Assembly (NCBI RefSeq): GCF_030144855.1
Contig: NC_082729.1
Span: 17,422,001 to 17,486,000 of the forward strand
DNA from: Hypanus sabinus
Lineage: Eukaryota
Reading direction: 5' to 3'
DNA: 64,000 bases
In this document: in pieces, positions 1-64,000 of the stretch
Layout of the letters: each line of letters opens with the position of its first letter
Numbering within the stretch: position 1 is the first letter of the stretch
The notes under the pieces: generated by a model
Seen by the model: the letters and a program-made list of their open reading frames with translations, nothing else
Told to the model about the DNA's origin: nothing
The model's database searches: none
Position numbers and translations under genes: made by a program

Positions 1-48
1 AATCACATAAGAGACTCTCAGTCAAACATATTGTTATAAACACAGGAC

Positions 49-450
49 TTTCTGCAAATTGGAAATCCACACACACATACACAAAATGCTGGAGGAACTC
101 AGCGGGTCATTTCTATGGAAATGAATGAACAATCAACATTACAGTGCAAAGTCCTTATTCAGTACTGGAAATGAAGGGGGAAGATGCCAGAATAAAAAAA
201 AAGTAGGGAGATTGGAAGGAGGAATGGCTAGAAGGTGATACGTTAAGCCAGGTTGATGGGGAAAGTAAAGTGATGGAGAAGAAGTAATCTCATAGGAAAC
301 GAGTGTGGACCATGGGAGAAAGGTAATAGGAGGGCATCAGGCAGAGGTGACAGGCAAATGAGAAGAAGAGATAAGGGGACAGAGTGAGGAACAGAAGAGG
401 GATGGGAGAGGGAAAATAATTACCTGAAGGAGAAATCGATATACATGCCT
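49..450 (-). mobile_element. Penelope-like element 3' end/pLTR fragment with decayed hammerhead motif
   Basis: Same sequence family as 2790-3110, 37645-37830 and 62050-62930 (aaatgctggaggaactcagc... followed by a purine-rich tract); decayed hammerhead remnant at ~130-168. Confidence 0.6.
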
Positions 451-619
451 AGATCCCCAAGTTCATTCAACGAGAGTAATTCTAAGCCCAAGTACATTGA
501 GGTAGTAGAAAAGGAAAAACAAAATCAAAATGCAGAATATATCATTATATCTTAAGAGAGTGTGCAGTGCAAGGAAAGTACACAGTGTTTGGCAACACCC
601 TTGTCTTTGGAAATAGCTC

Positions 620-1340
620 TATTTCCATCTTTAATATCTTTATTTTTCCCTTTCTGGAAGACCCTGACCTGAAGTTACATGCTAACTATGGTTCTTTGCG
701 GGAATGGGACACACTCTTGGGGTTTCAGGACTGGCTGCTGTTCTGCACACCAGGGGCTTGGTTTAAGTGTGTGGCTCGGCTTTGGAGGCCTAGGATTTTG
801 GACCGCCAGAGATGGCCAGATCGAAGGTCATTATCACAACAGGAGACCTGAATGTCATCGGTGAGTCAGAATATCTGCAGCTTTGTGCCCAGAGACTCGA
901 GCTCTTTGGGTACAGAGCTCGAAAAAAGCAACGCAGTGGACTTTTAACACAGTAAACCAGCGAGTTGTTTGTTATGTCTCCCCACTCACTGTGAAAACGG
1001 ACACACCTCTTTCTCCCTTATTGGGGAGAAAGAGAACCTGTGGTACGTCGAATCTGGGTGAACAATGCAGCCTTTGGGGTAACTGCAAGTCCGTGATTTT
1101 CCTGTTGCTTCGCTGCACACTTGAGTGCTCGGTGGCAGGTGTTGATGCTTCCTTTTTGCTGGTGGGGGAGTAGGTTTGTTGCTTCCTGCTGCTTACATGT
1201 GGGAGGGACTTTGGGGTTTTAACATTTGACTGTTGTTCATTCTTTGGGGCACTCCTCTGTTTTCATGCATGGTTGTGAAGAAAAAAACATTTCAAGATGT
1301 ATATTCTAAACATTTCTCTGACATTAAATTTACCTATGAA
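620..1340 (+). repeat. Unclassified interspersed repeat (probable non-LTR element 3' region)
   Basis: 3' end catttcaagatgtatatt...catttctctgacattaaat recurs at 49260-49460 (+) and 37912-38050 (-). Confidence 0.5.
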
Positions 1341-1499
1341 ACCTCTGAGCAATGTTGATATGCAGAGGGATGTTGGAGTCCGAATCCATGGCTACACATG
1401 TTGTTCACCTGGTAAAGAAGGCGTTTTACTTGCTTGAATTGATCAGCTGAGGTGACTGCAGGAGTCAGGAAGTTATGTTGTAGTTTTAGTTTGGAATAT

Positions 1500-1880
1500 A
1501 CTGAGGCCAGCTCTGGAGTACTGTCTGAGCATCCTCTGGAATAGTCCATAAGTCTAGTTAGGCCTTCTATGGAGTACTTTCTAGACTTCCCTTGGAGTAG
1601 AGTCAAAAACTCCAGTTAGACCTGCTATGGAATCTAAAAGTCTAGGTAGGCCTCCACTGCAGTAGCTTAGACCTCTTCAGGATAAAAACAAAACTAGTTA
1701 GGCCATATCTGGAGTAGCCTAAAACTCTAATTAGACCTTATCTGGAGTGGAGTCTAAGGTCTAGTTAGGACTCCTGCGGAGTTGAGTCAAATGTCTAGTT
1801 TGCCCTTCCCTGGAGTAGAGTTTACAATACCAGTTAAGTCTCCTCTGCAGTGCTGATCAAAAATCTAGTTCAGCCTTCTC
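1500..1880 (+). repeat. Degenerate ~22-35 bp minisatellite derived from a CR1 ORF2 segment
   Basis: About 12 copies of (aaaact)ctagttaggcc-n4-ctggagta; shorter copies at ~9330-9500, 15060-15200 and 17860-17900. Confidence 0.7.
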
Positions 1881-2231
1881 AAAGCCTCAAAGACAATTTT
1901 CTAATCAAAGTATGTATAAATTATACAATCTTGGGATTCATCTGCTTACAGGCAGCCACAAAACCCAATTTAAAAAAAAAGATGAACTCCTAATCTATAG
2001 AGAGAAAATAAAACAAATTATTCATGCAAACAATAAAGCAAGCAACAGCATTCAGAATGAAATTGAGATCATACACCTCGAAGCCGCGAGTATAAAAGCC
2101 AAGTTCGGGCTCCTCTGGATTGTAGCCCAAGAGACTAGTTAGGGCTCCTCTGGAATACTGCATTGAAGTCTGGTTGGTGTATTATAGGAAAGATTTGAAG
2201 ACTTTGGAGAGGATTCAGAACAGATTTAGGC

Positions 2232-2780
2232 CATTAGAACAGAAATAAGTCATTCAATCCATTGATTTTGCTCTGTTATTCCATCATATCCACGATTATC
2301 CCTGTCAATCGCATTCTTTGGCCTTGTCCCTGCAACTTTTGACTCCCTGACTAATCAAAAACTATCATATTTTATTTTAAATATGGTAAATGACTTGACC
2401 TCCACAGCTGTCTGTGACAATGAATTCCACTGAATAGCTACCCTCTGGATAAAGAAGTTTCTCCTCATCTCTGTTTTCAATAGTAATCTCTGTAATATGT
2501 GGCTGTGCCATTTGGTCCTGGACTCACCTACTACAGGAAACATCCTCACCACATATGCTCTTTTCAGGCCTTTTAATATTTGATCGGTTTCAATAAGATC
2601 ATCCCTCATTCTTCTGAACTCCAATGAGTCGAGGCCCAGAGCCATAAAATGCAGAAAATACAATCTCACTTTCACTCCTGGAATCATTATTGTGAGCCTC
2701 CACTGGACCCTCTCAAATGCCAGCACAACTCTTCTTAAATAGCCTAAAAATTGCTCACAATACTGCAAGTGCTGTCTAAC
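2232..2780 (-). mobile_element. CR1 LINE 3' fragment
   Basis: ORF 2355-2768: YCEQF...LAFERVQWRLTIMIPG...RRMRDDLIETDQILKG...EMRRNFFIQRV, the CR1 ORF2 C-terminus. Confidence 0.85.
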
Positions 2781-2789
2781 CAGTTCCTT

Positions 2790-3250
2790 CTATATCTATA
2801 GGGAGAAGCACTGTTGATGTTTCGGGCCGAGACCCTTCGTCAGGACTAACTGAAAGGAAAGATAGTAAGAGATTTGAAAGTAGGAGGGGGAGGGGAAAAT
2901 GCAAAATGATAGGAGAAGACTGGAGGAGGTAGGATGAAGTTGAGAGCCAGAATGGTGATTGGCAACAGGGATACAGAGATAGAGAAGGGAAAGGATCATG
3001 GGACGGGAGGCCTAGGGAGAAAGAAAGGGGGAGGGGAGCACCAGAGGGAGATGGAGAACAGGCAGGGTGATGGGCAGAGAGAGAAAGAAAAAAAGTGAGG
3101 TGAGTGGGAAATGTAGCCACACTTAGTTTGGAGGAACAACACCTTATGTACCAGCTGGGTAGCCTCAAACCTGATGGCATGAACATTGACTTCTCTAACT
3201 TCTGTTAATGCCCCTCCTCCCCTTCTTACCCCATCCCTGATATATTTAGG
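2790..3250. mobile_element. Penelope-like element fragment with inverted structure (pLTR on -, GIY-YIG tail on +)
   Basis: Plus strand 3117-3208 encodes ATLSLEEQHLMYQLGSLKPDGMNIDFSNFC*, like the Penelope endonuclease C-terminus; minus strand carries a hammerhead motif. Confidence 0.7.
2811..2848 (-). ncRNA. Minimal type I hammerhead ribozyme motif (Penelope-associated, partly decayed)
   Basis: Minus strand TAGTC-CTGACGA-A-GGGTCTCGGCCC-GAAAC-ATC-AACAG: CUGANGA and GAAA core with stem II. Confidence 0.6.
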
Positions 3251-3599
3251 TTTTTCCCCCCCTCCCTTTTTTTCTTTCTCTCCAGGTGTGTTCTATTGCT
3301 GCTTATATTTTTACAGGGTTGCGTGTAAATGACAGACACAAAACACAATTTTAGGAAAAAACCAACACCAATCTGGAGAGAGATAAAAAAAACAACAAAT
3401 CTATTCATGCAAACATGTAAAGCAAGTATCAGCATTCAGAATGCCAATAAGTCCAAAAACCAGAAGCCAAAGATGGTTAGAGTAGGAAAGTCCAGTTCAG
3501 CCTCTGGATTAGAGTCTAAGACAGTAGTTAGGCCTCTTCTGGAATACTACATTCAAGTCTGGTTGTTGCGTTATAGGAAAGAGGATTCAGAATAGATTA

Positions 3600-5340
3600 A
3601 TGACATTTAGTCCATCGATTTTGGTCTGTCATGCCATTATAGCTGAGTTATTATCCCTGTCAATCATATTCTTCGGCTTTCTCCACGTAACCTTTGACTC
3701 CCTGACTAATCAAAAACCTATCATATTCCGTTTTAAATATGCCCAATATGTGGCCCTCCACAGTTGTCTGTGACAATGAATTCCATTGAATGACTACCCA
3801 CTGGCTAAAGAAATTCCTCCTCAACTTTGTTCTCAGTAGACATCTCTCCATTCTGTGGCTATGCCATTTTAATCCAAGACTCACCCACTACAGGAAACAT
3901 CCTCACCATATCTACTGTATTGAGGCCTTATAATATTTGATAGGTTTCAATAAGATCACCCCTCATCCTTCTGAACTCCAATGAGCTGAGGCCCAGAGCC
4001 ATCAAATGCTCAGAATACATTCACACTTTCACTCCTGGAATAATTCTTGTGAGCCCCCCTCCGGACCTTCTTGAATGCCATCACAACTCTTCTTAGATAA
4101 TAGGCCAAAATCTGCTCACAATACTGCAAGTGCAGTTTAACCATTGCCTTATAAAAAAAGCCTCAACTTTACATCCCTGCTTTTATGTTCTCATCCTGTC
4201 AAAATCAATACTAACGTTGAATTTCCATTTCTTATTACTCACTCAACTGGCAAGATACCCTTTACAGTGTCCTGCACAAGTACTCCCAAGTCTCTATGCA
4301 CTTCTGATTTTTGAATCTTCTCCCTCCTTAAAAAAACAGTCTATGCCATTTTATTTTCCTACTAAAGTGCATGACCAAACACTTCAGAACACTCTATTGC
4401 AACTGACATGTCTTTGTACATTCTTTTTTTTTCCTTCTACCGTAGTACATTACCATACACTTTCATGCAGTATATTGCATCTGCAACTTCTTTGTCCATT
4501 CTCCAAATCTCTCTAAGTCCTTTTGCAGACTCCCTGCTTTTTCAAAACTTTCTGCCTCTTCACCTACATTTTTATCATCCATTACCCTGGCCACAAACCA
4601 TCAATTCCATCATCCAAATCATTTACATGTAACATGAAAATGAGCAGTCTCATGAACAAACCTTGCAGCTAACCAGAAAAGGCCTCCATCATTCCCCCTC
4701 TTTGCCTCCTGCTAGTTGAACAATCTTCTATTCATACTAATACCATTCCTATAATACCATGGGTTCTTACCTTCTTAAGCAACTGCATATTCAGCAACTT
4801 GTGAAACCTTTACGAAAATCCAAATAAACAACACCTGCTGACTGTCCTTTATCTATTTTGCATGTTATTTCCTCAACGAATTGCATCAGATTTGTCAGGC
4901 AAGATTTCTCCTTTTGAAAACCCTGTGCACTTTGGCCTATTTTATCATGTGCCGTCAAGTACTCTGAAAATGGACTCCAACATCTTCCCTGCTGAAGTTA
5001 GACTAAGCAGTCTATAAATTCCTTTCTTCTGCCTCCCTCCCTTCATAAGATGTGGAATGACATTTTCAATTATACAGACCTCTGGAACTATTCCTGAATC
5101 TAGTGAATTTTGAAAGATCATTATTAATGCCTCCACAATCTCTTCAGCTGACTTTTTCAGATCCCATTTGGTCTAGTTGACTTAACCACCTTAAGACATT
5201 CTAGTTGCCTAAGCACCCTCTCCCTCCAGTATCAAATGTATTCACTTAAGTCCCCTTACACCCTCCAGTTCCTATCATACTGCTAGCTTCTTTTACAGTA
5301 CAGATTAATGCAAAACAATATTTTCATTCATCTGTAATTC
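3600..5340 (-). mobile_element. CR1 LINE fragment (RT region to 3' end)
   Basis: ORFs 3660-3884 (RRNFFSQWVV) and 4945-5136 (ALIMIFQNSLDSGIVPE...KGGRQKKGIYRLLSLTS). Confidence 0.85.
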
Positions 5341-7558
5341 CCTTGCCCCCCCCCCCCCCAATTACTACCTGATATTGAGAAGCTCAGCATGGGTGCATGA
5401 AGCAGAACCAATGCAATCATTATGTGGTGCAAGATGAGACGGGCAGCATTACTGTGAAGGCTTGGAACATGGGCTGTTCCACATACCCATCACCAATAAC
5501 TGTCTAGCCATTCCTTGTTCCTACTACCACCCTCAACCACCACCTACCTATCTATTATGGCAATTTCCCTCTCTCATTTCAGTCCTAAAGAGGGTCTCAG
5601 TCTGAAACGCCAACGGTTTATTGATGTCCATAATTGCTGCCTGACCTGCCTTGTTCCTCCAGCATTCTTATTTAAGTGTTGCTCTGGATTTCCAGCATCT
5701 GCAGGATCTCTCATGTTTAGGAACTTCAAAATTCAGATTTGCAAAAAGACTGGGGACCCTCATGCTGGATTCTGTAAAACTTAACTTGCAGCTGGAATTG
5801 GTGGTAAGGAAGGCAAATGTGATGTTCACATGCATTTCCTGAGGACTCAAATATAAAAGCAAGGATATAATGAGATTCTGCATGGTGGAAATCGTGAATA
5901 ACTTATACAAAATGCTGGAAGATCTCAGCTGGTTAGACAGCATCTCTGGAAAGGAACAAACAGTTGATATTTCAGGCTGAGACTTTCTGCATAAAAAATT
6001 ACATCAGGATCGTCATGCTGAGGCTCTGTGAAGCACTGGTCAAACTGCATTTGGGATATTGTGAGCAGTTATGAGTCCCTTATGTAAGAAAGGATGGAAT
6101 ATTGAACATGGAACAGCTCATTTTAGGAACAGGCTCTATGGCCCACAATGTTTTGTCAAACTAATTAAATTAATAACCAAATGAACAAATAAATGTCTGC
6201 CTCTATAGTACCCATATCCTTCCTTACATTCATGTACCTATCTAAACTCTCTGAATATCTAATATATCTATATAGATATCCCATCTAACCTATCTAATAT
6301 ATCTTCCTCTACCATCACCCCAGCATCCACAATACTCTGTTACAAAAAACCCACACACCGCCTTTGAAATGCTCCACTTACATGATTGTCTCTGGTATTA
6401 GACAATTCCACCCTGAGAAGTTATTATTTGTCTACTCAATGTCTCTCGCAATCTTATAAAGATATCAGACCTCCCCTCAATCACTGCCACTCCAAAGAAA
6501 ACCACCCAATTTTGTCCAACCTCTCATTGCAGCCCATGCCTTCTAACTCAGTCAACATTCAGAATCATAATCATTTTTAATATCATTGGTATATGTTGGG
6601 AAATGTGTTGTAATCCTTTTTTCTCACCCTCTCCAAGCCTCAACATCCTTCTTATAATCAAGCAAAAAGAACTGTATACAGCAGTCCATGAGGCAAAACC
6701 AGAGTTCTATAAAGTTGAAATATAATAGTTAATACATCATACTCACAGCTATTAAATCACTTCAACAACAGCAAACATCTTCATCTCTATCTGCTCTATG
6801 TGTAAAGTTTTGTGTGAGAAAATTGTGACAAACTGACTGAAGTGAGAGCGCAAAATGTCTGTATTAGAGCAATGGGCAGGAACAGTGACAATGAAATTGT
6901 ATGAAGCAGTGGAAAGGTTCATCAACAGAAGCATTTACCTCCAAGTGTAAAACGTTGCAGACAAGCTTCTAGTGATCTAATATCGAATTATGAGTACAAC
7001 TCTTCCACGAAAACTGTAAGTGGCCCTTAAAAGTGCCATTGGGTTTGTCTTATCAGCACTCAGCTGCTTCACCAGGGACTCTGCTTTCACCCCTTTCTCT
7101 GGTAGGGTGTTCCAGTTACTCACCCTCAACTAACCTCCCATGTCCTGCAGGTCGATCTACTCCCGATATGGGGGAAGCTCTCTGCCACCGACCCTATGTC
7201 AACCCATAATAATTTTCTACACCTGAATCATCTCTCCTCGAAAGCAGGGATCAGAGCTGGGTCAGTGTAGGTTTTCCAACTACATCAACGATTATCAGAC
7301 TGTAATACCGATCAATAAATTTGCGGATGGCACCATGATTTACGGTGTAGTTTTCGGAGTTTTGAGTACAAATCTTAAGAGGGTTTGTATCAGTTATTCA
7401 GGACATTATGTTGTAATGTTACATACTAACCTTTAATATGGAACCGGAGTGAAAAGAAAATTGATCAAAACCACCTCGGTACATCCCAACACGGCTTGTT
7501 TAGAAAAAATATAACCTGTAGAAGATAAAAGTGGTATGATTTTCGTGTTTCTGTACAT

Positions 7559-7815
7559 TTTGTCCATTCATTTCAACAAGCTCAGCAACACCCAGAAAAT
7601 AAGGAAATGCTTCCGGTCCTCTTGCCTTTTTTTTTGTGTCCTGTGGGAATACAGTGAGACTTTCAGCATCGGTGCAACAACACCCTAGCTCAATGGAGAG
7701 CAAATTAACCAATCAGAGAGCCGACATATATACCAATTAAAATCAAAAGCAAGTACGTAACTGCTTACCAGCCGAAAATAAACTTAAACTTGACAATAGC
7801 CCGCCAAAAATCCTG
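7559..7815 (-). pseudogene. H2A: H2A promoter and first codons only; coding region deleted
   Basis: Aligns to 48050-48305 upstream of the intact H2A (gaggaaatgcttcc, CCAAT boxes, cccgccaaaaatcc). Confidence 0.65.
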
Positions 7816-8142
7816 TTCAAATCTATTCTAAAATCAAATGATGGCAGATTTGATTGTCGACCAATTCTCCGTATTAACTCATTACTGAAGTCCGGCACCT
7901 CTAATGTTTGAGCGTAGCTAAAATTGCTTTAAGTGGCGATTTAATTCAACATCTGTACTCAGAATAAAATTGGATTCTCAGTTGTTGTTCCCGGTCATTA
8001 TGTGAACTACATCATGTTATGAACGAGTTGTTCTCGAACTACAGTTGGAGTTTAGCTTGCAGTTGACAAAATTCTGCTTGATATTAAAATTGAATTCAGA
8101 TAACATGAGAAAAAACACAGCTCTGTTAAAGAAAGATTGAGT

Positions 8143-8158
8143 GGCTCTTAAAAGAGCC
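8143..8158 (-). terminator. Histone 3' stem-loop (SLBP site) with downstream HDE
   Basis: Minus GGCTCT-TTTA-AGAGCC followed by ACTCA; purine-rich ACAGAGCTGTG at 8116-8126. Confidence 0.95.
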
Positions 8159-8190
8159 TTTGGGTTTTTGGTTTGTTTTGGCGGCACTTC

Positions 8191-8562
8191 TCACTTGGAG
8201 CTAGTGTACTTGGTCACGGCCTTTGTTCCCTCCGACACGGCGTGCTTGGCCAGCTCACCGGGCAGCAGCAGGCGCACGGCCGTCTGGATCTCCCGAGAGC
8301 TGATGGTCGATCGCTTGTTGTAATGGGCTAGGCGGGAAGCCTCGCCGGCGATGCGCTCGAAAATATCGTTTACGAACGAGTTCATGATGCTCATGGCCTT
8401 GGAGGAGATGCCGGTGTCGGGATGAACCTGCTTCATCACTTTGTAGATGTAGATGCCGTAACTCTCCTTCCTCACCCTCCTACGCCTCTTGCCGGACTTG
8501 CTTGAAGACTTCGGCAGCGCTTTCTTAGCGCCCTTCTTGGGAGCCACCTTCTGCTCAGGCAT
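8191..8562 (-). CDS. H2B: Histone H2B (replication-dependent), 123 aa
   Basis: [27 protein letters not shown]...AVTKYTSSK; intronless; 3' stem-loop. Confidence 0.97.
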
Positions 8563-8611
8563 TTCGTCGGTCGAAATCAGATTCGAGTGAACAGATTTGA
8601 TTCAGAGTGCC

Positions 8612-8775
8612 ACTTAAATAGGAACCGATGACGTCAGTATGTTAATCAAGGAATGGAGTTTCAGACGATGTTCATTGGCTACATGGAGAACGAATCACCA
8701 TCGGGATTATTACGACAACCCCTATCATTGGATATCAGAGGGTTTAAGGACATTCGCTCGCTCCACCAATCGGAA
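8612..8775 (-). promoter_or_regulatory. H2B promoter: TATA (TATTTAA), CRE, octamer-like element, CCAAT boxes
   Basis: cttaaata 8613-8620, TGACGTCA 8629-8636, ATGTTAAT 8639-8646 (ATGCTAAT in the 14.6 and 28.7 kb copies), attgg 8674-8678. Confidence 0.8.
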
Positions 8776-9100
8776 GCTCTCCCAGTCTGAGGAAAGAGAA
8801 CCTTGCCCACCCCTGACTGCTCCGTGCGGTTTATTGCGACAGAGAGGATAGGAAGGCAGAGGGCTGTGGCTGACATGAAACAAAAGAAAACGTAAAATAA
8901 AAATGCTTTTGGAATAAACTCACCTTCATAGCAAAGCTCAAAGTAAATTTATTATCAAAGTACATATATATCACCAAAGCATGATTCATTTTCTTGTGGG
9001 CATATTTAGTACATGAAAAACAGAATGCACTCTAAAGTAGAATAAATGGGAGACTATATCAATTTGGCATTCAACCAATGTGCAAAAGACACAAATTGTG

Positions 9101-9122
9101 GAGAGAGAGAGAGAGAGAGAGA
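9101..9122. repeat. (GA)n microsatellite
   Basis: Direct reading. Confidence 0.9.
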
Positions 9123-10629
9123 AGTTGAAGGGTCCCTGAAAGTGAAATCAAGTTGTAGAAACGTTTCAATGATGAAGAACATTTATCCTCTTTGGTTCAA
9201 GAACATGACTGTTGAAGGATAATAACCACTCCTGAAACTGATACTGTGAGTCCTGAATCTTTTTACCATTGTTCTGATAGCAGACTGAGAATACAGCATA
9301 ACCTGGGTGGTGTTAAACTAATAAAAAATTTAGTTAGGCTGTTATTGGAGTGGAGTCTAGGCCTCTTCTGGAGTCATATAAAACTCTAGTTTGGCCTCTT
9401 CTGGAATGGAGTCTATAGTTTAGTTAGGATTGTTGTGGAGTTCAGCTGAAATTCTACTTCGGCCTTCTCTGGAGTGCAGTTCAAAAATCTTATTCAGCCT
9501 TCTCAAAGTTTAAAGTTCAGAGTGCATTTTATTATCAACATATGTATAAATTATTGAATCTTGGGATTCACCTGGTTACAAGAAGCCGCAAAACACAATT
9601 TAATAAAAAAGATCAACACCCAATCAACAAAGGTTAAAAAATCAAATCAATTCTTGCAAACAATAAAGTAAGTGTCAGTTTTCAAAATGAAATTGATACT
9701 ATAGACTTGAAGCTGAAGAGGATTAGAGTATAAAAGTCCAGTTCGGCCTTCTCTGGAAAACTACATTCAAGTCTGGTTGGGGCATTATAGGAAAGAAGTG
9801 AAGACTTTGGAGAGGATTCAGAATAGATTTAGGCCATAAGAACAGGAACAGGTCATTCAGTCCATTGATTTTGCTCTGTCATTCCATCATATTCGAGTTA
9901 TTATCCCTGTCAATCACATTCTTTGGCCTTTTCCCTGTAACCTTTGACTCCCTGACTAGTCAAGCACCTATCATAATCCGTTTTAAATATGCTCAATGAT
10001 TGAGCTCCACAACTGTCTGTGACATTGAACTCCACTGAATAACTACTGACTGGCTCAAGAAAGTCCTCCTCATCTCTGTTCTCAATAGCAATTTCTCTAT
10101 TCTGTAGCTGTGCCATTTGGTCCTGGACTCACCCATTACATGAAACATCCTCAGCACATCTACTGTATTCAGGCTTTTTATTATTTAATAGGGTTCAATA
10201 ACATTCCCCCTCATTCTTCTGAACTCCAATGAGTTGAGGCCCAGAGCCATCAAATGCACAAAATACATTCAAACGTTCACTCCTAGAATCATTCTTCTGA
10301 GTCTCCTCTGGACCCTCTTGAATGCCAGCACAACTCTTCTCAGATAATAAGCTAAAAACTGCTCAAGTGCAGTCTAACCAATGCCTTATAAAAGATTCAG
10401 CTTTACATCCTTTCTTTTCTGTTTTCGTCCTGACAAACATGAATAACATTGAATTTTCCTCCCTTATCTCTGACTCAACCAGCAAGATGTGCTCTATGGA
10501 ATCCTGCACAGTACTCCCAAGTCCCTTTGCACCTCTGATTTTTAAGTCTTCTTGTTCTTTAGAAAACAGTCTGTGCTTTTTTTCTTCTACCAAAGTATAT
10601 GAACATACAATTTAATATACTATATTGCA

Positions 10630-10820
10630 TCTCACGAGGAAATCTGCAAATGCTGGAAATTCAAGCAACACACACAAAATGCTGGTGGAATGCAACAGGT
10701 CAGGCAGCATAGTAGAGATCTCAGTTAGTCCTGAGGAAGGGCCTCGGCCCGAAACATTGACAGTGCTTCTCCCTATAGATGCTGCCTGACCTGCTGCATT
10801 CTACTAGCATTTTGTGTGTT
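10630..10820. mobile_element. Palindromic non-autonomous Penelope-derived element carrying a hammerhead motif
   Basis: Inverted repeats ~10671-10710 and 10779-10819; plus-strand TAGTC-CTGAGGA-A-GGGCC-TC-GGCCC-GAAAC-ATT-GACAG at 10726-10763. Confidence 0.65.
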
Positions 10821-10939
10821 TTGCCTATATTGTAACTGTAACTTCTTTGTCCATTCTCCAAGTCTGTCTGTTCTTTTGCAGACTCTCAGCTTTTTCAAAA
10901 CTTCCTACCTCTCCATCTATTTTTGCATCATCCATTAGC

Positions 10940-11430
10940 AGGACCGAAAGGAGCTACAGAGGGTAATAAATCTAGTCAGCTCCATCTTGGGTACCTGCCT
11001 ACAAAGGACGCAGGACATCTTCAGAGAGAGGTGTCTCAAAAGATAGTATCCTTTATTAAGGACCTCCAGCACTCAAGGCATGCCCGCTTCTCACTGTAAC
11101 CATCAGGTAGGAGGTACATAAACCTGAAAGCACACACTCAGTGATTAAGGAAAAGCTCCTGAAGCAGCTCCTCTGCCAGTCAATTACTAAATAACATTGA
11201 ATCCTTGGACAGTACCTCACTTTTTTAAAAAATATAAAGTACTTCTGTTTTTTGCACTTTAAAAAATCTATTCTATGTATACTGTAATTGATTTACATGT
11301 TTATTTATTATTAATTTTTATTTTGTCCATTTATTTTTCTCTCCTAGATTATGCACTGCATTGAACTCCTTGTGCTAAGTTATCAAATTTCACGTCACAA
11401 GCCCGTGATAATAATCATTTTCTGACTCTC
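10940..11430 (+). mobile_element. Rex1/Babar-like LINE 3' fragment
   Basis: Matches the 3' part of 41405-42290 (catcaggtaggaggtaca...gcacacactcag...). Confidence 0.7.
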
Positions 11431-11990
11431 TTTGTCCATTTCACATGTTATTTCCTCAAAGATTTGTAATAGGTTTGACAGGCAAATCTCTCCTTTTGAA
11501 AACCCTGCTAACTTTGCCTATTTTATCATGTGCCTTCAAGTACCCTGAAAATTCATCAATAACAATGGACTCCAACATCTACCCAACCACTGAAGTCAGA
11601 CTAATTAGTCTATAATTTCCTTCCTTCTGCCTCCCTCCCTTCTTAAAAGTGGAATGACATTTTCAATTTTCCAGTTCTCTGGAAATATTCTTGAATTTAG
11701 TGTTTCTTGAAAGATCATTATTATTGCCTCCACAATCTCTTTGGCTAATCCTTTCAGATCTCATTTGGTCCAGTTGAATTATCTACCTTAAGACATTCCA
11801 ATTGCTCAAGCACCTTCTCCCTCCAATAGCAACTGCTGTCACTTATGTCCCCTGACTCTCTTCAACTTCTGTTATACTACTAGTTTCTTCTACAGTGAAA
11901 ACTGTGAAAAAGTAATTTTTAGTTGATCTTTAATTCCCTTGTCCCTTGTTACTACCTGATATTGATCAGCTCAGCATGGGTGCACAAAGT

Positions 11991-13345
11991 TGTTGGCTAG
12001 AGGAAACTGCAGTCGAAACAAGGACAGGGGAAGCAGACAATCCAGATGTCTTTGTTTCACCCTTTTTATGGACTCTGAATTGATTCTTGCAGTTGGATAA
12101 TCTTAATCAGAGCAACTGAGTGTGGACACAGGTTCAAGTAATGATCTGCTAAAACTGAGACCATTCCCAAACAAGTAGCCATTTGTTATATAAGGGGATG
12201 GACTCTGATCTGATTTTTGACTCTGGGACAATCTAATCAGAGCAACAAACCCGAGACCATTTTCAGAGGAGTAGCTACTTGTCTAGTAAAATGCCAGAAT
12301 TGCAATCTATGGTCTCATTAGACTCTGTCTGGTTTAACTGGTTTGGATCTGTGCACAAATGAGTTAAACCTCATTTAACTGGTTTGGACCTGTGCATAAA
12401 TACACAGGGTTGGGATGGGCAGAGTCTTGAAACAATGTTGGGTGTCACTCTGTACAATGATCAGTAAACAGTGACCCAGGTAGATTAGGTGACCTTGTGC
12501 CAACTGAATGGAGATGTATAATTGATGAGGAACAGTATTAGATGCAGGAGATCAAAATACAAAGGTATAATAATTCTCCAGCAGCCAAAGACCAACCATT
12601 GTGGATAAGGAGGACCCCATGGACATGTGGAGATTGGGACCATGAGGAACGCCTGTTCGGGGTAGACTCCTTTCCTGGTTAATACATTTTCTCTTCATTG
12701 ACTGTTCATGGAGTATCAGGATTCTAGTACGGAGCACACAGGTAGATTGGAGTCTCAACCAGCATGTTTTTTAGTTGAAAAAATAAAAGTTACTTGTTGG
12801 CAAATAAAGATTTTCTGTGCCTTACTGATCATTATTACAAGGGGCATTTCTTGTAACAGCATTGGCATCCCCGGGTGGGCTCGTGGATAAAGCTCTTTGC
12901 TCTGCGGGAGACTCGAGTCAGACCTCGTGAGTGAGGTACAGAGATCTGGGGCTGGCTAGTTAGCAGTTAGAGGCCCAGGATGAAGAATTCAGGAAAATTT
13001 TTGATTCGAGAGGATTCCTCCTGCATTGGGGGAAGTGGCCACAATATGAGGAGTTCGTTAGTCACACTGGCTGTGAAGGGAAAACTGCTGGTGATGCCCT
13101 ATGGAAAATCCCCCAAGGGAAGCTATTGAACGGGAAGTTTAAACAATTACAAAAACCAGTAGCAGCTGGCTGTTTAATTGAGGATTTGATAGAGTTATGA
13201 CAAAATACTAAAGCAGAATGGCACAGATTAGAATCGGAAAATGAATGTTGGCATAAAGTAGAAGCCCAGCAAAATATATTACCACAGGCAAAAATTTGAA
13301 GCCGAGTGAGATACTTTACAAACCCAAGTGCTTAAGTTGGGTCTT
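11991..13345 (+). mobile_element. Truncated LTR retroelement: 5' LTR (11991-12858), tRNA-Asn PBS and decayed gag-like start
   Basis: TGTT...AACA termini, AATAAA at ~12803, PBS TGGCATCCCCGGGTGGGC at 12863-12880; absent from the homologous site in unit 1 (~5395). Confidence 0.7.
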
Positions 13346-13529
13346 GCCGCGATGTCAGCCAGTTCAAGAATTTCAGCTGACAGATACTCTTGCACAGAAG
13401 CCAGAAAGACCGAGGCTCCGGCACCCACTCACTCATCATAGTTGCCCTTTCTCAAAAACCTATTAACACGGCCTAATTGGAACTGGGCCGGGGACAAGCT
13501 TTCCTGCTGGTTTTATTTTGTACATTCAT
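13345..13529 (-). pseudogene. H2A: H2A pseudogene (5' half)
   Basis: Decayed [24 protein letters not shown]...[10 protein letters not shown]; truncated at the LTR element. Confidence 0.8.
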
Positions 13530-14096
13530 TTCTATAAACTGAGCAACACCCAGAGAATGAGGAAATGCGTCCGGCCCCCGGCATTCTTGTCTGTCCTGTG
13601 GGGATGTAGTGAGACGTTCAGGATTGGTGCAACAACGCTTAAACTCAATGGGGAACAAATAAACCAATGAGAGAGCCGATTTATTTAACAATCAAAATCA
13701 AAAGCGCGGAAGGAACAGTTTACCCGCCGAAAGTAAACCGAAACTTGAAAACTGCCCGCCAAAAATCCTTTGTTCAAACTGAATCTACAGCTCTGCTTCT
13801 GGAATAATTCCCCCGACTAACCCATTACTGAAGTCTAACGTTTGAGTGCAGGTAATATTGCAGAGCTGTCTGGGGACTTCATTGAACGATATCTCTACTC
13901 AAATTTCGATTCTCAATTGCTGCCCCTGGTCAGTCATTGTGTGAACATCATGTTACAACCGAGTGCTTTTTATCAAACTATGGATGGAAGTTAGCCTGCA
14001 GTTTTGACAAATTATTAGTGAGGGTACTTTCTGGCATTAAAATTGAATTCGCAGAATATGACAAAGAAATGCAGCTCTGTTAATGAAATAGTGAGT

Positions 14097-14112
14097 GGCT
14101 CTTAAAAGAGCC
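14097..14112 (-). terminator. Histone 3' stem-loop
   Basis: Minus GGCTCTTTTAAGAGCC with HDE ACAGAGCTGC. Confidence 0.95.
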
Positions 14113-14129
14113 TTTGGGTTTGTGGTTTG

Positions 14130-14260
14130 NNNNNNNNNNNNNNNNNNNNNNNNNNNNNNNNNNNNNNNNNNNNNNNNNNNNNNNNNNNNNNNNNNNNNNN
14201 NNNNNNNNNNNNNNNNNNNNNNNNNNNNNNNNNNNNNNNNNNNNNNNNNNNNNNNNNNNN
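14130..14260. other. 131-N block over the H2B 3' end
   Basis: Direct count; equals the homologous interval 8176-8306. Confidence 0.95.
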
Positions 14261-14516
14261 TCGATCGCTTGTTGTAATGGGCTAGGCGGGAAGCCTCGCC
14301 AGCGATGCGCTCGAAAATATCGCTCACGAACGAGTTCATGATGCTCATGGCCTTGGAGGAGATGCCGGTGTCGGGGTGAACCTGCTTCATCACTTTGTAG
14401 ATGTAAATGGCGTAACTCTCCTTCCTCCTGCTTCTGCGCTTCTTCCCAGACTTAGCTGAAGATTTCGGCAGCGCTTTCTTAGCGCCCTTCTTGGAAGCAG
14501 GCTTCTGATCGGCCAT
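14145..14516 (-). CDS. H2B: Histone H2B (3' third hidden by Ns; stop inferred by homology)
   Basis: [14 protein letters not shown]...YNKRS; ATG at 14516; intact promoter and stem-loop. Confidence 0.85.
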
Positions 14517-15699
14517 TTCTCCGGTGAAGTTTAGACTCAAATAAGCAGTAGTTCCGTGAGCGTCCCTTAAATAGGAAACGCTGACGTCAATATGCTAATC
14601 AAGGAATAGAGTATCAGAGAATATTCATTGGCTACCTAGAGAGGCGAATCGCCATCGAAATTATTTCTATAAATCCTATATTTAGACATCATTGATTGCT
14701 TGTTCCACCAACCAGAAGCCTCTCCTAGTTTTTGGACCGCGAACCTTACCGCCAATGACAGATCTAATGCACTTCTCTCCGACAGCAGGGGTAAGAGGGT
14801 AGGGAGAAATTTGGGGCTGACATTAAACTTAGGAAAACGTAATATACAGTTGCAGAAGAAATAAAATCACATTCAGATGAAAAGTTTAAAGTAAATTTAT
14901 TATCAAAGTATATATATGTAACCATCAAGAAGCATGATTCATTTTCTTGCGGGCATAAGCACCATTCCTGAAACAGATGGTGTGAGTCCTTAGGCAGAAC
15001 CTTTGTCTGAATAGCAGACTGAGAGGAAAGCATATCCTGAGTGGTGTTATACTAAAAAAATTAGTTGGACCTTCTCTGGAGTGAAGTCTAGGCCTCTTCT
15101 GGAGTCGTACAAAACTCTAGATAGGACTGCTGTGGAGAAGAGCTAAAAGTCTAGCTAAGACTTCTCTGGAGAGCTGTTAAAAATCTAGTTCAGCTTTCTC
15201 AAAGTTTAAAGTTCAAAGTACATTTTATTATCAAAGTTTGTATATATTATTCAATCTTGGGATTTGTCAGTTTACAGGCAACCACAAAGCCCAATCTAAA
15301 ATGAAGATTTTAGATCTACAGAGAGATTTAAAAAAAAACACAAATCAATTTGTGCAAACAATAAAGCAAGCATCGGCATTCAGAATGAAATTGAGTCCAT
15401 AAACCTTGAAGCCAAAGAGGATTAGATTATATAATTCCAGACTTTGGAGAGGATTCAGGCCATAAGAACAGAAATAGATCATTCAGTCCATTGATTTGCT
15501 CTGTCATTCCAACATATTTGAGTTACATTTTTCACAGTTCTTGGCCTTCTCTCTGTAACCTTTGACTCCCTGACAAATAAAAAACCTGTCATATTGTGCT
15601 TTAAATATGCTCAATGACTTGACCTCCACAGCTGTCTGTGACAAAAATAACACGGAATTACTAACACTGACTCAAGAAATTCCTCCTTATTTCTGTTCT

Positions 15700-17610
15700 C
15701 AGGATCTTCTCCATCAGTTTACCAACCACCGACTCTCTGGTCATTAATTTCCTGGATTATCCCTACTATCTTTCTTGAATAAGGGAACAACATCTGCAAA
15801 CCTCCAATCCTCGGAACCTCTCCTGTCCTCATTGATGAATCAAAGATCATCACTGGAGGCTCAGCAGTCTACTCCCTCAATTCCCACAGTAGTCTGGGGT
15901 ACATCTCATCCAGTTCTGGTGACTTATCCAACTGGATACTTTCCAAAAACTCCAGCACATCCTCTTCCTTAATATCAACATGCTCAAGCTTTACAGTCCG
16001 CTGCAAGTCAACTCTACAATCGCCAAGATCCTTTTCCATAGTGAATAGTGAATCAAAGTATTCATTAAGTACCTCTACCATCAACTCCAGTTCCATACAT
16101 ACTTTTCCACTAGCACATTTGATTGGTCCTATTCTGTCATGACTTATCTTCTTGCTCTTCACATACTTGTAGAATGCCTTGGGGTTTTCCTTTATCCTGT
16201 CCACCAAGGCCTTATTAAGGCCCCTTATGGCTCTCCTAATTTCATTCTTAAGGTTCTTCGTTCTAGCCTTATAATCTTCTAGATCGCTATCATAACCTTG
16301 TTTTTTTGAATCTTTCGTAAGCTCGTCTTTTCTTCTTAACTAAACTTACAACAACATTTATACACTATGGTTACTGTACACTACCATCCGTTCCCTCTCT
16401 CATTAGAATGTATCTATGCAGAACCCCATGCAAATATGGCCTGAACATTTGCCATATTCCTTCCGTATGTATCCCTGAGGACATATGTTTCCAACTTATG
16501 CCTCTACGACACTGTCTGATAGCCTCATATTTCCCCTTACTCCAATTAAACCTTTCCTTAACATATCTGTTCCTATGCCTCTTCAATGCTATGGTAAAGG
16601 AGATAGAATTGTGATCAGCATCTCCAACATTCTCTCCCATTGAGAGACCTGACACCTGACCAGGTTCATTTCCCAATACCTGATCAAGTACAGCCTCTCC
16701 TCTTGAAGGCTCATGTACATATTGTGTCAAGAAACCTTCCTGGACACACCTAAGAAACTCCACCCCATCTAAACCCCTCACTCTAGGGAAAGACCAATCA
16801 AAATTTGGGAAATTAAAATCTCTCACATAACAACCCTGTTATTATTACTCCTTTCCAGAATCTGTCTCCCATCTGCACCTCAATGTCCCTGTTACTATTG
16901 GGTGGTCTATAAAAAATAAACACCCAGTAGAATTATTGACCCCTTCCTGTTCCTAACTTCCACCCACAGAGACCCCATAGACAACCTCTCCATGACTTCC
17001 TCCTTTTCTTCAGCTGTGAAACTATCTGTGATCAACAGTGCCACACCCCCATCTCTTTTGCCTCCCTCCCTGTCTTTGCTGAAACATCTAAAGCCTGGCA
17101 CTTGAAGTAGCTATTCCTGCCCCTGCACCATCCAAGTCTCTGTAATGGCCCCAACATCATAGCTCCAAATGCTGATCCACGGTCTAAGCTCCTCCACTTT
17201 ATTCATAATACTCCTTGTATTAAAATAGACATACCTTAAACCAGCTGTCTGAGATTGTCTCTTCTCTATCATCCTATCTGCCTATCGTCCCTTTTTCACT
17301 GTCCCCAAGCTTTCTCTATTGTAGGCCAAACTCCATTACTTCAGTTTGGTTCCCACCCCCCAGCAATTCTAGATTAAACTCTTCCCAATAGCCTTTGCAA
17401 ACCTCCCCGCCAGGATATTTATTCCCTCAGATTCAAGTGCAACCTCGTGCAGATTCAAGTGATTTTGTACGTCACACCACACAGGAGCGGTCTCAATGAT
17501 GCAGAAAACTGAATACCTAGCCTCTGCATCAATCCCTCAGCCTTGCATTTATCCTCCTCGTCATTCTATTCCTATACTCACTGTCACATGGCACAGCCAG
17601 TAATCCTGAG
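15700..17610 (-). mobile_element. CR1 LINE fragment (end of ORF1, endonuclease and linker of ORF2)
   Basis: ORFs with DFNFPNFDW...FLTQYVHEPSRGEAVLDQVLGNEPGQV...DHNSI and IKENPKAFYKYVKSKK. Confidence 0.85.
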
Positions 17611-18089
17611 ATTGTAGCTGATATTAAACAGAGGAAAGTGTAAAGTAGTAATACAAATTAAAAACTTACTTTCTGTTGATAAATTCAAAGTAAATTTATT
17701 ATTAAAGTACATATATGTCACCAAGCACAATTCGCTTTCTTGTGAGCATTATAATAATTCCTGAAACTGATGGTGTGAGTCCTGATGCTCTTTTGCCTTT
17801 GTCCTGATAGCAGACTGAGAAGAGAGCATGACCTGGGTGGTGTTATGCTAATAAAAAAATAGCTAGGCCATCCCTGGAGTGGAATCTAGGTCTCTTCTGG
17901 AAGTGTATTCAATTTAAAGAAAAGATCAACACCCAATCTATGGAGAGATAATAAAAAAAAACAAATCAATTCATGCAAACAACAGAGCAAGCATCAGTAT
18001 TCAGAATGAAGGCAAAGAAGATTAGAGTATGAAAGTCCAGTAAGAGACTAGTTAGGCCTCATCCAGAATACTCCTGAATAGAATTAGGC

Positions 18090-19555
18090 CATAAGAACAG
18101 AAAATGGTCAGTCAGTACATCTATTTTACTGCCATTTCATCACATCTGAGTTATTATCCCTATCAATCACATTCTTCGGCCTTTTCCCTGTAACCTTTGA
18201 CTCTCTGACTAGTCAAGCACCTATTATATTCCATTTTAAATATGCTCAATGACTTAGAGTCCACAACTGTCTGTAACAACGAGCTCCACTGAATAACTAC
18301 CCACTGGCTAAAGAAATTCCTCCCCATCTCTGTTCTCAATAGTAATCTCTATTCTGTGTCTGTGCCATTTGGTCTTATGCTCACCCACTACAGGAAAAAT
18401 CCTTATTGATAAGTTTCAATAAGATCACCCCTCTTTCTTTTGAACTCCAATGAGTTGAGGCCCAGTGCCACCAAGTACTCCTGGAGTCATTGCTGTGAAC
18501 TTCCTCTGGCCCCTCTTGAATGCCAGCACAACTCATCTTAGATAATAGGCTAAAAACTGCTCACAATACTGAAGTATGGTCTAACCAAAGCCTTATAAAA
18601 AAAAGACTCATCTTTATGTCTTGCTTTGATGTTCTCGCCCAGTCAAAATGAATACCAACTTTGAATTTCCCTGCAGACTCAACCAGCAAGATGTCCTTTA
18701 TGGAATCCTGCACAAGTACTCCCAAGTCTCTTTGCACTTCTGATTTTTGAATCTTCTCCCACCTTAGAAAATAATCTATGCCTTTTCTTCTACCAAAGTA
18801 CATGACCAAACACTTCAAAACATTCTATTGCAACTGACACTTCTTTGTCCATTCTTCAAATCTGTCTAAGACCTTTTGCAGACTCCCAGCTTCTTTAAAA
18901 CTGACTGCCTGTCCATCTATATTTGTTTCATCCATTACAATGTCTGAAAGAAGCTGCAGAGGGTTATAAAACTAGTCAGCTCCACTTTGGTTACTAGCCT
19001 ACAAAATATGCAAGACATTTTCATAGAGTGGTGTTTCAAAAGAAAGCGTCCATTATTAAGGATCTCCAGCACCCAGGGCATGCCCTCTTCTCACTGTGAC
19101 CATCAGGGAGGAGGTACAGAAGCCAAAAAGCACACACTCAACGATTCAGGAAAAGCTCCTTAAACAGTTTCTCTGCCATTTGATTCCTAAATACTACCTC
19201 AATTTTTAATATAATATATTTCTGTATTCTGCACTTTCATTAAAAACTATTCAACATATGCATACTTTCATTCATTTATTGATTTATTAATTATTTTTTA
19301 GTTGTTTTAATCTAGATTATTCATTGCAATGAACTGCTGCTGCTCAGGTATTAAATTTCATGTCACATGTCAGTGATACTAAACATGACTCTGGTTTTGA
19401 TTCAGAAGCTGGCCACAAAGCCATCAATTCCATTATCCAAATCAACTACATATAACATGAAAAGTAGTGGTCTCAACACTAAACCTGGCAGTAAACCACC
19501 AGCCACTGGCAGCTAACCAGAAGAGGCCTCCAGTATTCCCATTCTTTGGCTCCTG
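18090..19555 (-). mobile_element. CR1 LINE fragment with nested Rex1-like insertion (18940-19405)
   Basis: Paralogous to 3600-4700 and 9835-11430. Confidence 0.75.
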
Positions 19556-19559
19556 CTCT

Positions 19560-20110
19560 TCGGTTCTACTGGATATGGTTATGATAATTCCAAAGCACCA
19601 AATCCCGAGGAACTCCCATCGACACCCTACCAATGGCAGCCAATCCTACCGTCTGCATGATTGGCACCCCTAGTTACTATCGGGGGGGGGGGGGGGGGGA
19701 ACAGGGAGAGCAAATCAAAATCAGAATATAGCATACACCACACCATTTGGGGTACAACAGCTTAGAGATATTACTAAGGATATTGGGAGGTATGTGCTCG
19801 GAGACTACCCTTGAGAGATTTTCCAAGCAACTAGTCATCAGAGAATAATACATGGCCTAGATGACTCTGAGGAAGGAAATTGATTATAATGTGTTTACAC
19901 ACAAATGTACACTCAGCTTTGCCAGATATACAATGATATGGTGAGGAAACAAGTGAGGAACTGAAAAATGCAATCAGTGTTATAGGTGTTTACAGAGTTG
20001 ACCCAGTAGACACACTAGCCAAATGTTACCAGAGGAGACGTGAGCATCCCACTGCATTTATATCCCGTTTATAGACAATGTTCCAAGGGGTTTATAGGAC
20101 AGCATTAGGG
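19560..20110 (+). mobile_element. Decayed gag/capsid-like fragment of an LTR element
   Basis: Reads YTTPFGVQQLRDITKDIG...KLIIMCLHTNVHSALPD...DPVDTLAKCYQRRREHPTAF across frameshifts; same position in the unit as the LTR at 11991. Confidence 0.45.
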
Positions 20111-21547
20111 CAGGACCATTTAGGAAGGGTCTTAGCCTGAAACTCTGACAGTTTATTGATGTCCATAGATGATATCTGACCTGCTGAGTTCCAGCACTGA
20201 ATGTGGCTCTGTATTTCCAGCCCTGCAGGATCTTTCATGTTTAGCAAATTTTGAATTCAGAGTTGCAATAAGACTGGATCCTGTAAAATTTAACTTGCAG
20301 CTTTAATTGGTGGGAAGGAAGACAAATGCCATGTTCGCATTCATTTCCAGAGGACTCAAATATAAAAGCAAGAATATAATGAGATTCTGCATTGTGGAAA
20401 TCGAGATTAACTCATACAAAATGCTGGAAGATCTCAGCTGGTTAGACAGCATCTCTGGAAAGAAATAAACAGTCAATATTTCAGGCTGAGACTTCCTGCA
20501 CAAAAATGTTTTACCAGGAATGTCATGCTGAGGCTCTGTGAGGCACTAGTCAGACAGTATTTGGGGTATTGTGAGCAGTTATGAGTTCCTTATGTAAGAA
20601 AGGATGAAGTGTTGAACATAGACCAGCACAAGACAGGGAGAGGTGCTTTGTTCCACAAAGTTTTGTCAACCTAATTAAATTAGTAATCAAATGACCAAAG
20701 AAAAGTGTGCCTACATATTACCCATATGTTTCCTCACATTCACATACCTATGTAAACTCTCTGAAAAGGCCCTAATATATCTGCCTCTACCATGACCCCA
20801 GCATGCACCAGACTGTGTAAACAAAAACCCTCACATCTCCTTTGTAAGGACCCCCTTACGAGATTGCTTCTGGATTAGACATTTCAGCCCTGAGAAGATA
20901 TTATTTGTTTGTTCTACGTATGTCTCTTGCAATGTTATCAACCTATCAGATCTCCCCTGCCACTCCAAAGAAAACAACCAAATTTTGTCCAACTTCTCAT
21001 TGTAGCACATGCCTTCTAATTCAGGCCACATTCACAATCAGAATCAGGTTTAATATCACTGCCATATGTCAAGAAATTTGCAGTAAACCACTTTTCTCAC
21101 CCTCTCCAAAGTCTCAACATTCTTTTTTATAATAAAGCAACCAGAACTGTATGCAATACTCCAGATGAGGCAGAAGCAGAGCTATATAAAGTTGAAACAT
21201 AAGAGTTAATACATCATATTCAAAGCATTTAAACCACTTCAACAGCAAACATCTTCATCTCTATCTGCTCTATTTGTAAAGTTTTGTGTGAGAAAATCAC
21301 ACATAAACAGACAGACTGAAGCAAGACAGCAAGATGTCTGTGTTGGATCAGTGAGCAGGAACGGCGACAACAAGATTGTACAAAGCATTGGAAAGATTAC
21401 TCAACATAAATATTTACCTCTAAGTGTAAAACCTTCAAGAGAAGCTTGTAGCAATCTAATACTGAATTATGAGTACAACTCTTCCACGGAAACTGTAAGT
21501 GGCTCTTAAAATTGCCATTGGGTTTGTCTTATCAGTACTCAGCTGCT

Positions 21548-21805
21548 TCACTTGGAACTGCTGTACTTGGTCACTGCTTTTGTCCCTTTTGACATGGTAT
21601 AGTTGGCCAACCACCACCCCCCACCACATCCCCGTAGCAGCAGGCACACGGAGGTCTTGATCTCCCGGGACCTTATGGTTGACCCCTTGTTGTAATGGGT
21701 TAAATGGGAAGCATCACCCATAATGTGCCCAAAATTGTCTTTCACGAACGAGCTTATGATGCTGATGGCATTGGAGAAGATGCTGGTATCGGGGTGAATG
21801 AACAA
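21548..21805 (-). pseudogene. H2B: Old H2B pseudogene (3' two thirds) with decayed stem-loop at 21501-21516
   Basis: [54 protein letters not shown]...[13 protein letters not shown]. Confidence 0.9.
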
Positions 21806-22967
21806 CTTTCGGAATGAACCCATTACATCAATACCAATCAGCTAGAATCTATCCATACTTATCCCTTCTACCAGCACTTGTCCTGTAACCTGGGTAATTC
21901 AAGTAATTGACAAGACATTTCCAAAATACCAAAGGGACTCTGCTGTGACCATTCTCTCTGGTAGAGTGTTCGAGTTACTCACCCTCATGAATTACCTCCC
22001 ATGTCCTGCTGGTCTATCGACTCCTGACATGGGGAATGCTCTCTGAAACCTACCCTATTCAACCCCTGATAATTTCATACAACTAAATCAATTCCCCTCA
22101 GTGCTCGGTCAGTGTATGTTTGCCATCTACATCAACTGTATGGATAATAATACTGTAACAACGATCAACAAATTTGCGGATGACACCAGAATAGATAGTG
22201 TAGTGGAAAACGAGGAAGGCTATTGAAGCGTGCAGTGTGACCTGGGAATTATTGCGTGAATGTGGAGACACAGGTAGCGAGCCCACAGAGAGAGCTCTAG
22301 GCACATTGACCTTCATTAATGAGTACATAAATTTAACATGTTATAATGAAATTGCATTACACATTGATGAGGCCTAACTTAGAGTACTGTTCCAGTCGCC
22401 TGCCGACAGTTTCACATCGGTCGCAGAAAACATTTGAAGCTCTAAGAGAGGCCGGAATGTAAGTAGTGAAAATGGGGTAATGAGGGGAGATTATGGGAAT
22501 AAATACATTTTTTGCAAGTTAAATATGCAATTACGCATGTTCTCTAAATGTTCACAACAGCAAAATATTTGATGAAAGGCTGAGGAGGTTTTATATCAGT
22601 TATTCAGGATGCTCGGTAGTAATGTTACAGACTAACCTTCAATAAGGAAGCGGAGTGAAAATAAAATTGACCCCAACCATCTCTCCGGGGAACACACACG
22701 CGCAGCTGAAAATTTCCTCAGCTCAGGAAACGATTCAGAAAACCATTTCAGCACATCCCAACTAGTTTTTTTTTAAAAGAAAAATAACTTGTAGAAGATA
22801 AATTAGTATGATTTTCGTATTTCTGTAAAAAGCACATTCTCATTCTATTTCGCTGTGACCAAACAGCAGTCTCTATCTTAAGAACTTCCGCAGTGACAGC
22901 GAAACCCGAATCCTTTCCTCCGCACTCACGGTATCCACAAGGCAGCTCCTTCACTGACAGTGTGCAA

Positions 22968-22983
22968 GGCTCTGAAAAGAGCC
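22968..22983 (-). terminator. Histone 3' stem-loop of H2A pseudogene
   Basis: Minus GGCTCTTTTCAGAGCC. Confidence 0.9.
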
Positions 22984-23013
22984 TTTGGGTAGGTGGTTTC
23001 ATATTCTGTGTCT

Positions 23014-23297
23014 TCACTTACTGACTCCGCCGTTTTTCTTGGGCAACAACACAGCCTGGATATCGGGTAACAGCAGGCGATCGTCACTCCTCCATTTGAC
23101 GTGGGTCTTCTTCTTGTTCCAGGCCGCGTTGCCAGCCAGATCAAGAAACTCGAGCACAAAACCCAGAAAGACCGAGGCTCCGGCACTCACTTGCTCAGAC
23201 TCAGCACACTTGCCCTTTCTCAAGAGCCTATTAACAGGGCCAAATGGGAACTGGGCCGGGGACAAGCTTTCCTGCCGGGTTTACTTTGTCCATTCAC
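23014..23297 (-). pseudogene. H2A: H2A pseudogene
   Basis: [14 protein letters not shown]...[12 protein letters not shown]...[12 protein letters not shown] with deletions; start codon changed to GTG. Confidence 0.9.
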
Positions 23298-23875
23298 ATC
23301 AACAAGCCAGAGAATGAGGAAATACATACGGCCCTCGGCATTCTGGTATATCCTGTGGGGATGCAGGGAGTCATTCAGGATTGGTGCAACAGAGTTTAAG
23401 CTCATTGGAGAACAAATAAACCAATGAGAGTGCCACTTACTTATCATGCAAAATCAAAAGCGCGGAAGGAACTTCTTACCCGCCGAAAATAAACTGAAGC
23501 TTGAAAACAGCCCGCCAAAAATCCTTTGCTCAAACCTAATTTTAAATCAGATCATTGCAGATCTGCTTGTGGAATAATTCTCCCCATCAACCCATCACTG
23601 AATTCCGGCACATCTAATGTAGCTAATATTGCAACAATGTCTCGGGATTTCACTTAACGATATCTCTGCTCGGAACAAAATTCGATTTTCAGTTGCTACC
23701 CACGGTCAGACATTGTGTGAACTGCATCATGTTACGACCGAGTTTTTCTTCTCAAACTATGGCTGGAGTTGAGCCTGCAGTTTGGACAAATTATCGGTTA
23801 CAGTACCGGCTGGTATTGAAATTGAACTCAGAGAACACAACGAAACCATGCAGCTCTGTTAATGAAAGATTGAGT

Positions 23876-23891
23876 GGCTCTTAAAAGAGCC
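23876..23891 (-). terminator. Histone 3' stem-loop
   Basis: Minus GGCTCTTTTAAGAGCC. Confidence 0.9.
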
Positions 23892-23923
23892 TTTAGGTTT
23901 TCGGTTTGTTTTGGCGGCACTCT

Positions 23924-24279
<356 letters not shown>

Positions 24280-25194
24280 TTCTCCAGTGGAGTTCAGACT
24301 CAAGTAAACAGATAAACCGCAGAGAGCCACATAAATAGGAACGATGGCATCAGTATGTTAATAACGAATTGAGTATCAGCGTATGCTCATTGGCTACATG
24401 GAGAACGAATGACCATCGGGATTATTACGACAAATCCTATCTTTGGATATCAGATGGTTGCCCGACCCTCTGAATAGCTGCTAGGAAAGTTATTAACACT
24501 TCCTTTGAACTGCAATTTTTCCAGGTGCCTTCAAAACTGTGCTGTAAAATCCCTACTTACTAACTACAGGCTTAGATCAAAGCTTCCCTTACTAGGCAAG
24601 GTACTTGAGAAAGACATATTCAAGCAACACAACTTTCTGAATGAGAGCAATATTTGAGAAAAGTTTTAGTGTCCCTTATCAAAATTGTCAGCAACCTCAG
24701 GATCAGCACTGAAAACTGAAGGGTGTGAAGGTTTCAGGTCAGAATTTGGAAAGTGAGGGTAAAGCAAGCTTTTGTTTAATTAGCAGAAAAGAATGGTGGA
24801 GAAATTGATGGGATGAAATTAATATCGGTATATAACAGATCCAGGTGGAACAGGTTAATGGGGTTATCATTTGTATCAATTCCACACATTTCTAGTAGCA
24901 GAGATTCATTGGTTCCCACCTTTACTGCAACAGGCCATTTGACCCATTACATCGATATTTATCCATTCTACCAATTCTTGTCCTGTAGCCTGGGTAATTC
25001 AAGTGAATGACAAGACATTTCTAACTTACCATCAGTTACTCAGTTTTCATAACTCTGTCTGGTAGAGTGTTCCAGTTACCATCCCTCGAACTAACTCCCA
25101 TGTGCTGCAGGTCTATCTACTCCTGATATGGGGAGAAAACTCTGCAATCTACCCTAACTCTCCCCCGATAATATTATATACCGAAATCAACATA

Positions 25195-26290
25195 AAGATG
25201 CTTATGTGAGAATGCTGTTCTTGGATGACAGTTCAGCATTCAATACCATCGAGGCTCGACAGGAAGCTCAGAGAGCCCGGCCTTGACCCTGTCTTGTGCA
25301 GCTGTATCCTGGACTGCCTGTCAGATCGCCAGGGGTTGTAAGAGTGGGCCCCCTCACCTTCACCACTCTAACTCTCAATACAGGAGCCCATTGGGGGCTG
25401 CGTACTGTCCCTTCATTTACTCCCTGTATACCATTGACTGTGTAGCCACCCACAGCTCTAATGTTCTAATTAAATATGTCGATGACACTACATTGATTGG
25501 CCTAATCTCAAATGATAAAGTGGTGGCCTACAGGGAAGAAGTCATTTCTCTGACAAACTGGTGTGAAGAAAACAACCTCTCCCTCATGTCACAAAAACAA
25601 AGGAGCTGGTTGTGGATTACAGGAGGAATGGAGATGGGTTAACCCCTGTTAAGATCAATGTATCTGGGGTTGTGAGGGTAAACAGCTTCAAGTTCTTCAG
25701 CATCCACATCACCAAGAACCTGACGTGATCTATACTTACCAGCTGTGTGATGAAAAGGGCAGGAACAGCACCTTTTTCACCTCAGACGGGAGAGGAAGTT
25801 TGGTATGGGCTCACAAATCCCAATAACTTTCTACAGGGGCACAATTGAGAGCATCCTGACCGGCTGCATCACTGCCTGGTATGGGAACTCTACCTCCCTT
25901 TATCGCAGGTCTCTGCACAGAGTTGTGCGGATAGTCCACTGTATCTGCAGTTGTGAACGTTCCATGACTCAGGACATTTACAAGGACAGGTGTGTAAAAA
26001 GGGCCCATAAGATCATCGGGGACCCAAGCCATCCCAACCACAATCTATTCCAGCTGCTACCATCCGGGAAGCAGATCTGCAGCATAAAAGCCAGGACCAA
26101 CAGGTTCCGGGACACTTCTTCCAACAGACTGATGAATTCCTGCTGATTTGTGTGTACTCTATATTAATTGACTGTTCTATTTATTATAAATTACTGTGAT
26201 TCCACATTGCACATTTAGATGGAAATGTAAGATAAAGATTTTCACTCCTCATGTATATGAAGGACATAAAAAATAAAGCGAATTTAATTC
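25195..26290 (+). mobile_element. Rex1/Babar-like LINE 3' half
   Basis: YSLYTIDCVATHSSNVLIKYVDDTTLIGLIS; FYRGTIESILTGCITAWYG; HPNHNLFQLLPSG. Confidence 0.85.
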
Positions 26291-27290
26291 AATCTCCCCT
26301 CTTTAGCAGGGATCAGTGCTGGGTCAGTGTCTGTTTGTCATCTACGTCAATGATCTGGATGATAATACTGTACCACGGATCAACAAATTTGTGAATTGGC
26401 ACTAAGATTGGTGATGTAATAGACAACGAGGAAGCTATTAAAGCTTGCAGTGGGAGTTATTCAGTAAGGTGGTGTCACAGGTGAGCCCATAGAGAGAGGT
26501 CTAGACACATTGGCCTTCATAAATCAAAACATTGAGCACAGAAGTTGGGATGTTATGTTGTATAACACATTGGTAAGGCCTAATGTAGAGTACTGCGTGC
26601 AGTTCTGGTCACCTAACTACATCTGCCCAGAAAACACTTGAGGCTCTTACAAAGAGAGGTGGGAATGTAAGTAGTGAAGATGAGGTAATGAGGGGAGATT
26701 GTGGGAATAAATGCTTTTCTGCAAGTTAAATATGCAATTAAGCATGTTCTCTAAATGTTCACAGACAAGAAAATATTATCTGAAGAGGCTGAAAGACCAA
26801 AAACTTTCACAGTTGCTACCCGAGCAGTGTTTTACCTGAATTTCAGGACTTCGGTCTCTGCAATTGTTCTTTTTCCAGAACATCATTGATTAATTTTCGG
26901 AGAAATGAGTACAAATCTGAAGAGTTTTTTTATATCAGTTATTCGGGACATTCGGTAATATAGTCATTTAATATGGAACCGGAGTAAAAATAAAATTGAC
27001 CCTAATCATCTCTCCGGGGAACATCCATACACACAGCAGAAAGCATCCTCAGCTCCGGAAGCGATTCACTAAACCACCTCAGTTTGTTTAGAAAAGAAAA
27101 TAACGTGTAGAAGATAAATATGATTTTCGTGTTTCTGTAAAAAGAACTTCCTCAGAAATTGTTCGCAGTGACAGGGAAGCCCGAGTCCTTTCCTCAGCAG
27201 TCATGGTATCCGCAGAACAGCCCCTTCACAGACACTGTGAATGGCTCTGAAAAGAGCTTTTAGGTAAGCTGGGTTTCATATTCTGTCTGC

Positions 27291-27600
27291 ACACTTACTA
27301 GCTCGGCCGGTTTTCTTGGGCAACAACACGGCCTGGATATAGGGTAACGCTCTGCCCTGGGCATTCGCCATCCTTCCCAGCAGCTTGCTTAGCTCCTTGT
27401 CTTTGTGGTCTGCGTTCACGTAGCTAGCCAGCTCAAGAATTTCAGCCGACACTGGAGCGCAGCAGCCAGAAAGATCAAGGATCCGACACTCACCCGCTCA
27501 GCATAGTTGTCCTTTCTCAAGAGCCTATAAGCACTACCCAATGGGAACAGCAGTGCAGCCGAGAACGAGCTTTCCCGCCGGTTTTTCTTTGTCCATTCAC
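27291..27600 (-). pseudogene. H2A: H2A pseudogene with stem-loop remnant at 27243-27258
   Basis: [15 protein letters not shown]...AEILELA...DKELSKLLG...[12 protein letters not shown] with deletions. Confidence 0.9.
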
Positions 27601-28186
27601 TTCAAAAAAAAATCAGCTCAGCAACACAGAGAATGAGGAAATGCTTCCGGCCCTCGGCCTTCTTGTATTTCCTGTGGGGATGCACTGAAGCATTTTAGGA
27701 TTGGTGCAACAACGCTTAAATACATTGGAGAGAGAATATAAACCAATGAGAGAGCCAACTTATTTACCAATCAAAAATCAAAAACTTCTTACCCGCCGAA
27801 AATTAGCTGAAACTGGAAAACAGCCCGCCAAAAATTCTTAGTTCAAACCTAATCTAAAATCAAATTATTGAAGATCTGTTTGTGAAATAATTCTGCGCAT
27901 TAACCAATTACTGAAGTCCGCCATCATTTAATGTTTTGAGTGTCGCTGAAATTGAAGCTGCGTCTGGGGTTTTCATTTAACGATATTCCTACTCTGAATA
28001 AAATTCGATTCTCAGTTACTGTCCCCGGTCAGACATTGTGTGAACTGCATCATGTTACGAACGAGTAGCTCTTCTCAAACTACGGCTGGAGCTCAGACAA
28101 ATTATTGGTGAAAATACCGTCTGGCATTGAAATTTAATTGACATAATACGACGAAACAATGTAGCTCTGTTAATGAAAGATTGAGT

Positions 28187-28202
28187 GGCTCTTAAAAGAG
28201 CC
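28187..28202 (-). terminator. Histone 3' stem-loop
   Basis: Minus GGCTCTTTTAAGAGCC. Confidence 0.95.
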
Positions 28203-28219
28203 TTTGGGTTTTCGGTTTG

Positions 28220-28350
28220 NNNNNNNNNNNNNNNNNNNNNNNNNNNNNNNNNNNNNNNNNNNNNNNNNNNNNNNNNNNNNNNNNNNNNNNNNNNNNNNNN
28301 NNNNNNNNNNNNNNNNNNNNNNNNNNNNNNNNNNNNNNNNNNNNNNNNNN
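28220..28350. other. 131-N block over the H2B 3' end
   Basis: Same length and homologous boundaries as 14130-14260. Confidence 0.95.
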
Positions 28351-28606
28351 TCGATCGCTTGTTGTAATGGGCTAGGCGGGAAGCCTCGCCGGCGATGCGC
28401 TCGAAAATATCGCTCACGAACGAGTTCATGATGCTCATGGCCTTGGAGGAGATGCCGGTGTCGGGATGAACCTGCTTCATCACTTTGTAGATGTAAATGC
28501 CGTAACTCTCCTTCCTCACCCTCCTGCGCTTCTTGCCGGACTTGCCTGATGGCTTCGGCAGAGCTTTCTTAGCGCCTTTCTTAGGAGCAGGCTTCTGATC
28601 GGGCAT
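28235..28606 (-). CDS. H2B: Histone H2B (3' third hidden by Ns; stop inferred by homology)
   Basis: [14 protein letters not shown]...YNKRS; ATG at 28606; TATA, octamer and CCAAT upstream. Confidence 0.85.
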
Positions 28607-30092
28607 TTCTGCTGTCTTGGTCAGACTCAACTAAGAGAACAGCGTACGGAGCGGCACTTAAATAGGAAATGCTGACGGTGGTATGCTAATAAAGGAATGG
28701 GGTTTCCGAGCATATTCATTGGCTGCTTGGAGAAGCGAATTAACCATCGACACTCGCTCCACCAATCAGAAGCCTCTCCCCGTCTGCGGGACGGGAACCT
28801 TGCCAACCTGTGGCATTTCTCGATGCCGTTTATTGCGGCAGAAGGGATAAGAGTGTAGAGCGAGAGTTGTGGCTGACATTAAACAAAGAAAGTGTTAAAT
28901 ACAAATGGACTTGAAATAAACTCACAGATGAAAAAGTGAAAGTAAATTTATTAATAAAGTACATATATGTCACCATCAACAAGCATGAATCAATTTCTTG
29001 CGGGCATACCCCATACATGGGTAACACAATACTAGGTTTCATAGAATAAATGGTTGACCGTATTCAATGTGGGTATTCCACCAGTGTGCAAATGACGCAA
29101 CTTGTGCCAATAAAAAGGAAAGAGAATATTAATTATTAAGCAATACGCATTGAGAATATGAGTTGAAGGGTCACTGAAAGTGAGATCATGCTGTGTTAAC
29201 GTTTCAATTAGGATGTGAATTTATCCCCTTTGGTTCAAGAGCCTGATGTTTGAGGAACAATAAGCATTTTAGAAACCAATGGTGTGAGTCCTGAGGCTCA
29301 TTTACCATTGTTCTGATAGCACAGTGAGAAGACAGCATGTCCTGGGTGGTGAGGGTCCCTGATGATGGAGCCACTTTCAAGGAGCTATGATCTTGGATCT
29401 CAAGAAGATATCCATGCTTAGCAACATTTTTGAGCACCTGTACAGTAAGTTGCTTATTTCATGGCCAAGGGCAGCAGATCAATGGAGAAAATTCAGTTAT
29501 CAGTAGGGCAACTGGACTTGTGCAAGTTTCCAGAAGGCTAACTTGAAAGGTATGTCAGTGGTACGGAAGGGAAATTAAAACTTTGTATCTATTTCAAGAT
29601 GCTTAAAATATAAATGCAAGGAAATAATATTGAGGCATAATAAAGCATTTGTCATTCAGCTTGGAGTACCGTGAGCAGTTTTGAACCCGTTATCTAGGAA
29701 AAGATGTGCTGGCATTGGAGAGTGTCCAGAGGAGCTTCACTAAATTTATTATGGGAATGAAAATGTTAATGTTTGAGGAGAGTTTATTGGTCCTGGCCCT
29801 GTACAGGAGAACTTACCAATAGTTTTAACCTCTCACTTCAGCAGTCTGAGGTGCCCACCTGCCACAACCAGGCTTCAATTATACTGATGCCCAAGAAGAA
29901 TGTCGTAATATGTCTCATTGCTTTTCATCCAGTAGCATTTACATCCACTATGATGAAGTGCTTTGAGAGGTTGATAATGAAGCACACCAACTCTTGCTTG
30001 ATAAGCGACTTGGATTTGTTCCATTTTGCCTGTGGCACAATAGATCTACACTAATGGTATTTTATTGACTCACTACTTAACCCTGGAACATC

Positions 30093-30770
30093 AACATAGA
30101 ACATAAAACAGTGCAGCACTGGAACAGGCTATTTGACCCACAATATTGTTTTGAACCAGCTAAAAAGCAAATCAAAAACACCCAAACACTAATCCCTCCT
30201 ACATACAACACATCCATCTCCCTCCATCTTCCTTATGTCCATGTGCCTATCCAAGCATCTCTTAACGTCCCCAAATGTATTTGCCTCTACCACCATACCA
30301 AGGATTGCATCCCAGACATCGACAATTTTTCAGTAAAAAACTTCCCCCCTCTCAGCTTCAATGCTTCAATGCTGGGAAACAGATACTCTCTGTCCATTCC
30401 ATCTATGCCTCTCGTAAACTTGTAAAACTCTATCAGACCTTCCTTCAGCCTATGGCGATCCAGAGAAAGTAAACTGTTTATTTGGTCTCTTATGATAGGC
30501 ATGCCCTCTAAACCAGGCAGTGTCCTGATAAACCTGTTCTGTACCCTCTCCAAAGCCTCAACGTCCTCCCTGTAGAAGGACGAGCAGAACTGTATGAATC
30601 ACTCCAGGTGCAGCCTAACTATGGTTTTATAATGTTGCAATGTAACCTCCTGACTTTTGAATGCAATGCCTTCTATAATAAAAGCAAATATTCTATAAGC
30701 CTTCTTACATACCATTTTGTATAGCCACTTTCAAGGAGCTAGGAACTTTGATCCAAAGATCTCTGTATTC
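30093..30770 (-). mobile_element. CR1 LINE 3' fragment
   Basis: ERVQNRFIRTLPGLEGM...GLIEFYKFTRGIDG. Confidence 0.8.
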
Positions 30771-31261
30771 GTGAGACTCAGTACTTTAGAAGCAGTGAAA
30801 CTGTCTCATAACATTGAAAAGAGCTGGGAATGAGGACATTAGCTACCAATAGGTTTTCCTCAGTCAAGAAATTTGCGGGACAAAGAACATGTCAGACATA
30901 ACTGCAGTCTGCTTGTAGTCTTCTTCAGTCTTTAGAAAGTCATGCAGGAAATACAAGGGAAACATTTATCAGGAACCCATCACCACAGGGAGAGCGAGAG
31001 GTGAACAGCAGGGATGGTTTTAAAAAGGACTGTTGGGAAACGGAAACACTGACAGGGACCAGCTGGGCTGAGATGATTCTCTCCTGTATACTGGGTGTGT
31101 TGTAGATTCACTAAATGCATTAGAGAGGGTTTAAAATATCACTGATATATTAGGCACAGATCCAGAATAAGAAAATCCAGTCCCATTAAACATTGACGGA
31201 AGAATTTCCTCCCATGCCAGAGTGCAGCAACTGCGATGGTTCACTATCAAGCTTGCCACCT

Positions 31262-32272
31262 ACTTAAAGTTTTCCTTAGTGTGAACTCAGCAGTGTGTCA
31301 CAAAGTGGGATCAGTGAGAGTATTCCCACATTAAAAGGAGGTGAATGGTTTGTTCCTAGTGTAAACTCACTGGTGTATCTCCAGTTCAAATGACAGGGTG
31401 AATCCCTTTGCACAGTCTCAACAGGTGAAAGGCCTCTGCCCAGAGTGAACTGACTGGTACGTATGTAGACTGGATGACTGAGTGAATCCCTTCCCACACA
31501 TAGAACAGGTGAATGGTCTCTCCCCAGTGTGAACTCGCTGGTGTCTGGATAATGTGTAATGGTGGATAATTGTGTGAATCCCTTCCCACAATTGGAGCAG
31601 ATGAAAGGCTTCTCTCTAGTGTGAACTAACTCATGTGCCCATAGTTGAGATGACTGAGTGAATCTCTTCCCACAGTCTGAGCAGGCAAATGGCCTCTCCC
31701 CAGTGTGAACTTGTTGGTGTCTGTGTGGGTTGATTAACTGAGTGAACCCTTTCCCACATTCTGAGCAGGAGAATGGTCTCTCCCCAGTGTGAACATGCTG
31801 GTGTGCCAGTAAGTCAGATGAATAGTTGAATGCCTTCTCATAGTCTGAGCAGGTAAACGGCTTCTTCCCAGTGTGAATTCGTTGATGTACCTTCAGTTGA
31901 GATGACCGAGTAAATCCCTTCTCACAATCTGGAATGGTGAAAGGGTTCTTCCCAGTGTGAACTCGCTGGGGTCTCTGCAGATGGCAGGAGCATGTAAGTC
32001 CTTTCGCACAGTTCTGTATTAATTCTCTGGCATCAAGTCGGATGTCAGACGAAGTGAATCCCTCACAGAGTCAATGCACTTGAAGGATGGATCTCTGGTG
32101 AACAAATGCTGATGTGATCTCAGCTCCCTGGCTCCAGACGATTTCACTGAATTACAACAGAAAACTTCATTTCAGATACAAAGAACATTCCCAACTGGGA
32201 TGAAATAACTTGTCATCTCCAAGGATCAATAACAAATAATCCAAAGGAAATATCTGGTCACTTCATAATTAT
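31262..32272 (-). pseudogene. Tandem C2H2 zinc-finger gene exon, decayed (~9 fingers)
   Basis: 84-bp periodic HTGE(K/R)PF linkers (gtgtgaac) at ~31279, 31359, 31443, 31527, 31619, 31703, 31787, 31871 and 31955; frameshifts and lost Cys/His; polypyrimidine splice acceptor at 32273-32296. Confidence 0.88.
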
Positions 32273-33059
32273 CTGGACAGAAACAGCAAAACAGACGTGT
32301 TGTTGTGTTTGCAAGTCCCCAGTCGCTACCAATCTAAAAAGAGACATCAATGTGTGAAGTATGATATTTTAAATGAGATAATTTTAGTCTCTAGGTTGAG
32401 CTCTCAGCTCACCCATTACAGCAAGTGATCTTGGAGACTTTCTAATTACTGACACCACTCAACCCCCTCCCCACTACTCCCATTTCCCCCACCCCTCCCC
32501 CCCCTGCCTCACCCAACCCTCCCCCCACCCCCGGTGATTTTTGGTGATCATCTGAACAATGGTAACACCAATGAATAAGCAGGAGAGGGCAGTATGAATT
32601 CTCATTGGAGTGCGGCACTTTTGTGATGTGGAAGTAACATGTCTCTTATTACCCAGGACAAAGGCGTTTGATATCATTATATACCTAGAGAGAATGGGAG
32701 AAAACAGGTTCTCACAATAGAACAGTCTAGTAAAAGAGGAACTCGAACAAATGTGATTTTCTTAAGAATTAAATCCGATGGAAGGATGTTGTTCTTTTTT
32801 TCCTCGCAATCCTAAGAGACATTTTCATTGACAGGAATATACTCTTCATCCGAGATTAACCCACTATATTTTCGTCCAGAGTTCCTCAACCTTGGCTTTA
32901 GATGGGTAGAGCACGGCATTGTTTGGGAGATTTATCTGTGCTCATTCACTTCGTCTGTGCCTCCAAACATTCCCACCGGACTGGTAGCAAAGACAGCGAA
33001 AGATTCCCCCATGGCCGCTTCTGTACCCAGCCATCCCGACGAACGAGAGACCGATCACA

Positions 33060-33300
33060 GTCCCAGCGGCATGCGCTGCAAAAATAGCGCCAGTATTTCC
33101 GCCCCTCAACAGAAAGCTTCCAAGGGCTTGGGTCCGGATCGTGGGACTGAGAAAGATGGAAACAACCGAGACCTTCTCGAGGTGCCACGGTGTCCGGACT
33201 GACACCAGTACTGATTAACTCCAGAGACACATTCCTACCTGCTGCCGATCCTCCCGAGACATTTATCCTCTGAGCGCATGCGCGATATTGGGACCGCTCT
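33060..33300 (-). promoter_or_regulatory. CpG-rich promoter/first exon, probably of the ZNF gene; NRF1 site
   Basis: GCGCATGCGC at 33274-33283; donor CAG|GTAGGA at 33238. Confidence 0.5.
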
Positions 33301-34299
33301 GTGACACCTTCGCCTATGCATCAGATCTAAGTTACATAGAAATATTGATGAGGTCAGGACTTGATTCCTGGGAACGTAGAAGATTGAAGCGACGTTTGTT
33401 AGAGACATAAACAATGATGAGAGGTATAGATAGGGTAAATGACAGCGGGCTTTTCCACTGGTGGAATGTCATGGGTTCAGAGTGAAAGATGAAGTAGTTA
33501 ACGGGAACCTGAGGAGCCTATGACAAGACGTGTGGGATAATGGGCATAAGGAGAGACACTTTTACAGAATGCATAAAACTGTTGAGTTGGTTGATGGGAG
33601 AAGAGGGTACAACAAGAAGACTCGATTTAGAATTGGGCATACTATTCTTAATTATTTCTATCTTGTTTGAAAACTTTGCTCTGGGCGGATGGTTTTGTCA
33701 TGGAATAGTTGAACAGATTCTTTAAAATAGCTGAAAGAAATCAAATGCATATTTCACTCAACCATTATTCTTCGGAGTCTAATAGTTTTCATTTAAAATT
33801 TTACTAAGTCGTGGAAGTGACTTGAATTCATTAAATTTCTTTCTTTATTTGCAATGTATTTGGGGCTTTGGGGGTAATATAGTTTTCATCTGATAAAGAA
33901 CTAGTAGGGGTATTATTTCACAATTCCCTAAACCACACTCCAGTCCAGTCAGTAGTGGTAATGCTCCTTTAAGTTAGACTGCCAACCCCCATTAAATGTC
34001 CGAAGAAGAACCTCTTCACTCACAGGGTGGTGAGAAAGTAGAACAAGCTGCAGTAGAGGTGTGGATGTGAGCTCAGTTAGAACGTTTGAGAAAAGTTTGG
34101 ATAGGTACATGGATGGTAGGGATTTGAAAGGCTTTAGTACAGGTGCAAGTCAATGGGACTAGGCATTTTAAATGGTTTCTCATGGACTAGATGAGTCTGT
34201 TCCTGTACTCTATTTTTCTTTGACTCTATAACTCAAACAGGCATTCCATGTGTCAAACGTTAAAGTCCGATCCATTTTCAAATGCAGATTTAAATGACA

Positions 34300-34810
34300 A
34301 GAGATTCTGGACGTGCTGGAACTATAGAGCAACACAGACAAAGTGCTGGTGGAATTCAACAGGTCAGCCCACACCTAGGGAATGAACAGTCTACGTATTC
34401 TCGGCCCAAAATATTTTCTGTTTATTCCTTTCCATAGATGCTGCCTGACCTGCTGAGATCCTCCAGCGTTTTTGCAGAATTGGGAGCACCGGACACAGGA
34501 TATGACCCCAACAGATTCACAGGTGAAGTTTTGCCTCCCCTGGAAGGACTGTTTGGGGCCCTGAATGGCGATGAGGGTGGAGGTGTAGGGGAAGGTGCAG
34601 CACTTGGTTAGCTTGCAAGGCAGAGAGATGAATGGACAAGGGACCCAGTGTGGGCTCCTGTATGTCAGTGAGATCTGTTGTAGATTAGGAGATTGCTTCG
34701 TCGAGCTCCTGCGTGTCTGCTAGAGGAAGTGGGATCTCCCAGTGGCTACCCATTTTAATTCACTTCCCATTCTCATTCAGATTTGTCAATCCAGTGTCTC
34801 GACTGCCGCG
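34300..34810. mobile_element. Penelope-like fragments (palindromic pLTR and GIY-YIG remnant)
   Basis: Plus strand ~34650-34715 reads CGLLYVSEICCRLGDCFVELLR, resembling CGLLYIGET..RLGDRF.EHLR; inverted repeats 34335-34470. Confidence 0.6.
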
Positions 34811-36269
34811 ATAAGCTTTTTGTGCGTACCCTCTAATCCAGGCAACATCCTGGGAAACCCCTTCTGCACCCTCTCCGAAGTCTAATGATGGTGCAGATAT
34901 TTCTACCTGGATCTCTTCAATTCTTCCTAAGTCTCCCATAATTTCCGAGGATACATCTGATTAGGCTGTGGTGGTTCATGCGTATTAATATACCTGAACA
35001 CTGCAAGCGGCTTTTCATTTGTAATGCAGGTATGTCCCACAACTTTTTATTCATTTCCCTTAATTCCTTCATTTCCATGACTTTGCTCACAGTAAATACA
35101 GTTCAGAAATATTCATATAAGACCTTGTCCATATCCTGTGAGTCCACACATGGACAACTACCTTGATCCTTAAGGGGACCTATTCTTTCTCTACATACAC
35201 TTTTGCTGTCAGTATATACAGTTTATACACAAGACTCACAATATACATGATCTCCCTCTGAGTTGTATTCTTACACATCTTACCCTGTTCATGGATTTCA
35301 CTTGATACCAGTTGCAGATAACTGACATCTGCCTCCTCCATTTCTCTAAGCACTGCACATGTATCCCCCATTACTGAGTGCTTCTAAACATTGGCACTTT
35401 GTCTTTCACTCTAACAGGAAAATGCTGAGCCTGAACACCTAGGTGGAAAAAATCCTCCACTTGACAGTCATCGCTTCACTTGGAAACAGCCTCTCGCAAT
35501 CAACCTGTTCCCGTTTTTGTTTTAGATATCTGACAGTTGCAGCTCATTTGAATTTCATGTGTTTCTACAACTGGTTGTAGTAAACATCTGTACCTTTATA
35601 GTATGATGCCAATGATGTTTATCAGCTATCAGTGTTATATTTTGTTAAATTTATGTACTTTTATTAGAAAGCTGCATGTTGTAATAGTCTATGACCGGTG
35701 CTGTGCTCTGGCAGCTCACGATGTTTGGAATAGTGTCAGTGTTTTTTTTATAGAATCTGAATTATTATCAATAGCATCACTTGCAGCAGAAGTACAATGC
35801 AATACATGATAGATATATTTTGAAAAGAAGAAATTAAAATAAGTAGTGCAAAAACAGAAACAAAAAAAGTAGTGAGATACTGTTCACAGGTACAATGTCC
35901 ATTTAGAAATCACATTGCAGAGTGGAAGAAGCTGTTCTTGAATTGCTGAATGTGTGTTTTCAGGCTCCAGTACCTCCTTCGTGATGATAATAGTAAGAAA
36001 AGGACATGTCCGGGGTGGAGTGTCCTAATGATGGATGATGCCTTTATGAGGCACCACTCCTTGAAGATGTCTTGGATACTACAGAGGGTAGTACTGATGA
36101 TAAAACTGTTAATTTTATCTCAATGTTCTGCAGCTTATTTCAATTCTGTGCAGTAGTCCCCACTCCCACCTCCACATTCCAGCTCCATTCCTGCCCTCCC
36201 TAGAAGTAAGTGCCATTTAATTTTGTGGCTGTAGTTACCATCTATAGCCTACCCACCATCAAAGACAGG

Positions 36270-36850
36270 TTCCTAAGGTTGACATAGCTGGGATGGTAGT
36301 GGGGATAAGCCCCCACTACCTACAAAGTGCTCCAAATGGTGTGTGACTCTTATAGCCTCTGACAACAAAGTCCAACTCTTGGCCGTCACATGTGGCTTAG
36401 CTACGAGGCACGCACAACTGTTTCTGCTGACGAGGAGGGGCAAAGGTGGACCACTGGTGCCTCAAAACCAGTTGCTTCGGGCAGGTGGAGCTCATTGTCT
36501 TGGACAGCAGTCTAGGAAAACTCTGATGTTAAACCTCTGCTGCCTTGCCGTCATAAACACCAGTGGGAAAGGCTCCAGGAGTAAACCCTGAGGAAGAAAA
36601 CCAGAGGTGTGGTCCCTAAGCCAGTTTGATGTTGTCTACAACTTCACTTTGATAACGTTTGTGATGACACTGTTGCCAAGCTGCATCGTCGCTTGCCCTT
36701 CCTTTGGACTGCATCAGTGACGCGGAGAGAGGGAACTTGCTGCCTGGGCAACAGCCAGCCCTTCAAATCATCACACACAGGCTTCTGCCCTGGAGAGAAC
36801 ACAGTCCACCAGAGGTGCAAACCCGTGATCCCCTGGGGTCAACAGCTATC
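36270..36850 (+). mobile_element. RTE-like element 5' region / internally deleted derivative
   Basis: Structured 5' end with 10-bp hairpin and HDV-like fold; family call from resemblance to vertebrate RTE 5' UTRs. Confidence 0.45.
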
Positions 36851-37194
36851 AAAGGCATATAGCAGAAAGATACCAAAAGAAAGCCAGCAATATCATGAAG
36901 GATCCTTAATCTGCGTATGGACTGTTTGTCCGACTCCAATCAGAGAAGAGGCAACACAGCATCAGCACTAAACTCAGTAATAGTTGCTTCTCTTAAGCTT
37001 CCAGGGTGATCAACACAGCCACCCATTTACCTCTCCACTACCATTACATCCACCTCACCATTAACCCCTTCACTACCAGTACAGTTTTGCTTAGTTTCGA
37101 TTTCCTTCCCCAGATACCGCTTTTGCATGGAAATATCTCCCTATGAAGAACCTATTTTGTTAGAAAGCTTCATTAAGTGATTTACGATAGGTCT

Positions 37195-37490
37195 CAACGG
37201 CTCCTCTGATTGGCAGCTTGCTCCGCCCCTCTTTTGGCTCCAATCACGCGAGGCACTGCGTTTGCCGAACAATTTGTGAGCCGACATCACAAAGCGATCG
37301 GAGTCCTGCCGCCATCCCCCAGCAACCGGCCAGTGAGGGGGCAAGTCCCGGTACCGGAAGCAGAGCTGTTGAGGATCGGACTATATTATGAGTTGTATGG
37401 AGCAATGCGAGTGGCATGTTTCTAGGAAACGGGAAAATCAGCGACAGATTGAGGATTGTCGTGGTTTAACGTTCGGTCACGTAGGTAAGT
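37195..37490 (+). promoter_or_regulatory. Orphan CpG-rich promoter and putative first exon
   Basis: ATTGG 37209, GC box CTCCGCCCC 37221, CCAAT 37240, ETS-like CCGGAAG 37354, donor AG|GTAAGT at 37485. Confidence 0.5.
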
Positions 37491-37644
37491 AGACAGGATT
37501 TAAATAAAAAAGGAAACGAGACATTTTGCCAGCTGTTTCAAAGCACATGTGACAATTAACGATAATCGTTAAAAAAAGGAAGAGGAGGGTAGAAAACAGG
37601 ATTTAAATGAAGTAGGAAGGAAGAGTTTAAAAACACACAAGAAG

Positions 37645-37830
37645 TTCTACAAATGCTGGAAGTCAAAGCAACACACACAAAATGCTGGAGGAACTCGGCA
37701 GGTCAGGTAGCATCTATAGAAAGGAATAAACAGTCGACATTTCGCGCCCTTCATCAGGACTGGAAAGGAATAGGGAATATGCCAGAATAAAAAGGTGGGA
37801 AGGAAGAGAATCTAGAAGCAGATTCGGGAG
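37645..37830 (-). mobile_element. Penelope-like pLTR fragment with hammerhead motif (37731-37762)
   Basis: Minus CAGTC-CTGATGA-AGGGCGC-GAAAT-GTC-GACTG. Confidence 0.6.
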
Positions 37831-38369
37831 AGGGTATCTAGAGAGAAACTGAAAGAGATATTGTGGGTGCAAAACCTTTAAGGGACGAGGCGGTATTAGT
37901 GTTCTTTAAAGATAGGTTTCAATAGGTACATTTAATGTCAGAGAAATTCATACAATATACATCCTGAAATTCTTTTTCTTTGCAAACATCAACAAAAACA
38001 GAAGAGCGCCCCAAAGTATGAATGACAGTTAAACGTTTGGAACCAATGTGCGAAAGCTTTGCAGTTAAAAGCTGTGGTAAGAAACAAAGTAACACCAAGT
38101 AAGTTTATGGAATGACAGTGGGAAGTAATCACAGAAATGTCTCTAGATAAAAATAATTTATTTTGGGGAAAAGTTGTGGATGCCAAATGTGTTTCAAGGT
38201 AGAGTTAGAATAGACCGCTCAACGGTGTTGATTAAATTTGATGGAACAAAGTTGTCTGATAATATTAATTAAGGTAATATGGGTTATATGTTTCAATTAT
38301 ATCAGTTATGAGGTGTTTTCATCGCCAGAAGTTTGGCAGCTGTTTGTAAGGGTAAAATGTGATGTGATT

Positions 38370-38586
38370 CCTATCTAATCACGGGACAAGTAATATTGAC
38401 CAATTAACCTACCATGCAGTATGTCTTTGGACTGTGGGTAAAAACTGGAGCACCTGGAGGAAACCCACACAGTCATGGGGGGGGCGGGGGGTGGAAGAGA
38501 ACGCATAAATTCCTTACAGACAGCGTTGAGAATTGCACCCTAGTCACCTTTACTGTAAAGCATTGTGCTAGTCATGACACTACCCC
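38370..38586 (-). mobile_element. V-SINE (HE1-like) fragment
   Basis: tgtctttggactgtggg...ggagcacctggaggaaacccacacagtcatgggg...agaac: V-domain in reverse. Confidence 0.7.
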
Positions 38587-38658
38587 CACTTTTTGATTAA
38601 ATTTGATGGAAAAAAAAGTTGCTGGATAGTGTTAATTTAGGTGATATGAATGATTGCA

Positions 38659-40332
38659 TTAGGTACAACAGTATAAATTTTTGAGTGTATTTGTTGACAT
38701 GCTAAATCTCTTTAAACTTCTAATAAAGTATAGTTGCTGTCTTGCCTTCTTTATGACTACATCGACATGTTGAGACCAGGTTAAATCCTCAGAGATCTTG
38801 ACAGCGAGGAATTTGAAGCTGCTCACTCTTTCCACTTCTGATCCCTCTTTGAGGACTGGTATGTGCTCCATCGTCTTAAATTCCTGAAGTCCACAATGAG
38901 CTTTCATCTTACTGACATTGAGTGCCAGATTTTTGCTGCAGCACCATTCCACTAGTTGTCATATCTCACTCCTATACACCTTCTCATGACCATCTGAGGT
39001 TCTACCAACAATGGTTGTATCGTCAGCAGTTTGTTGATGGTATTTGAGCTATACCTAGCCACACAGTCGTGTATACAGAAAGTAGAGCAGTGGGCTAAGC
39101 ACATACCCCTGTGGTGTGCCATCGAGGAGGATATGTTATCACCAAGCTGCATAGAAAGTTGAGGATCCAATTCCAGAGGCAGGTACAGAGGCTCATGTTC
39201 TGCAACTTCTCAATCAGGATTGTGGGAATTATGTTATTAAATGCTGAGCTACTATAGTCGATGAACAGCATACTGATGTAGGTGTTTCTGTTATCTAGGT
39301 GGTCTAAGGCCAGGTGGAGAGCCATTGAGATTGCATCTGCCATTGACCTACTGTGCGATAGTCAAATTGCAATCAGTCCAGGTCCTTGCTGCGGCCGGAG
39401 TTCAGTCTAGTCATAACCAACCTCTCTAATGCATTTCATCACTGCTGATAGTCATTAAGGCAGCCCACATTATTCTTCTTTGGCACTGGTATAATTGATG
39501 CCTTTTTGAAGCAAATGGGAACTTCTTCCATAGTAATGAGAGGTTGAAAATGGCCTTGAATACTTCTGCTAGTTGGATGACACAGGTCTTCAGAATCTTA
39601 CCAGTTACTCGACTATGACCTTCTGTCTTGTGAGGGTTCATTCTCTTTAAAGACAGTCTAACATCGGCCTCTGGGATGGAGATAACGGGGTCATCAGGTG
39701 CAGCAGAGATCATCACAGCTGTAGGCGTGTTCTGCCCTTCAAAGCGTGCATGGAAGGCATTGAGTTCATCTGGTAGTGAAGCATCACTGCCATTCAAACT
39801 GTTGGGTTTCACTTTGGAGGAAGTAATGTCTTGCAGACCCTGCCAGAGTTACAGTGCATCTGATATCGCCTCCAACATCATTAGAAATTGCCTCTTCACT
39901 TTTGAAATAGCCCTCTACAAATCATACCTGTTTTTCTGGTACAGGGCCTGTGTTACCAGATCTGAATGTCACAGACCAAGCTTTCAGTAGATGATGCACC
40001 TCTTGGTTCATCCACAGCTTTTGGTTTTGGAATGTACAGTAAGTCTTTGTAGGCACACCCAGGTTTTAATGAAGTCAGTAACAACCGCAGCATATTCATC
40101 CTGATTCAAAGATGAATCCCTGAATACTGTCCAGTTCACTGATTCAAAGCAGTCCCATAGGTGCTTCTGTGCTTTCCTTGTCTAATCCTTTCTGGTCTTC
40201 ACTGCTGGTGCTGCAGTCTTCAGTATCTGCCTATAATCAGGGAGTAGAAGTACAGCTAGGTGATCAGACATCCCGAAGTGAGGGTATGGAATAGCACGGT
40301 AGGCATTCTTGATGGTGGTGTCGCAATGGCCC
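38659..40332 (-). mobile_element. Rex1/Babar-like LINE fragment
   Basis: [34 protein letters not shown]; DASLPDELNAFHARFE; NLALNVSK. Confidence 0.85.
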
Positions 40333-40414
40333 AGTGTGTATTTACCAAATAATCTTGATGTTATATGTGTACAGGAAACCTGGTCGTGGTCTTGACCATG
40401 TTTTACAATACAAG

Positions 40415-41330
40415 CTTTTCTTTGATATTTGTATTAATTTTTACATAGAAGAATACAGAGTACACGAAGATATATATTATGAATCAAAAAAAAGAATGTA
40501 CCAAATACATTATATTTAAATCACACTTGCAATCACAGTACCCTATATGCATAATCAAACATGTACATTAATTAAATTGTAATTTGAATTGTAATAATTT
40601 TATTATAAAAAAATCTAAACTCGCTACAAAGGTCGAAGCTGTTTGGTAATGAAAGACAGAAAAAAAATCCTTATCACATGCAGAAGGTTACATTGATGGA
40701 AGACATGATTGGAAAATTGGTAACGGAAGAGCAGTGGCTACCTTTGTCAAAACTAGGATACCACGGAATTTTGGAAATTGGCGCTGTTTATGAGTCAACT
40801 GTGGTTGAAAATTGGAAAAAAATACCTCATGACCATTGTGGAAATTTAACACCTGATGGTTTGGAGGGTGTGGGTGGAAGTGGAAGAGATAGGTTAATAA
40901 GGTATGGAAATGTTAATGATGTTAGTACTATATGGGGTTGTACTGATACAAATGTGAATGGGACTGTGGTGGAATACTTTCCAGAAGAGTGCTTGGTGTG
41001 CTTGAATGATGCTTAGCCATTGGGCAGAGGTTGCAGGAGTTACCGGGACCTGGGGCTGGAGGTGAGTCTTCACTCCTGGCAGTGTGGCAGGGACTGAGGT
41101 GGGGTCAGTCCATATCTCATGTTGTTTTGCAAAGTGAGTGGTGATGTACTAGCTTCTATGGTTTGCAGGTTGATGGAGAGGGATGGAGAAGGTGGCAAAT
41201 GGATCCGCTGAGCTGCTCCTTGCTCTTTCCCTTTGCTATGTAGATGTGGGGATGGACTGGGGGAGTTGACTTTTTCTCCACTGTAGGCATCTGCCTCTTC
41301 TCATCCTGACTGCTGACCAGGAACAGTGAG
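40415..41330 (-). mobile_element. Probable L1/Tx1-like fragments
   Basis: A-rich 3' tail in minus orientation and a possible ORF2 start remnant (MSSINVTFC); weak. Confidence 0.3.
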
Positions 41331-41404
41331 TGGCTGTCTGTGCTTTACTGCACCGCCTCCCTGCCTCAGGTTTCCCATTCTCACTGTTGGGATTACATTC
41401 CTCC

Positions 41405-42290
41405 TTGAAATCTATAAATTTGCTGACAATACGACTATTGCTGATAAAATCTCAGATGAGAGGGTGTACAGGGGTGAGATATGCCAACTAGTGGTATGGT
41501 GCCGCAGAAACAACCTGGCACTCAATATTAGTAAGACAAAAGAACTGATTGTGGACTTCAGGAAGGGTAAGACAAAGGAAAATGTACCAATCCTCAGAGA
41601 GATCACAAGTGGAGAGAGTGAGCAGCTTCAAGCTCCTGGGTATCAAGGTGTCTAACTTGGTCCCAACATATCAATGTAGTCATAAAGAAGGCAAAATAGT
41701 GGCTATACTTTATTAGGTGTTTGAAGAGATTTGGGATGTCAACAAATACACTCAAAAACGTATACATTTGTACCGTGGAGAGCATTCTGACAGGCTGCAT
41801 CACTGTCTGGTATGGAGGGGCTACTACACAGGACCAAAACAAGGTTGTAAATCTAGTCAACTCCATCTTGGGTACCAGTCTACAAAGTACCCAGAACATC
41901 TTTAGGGAGTGGTGTCTCAGAAAGGCAGCATCCATCATTAAGGACTTCCAGTGCCCAGGGTATGCCCTTTTCTCAGGTAGGAGGACAGAAGCCTGAAGAC
42001 ACACACCCAGTGATTCAGGAACAGCTTCTTCCCCTCTGCCATCCGATTCCTAAATTAAATTGAAGCTTTGGGCACTACCTCACTTTTTATTAGATATACT
42101 GTATATGTGCTTCTGCATGTTTTTTTAAATCTATTCAATATACACAATAGGATTACTTGTTTATTTATTTTTATGTATTATTTTATTTATTATTTTTTTC
42201 TCTCTGCTAGATTATGTATTGCACTGAACTGCTGCTGCTAAGTTAACAAATTTCATGTCACATCTCGGTGATAATAAACCTGATTCTGGT
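41405..42290 (+). mobile_element. Rex1/Babar-like LINE 3' fragment
   Basis: IYKFADNTT; LALNISKTKELIVDFRK; CTVESILTGCITVWYGG; tail ...aataaacctgattctg. Confidence 0.85.
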
Positions 42291-43790
42291 CCTGTGTAAC
42301 CTCCTCCCATCCTGGCTCCCACACAGAAGTCGTGCTGCACGTAAGTACCAATGACATGGGCAGGATGAGTGACAAGGTTCTGTATCGGTAGTTCAGGGAG
42401 TTAGGTGCCATGTTAAATGGCAGGACCTCCGGAGTCGTAATCTCCAGATTGTTACCCATGGAACATGCTAGTGAGGCCAGAAGTAGGAAGATTAGCTGGT
42501 TTAATATGTGGCTAAGGAATTGGTGTAGGAGGGAGGGCATAACATTTATGATCATTAGATTATTTTCCATGGAAGGTGGGACTGGTACAAATGGCCCAGT
42601 TTGTACTGAACTAGAGGGGAATGTATATCCTAGCAGGAAGGCTTGATCATACTACACGGTTGTAAGTGGAGAAGTTATGGAGATTTGACGTAAGTTAGAA
42701 ATTAAAAGATTAAGCATGGGGCAACTAGTGTGCTGAGCTGCATATATATCACTGCAAGAGGTATCATAGGGAAGGTGGTTAATAGTACTGAAGATGAGGT
42801 AGCTGATTTACAAACAGAGGCAATGTATAGTGAGAAGAGTCTGCTGATGGGGCAAATTTGCAACATAAAAGGCAGACAAAATTGAAAAGAGTGAACACAG
42901 GACTGAATGCGCACAGTATACAGAATAAGGTAGATGAAATTTTAGCAAAATTGCAGATAGGCAGATATGATGTAGGTGTCACTGAATCATTTCTGAATGA
43001 AAATTATAGCTGGGAGCTTCATGTCCAACGATAGACATTATACCAAAAGGACAGGCAGGAAGGCAGAGTGGGTGGTGCTGCCCTTTCAGTATAAAATGAA
43101 ATCAAATCATTAGAAAGAGATGACATAGCGTCAAAAAGGCATTGAATCATTATGGTTAGGGCTAAGGAACTGGAAGAGTAAAATGAGCCTGATAGGAGTT
43201 GTATAAGGAGGAGAAGGAGGCCCTTTGCAAATGACAATGGGAGATAGAAAATGCATGCCAAAAGGACAATGTTCCAATAGTCAAGGAAGATTTCAATATG
43301 CAGGTAGATTGGACAAATCAGGTTGGTGCTAGATTCCAGGAGGGGGTATTCTAGAGTGCCTAAAAGATGGCCTTTTAGAGCAGTTCATGCAGGAGCACAC
43401 TAGGGATCAGCTATTCTGGATTGCATGTTATGCAACAAACTGGAATTGATTAGGAAGCTTAAGGCAATCGTGAATAAGGAAATAGAGGACAAAATGAAGA
43501 AATATTTTGCAACAATCTTCACTGTGGAAGACACTAGCAGTATGGAAGAATTTCCAGTGGTCATGAAGTGTATGAAGTTGCCATCATTAGAGAGAAGGTT
43601 CTTGGGAAACTGAAAGGTCTAAAGGTAAATAGACCAGATGGTTTACACCTCAATGTTCTGAAAGAAGTTGCTGAAGAAATTGTGGAGGCACTAGTAATGA
43701 TCTTTCAAGAATCACTCAATTATGGAATGGTTCTCGAAAACTGAAAATTTGCAAGTGTCACTCTTCAAGAAGGGAGAAGGGCAGAAGAAA

Positions 43791-45507
43791 TTAGAAGAGT
43801 CAGAAGGGGCCATGAGAAGTCCTTGGCAGATGGGATTAAGGCATTCTAAAGGTACGTGAAGAGCAAGAGGAGAAGATATGAGAGAATAGGACCAATCAAG
43901 TGTGACAGTGGAAAAGAGTGTTGGAACCGGAAGAGATAGCAGAGGTACTTAATAAATACTTATCTTCAGTATTCACTACAGAAAAGGATCTTGGTGAATG
44001 TAGGGATGACTTGCACTGGACTGAAAATCTTGAGCATGTAGATATTAAGGAAGAGGATGTGCTGGAGCTTTTGGAAAGCATCAAGTTGGATGTTACTGAG
44101 GCTGATGGGATATACCCCAGGCTACTGTGGGAAGCAAGGGAGGAAATTGCTCAGCCTCTGGCGATGATTTTTACATCATCAATGAGGACAGGGGAGGTTC
44201 TGGAGGATTGTGGATGTTGTTCTCATATTCAAGAAAGGGAGCAGGGATAGCCCAGGAATTATAGACCAATGAGTCGTACTTCAGTGGTTGGTAATTTGAT
44301 GGAGAAGATCCTGAGAGGCAGCATTTATGAACATTTGAGGAGGCATAATATGATTCGGCATAGTCAGCTTGGCTTTGTTCAAGGCATGTCATGCCTTATG
44401 AGCCTGATTAAATTTTTTGAGGATGTAACTAAACATATTGATGAAAGTAGAGCCTTAGATGTAGTGTATATGGATTTTTGCAAGGCATTTGATAAGGTAC
44501 CTATGCAAGGCTTATTGAAAAAGTAAGAAGGCTTGGTATGCAAGTGTGAGGTGATTTGTTTTAGTAAGTCAAATATGATGGCAGCACATAGCATTAATGG
44601 CAAGGCTCTTGGCAGTGTGGAGGATCAGAAGGATCTTGGGCCCTGAGTCCATAGGACACTCAAACCTATGCAGGTTGACTCTGTGGTTAAGAAGGCATAC
44701 GGTGCATTCTTCTTCATCAATTGTGGGATTGAGTTTAAGAGCCGAGAAGTAATGTTACAGCTATATAGGGCCCTGGTCAGACCCCACTTGGAGTACTGTG
44801 CTCAATTCTGCTTGCCTCACTGCAGGAAGGACGTGGAAACCATAGAAAGGGTACAGAGGAGTCTTACAAGGATGTTGCCTGGATTGGGGAGCATGCCTTA
44901 TGAGAATAGTTTGAGTGAACTTGCCCTTTTCTCCTTGGAGCAATGGAGGATGAGAGGTGACCTCATAGAGGTGTACAAGATAATGAGAGGCATTGATATT
45001 GTGGATAATTAGATGCCTTTTCTCAGGCCTGAAATGGGTAGCACAGGAGGGCAATTTTTAAGGTGCTTGGAAAGGAGATGTCAGGGGTAAGTTTTTTTTT
45101 TATGCAGAGAGTGTTGAGTGCATAGAATGGGCTGCCGGCGGCGGTGGTGGAGGTAGAAATGATAGGGTCTTTTAAGAGATTCCTGGATGGATACATGGAG
45201 CTTAGAAAAATTAGAGGGCTATAGGTAAGCCTATGTAGTTCTCAGGTAAGGATCAACACTGACAAACAAGCTGGATAAACTCAGCAGGTTGGGAAGCATT
45301 CGGTCTCGGCCCAAAACATTGACTGCTCCTTTCAACGGATGTTGCCTGACCTGCTGAGTTCATCCAGCTTGTTTGTATGTGTTGATTTGACCACAGCATC
45401 TGCACTGTACTTTGTGTATTCTAAGGTAAGTACATGTTTGGCACAGCTTTGTGGGTGAAGGCCTGTATTGTGCTACAGCAAACCTGTATTTTGTATGCTA
45501 TGTTTCT
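43791..45507 (+). mobile_element. Nested CR1 LINE (5'-truncated)
   Basis: VVYMDFCKAFDKVP; LYRALVRPHLEYC; tatgtttct tail. Confidence 0.85.
45251..45418. mobile_element. Palindromic Penelope-derived mini-element with ~12-bp TSD
   Basis: Inverted arms; flanked by ttctcaggtaag (45239-45250) and ttctaaggtaag (45419-45430). Confidence 0.6.
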
Positions 45508-46031
45508 AAAGGAAACTATAGGCCAGTTAGTCTGAGCTCAGTCGTTGGGAATATGTTAGAATTGATTATTAAGAATGAGGCACATGATAAAAAAGGCTGA
45601 TTTTCCTCAAGGGAAAATATTGCCTCACAAATCTGTTGGAATTCTTTGAATAAATAACAAGCAGGGCAGACAAAGGAGAATCTGTTGATGTTGTGCACTT
45701 GGATTTTCAGAAGGCCTTTGAGAAAGTGCCAGACATGAAGCTGCTTAACGAGCTACGAGCCCATGGTATTACAGGAACGATTCTAGCATGAATAAAGCAG
45801 TGGCTGCTTGGCAGGAGGCACAGATTTGGAATAAAGGGAGCTTTTTCTGGTTGGCTGCCGGTGACTAGTGGTGTTCTGACGATTATCATTTAATTGTCGG
45901 AGAATTGTGGACAAATCTCAAGAGGTTACGGCTTCAGTTGCCCAGGGAATTTGGTGGTAATCTTACAGATTGTATCCCGTTGTGGATAAACTGTCAAGAA
46001 TTGGCGGTTGTAGACAGGAAAGTGAGAGGCC

Positions 46032-46190
46032 GGTCTCTCAATGCCCGTCCGTCTAACAAGTATAAATCAGCCTGTCTCCATCCCTCCCCGTCTCTCTCTA
46101 CACCTCGTTGTGCGTCACTCTATCTCCACCCCTTCCTGCCACTCTTTTTGCACAGTTCTCGGGCAGGTCGGAGCTCTGTGTATAAAAGAA
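46032..46190 (+). promoter_or_regulatory. H4 promoter with two site-II-like/TATA modules
   Basis: TCAATGCCCGTCCG-9nt-TATAAA (46038-46066) and GGTCGG-9nt-TATAAAA (46166-46187). Confidence 0.65.
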
Positions 46191-46232
46191 GACAGCAGCA
46201 GTCAGTTCGTCACTGAGCAGCGTCTGCAGTGA

Positions 46233-46553
<321 letters not shown>

Positions 46554-46585
46554 ATAAACCTCCGTTCCCCTGAACACAACACAAA

Positions 46586-46601
46586 GGCTCTTCTAAGAGC
46601 C
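46586..46601 (+). terminator. Histone 3' stem-loop
   Basis: GGCTCT-TCTA-AGAGCC, HDE-like CAGAGAGCAG downstream. Confidence 0.95.
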
Positions 46602-47628
46602 GCCCACCACCTCACAGAGAGCAGTGACCCAGATGCTATTTGTAATTTTATCGGCGAAGCTAACTTGTTTGTTCATAGTTCCTTTAAGTTCAGTTCAGTT
46701 TATTGTAATTTAGAAGCCACAAACACAAGGCAGTTAAAAAATGAGACAACGTTCTCCAGAATGATATCACAAAAGCTCACGTCAAACCAGACTACACCAG
46801 AAAATCCACATAACGTTTGGTAATACCCAAATCCAGAGTCCGGAGAGGCTGCTGTGTATTAATATCGCGCTGCCGTCTTAACGCGTTCCCTGGAATGAAG
46901 CTCTGAACACACCAGACAAAACAAGACTACCCAGGCACACCAAGTCAGGAGACCAACTCTACCATCCAACAAACCAAAAACTTAAAGCTACAAGACCTAC
47001 ACTAAACCACATAGTTACATATATTTACAACAGTGCAGACAATATCATAATTGATAAAAAGGAAAACAGACCATGGGCACAGTAAAAATTGTCCAAAAAT
47101 GTTAAGTTCGAAAGAAACCACCACACAGTTCCACCTCCACCTACGGTACATATTTAGGTATTTTTGAACGCAGAGGTGTGGTATAGATAGTTGGTAATGG
47201 GGGGGGGGGATATTGCAAATGTAAATAAAGTTAGGATAAATTTTATGTTTCTGCAAAAATCACTATTCCCAATGACAGCGACTCATTTCGAACTGACTGA
47301 AGTCCGACCGCGAGTCATACACATCGGGAGCTGGGCACAGATGACGCTTACCTCGCACGCAATTGTGGGGAAAAACCAGCTGTTTAAAATCCATGACATC
47401 AATAGCATAAATGCAGCCTTAATGGGGCGGATCAACTCCAACAGCCGGCGGAAGACCCAGCTCCGCTTTCTCAGACTGTACACTCACCACTAACCCTGCG
47501 AGCTTCACAGCAGCAGACAATTTTAATGCATCTTGCCAAACAATTTGTGTAAAAATCTAGTGCGAACCTGAGCCCTTTCCCCCGGCTCATGACATCCGTA
47601 GAGAAGCCCTTCCACAGACACTGTAAGC

Positions 47629-47644
47629 GGCTCTGAAAAGAGCC
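47629..47644 (-). terminator. Histone 3' stem-loop
   Basis: Minus GGCTCTTTTCAGAGCC. Confidence 0.95.
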
Positions 47645-47673
47645 TTTGGGTCACTGGGTCAGATTTTGTCTCT

Positions 47674-48147
<474 letters not shown>

Positions 48148-48689
48148 TTATAATTGGTGGAACAACGTTTCATATCATTGGAAAGAAAAAGTAATCCAAT
48201 CGGAGAGCTGCCTTATTCACCAATCAAGAAAGGGCAGCAGAAGCGCGAAAAATAACCGCCACTCTCCAAAAAATAAACTGGAATTTGAAACAGCCCGCCA
48301 AAAATCCTTTGTTTCAACCTAATGTAAAATCAACTCATACAGGTCTCTTTGTCGACTTGGTCTTTCCATTCACCCATTTCTGAAGTCTGCCGCATTTAAT
48401 TTAAGTGTAGCTATTATTGTAACAATATCTCGTGATTTAATTCGCCGATTTATTTCGACGAATAAAGTTTTGTTCGCGCTCAATGTATGAACCGCATCAG
48501 TTTATAAGTAAGTTACTCTTTTCAAACTGCGACTGGAGTTTAGCCTGAAGTTTTTTTCCCCCAATGAAAAGGGGGACAAAGGAAGACAACGGCAAAATAA
48601 AAGGTAAATACATCAAAGGGCATATAATAGAGCAAAAAATAGTGGGGTTAGAGGATTGGAAAAGGAAACTAAAGTCATAACAATGGAAT

Positions 48690-49620
48690 CGGAATGTAAA
48701 CTAACCAATAATACTATAGAGGAAAAGTTTCTTCTGAAATACAAAGAGTGAAAGAGAGGCAAGAGGCTGATGCTGTTCCACTAGTCTATGTGTTGGGACA
48801 GCTTCTCTTTGCGCCAATGATTCAGAGGATGGAATTGATGGCTTTTTGCCAAGTTTGTGGATGATACAACGATAAGTAGAGGGGCAGATAGTGTTACATA
48901 AGCAGACAGTCTGCAGAAGGACCGACAGATGAAGAGAAAGTGTAAAGGAGTGGAATACAGTGTCGGGAAGTGTATGGTTATGCACTTTGTTAGAAAATAG
49001 AAAAACATAGGCTATTCTAAATGGGAGAATATTCAAAAAATCGAGGTGCAAAGCAAATTGTGATTGTGCAAGATTCCCTAAAGTTTAATTTGCAGTTTGA
49101 AGCTTTGGAGATGAGAATACAAAAGCAGGGATGTAATGTTGAGGCTTCGTAAGTCCTCACAATGAGCAGTTGTGGGACCATTATCTAAGAAAAGATGTGC
49201 TGATATCGTAGAGGTTTCAAAGGAAATTCAAAAATAATTCTGGAATAGAAAGGTGTACTTTATTTTTGCCATTGGGGGAGGTGAATTGTTGTTTGCTGCC
49301 GCTTACGGACGAGAGGGGGAAGCTGGGGGTGGTTTTGGGGTTCTAACATTTAACTGTCATTCATTTTTTGGTCACTCCACTGTTTCATAGATGGTTGCAA
49401 AGAAAAACCATTTCAGGATGTATATTGTGTACATTTCTCTGACATTAAATGAACCTTTGAAAGGCTTGGCATGTGAAGAGCATTTGATGGTTCCGAGCCT
49501 CTACTCACTGGAATGCAGAAGAATGAGAAAACCTTATTAAAAGATATCAAATGTTAAAAGGCCTAGATAGAGTGGATATGAGGAGTAAAGTTTTCTATGA
49601 TGGGGGAGTTTAAGACTAGT
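48690..49620 (+). mobile_element. CR1 LINE fragment
   Basis: AKFVDDTTISRG (RT motif remnant), ...VGKCMVMHF. Confidence 0.7.
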
Positions 49621-49662
49621 TGCACCCCAGTTTGAGTTTCTGAAGGGGTTGCTGTTTAGGTT

Positions 49663-50027
49663 CTGGGTGCACTTCAGCCCTGTGCTCCTCATATATGGGC
49701 ACCCAGCGAGGAGGTGAGCTTGCTCCTGGACCTGGCCAAGATGGCCATTCACAGGTCTAGGCAGCAGAAAGTCGAGAGCTCTGCTAGGGCCATCTGCCTT
49801 CCCCTCCTTTGAGGATACATGTGTACCTAGTTATCATTGGAGAGGGAGCATGCAGTTACAATAGGTACAGTGGGGGATTTCCTGGAGCGGTGGGCCCCTG
49901 GAATTGACTGCTTTATAGGTGGTAAATTAGATGTTAATCTGAATTTATGCACTGTCTTAAAAATACTGAATGATTGTACTTGGTGCATTTGTTCTGTAAA
50001 TAAACTATTAAATTTTTTTTTGTAAAA
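49663..50027 (+). mobile_element. Tx1/L1-like LINE 3' end
   Basis: LLLDLAKMAI...LSLEREHAVTIGTVGDFLERWAP followed by AATAAA and an A-rich tail. Confidence 0.6.
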
Positions 50028-51655
50028 AGAATCAGAAGAGAGATAAGAAGAATTCCATTGCCAGTGAGAGGCAAATCTGTGGTATTCCTTGCAACAGGCA
50101 GCTGTGGAGGCCAAGTGATCTAAGACTGAAGTTGAAAGATAGTTTATTAGTCAAGGCCTAAAGAGTTGTGGGGAGAAGAAAGTAGATTACAAGAGGGAAA
50201 TGGATCAGCCATGATGTAATTGTAGAGTACACTCAATGAGCCAAATTACCCAATTCTGCTCTTATAGTATATTTGATAGTCTTATGGCACCGGTCTGGTC
50301 AGGCAATCAGATGAGTGTCAGCATGTGTCAAACACATCATCTATCCAAAGATTGCTACCATCTGAACAGTACAAGCTGAAAGATCATTAGATAATGTTTT
50401 TCTAACTGGCACCTGAAATTCTGGGATATAGACAGCTGCATTGCTGTTCTGAGACGCTGGGATTTTAGACCCTTCTGTAAACAATGGAACCATTCCGCAA
50501 TATTGATGATGCACAGATTGAGTCACCTGTTACTCTTCAGTTACATACCAGGCACATTCTGACACCCCTCTCCCAAAGAGTCAAATCTACCCCAGGGAAA
50601 GGAAGCAGCCAGTGAGGAATAGTGGATAAAGATGTACTAGGAGCATGTGGACAGAGCCATGTTTTCTGCCTGATCACTTTCTTCCCACTCAAAAATGCAA
50701 ATTTTGCAATCTTGATGATCCCAACAGTCTTTCAATATATTGAGCTGGATGATCATCCTCATGACCATTGAGGTGTCACAAATAATTCACAGCCTTGTGT
50801 AACCTTTGCAATACAATGTTTCACCTGCAGAGCAGAAACAGACGGCCAAACATCATCACAGGTAAACCCCAGGCTTGGATATCATCCAGCCATTTCAAAA
50901 AGGAGGGGGCAGCAGACCCAACGCAACACAGAATAACCTAAATGTTCTATTCGCTGTATATAATACAACTCATTAACTCCTCAACGGTCTGGAGATAAAA
51001 TTTCATTCTTTTCTGGTGAGCGCAATAAGCCAATCAGAGAGTCGCCTTATTCACCACCAAACAGACAGCAGCAAGGAAAGCGCCGTAAGTAACTGTTCGT
51101 CCACGGGCTGACCTGAAATTTTAAAAGCCTGCCGAAAAAGTCACTTATTGATCCGGAGTCCGCAATAATATGCACCGATTTATTCATTGGAGCAATTTTT
51201 TTTGTCATTAGCCCATCTGGCCTGTTTGAATGTTTCAGCCCATTTAGCTCTCAAAATCCAATCCAGTGCATAATCGCGTTGGGTCTGTACGTAAACGTCA
51301 TCAGGTGATGCACTGGTGTCTCATATCAAACTATGGGCCAGTTTGCAACGCGTTAAAAAATGTTGGATCTGTGAAGGAAATAGAATTACAGCATCTATGT
51401 TTCCGTTAAGCGGTCATGGAATCGACTAGAAGTAGGACCGGTTGCTAAAGATAAGACAGCACCTACCAAAGTCCATTCTCGGTAACATTAGTAACCTGAA
51501 TTCCCTGCATACCGGGCCACAAGTAATCAACGGCACAGGGATATGGGACAAGTACGCGCTGACTGTGAGGGAGAAGTTATTTCATAGGGGAAGGTCAAAG
51601 GGGAATGCCATGTCGGTGTACAAGAAGTGACAGCCCTTTCCACTGTCGGATTGGT

Positions 51656-51671
51656 GGCTCTTAAAAGAGCC
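51656..51671 (-). terminator. Histone 3' stem-loop
   Basis: Minus GGCTCTTTTAAGAGCC-ACCAA, HDE-like AAAGGGCTGT. Confidence 0.95.
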
Positions 51672-51700
51672 TTTTGTTGAGCTTGGTGCCGAGGTCGGAT

Positions 51701-52183
<483 letters not shown>

Positions 52184-52414
52184 TTATGAGTTGATGAAGG
52201 GCCGTCCTACTCAGTAATTGGTTGCAAGGGAAACGTCCATTACAATGGTCCCAGCGTTCTGAATGGCTGATTTTCTCTCACCAGTTTGAGGCGGGCCAGC
52301 GGCGGCGATGGCGAGAGAAGGTGCGAAATGTTAGTTGTAACTAAAATATGGAAACTGCTGACAGAGGGTCAGGTGTCAGCCAATCAGTGTGCAGTGATGG
52401 GATGCCGGTTCAAT

Positions 52415-52429
52415 TTCAAATCGCCCGCC
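52415..52429 (-). promoter_or_regulatory. CDE-CHR-like element upstream of H3
   Basis: Minus GGCGG-GCGA-TTTGAA (4-nt spacer). Confidence 0.5.
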
Positions 52430-52865
52430 AATTTCAAGAGCGAACTGGTTTCTTACAATTAACAGAATCACAAATTTCTCCTTCATTAAATCATCATTTT
52501 TTCTTCCCTCAATCAGAAGAATCGGAATGTTGGCATTCTTACTGAATAGGTGAGTGAATTCAGTCATGCCGGAAACGGGAGGACAGGCTGAGGATTGTGA
52601 TCGATTTGATTTTACTGCATTTATTAAATGGTTTTGGAGCAAAATAGTAACAAAAGGACCACAGGGATAAACACCGAACTGAAATGTATGTCGCTCAATA
52701 TACCTACAAAGCATTCATTACGAGCACATCATTAACTTCTTCATCTCTTCCCGCTCCACTGAAAAACCGACTGCTACGCTGTCTCTTTATACATACCACC
52801 CTGACCTGCCGATTACAGTTTACTACAAACATAATTTTTCTAGCTCTTTCCTGAGAGGTGTGAGT

Positions 52866-52881
52866 GGCTCTGAGAAGAGCC
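52866..52881 (-). terminator. Histone 3' stem-loop
   Basis: Minus GGCTCT-TCTC-AGAGCC-ACTCA, HDE GAAAGAGCT. Confidence 0.95.
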
Positions 52882-52888
52882 GTTGGTT

Positions 52889-53494
52889 TCAGATTTTTAC
52901 AAGTTGCGTTTTCATTTTCTTGGCTTTGACAGATTTTGCCTTCGGCTTGGGTTTTGCCGATTTCCTGGGCGCCTTCGCCTTCGGGGCTGCGACCTTCTTC
53001 GGGCTCTTGGGCTTCTGTGCAGCCTTCTTCATCGCTGGTTTCTTAGCTGCCGCTTTTTTAGCCACTGATTTCTTAACAATTTGCTTTTTGGGGGGAGATT
53101 TCTTTGATGCTCTCTTGATCTGTGATTTCTTACCCGCTGGTTTCTTCGTTTTTTTCACGATTTTCGCGCCGTCCTTTTTAGCGGCCTTCAGGGAGCCGGA
53201 GGCACCTGCGCCCTTGGTGTGAACCAGGGAGCCGCTTTCCAATTTCCTTTTAATGACCATCTTGATCTGACTTTTGAGCTTTTCCACATCGACGCCGTCA
53301 GCGGCCAATCTCTTCTTTATCGCGACTATAGACACCCCTCGGTGACTGCGGCAATCCGCCACAATCTTGTCGATCTGTTCGCCCGGTTTGGGATCGGCTG
53401 GATTGGTCCGGGCGGCCGCCTTCTTCTTGGGAGCCTTGGTTGTAGTGGCGGGTACCGTTGCGGGAGCTACTTCAGCGGCTGAGGTCTCGGTCAT
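52889..53494 (-). CDS. H1: Histone H1 (linker), ~201 aa
   Basis: MTETSAAEVAPA..., winged-helix ending TKGAGASGSLK, K/A/P-rich tail with SPKK/SPPKK; 3' stem-loop. Confidence 0.93.
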   Translation of the reverse strand: MTETSAAEVAPATVPATTTKAPKKKAAARTNPADPKPGEQIDKIVADCRSHRGVSIVAIKKRLAADGVDVEKLKSQIKMVIKRKLESGSLVHTKGAGASGSLKAAKKDGAKIVKKTKKPAGKKSQIKRASKKSPPKKQIVKKSVAKKAAAKKPAMKKAAQKPKSPKKVAAPKAKAPRKSAKPKPKAKSVKAKKMKTQLVKI

Positions 53495-54489
53495 GTCGGC
53501 AACTATGTACAAACTAAAAGTCAAAGCTGAGTCAGAAATGAAGCGAGAGGCGGCGGTGCAGAGCAATTTAAAGGCAGCGAGCGAACGGGGTGGAGTCATC
53601 CTGCTGTCAGCTCCCGGCTGCTTTGTCTCTCCTCAAAAACTCTCCGATTCCAAACAAAATTCGGCATCCCCAACACCGGGGCCGCTCACGGTTTTTGTCG
53701 GATTCTTTAATGTAAAAAAGTTTGGTCCGAATTAAAGTCAACAGTTTCCATATAAATCCGTTTGACCGCGGCATTAACTTCGTTCTCTCCAACGATCGCT
53801 GTCACATTCTCTGTTTTCCGTCTGTAACATTGAAACCAGCAAAATTTGTGGTTAATTCCCACGCAAGACTGAGCTGGTCATTTTATTATTTTTTATATTA
53901 TTTTCCACAGGAGGGACGACGAAATGCGGCGATGTGATCGGACTCACAAACACAACATTCAAAGTGTCACTGGTTTATTGTTCTTTAACTTGCAATGTTT
54001 AATTTACGCACATTAATTTGTTTATTTATGTGGAATCCAACTGAAGGTTTCATCCTTACTTTCATAAATTATAATGTGCTATGTGTGTTTATGGTGCTTT
54101 ACATCCTGGACCGGATAAATTTTGAAGGTATACATGCATATTGTTAAATGACAATAAACGAGAGTGACACCAGTCTATGCTGTCATGCCAACCTCCTTAA
54201 TAGAGTGCATGTTTCCTGTTTTTTTTGAAAACCGAGTCTTATATTCTCTCATCAGTCAAAGTCCCCTAAACCTGCCAGGCTACCCTTCACCCCAACGGGA
54301 ACATTCTGTTCCCGGACACTTGCTGTCCCACTTCATAACGCTTCCCACTCGCCATTCATTATGATGCAAAGAAGATTTTGAAGATTAACAGTGGGAATTG
54401 AAGGCCTGAGTTATGTGATTGTATTGGGTTTGTTGGCTGTGCACTTCTAGACTCAAGAAAGGACATTCAGACCTATCTGATACAGACAT

Positions 54490-54903
54490 TATTGGAGTAT
54501 AAAAGTTGCATTGTTATTTACTAACTAACAATGTAGTCAGCTTTGAACTTCCAATTTGCTATGCATGTAGCCAATTTAGTATGAGAATGAAATCTTAAGA
54601 ATGTAGAAGACAATGGTGTGTTAATGAGAGGTAGTTAAGAGATATAGATTAGAACATGATTAAGCCAATGGGTAGAAAGAATAGTGGCGGATGTACTTGT
54701 GATACGCAACTGTAGACCGATTGGATATGCTAATACAACTAAACTAGGAGATTGCTATAAAAAATGCTATGTACAAGGATCGGTGGGCAATCAGCGAACA
54801 GCTCAATGACTGTCTCAGCTTTGATTTACAAATTAAAGTTTAATACTTCTCGAAGAATCTTCTGAGTCTCCTGGTCGTTTGTGGGGAACGAAAAACCACG
54901 ACA
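54490..54903 (+). repeat. 5' LTR
   Basis: TATTGG...CGACA; TATA 54756, ATTAAA 54832; roughly 90% identical by eye to the 3' LTR. Confidence 0.93.
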
Positions 54904-54907
54904 AAAT

Positions 54908-54925
54908 TGGCGACCGCGTCAGGAC
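54908..54925 (+). other. Primer binding site, tRNA-Arg(TCG)
   Basis: TGGCGACCGCGTCAGGAC; 17/18 complementary to the vertebrate tRNA-Arg(TCG) 3' end GTCCTGCCGCGGTCGCCA (tRNA sequence from memory). Confidence 0.8.
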
Positions 54926-55276
54926 CGGAAAGAGACCCGCGGAAAGGAAACGGCAGATTGGGGACGCTTCCCAGTCCTAAAGGGACCCCCACAAGGTTAA
55001 CTGGCCAAGAGAAGAAAACGGGCAGGGAAAGGAAAATAGAGATAAATCCTCGTCGATACCGCCTTAAGAGATAAGGGTCTAAATCGACGAGGTGCAAAGA
55101 GAAAATTCTGTAGATACCGCTCTGAATAGAGGTCTGTATGGGCAGAACAGAATAGGAAACAAGGTCAGTCCAATATATAGTTTTAAAGCGCTGGACTATA
55201 GACTAGCATAGAGTAAATAATATTATCCAGTAAACGAACTGTGAATCTCTGAAATACCTTAAAAAGAGAGAACAAC

Positions 55277-57590
55277 ATGACAGGTAAAGGAACGGCAGTA
55301 GAGATTCTGAGCAAAAAAAATCCCGGTAAGTAAATATGAGATCACAAAAACTTCAGAAAAATGGGAAAAGAGAACCAAAAACCTGGTCACAAAATGGCCA
55401 AAAGAAGGAACGTTTGATGTAAGCTTGTGCGAAGAAATGGAGGCACTAATTAAAAATTACAAACCAAAAGATAAATCTAAGAGAAGAGGGCAAGAAAGAG
55501 AACGAGACATGGAAGTGCTAAAACTCTTTAGAACGGAGGGAGAAAGGCTGAGGAGGACAGGTAGAATATTGATTACAAGCGAGGAAGACACTAAGGTGCT
55601 GGAGAAACAGCCGGTTAGAGAGAGAGAGGAAGGTACAGTGAAAAGCTGGCTTCAGCTCCATACCTGGATATGAAAGAAACAAAAAAAACCCTCCCTGAAA
55701 TGAGGAAGTAACCCCTAAGCAGTGCCCCCTGCTGACAAGAACAGCAAACATGCAGGGCAAAGTACAAGTTTGGGATAATGAGGAGGAAAACAGACAATAC
55801 GAGAAGGAAAAAGCAGCGATATGGAAGGAGATACAGGCAGAAAGGATAAAGGTGGAACAGGCAAACTGAGAAATGAAAGAAGAGACTGAATGGATGAAAT
55901 ACTTGAGAGAGGAAAAGGAGTATGAGGAGTATTGGTTATACCATAGAAATAAACAGACTAGAAAGGAAAGTGGATCAGGACAGGAAGAGATGAAGCATTC
56001 AAGAGGAAGTGGAAAAAAGATAGTAGATCAGAGTCTTGGAGAAACACAAGAGAGAAGGGAAATAAGCAGAAGTAAGGATCATGAGGAGTCCCTGCCACAG
56101 GTGTACAGACACGGACAGGAAGAAAGAGAAGGTGACTCATTGGGGGAGCAAGAGTTAAGTGGAGAGAGAGAGGATGCAAAAATTTGTGGGGAAGAGGTAC
56201 GAAGCAGAAGCCTAGAAGAGCAGAAGGAGGTGGTAGGGAAGCGACTTGCGGAAGTAGAGAGAGAGCTAGATAAGTTACTGAGAGGGGATTGCCAAAGGAG
56301 ATACGAAAATACTCCAGGGGCCAACCAAGTATTGAATCAGGTCAGAAAGGAAGGACTCCACAGGGAAGAAGAGGACCCCGGAGAAATTTGTTTGGGAGGC
56401 AGTAAAGACATACCCTGACACAGATGGGGAGGCAGGCAAGGAGGAGAGCCAGGGCAGGTGGGAAGAAGGAGGAAGAATGATGCCATTGTTAGTTAAAGGA
56501 TCAGGACAAATGCAGTATATCCCTTGGGGATCCCAGGACCTAGAAGGGCTGAAAAACACTCTGCCCAATCTACATGAAGGAGCAGGGAAATGGATTAAAG
56601 CCTTTGAAGAAGGAATGGCGGGACGATTATTGGCTATGGGAGATCTGAAGGCACTATTGATATGGTTGACGGGAACCTCCAAATTTAACAAACTAATGGA
56701 AGTGGCTGGCATAGTAAACTCGAACGACCGGAGAACTGATGGAGATGGGTTTGACAGAGTGAGGCAGATGGTATGGCAGGCTCTCAGGAAGCTTTATCCA
56801 CCCAAAGTGGACCCCAAAACCTTAAAGGGGGATCCACTGGGAGACACTGAAAACCCAGCAGCCTACGTAGAAAACCAATTGAAAAGGTGGAGACTGGCAA
56901 CTGAGCAAGAGGTGGAAAATAGCTTATTTATCACCACACAGTTCCGACATAGCATTTTGGATGCAATGCCTCCGCAAGTAAATCCAAACTGGAGGAAGTG
57001 GTTGGGCTGACGTCAATAACCCCACAAGACTTTAGAGACCACGCAGTCCATGCGGTTGAGAAATACCGGAAAGACAAACGAAGGTTGGCTGAGCAGCAGG
57101 AAGAGGTGCTAAGAAAGTTAATACAAATGCAGCTTGAAGAACTCAAAAAGAAGGAAAAAGTGAAAAGCAAAAATATGCTGCCAGCAACCACCGGTCCGAG
57201 TACAGCCATCGAACTGGATGAAGCACCGCTACATGGAGGAACCGATCATACTGTAAGACAACGGCCGGAAAACCCCATGCCAATAATCAACGTCTTTGGA
57301 GGAGCAGTCCCAAAAATGCCCTTCAGGAACAGACTAAATTCAAACAGCCCAGACAGGACTGTAAGTCCCAAGGAGGGGGACAGAACTATGGGCAGAGGGG
57401 ATCAGTGAGGAAACAGGGGGAAAGAGAGGTAGAGAGAAAGTGCTGGGGATGTGATCAGCCAGGTCACATGAGAAGAGATTGTCCGTTTACACCATGGCCT
57501 GTCACACATCAGCAGGAACCGAAAAGAAGGGAACTAAAGTTTAGCCAAGGACCAGCCCCCACAGGCCCAAGCGGACCTGTGAACCCCTAA
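55277..57590 (+). pseudogene. gag: ERV gag (frameshifted)
   Basis: MA motif WPKEGTFD; CA start YIPWGSQDLEGLKNTLP; NC CWGCDQPGHMRRDC. Confidence 0.88.
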
Positions 57591-57598
57591 GCGAGGTA

Positions 57599-60500
57599 TT
57601 GGGGTACCCCAAGAACTCGAGTGGGAAGGGACATTACCCAATGATATCAAGGGAGGCAGACGAGGAACCCATTGTTCAGGTTATGTTAGAAGGGCAACTG
57701 ACACCAATGATGATAGATACTGGAGCCACGTACACTTGTGTACAGCCACAGTATGCCCTTCACCTTCCCATGTCAGGAAAGTTGATTAAGATGGTAGGTT
57801 TCTCGGGGAAAACACAGTTGACACAGTGCATGGCTCCAGTGCTGTTGAGAATCGGAAATAAAGGAATTGTTTCGTCGGTGCTAGTATTTAAAGGAACTCC
57901 GATTAATTTGTTAGGCAGAGATGCCTTATTGAAGCTGGAATTAAAATTAGAATGCACCAGAAATGGGCAGAGTGCGGAAAGAGCAGGGGCTCAATTGATA
58001 GTGCGAGAAGAAAAGAAGGCTAATATCTTTTGGATAGGAGACATCACAGATCAGATTCCGGAAACCTGGGAAAAATGGAAAAAGGGTGTGCAGGCTATAT
58101 TATCCAGGGCTGTAATGCCCAAATCTGAGCTACATTGTACAGTGATTTTTGATGAGATTCAGAACAGGGAGTTAGAGGAGAGATGGCACCTGCAGGCCTG
58201 TACACAGCACCTCCTGGAGGGGGATGCTGTGATAACTGGAAAGCAAGGGGCAGGTTTACAAGTTAAGTGGAACACCTTTTTAGAAAAATAGTACAGGATA
58301 CCAGAGGCTGCGCCCCACGTAATGTTGTTGGTAAACAAGGGATATCAGTCTAAAGACTTAGGACCCTTAGTTAAGAGTGCTGAAACCATAACAGTGTGGA
58401 GGAAAATCATGCCAGAGGTGTGGATATCAGAAGACAACAATTGCATGAAAATAATGGTAAGTGTAGATATGGTAGGGACAGTGAGAGAGGTCGAAATAAC
58501 TCCCCAACCACACATGCCATTGCTGAGAAAGGAAAGAGGCCAGCAGAAAGATAGAAGGTTAGATGAGTTGCCATCTATTCTAAGTGGAGATTGGTGCATG
58601 ATTTGCGAGTGGTAAATAATGTGGTAGAGGACTGGCCAGCGGTAGTCCCCAAACCACACACGCCTTTGACTAATGTTCCACCAGAAGCAAGTTACTTTTC
58701 AGTGATTGATTTGTGTTCCTCTAGCCGATCAGTGTCAGTATCTGTTTGCATTTCCTTACAGAGGTGCTCAGTATACCTATACCAGAATGCCGCAAGGACT
58801 TAAACATTCACCACACATTTTTAATCAGGTGTTGAAGGCAGACCTAGAGGGCATACCATTGGAAAGTACATTGTTACAGTATGTGGATGACCTGTTGATT
58901 TGCTCCCACAGTAAGGAACAGTGTGAGCAGGACACTATAACTCTGTTAAAGAAGCTGGCGCACAGAGGACATAAAGTATCCAAAATGAAACTGCAATTTT
59001 GCACGCTGCAAGTGGAATACTTAGGCAGGGTAATATCCAAGGAAGTGAAGGTGATAGCACCAGATCAGAGTGAGGCAATAACTAAGGCCCCAAAACCCCA
59101 GACTGTAGGGCAGGTGACGTTTTTGGGAATGGCAGGGTACAGCTCAGTTTGGATAGGAGAATATGCTGAGATTGTGGCACCTTTGAGAAAGATAACGAAA
59201 GAAGCAGGACATACAAATTTGAAGAACGGCTTACAGAGGAATGGAGAGGTGGAGATAGCTTTCAATGCTATTAAGCAGGAATTGCAATCAGCACCTGCAT
59301 TAGCTTTGCCTGACTACGAGAAGGTTTTTCACTTGTAGGTATCCAACTGACAGGAGGGGTATGTCACAGCGGTTCTAACACAAGAGACAGGCACAGGAAA
59401 AGCAAAGCAACCGATAGCATACTACAGTACGAGAGTAGATGAAGTGGCTCAAGGGTATCCACCCTGTTATCAGGGATTGGCGTCGCTGTACTATGCATAT
59501 GAAAAGACATCTTCTGTAACCCTGGGCTATCCTGTGACTGTACACACACCACAAAGTAGCAGAATTGCTGGAAAGAGGGAAATTTGTGCTGACACTAGCC
59601 AGAATAGCAGCGTATCAGATGCTATTGACATTTCCAGACATAACTATGCATTGATGCACTACCATTAATATAGCCAATTTTGTCCCTTTGGATGAAGGAG
59701 AACCCCATGATTGCGTAGGGATGACAGTGGCATTTGCCAAATTGAGAGCAGATTTATGGTCAGAACCACTAGAGGATGCAGATAAGAAGGTTCTGTTCGT
59801 AGATGGTTCTTGTTACATGGATTATGATGGAAATCATGCAGGGTTCTCAGTAGGGCAGCAGGATCAGTCGAACTATAAGATTATTAGGATGGAGTCCTGT
59901 CCCCAACCGTGCTCCCCCCAACTAGCAGAAATCAAAGCCCTGACAGCTGCATGTGAAATGATGGAAGGTGAGAAAGTAGACATCTATACTGCTTCAGCAT
60001 ATGCTCATGGATTATGCCATTTGTTCGGCGCAGTGTGGAAACAGAGAGGTTTTGAAAAAAGCAGTGAATATCCCATACAACATTGTCAGCAAATTCTAGA
60101 CTTAATAAAAGCCATGATGAAACCTAAAGCATTAGCTATAGTAAAATGCCAGGCACATAAAAAGGGAAATGATGCAACAACAAAGGGAAATCAAGCTGTG
60201 GACGAGGCAGCTGGAAAAGTGTCTGGATATACATCAGCTGTCATTGCCCCCCAGGTAAGCCTAGCTCTAGAACCTGTGGTAGAGTACCTAATGGAAATAC
60301 AAGGTAAGGCAACTTTGGCAGAACAAACAATGTGGAGGCAAAGGGGGGCCAAGCAGAACCCGGAAGGCTTGTGGAGCATGGAAGATGGTTTGTTGGCAGC
60401 GCCCACCCCTCTACTGACAATTTCGATTTCAGAAGCGCATGGGATTGACCATTGTGCAAGGGGAGAAGTGATAAAGAAAATAAAGGAGGATGGTTTTTGC

Positions 60501-60886
60501 TCACCTTATTTACAGGCTTCAGTGGACTTTGTCTTGTCACAGCGCGAGGTATGCACACATAATAATGTTAGGAAGGGAATTACAACCCCAGTATGTCACA
60601 TTATTGTACCTGAAGTACCATTTAAACATCTAGTGATCGATTACGTAGACATGATAAAGACAGTGAGAGGGAAAAGATACATGCTAGTAGTAATTGATCA
60701 ATTTAGCCAATGGGTGGAGGCGGTACCTTCAAGAGATCAAGGGGCAAAGACAGTGGTAACATTTCTGAAAAATTAAGTGATCCTAAGGTTTGGAATACCT
60801 ACAGAAGTTAGCTCAGACAATGGTTCAGCTTTTATCCAGAAAGTGGTCAAATTGATACTACAAGCGCTGAGGTTAAAGCAAAGATT
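57599..60886 (+). pseudogene. pol: ERV pro-(2H phosphoesterase-like)-RT-RNaseH-IN, disrupted
   Basis: IDTGAT...NLLGRD; LHCT/PHVM; KWRLVHDLR, MPQG, QYVDDLL; FVDGS, AEIKAL; HGIDH, IDYVDM, SSDNGSAF. Confidence 0.92.
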
Positions 60887-61260
60887 CCGAACAATACTAG
60901 CCCAGAGGGTCTTTCACCAGAGCAATGAATAAATTAAAGAATCTGCGGACGGAGGTCAAACAGAATGCAGGATTTGGACATCAGTTATTTGACTGGTTAG
61001 AAAGTAGACTCGGAGGATGGGGAGCATGGCTGACTAAAATGGCAATAACTGTCAGTATTGTATTGTTGAGATGTGCGCTTGTGTTGTGCTGTTTTCTTCC
61101 TTGTCTCAAGTCTCTTGTAGTGCGTGCTGCAACCAAACAATTTCCAATGCTCGTGGCAATTACTGAAGCAAGCTTAGTGGAGAAAGAAACACCGAAAATG
61201 TATTGTTACAGCCTACAACACCTTCAGGATGAACAAGAGCAAAACGCAGTGTGGGAGTAG
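60884..61260 (+). pseudogene. env: ERV env C-terminal (TM) remnant
   Basis: IPNNTSPEG-FTRAMNKLKNLRTE...FDWLESRLGGWGAW, hydrophobic TM, CCFLPCLKSL. Confidence 0.8.
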
Positions 61261-61473
61261 ATTGTAAGGGCTTCTGAGTTTTTTTCCTGTCTCAGGTACA
61301 AAGGGACAGGTTTTTGGTTCAGCGGCCCAGGGTAACGGGGAGAGAATACTTTGAGGTCTTGGCGCAGAAAATTATAGTTTAACCCGAGATTTGGGAATAA
61401 GTGCTTGAGTTTATTGGGGCTTTTGTGCGTGGACTCTTAGTCTTCTTTCTCTGTGTGAGCCCCTATGGCTCTC

Positions 61474-61483
61474 AAAGGGGGGA
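61474..61483 (+). other. Polypurine tract
   Basis: AAAGGGGGGA immediately before the 3' LTR. Confidence 0.85.
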
Positions 61484-61485
61484 TA

Positions 61486-61902
61486 TATTGGAGTATAAAA
61501 GTTGCATTGTTTGCTGTGTAACCAAAATTATGTAGTCAGCTTTGAGCTTGCTAGTTGCTATGCATGTATCCAATCTAGTAGGAGAATGAAATCTTAAGAA
61601 TATAGAAGATAATGTTGTGTTAATGAGAGGTAGCTAAGAGATGTAGATTAGAACATGATTAAGTCAATGGGTAGAAACAATAGTGGTGGATGTACTTGTG
61701 ATATGCAACTGTAGACCGATTGGATATGCTAATGCAACTAAACCAGGAGATTGCTATAAAAAATGCTATGTCCAAGGATCGGTGGGCAGTCAGTGACTAG
61801 CTCAATGACTGTCTCAGCTTTGATTTGCAAATTAAAGTTTAATACTTCTTGAAGAATCTTCTGCATCTCCTGGTCGTTTTTGGGGAACGAAAAACCACGA
61901 CA
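61486..61902 (+). repeat. 3' LTR
   Basis: Direct repeat of 54490-54903. Confidence 0.93.
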
Positions 61903-62049
61903 ACAGCCACAAGTGCTCTCACTAAATGGAGAAAATACTGTAACTACCCAATCCTCAAACAATAGTTTATTCTCCATGGTGTTTAGCTGCCTATACCCAC
62001 TATTTCCTGCCAAGGAGAATACACTTGCATTCAACAAAGTTGTTTAAAA

Positions 62050-62930
62050 GAAATTCTGCAGATGCTGGAAATCAAAAACAACATACACAAAATTCTGGAG
62101 GAAGTCAACAGGTCAGGCAAAATCCATGGCAAATAGATAGACAGTTGATCTTTCAGGGTGAGACCCTTCCTCAGGACTGGAAAGCAAGGGGGAAGATAAC
62201 AGAATAAAAAGCTGGGTGAGGGGAAGAAAGATAGCTAGAAGGTTAAGTCAAGAGGGTTGGAAAGTTCGAGAGCTGGAGATGAAGCAATCTGATAGGGGAG
62301 GAGAGTGGACCATAGAAAAAATGGAATGAGTAAGAGCACCAGGGTGAGAAAAGGTAAGAGACCAGTGTGGGGAATAGAAGATCAAGGGAGAAGGAGGGAA
62401 TATCTTTTAACCGGATGGAGAAATAGATATTCATGCCATCAATTTAGAGGATATTCAAGATGGATTATAAGATATTGCTCCTCCACCCTGAGGGCGGCCT
62501 CATTGTGGCACAAGAGGAGGACATGGAACTGAAAAGTCAGAATGGGAATGGGGAATTCAAATTTTGGGCCAATGGGAAGTTGCACTTTTGGCGTTTGGTG
62601 TGGAGATGCTATTGAATCAGTCCACCAATTTATGAAGGGTCTCACCAAAGTAGACACCACATCCAGAGCATCTACTCTGGTAGATTCGTGGGTACAGTGT
62701 TGCCTCACGTGGAAGGACTGTTTGTGGTCCTGAATGCAGGTGACGGGGAAGCTGAAAGAAAGGACAGGCGCAGCATGTTGGCTTGCCTGCAGGGAGAAGT
62801 GGCAGAAGGGAAATTAGTTGGGTAGATAAATAGACAACAAAATCGGTGGGGGGGGGGGGGAGGAAGGTAAACTTATGTTTGGTGGTAGGATCCCTTTGGA
62901 GATGGTGGAAGTTGTGGAGAATTATGTATT
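62050..62930 (-). mobile_element. Penelope-like element 3' part (GIY-YIG tail, pLTR, hammerhead motif at ~62142-62180)
   Basis: LLCHNEAALRVEEQYLII; minus CAGTC-CTGAGGA-AGGG-TCTCA-CCCT-GAAAG-ATC-AACTG. Confidence 0.7.
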
Positions 62931-63524
62931 TTAAAGTCGTTTAAAAATGCATTTTATTTACTTTGATTATCACTTAAATCCAGACAACACTCAAAAATAC
63001 ATGGAAAACTCAGACAACTTCTATCTTACATATTTCCAAATTCTCTCAGAACATTTCAATCTTATCTTGAATCTTGAAACTTTATACACTACAATATTTC
63101 TAAATTACAAACCATTTCTAAAACACAAACCTTTTCCAAAACAAAAAGCATTTCTTAAACATATAAAACATGAAGGATTTCCAAATGCAGGTAGTTTTCT
63201 TGTGAACTAAAAGAACATACCAATAAGTTACAGACAAACAAATCGTCTGTCGTAGAATCCAAAGCTGGAGGAATGGATTCTTGTTCACCCTGTATTTCTT
63301 CCAGGATTCCTGATGTTCCTTACCCCATTCATAATTGGTGTGAACTGCTCCCTGCATTTATACCCTTTTTCACCCAAATGATTGACTTCACAAGTGTGTA
63401 TTTCCCCAGATTATCCTTTCAACACAAATAATTTAAAAGCATTTTCGAGACAGAGACATCAGCTTAATTTCCACAGTTTACAATTAATGCTGTAAAGCCA
63501 ATATAAAACTCTCAACCATACATG

Positions 63525-64000
63525 TATCAGTCATTGAAGCCTTGGCTAATCAAAAACCCATCAGCCTCCACTTTAAAAACACTCAATGATTTGGCCACCA
63601 CAGCCATGCATGGCAATGAATTCCACAAGACTATCACCCTCCCACTAAAGAGATTCCTTCTCATCTGTATAAATGGTTGTCTCTTTATTCTGAAGCTCTA
63701 TCCTCTGATCCTAGACTCACCTACTACAGGAAACATCCTCTCCACATCCACTCTATCTATTCCTTTCAGTGGGATCCCTCCTTATTCTTCTAAACTCCAA
63801 GTGTAGGCCCAGAGCCATCATACCCTCCTCATACATTAACTCTTTCATTCCCGAATCATTGTTGTGAACATTCTCTGGACCGTCTTTAATGCCAGCACAT
63901 TTTTTTCTTAGATAAGGGGCCCAAAATTTCTCACAATACTCCGTGAAATTTGAGCAATGTCTCATTAAGCCTCAGTATCATCTTTTTGCTCCTGTATTCT
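63525..64000 (-). mobile_element. CR1 LINE 3' fragment
   Basis: EYCEKFWAPYLRK...MALGLHLEFRRIRRD. Confidence 0.8.

What the first reader, a model, noticed from the sequence alone, without database searches (positions are those of the whole stretch)
57990..58580. ERV pol carries an inserted 2H-phosphoesterase (CNPase/2',5'-PDE-like) domain between protease and RT
Seen: about 200 extra codons lie between the protease (DTGA...LLGRD) and RT. They contain two Hx(T) motifs, LHCT (His at 58133) and PHV-ATG-L (His at 58316). The second is probably HVT mutated by CpG decay (ACG>ATG), and the single TAG at 58289 is probably a mutated TGG. Known: paired HxT/S motifs define the 2H superfamily. CNPase-like domains are reported in teleost retroviruses such as ZFERV, and viral 2H 2',5'-PDEs (coronavirus NS2, rotavirus VP3) antagonise OAS-RNase L. 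Inference: a cartilaginous-fish retrovirus lineage packaged a cyclic/oligo-nucleotide phosphodiesterase, possibly as an anti-innate-immune or RNA-end-processing enzyme. The His-His spacing (~61 aa) looks compact for the fold.
Basis: partly seen in the sequence, partly recalled or inferred. Interest (0 to 1): 0.75.

Follow-up and report, generated by a model that had tools for sequence, protein, structure and literature searches.

The report
CNPase-like enzyme domain in ray retrovirus
A dead endogenous retrovirus in a ray genome carries, between its protease and reverse transcriptase, a conserved domain predicted to fold like the host enzyme CNPase; such domains were already noted in fish retroviruses, and it likely opens cyclic-phosphate ends of RNA or nucleotides, which no test here shows.

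Summary
Observation confirmed. About 165 codons (58004-58501) lie in the pol frame between protease and RT, with HCT at 58133, HVM at 58316 and a stop at 58289. This provirus (LTRs 91% identical, tRNA-Arg primer site) is dead, but the family has at least 150 copies, and 24 of 30 copies picked by their protease match HxT/S at both motifs. Among 149 distant relatives, 81 of 90 rows covering both motifs keep both. The named ones are ray-finned fish ERVs, mostly with the same PR-domain-RT order, and domain and RT distances track each other (rho 0.75). A model of a naturally open copy (pLDDT 91) matches CNPase at Z 15-16. Viral 2-5A and cGAMP phosphodiesterases score 6-8. So it is a CNPase-like 2H domain, an old part of fish retroviral Pol and not ray-specific. 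2H/CNPase domains in fish retroviruses are already in print; I found no functional test. The 2-5A idea is weak, because ray-finned fish lost OAS-RNase L yet their retroviruses keep the domain. Likely substrate: 2',3'-cyclic phosphates (~0.5); cGAMP ~0.2. The scan noted the same domain earlier in other genomes (5 notes).

The parts
54490..54903 (+). 5' LTR (414 bp)
   Evidence: 90.9% identical to the 3' LTR; K2P 0.09 over 414 sites; 4-bp flanks ACAT/ACAG match at 3 of 4
54908..54925 (+). Primer-binding site, tRNA-Arg(UCG) type
   Evidence: Site read in 15 of 20 longer copies; complementary 3' end found in a host tRNA-Arg(tcg) gene; one mismatch in this copy
55277..57590 (+). gag, broken by stops and frameshifts (start approximate)
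   Evidence: ORF fragments; CCHC zinc knuckle PF00098, E 1.9e-4; in 25 of 30 copies an amber codon lies 14 codons before protease in the same frame, and 18 of those also show the CCHC in that frame
57659..57949 (+). Retroviral aspartyl protease
   Evidence: PF00077, E 6.7e-11
58004..58501 (+). CNPase-like 2H phosphoesterase domain (about 165 aa), broken in this copy
   Evidence: AF2 model of natural open copy L002, pLDDT 91.4; CNPase Z 15.4-16.2 over 160-164 residues; Foldseek E 2.6e-6
58133..58141 (+). First HxT motif (HCT)
   Evidence: His in 101 of 110 and Thr/Ser in 107 of 110 rows of relatives
58289..58291 (+). In-frame stop between the two motifs
58316..58324 (+). Second motif; reads HVM here and does not match HxT/S
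   Evidence: relatives have His in 132 of 138 and Thr/Ser in 126 of 136 rows
58580..58581 (+). Deletion junction: about 225 bases at the start of RT are missing in this copy
   Evidence: all 20 of 20 longer copies carry the extra bases
58582..60886 (+). RT, RNase H and 5' part of integrase, with stops and frameshifts
   Evidence: PF00078 E 1.4e-19, PF00075 E 8.2e-19, PF00665 E 6.6e-5
60901..61260 (+). Tail of env TM; about 1.9 kb of integrase end and env deleted at ~60886
   Evidence: 3 of 20 copies carry the 1.9 kb; the L044 ORF that overlaps this tail hits TLV_coat, E 4.7e-12, while the window tail alone has no Pfam hit
61474..61483 (+). Polypurine tract
   Evidence: AAAGGGGGGA directly before the 3' LTR
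61486..61902 (+). 3' LTR

Best explanation
The stretch is a two-histidine phosphoesterase domain, predicted to fold like CNPase, that sits between protease and RT in Pol of a class I (epsilon-like) fish retrovirus lineage and likely hydrolyses 2',3'-cyclic phosphates on RNA ends or nucleotides. Shown: position, motif conservation, co-divergence with RT, and breakage of this copy. Predicted: the fold. Inferred: capture from a CNPase-type host gene long ago; synthesis as part of Gag-Pol by amber readthrough; packaging into particles; and opening of 2',3'-cyclic phosphate to 2'-phosphate/3'-OH, as CNPase does, which would heal nuclease-cut RNA ends (for example primer tRNA or genome) or clear 2',3'-cNMPs during reverse transcription. 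This genomic copy makes no working enzyme.
For: Fold: VIA-align Z 15.4 (rmsd 3.5, 164 aligned) to CNPase; next family 10.0; MHV NS2 8.0, rotavirus VP3 7.9, Acb1 7.7, penguinpox cGAMP PDE 6.3. Fungal RNA kinase entry 6u05, chain range 628-832, scores Z 12.6. Motifs: both HxT/S in 81 of 90 rows; the His/Thr columns are among the most conserved of 149. CNPase ligand residues are described in PMC4643303. By spacing, an aromatic at His1+5 (Phe235 position) is present in 102 of 118 rows, Tyr/Phe/Trp on strand 1 in 47 of 48, and Gly at His2+15 in 118 of 125. A helix follows motif 2 in the model, as in CNPase's beta5-alpha7 region. The relatives' profile scores host CNPase exons above nearly all shuffles (1 and 4 of 500 reach it). 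Inheritance: 2H and RT identities correlate over 18 elements (rho 0.75, 0 of 2000 permutations), and the ray element groups with the same two relatives in both trees. CNP acts on RNA 2',3'>P ends and replaces the yeast Trl1 CPD module (PMC13247085). Gag-pol junction.
Against: No activity data. Only 10-17% identity to CNPase, and no Pfam family over its cut-off. The best Pfam hint for the open copy is Acb1 (E 0.016). CNPase Arg307 is not kept, and the Val321 position holds Lys/Arg in 104 of 126 rows (equivalence by spacing only), so the pocket differs and may take a larger substrate. 2H enzymes change substrate readily (bioRxiv 2025.08.21.671373). Retroviruses without the domain replicate (recalled). 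Within this young family purifying selection on the domain was not detected (3 syn vs 5 non-syn shared, p 0.70), although it was for RT (14 vs 9, p 0.0004). Relatives were found by similarity to the query, which inflates motif conservation somewhat.
Confidence: 0.5

Rival explanations
1. The domain is an immune antagonist that degrades cGAMP: it is packaged with RT and destroys the messenger that cGAS makes on sensing reverse-transcription DNA.
For: Viral 2H PDEs of avipoxviruses and phage degrade cGAMP (PMC11410667; PMC13577500). There is a weak Pfam Acb1 hint, E 0.016, and a conserved basic residue near motif 2. The same fold is found in walleye retrovirus Env proteins (BFVD E 2.5e-11 and 5.4e-8), so it may not need to be attached to RT. 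cGAS sensing of retroviral DNA is recalled, not from a call.
Against: The fold is far closer to CNPase (Z 15.4) than to Acb1 (7.7) or penguinpox PDE (6.3). Known cGAMP PDEs use a lid, and none is evident in the confident part of the model, though the low-confidence C-terminal tail cannot be judged.
Confidence: 0.22
2. It is a 2',5'-phosphodiesterase that degrades 2-5A and blocks OAS-RNase L, like coronavirus NS2 and rotavirus VP3.
For: Same superfamily. The ray genome has a tandem OAS cluster (25 exon-level matches, 22 of them on C31), and OAS-RNase L works in a cartilaginous fish (PMC10400998).
Against: OAS-RNase L was lost in the ancestor of ray-finned fishes, yet all 13 distant relatives with a named cluster member, of 20 looked up, are ray-finned fish, and the motifs are kept across the relatives. 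NS2 and VP3 score only Z 7.4-8.0.
Confidence: 0.08
3. It acts on another cyclic phosphate (for example ADP-ribose-1'',2''-cyclic phosphate) or mainly binds RNA or host CNP partners as a decoy, with catalysis secondary.
For: Fish ERVs also carry macro domains (PMC4977317 citing Basta 2009), and 2H domains link to ADPr>P processing (PMC9503650). The CNPase pocket fits larger ligands.
Against: Strict conservation of all four catalytic positions argues for catalysis. Appr>p CPDase 1fsi scores only Z 7.9.
Confidence: 0.17
4. It is a chance spacer or a recent, non-functional host-gene capture.
For: No Pfam or PDB sequence hit; private changes in copies look neutral (omega about 0.86).
Against: 168 relatives, a confident fold, co-divergence with RT, and only trace similarity to the host's own CNPase. 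Neutral private change is expected after insertion and is seen in RT too.
Confidence: 0.03

Closest known systems
2H/CNPase domains of fish retroviruses (Mazumder 2002 and Basta 2009, neither held; seen as cited in PMC9503650 and PMC4977317)
   Same: A 2H/CNPase-type domain in a fish class I retrovirus. BFVD top hits are an unnamed 1072-aa entry (Q2VF30) and walleye WEHV1 and WDSV proteins. Teleost ERV proteins share the PR-domain-RT order.
   Different: The host here is a ray (closest named proteins are from Hypanus sabinus, 91%). The walleye hits are in proteins named envelope polyprotein, while this family has the domain in Pol and a short Env tail. I could not read where the original papers place it.
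Vertebrate CNPase catalytic domain (PDB 2xmi, 1woj; PF05881)
   Same: Best structural match, Z 15-16 over about 160 residues; HCT-x-x-aromatic first motif; Gly at His2+15.
   Different: 10-17% identity; His spacing 61-63 vs 79; about 17 residues shorter before motif 2; no Arg307 or Val321 equivalent; no N-terminal kinase-like domain; below the Pfam cut-off.
Viral immune-evasion 2H PDEs (MHV NS2, rotavirus VP3, Acb1, avipox cGAMP PDE)
   Same: 2H fold with paired HxT/S in a viral protein.
   Different: Much lower structural scores (Z 6.3-8.0); no lid evident; embedded in Pol.

Membership tests
2H phosphoesterase superfamily | Two HxT/S motifs | tested here: met
   Met for the family: 81 of 90 rows, 24 of 30 copies. 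The window copy itself reads HVM at motif 2 and has a stop.
2H phosphoesterase superfamily | Bilobed 2H fold with each motif at the start of a strand | tested here: met
   Model pLDDT 91.4; motifs at strands 54-59 and 114-119; all 21 rows at Z 6 or more are 2H-type or uncharacterised entries, then a drop to 4.0
2H phosphoesterase superfamily | Phosphoesterase activity | not testable with these tools
   Needs an enzyme assay
CNPase family (PF05881) | Pfam curated cut-off | tested here: not met
   2 of 77 members hit, best E 0.011; the family search of the genome returned only the host gene
CNPase family (PF05881) | CNPase-type fold as nearest structure | tested here: met
   Z 15.4 vs 10.0 for the next family; Z 16.2
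CNPase family (PF05881) | Ligand residues Tyr168, Phe235, Arg307, Val321 | tested here: inconclusive
   By spacing only: two aromatics kept, Arg307 and Val321 positions differ; no residue-level superposition was available
CNPase family (PF05881) | 2',3'-cNMP 3'-phosphodiesterase activity | not testable with these tools
   Needs an assay
Viral 2',5'-PDEs (NS2/VP3) | Nearest structure is NS2/VP3/AKAP7 | tested here: not met
   Z 8.0, 7.9 and 7.7 vs 15.4 for CNPase
Viral 2',5'-PDEs (NS2/VP3) | Cleaves 2-5A | not testable with these tools
   Needs an assay
Viral cGAMP PDEs (Acb1, avipox) | Substrate-closing lid | tested here: inconclusive
   None in the confident core; residues after about 175 are low-confidence
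Class I (gamma/epsilon-like) ERV | LTR-gag-pro-pol-env with PBS and PPT, in-frame amber gag-pol junction, gamma-type TM, MLV-type integrase C-terminus | tested here: met
Class I (gamma/epsilon-like) ERV | RT tree placement with reference epsilonretroviruses | not tested
   No reference WDSV, SSSV or MLV sequences were available; the tree holds only the relatives and has no root

The most novel reading that the evidence does not exclude
Fish retroviruses package a CNPase-derived enzyme that destroys cGAMP. It would be the first retrovirus-encoded second-messenger nuclease against cGAS-STING, delivered into the particle by two routes: in Pol in this lineage and on the cytoplasmic side of Env in walleye viruses.
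Probability: 0.2. Interest if true: 0.75.

Novelty: new member of a known kind. Interest (0 to 1): 0.33.

Why it matters
An enzyme domain kept with intact catalytic motifs across ray and teleost retroviruses must have done something for the virus, and I found no test of it in the papers searched. If it heals RNA ends, it adds a step to reverse transcription in this lineage. If it cleaves cGAMP, it is a retroviral counter to cGAS-STING. The small domain is easy to assay. The locus itself is an ordinary dead provirus, and the domain's existence in fish retroviruses is in print.

Tried and rejected
Sequence searches gave nothing for the domain: Pfam on the window copy and PDB sequences. The word-index search for near-length relatives found none, and the profile search for longer forms found only 2 and no Env-borne form (weak evidence). 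The viral-contig scan could not run on the diverse alignment. Atlas hits were all below 0.9 (0.82-0.83; tRNA-ligase CPD and 2H-SAK clusters), so leads only. The first dN/dS pass used copies selected on the domain itself and is biased; the protease-selected set had too few shared changes in the domain, and its numbering copy has an 8-codon deletion, so motif 2 was recounted. Searching the genome with a distant relative returned the same family in the top 150, so no second lineage was available for between-family dN/dS. Sequencing runs: no RNA holder listed, no inference drawn. LTR dating is not informative: K2P 0.09 gives about 20 My at 2.2e-9 or about 200 My at the 2.2e-10 assumed in PMC4422223. 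Mazumder 2002, Basta 2009, Paul 2006 and Shen 2004 were not held. No complex prediction was run. Rejected: ray-specific acquisition; recent capture of the host's CNPase; an artefact of motif spotting.

Full report
Observation. The + strand pol frame reads a retroviral protease (PF00077, E 6.7e-11), then an unassigned stretch, then RT. The folded part is about 165 residues (58004-58501). The finding's end at 58580 is a deletion junction: 20 of 20 longer copies carry about 225 more bases there.

The element. It is a provirus from 54490 to 61902. The LTRs are 90.9% identical (K2P 0.09). It has a tRNA-Arg(UCG) primer site, a polypurine tract, and broken gag, pro, RT, RNase H and integrase. About 1.9 kb of integrase end and env are missing relative to 3 of the 20 longer copies, and one of these has a TLV_coat-type TM. 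In 25 of 30 copies an amber codon sits 14 codons before protease in the same frame, the readthrough layout of gamma/epsilon-like viruses (established knowledge). The genome search scored 150 of 956 candidates, all 84-100% identical over the domain. The closest named proteins are from Hypanus sabinus (91%) and Mobula hypostoma (68% over 39%).

Copies. In the 30 best domain-selected copies, motif 1 is HxT in 29 and motif 2 in 24, and 7 have a stop. In 30 copies selected on protease instead, all 30 carry the insert, 24 match both motifs and 9 are also open. Private non-CpG changes look neutral in the domain (omega about 0.86) and in RT (1.22). Shared changes show constraint in RT (14 syn vs 9 non-syn, p 0.0004) but are too few in the domain (3 vs 5, p 0.70). 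So there is no sign of host co-option, and within-family selection on the domain is undecided.

Distant relatives. phmmer with a naturally open copy found 168 proteins at E up to 0.001; 150 were listed and 149 analysed. Of 90 aligned rows covering both motifs, 81 keep both HxT/S. Thr55, His114 and His53 rank 1, 2 and 6 of 149 columns by entropy, against a median share of 0.22. His spacing is 61-63 in 72 of 85 rows, so the compact spacing is the norm. These rows were found by similarity, which favours conserved His. I scanned 39 of the relatives, mostly the longer ones, against Pfam; most show protease before and/or RT or RNase H after the domain, and a few have no such hit. Of 20 looked up, 13 clusters carry a species name and all 13 are ray-finned fish. 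Over 18 elements with both domains, 2H and RT identities correlate (Spearman 0.75, 0 of 2000 permutations), and the ray element groups with P0012 and P0064 in both unrooted trees (support 0.80 and 0.77). This fits one old cassette inherited with RT; it does not date or root the capture.

Fold. AlphaFold2 on open copy L002 with 77 sequences gave pLDDT 91.4 and pTM 0.84. Foldseek's top 50 PDB ranks shown are all CNPase/RICH (best E 2.6e-6). VIA-align over 48,161 chains gave CNPase Z 15.4 (rmsd 3.5, 164 aligned), then drCPDase 10.0, LigT 9.5, MHV NS2 8.0, VP3 7.9, Acb1 7.7, penguinpox PDE 6.3. The second look gave CNPase up to 16.2 and fungal entry 6u05 12.6. Among viral models the best hits are Q2VF30 (unnamed, E 4.1e-12), WEHV1 envelope polyprotein (2.5e-11) and WDSV envelope polyprotein (5.4e-8). 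The WDSV review describes a cytoplasmic loop at aa 874-1045 (PMC3185748, passages), which is the right size; that the match lies there is my inference. Sequence-level support is faint: Pfam hints to Acb1, LigT, CNPase and tRNA-ligase CPD, none over cut-off, and host CNPase exons scoring above all but 1 and 4 of 500 shuffles.

Mechanism. CNPase binds the base with Phe235 and Val321 and the ribose with Tyr168, and yields a 2'-phosphate (PMC4643303, passages). By spacing, the viral family keeps aromatics at the Phe235 (102 of 118) and probable Tyr168 (47 of 48) positions and Gly at His2+15 (118 of 125). It lacks Arg307 and has Lys/Arg at the Val321 position (104 of 126). CNP opens RNA 2',3'>P ends and can replace the yeast Trl1 CPD module (PMC13247085, passages). 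My best reading (0.5) is therefore a packaged 2',3'-cyclic phosphodiesterase acting on RNA ends or cNMPs, leaving a 3'-OH; expression by readthrough, packaging and substrate are all inferred. cGAMP degradation (0.22) stays open because 2H enzymes shift substrate readily (bioRxiv 2025.08.21.671373, first part and passages; PMC11410667, passages; PMC13577500, passages). 2-5A (0.08) is weak as the conserved job: the ray has OAS genes, but ray-finned fishes lost OAS and RNase L (PMC10400998, passages) while their retroviruses keep the motifs.

What is known. [quoted passage not shown] PMC4977317 states that ray-finned fish ERVs occasionally encode a CNPase, citing Basta 2009 (passages). I could not read either original, nor the SSSV or ZFERV papers, so their placement of the domain and any mention of sharks or rays are unseen. 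The part of the elephant shark ERV paper I read (part 1 of 2, PMC4422223) does not mention the domain. Eight literature searches showed no functional test of a retroviral 2H domain, and the three viral-PDE papers have no word starting 'retro' or 'retrovir' in their main text; their supplements were not read and may list retroviral entries. The scan's own notes hold five earlier reports of this domain in other genomes; they agree but are not independent evidence, and my reading was recorded before I saw them.

Verdict. This is a real, conserved CNPase-like 2H domain in the Pol of a ray ERV family: a new member of a known but apparently untested kind, here in a dead copy. Interest 0.33.

Noticed in passing
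BFVD entries Q9WHI8 and A4GTG3: The same fold matches walleye retrovirus proteins named envelope polyprotein, so the domain may sit in Env there and in Pol here; the WDSV TM has a ~170-aa cytoplasmic loop of matching size.
   Followed up: partly
L048, L051, L055 (window-equivalent 60563/60960); L038, L041, L042, L044, L046, L049, L054 (55972/56121): Several copies share identical deletion or length breakpoints in integrase-env or gag (3 and 7 of 20), suggesting defective subfamilies were amplified in trans while keeping the PR-2H-RT block.
   Followed up: partly
G000:C31:79654985-79853208 (L033-L036): Tandem array of about 8 OAS gene units, several near-identical at about 25-kb spacing: a recent OAS expansion in this ray, or an assembly duplication.
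   Followed up: no
G000:C87:40701259-40706956 (L031, L032): Host CNPase gene with both HxT motifs; only trace sequence similarity to the viral domain.
   Followed up: partly
P0005: A Hypanus sabinus protein named 'E3 ubiquitin-protein ligase Siah1 isoform X1' consists of this ERV's protease, 2H domain and RT start; likely a mis-annotated isoform or a proviral exon at the Siah1 locus.
   Followed up: no
window 2300-28600: Dense interspersed repeats in several families, probably LINE/SINE remnants; not examined.
   Followed up: no
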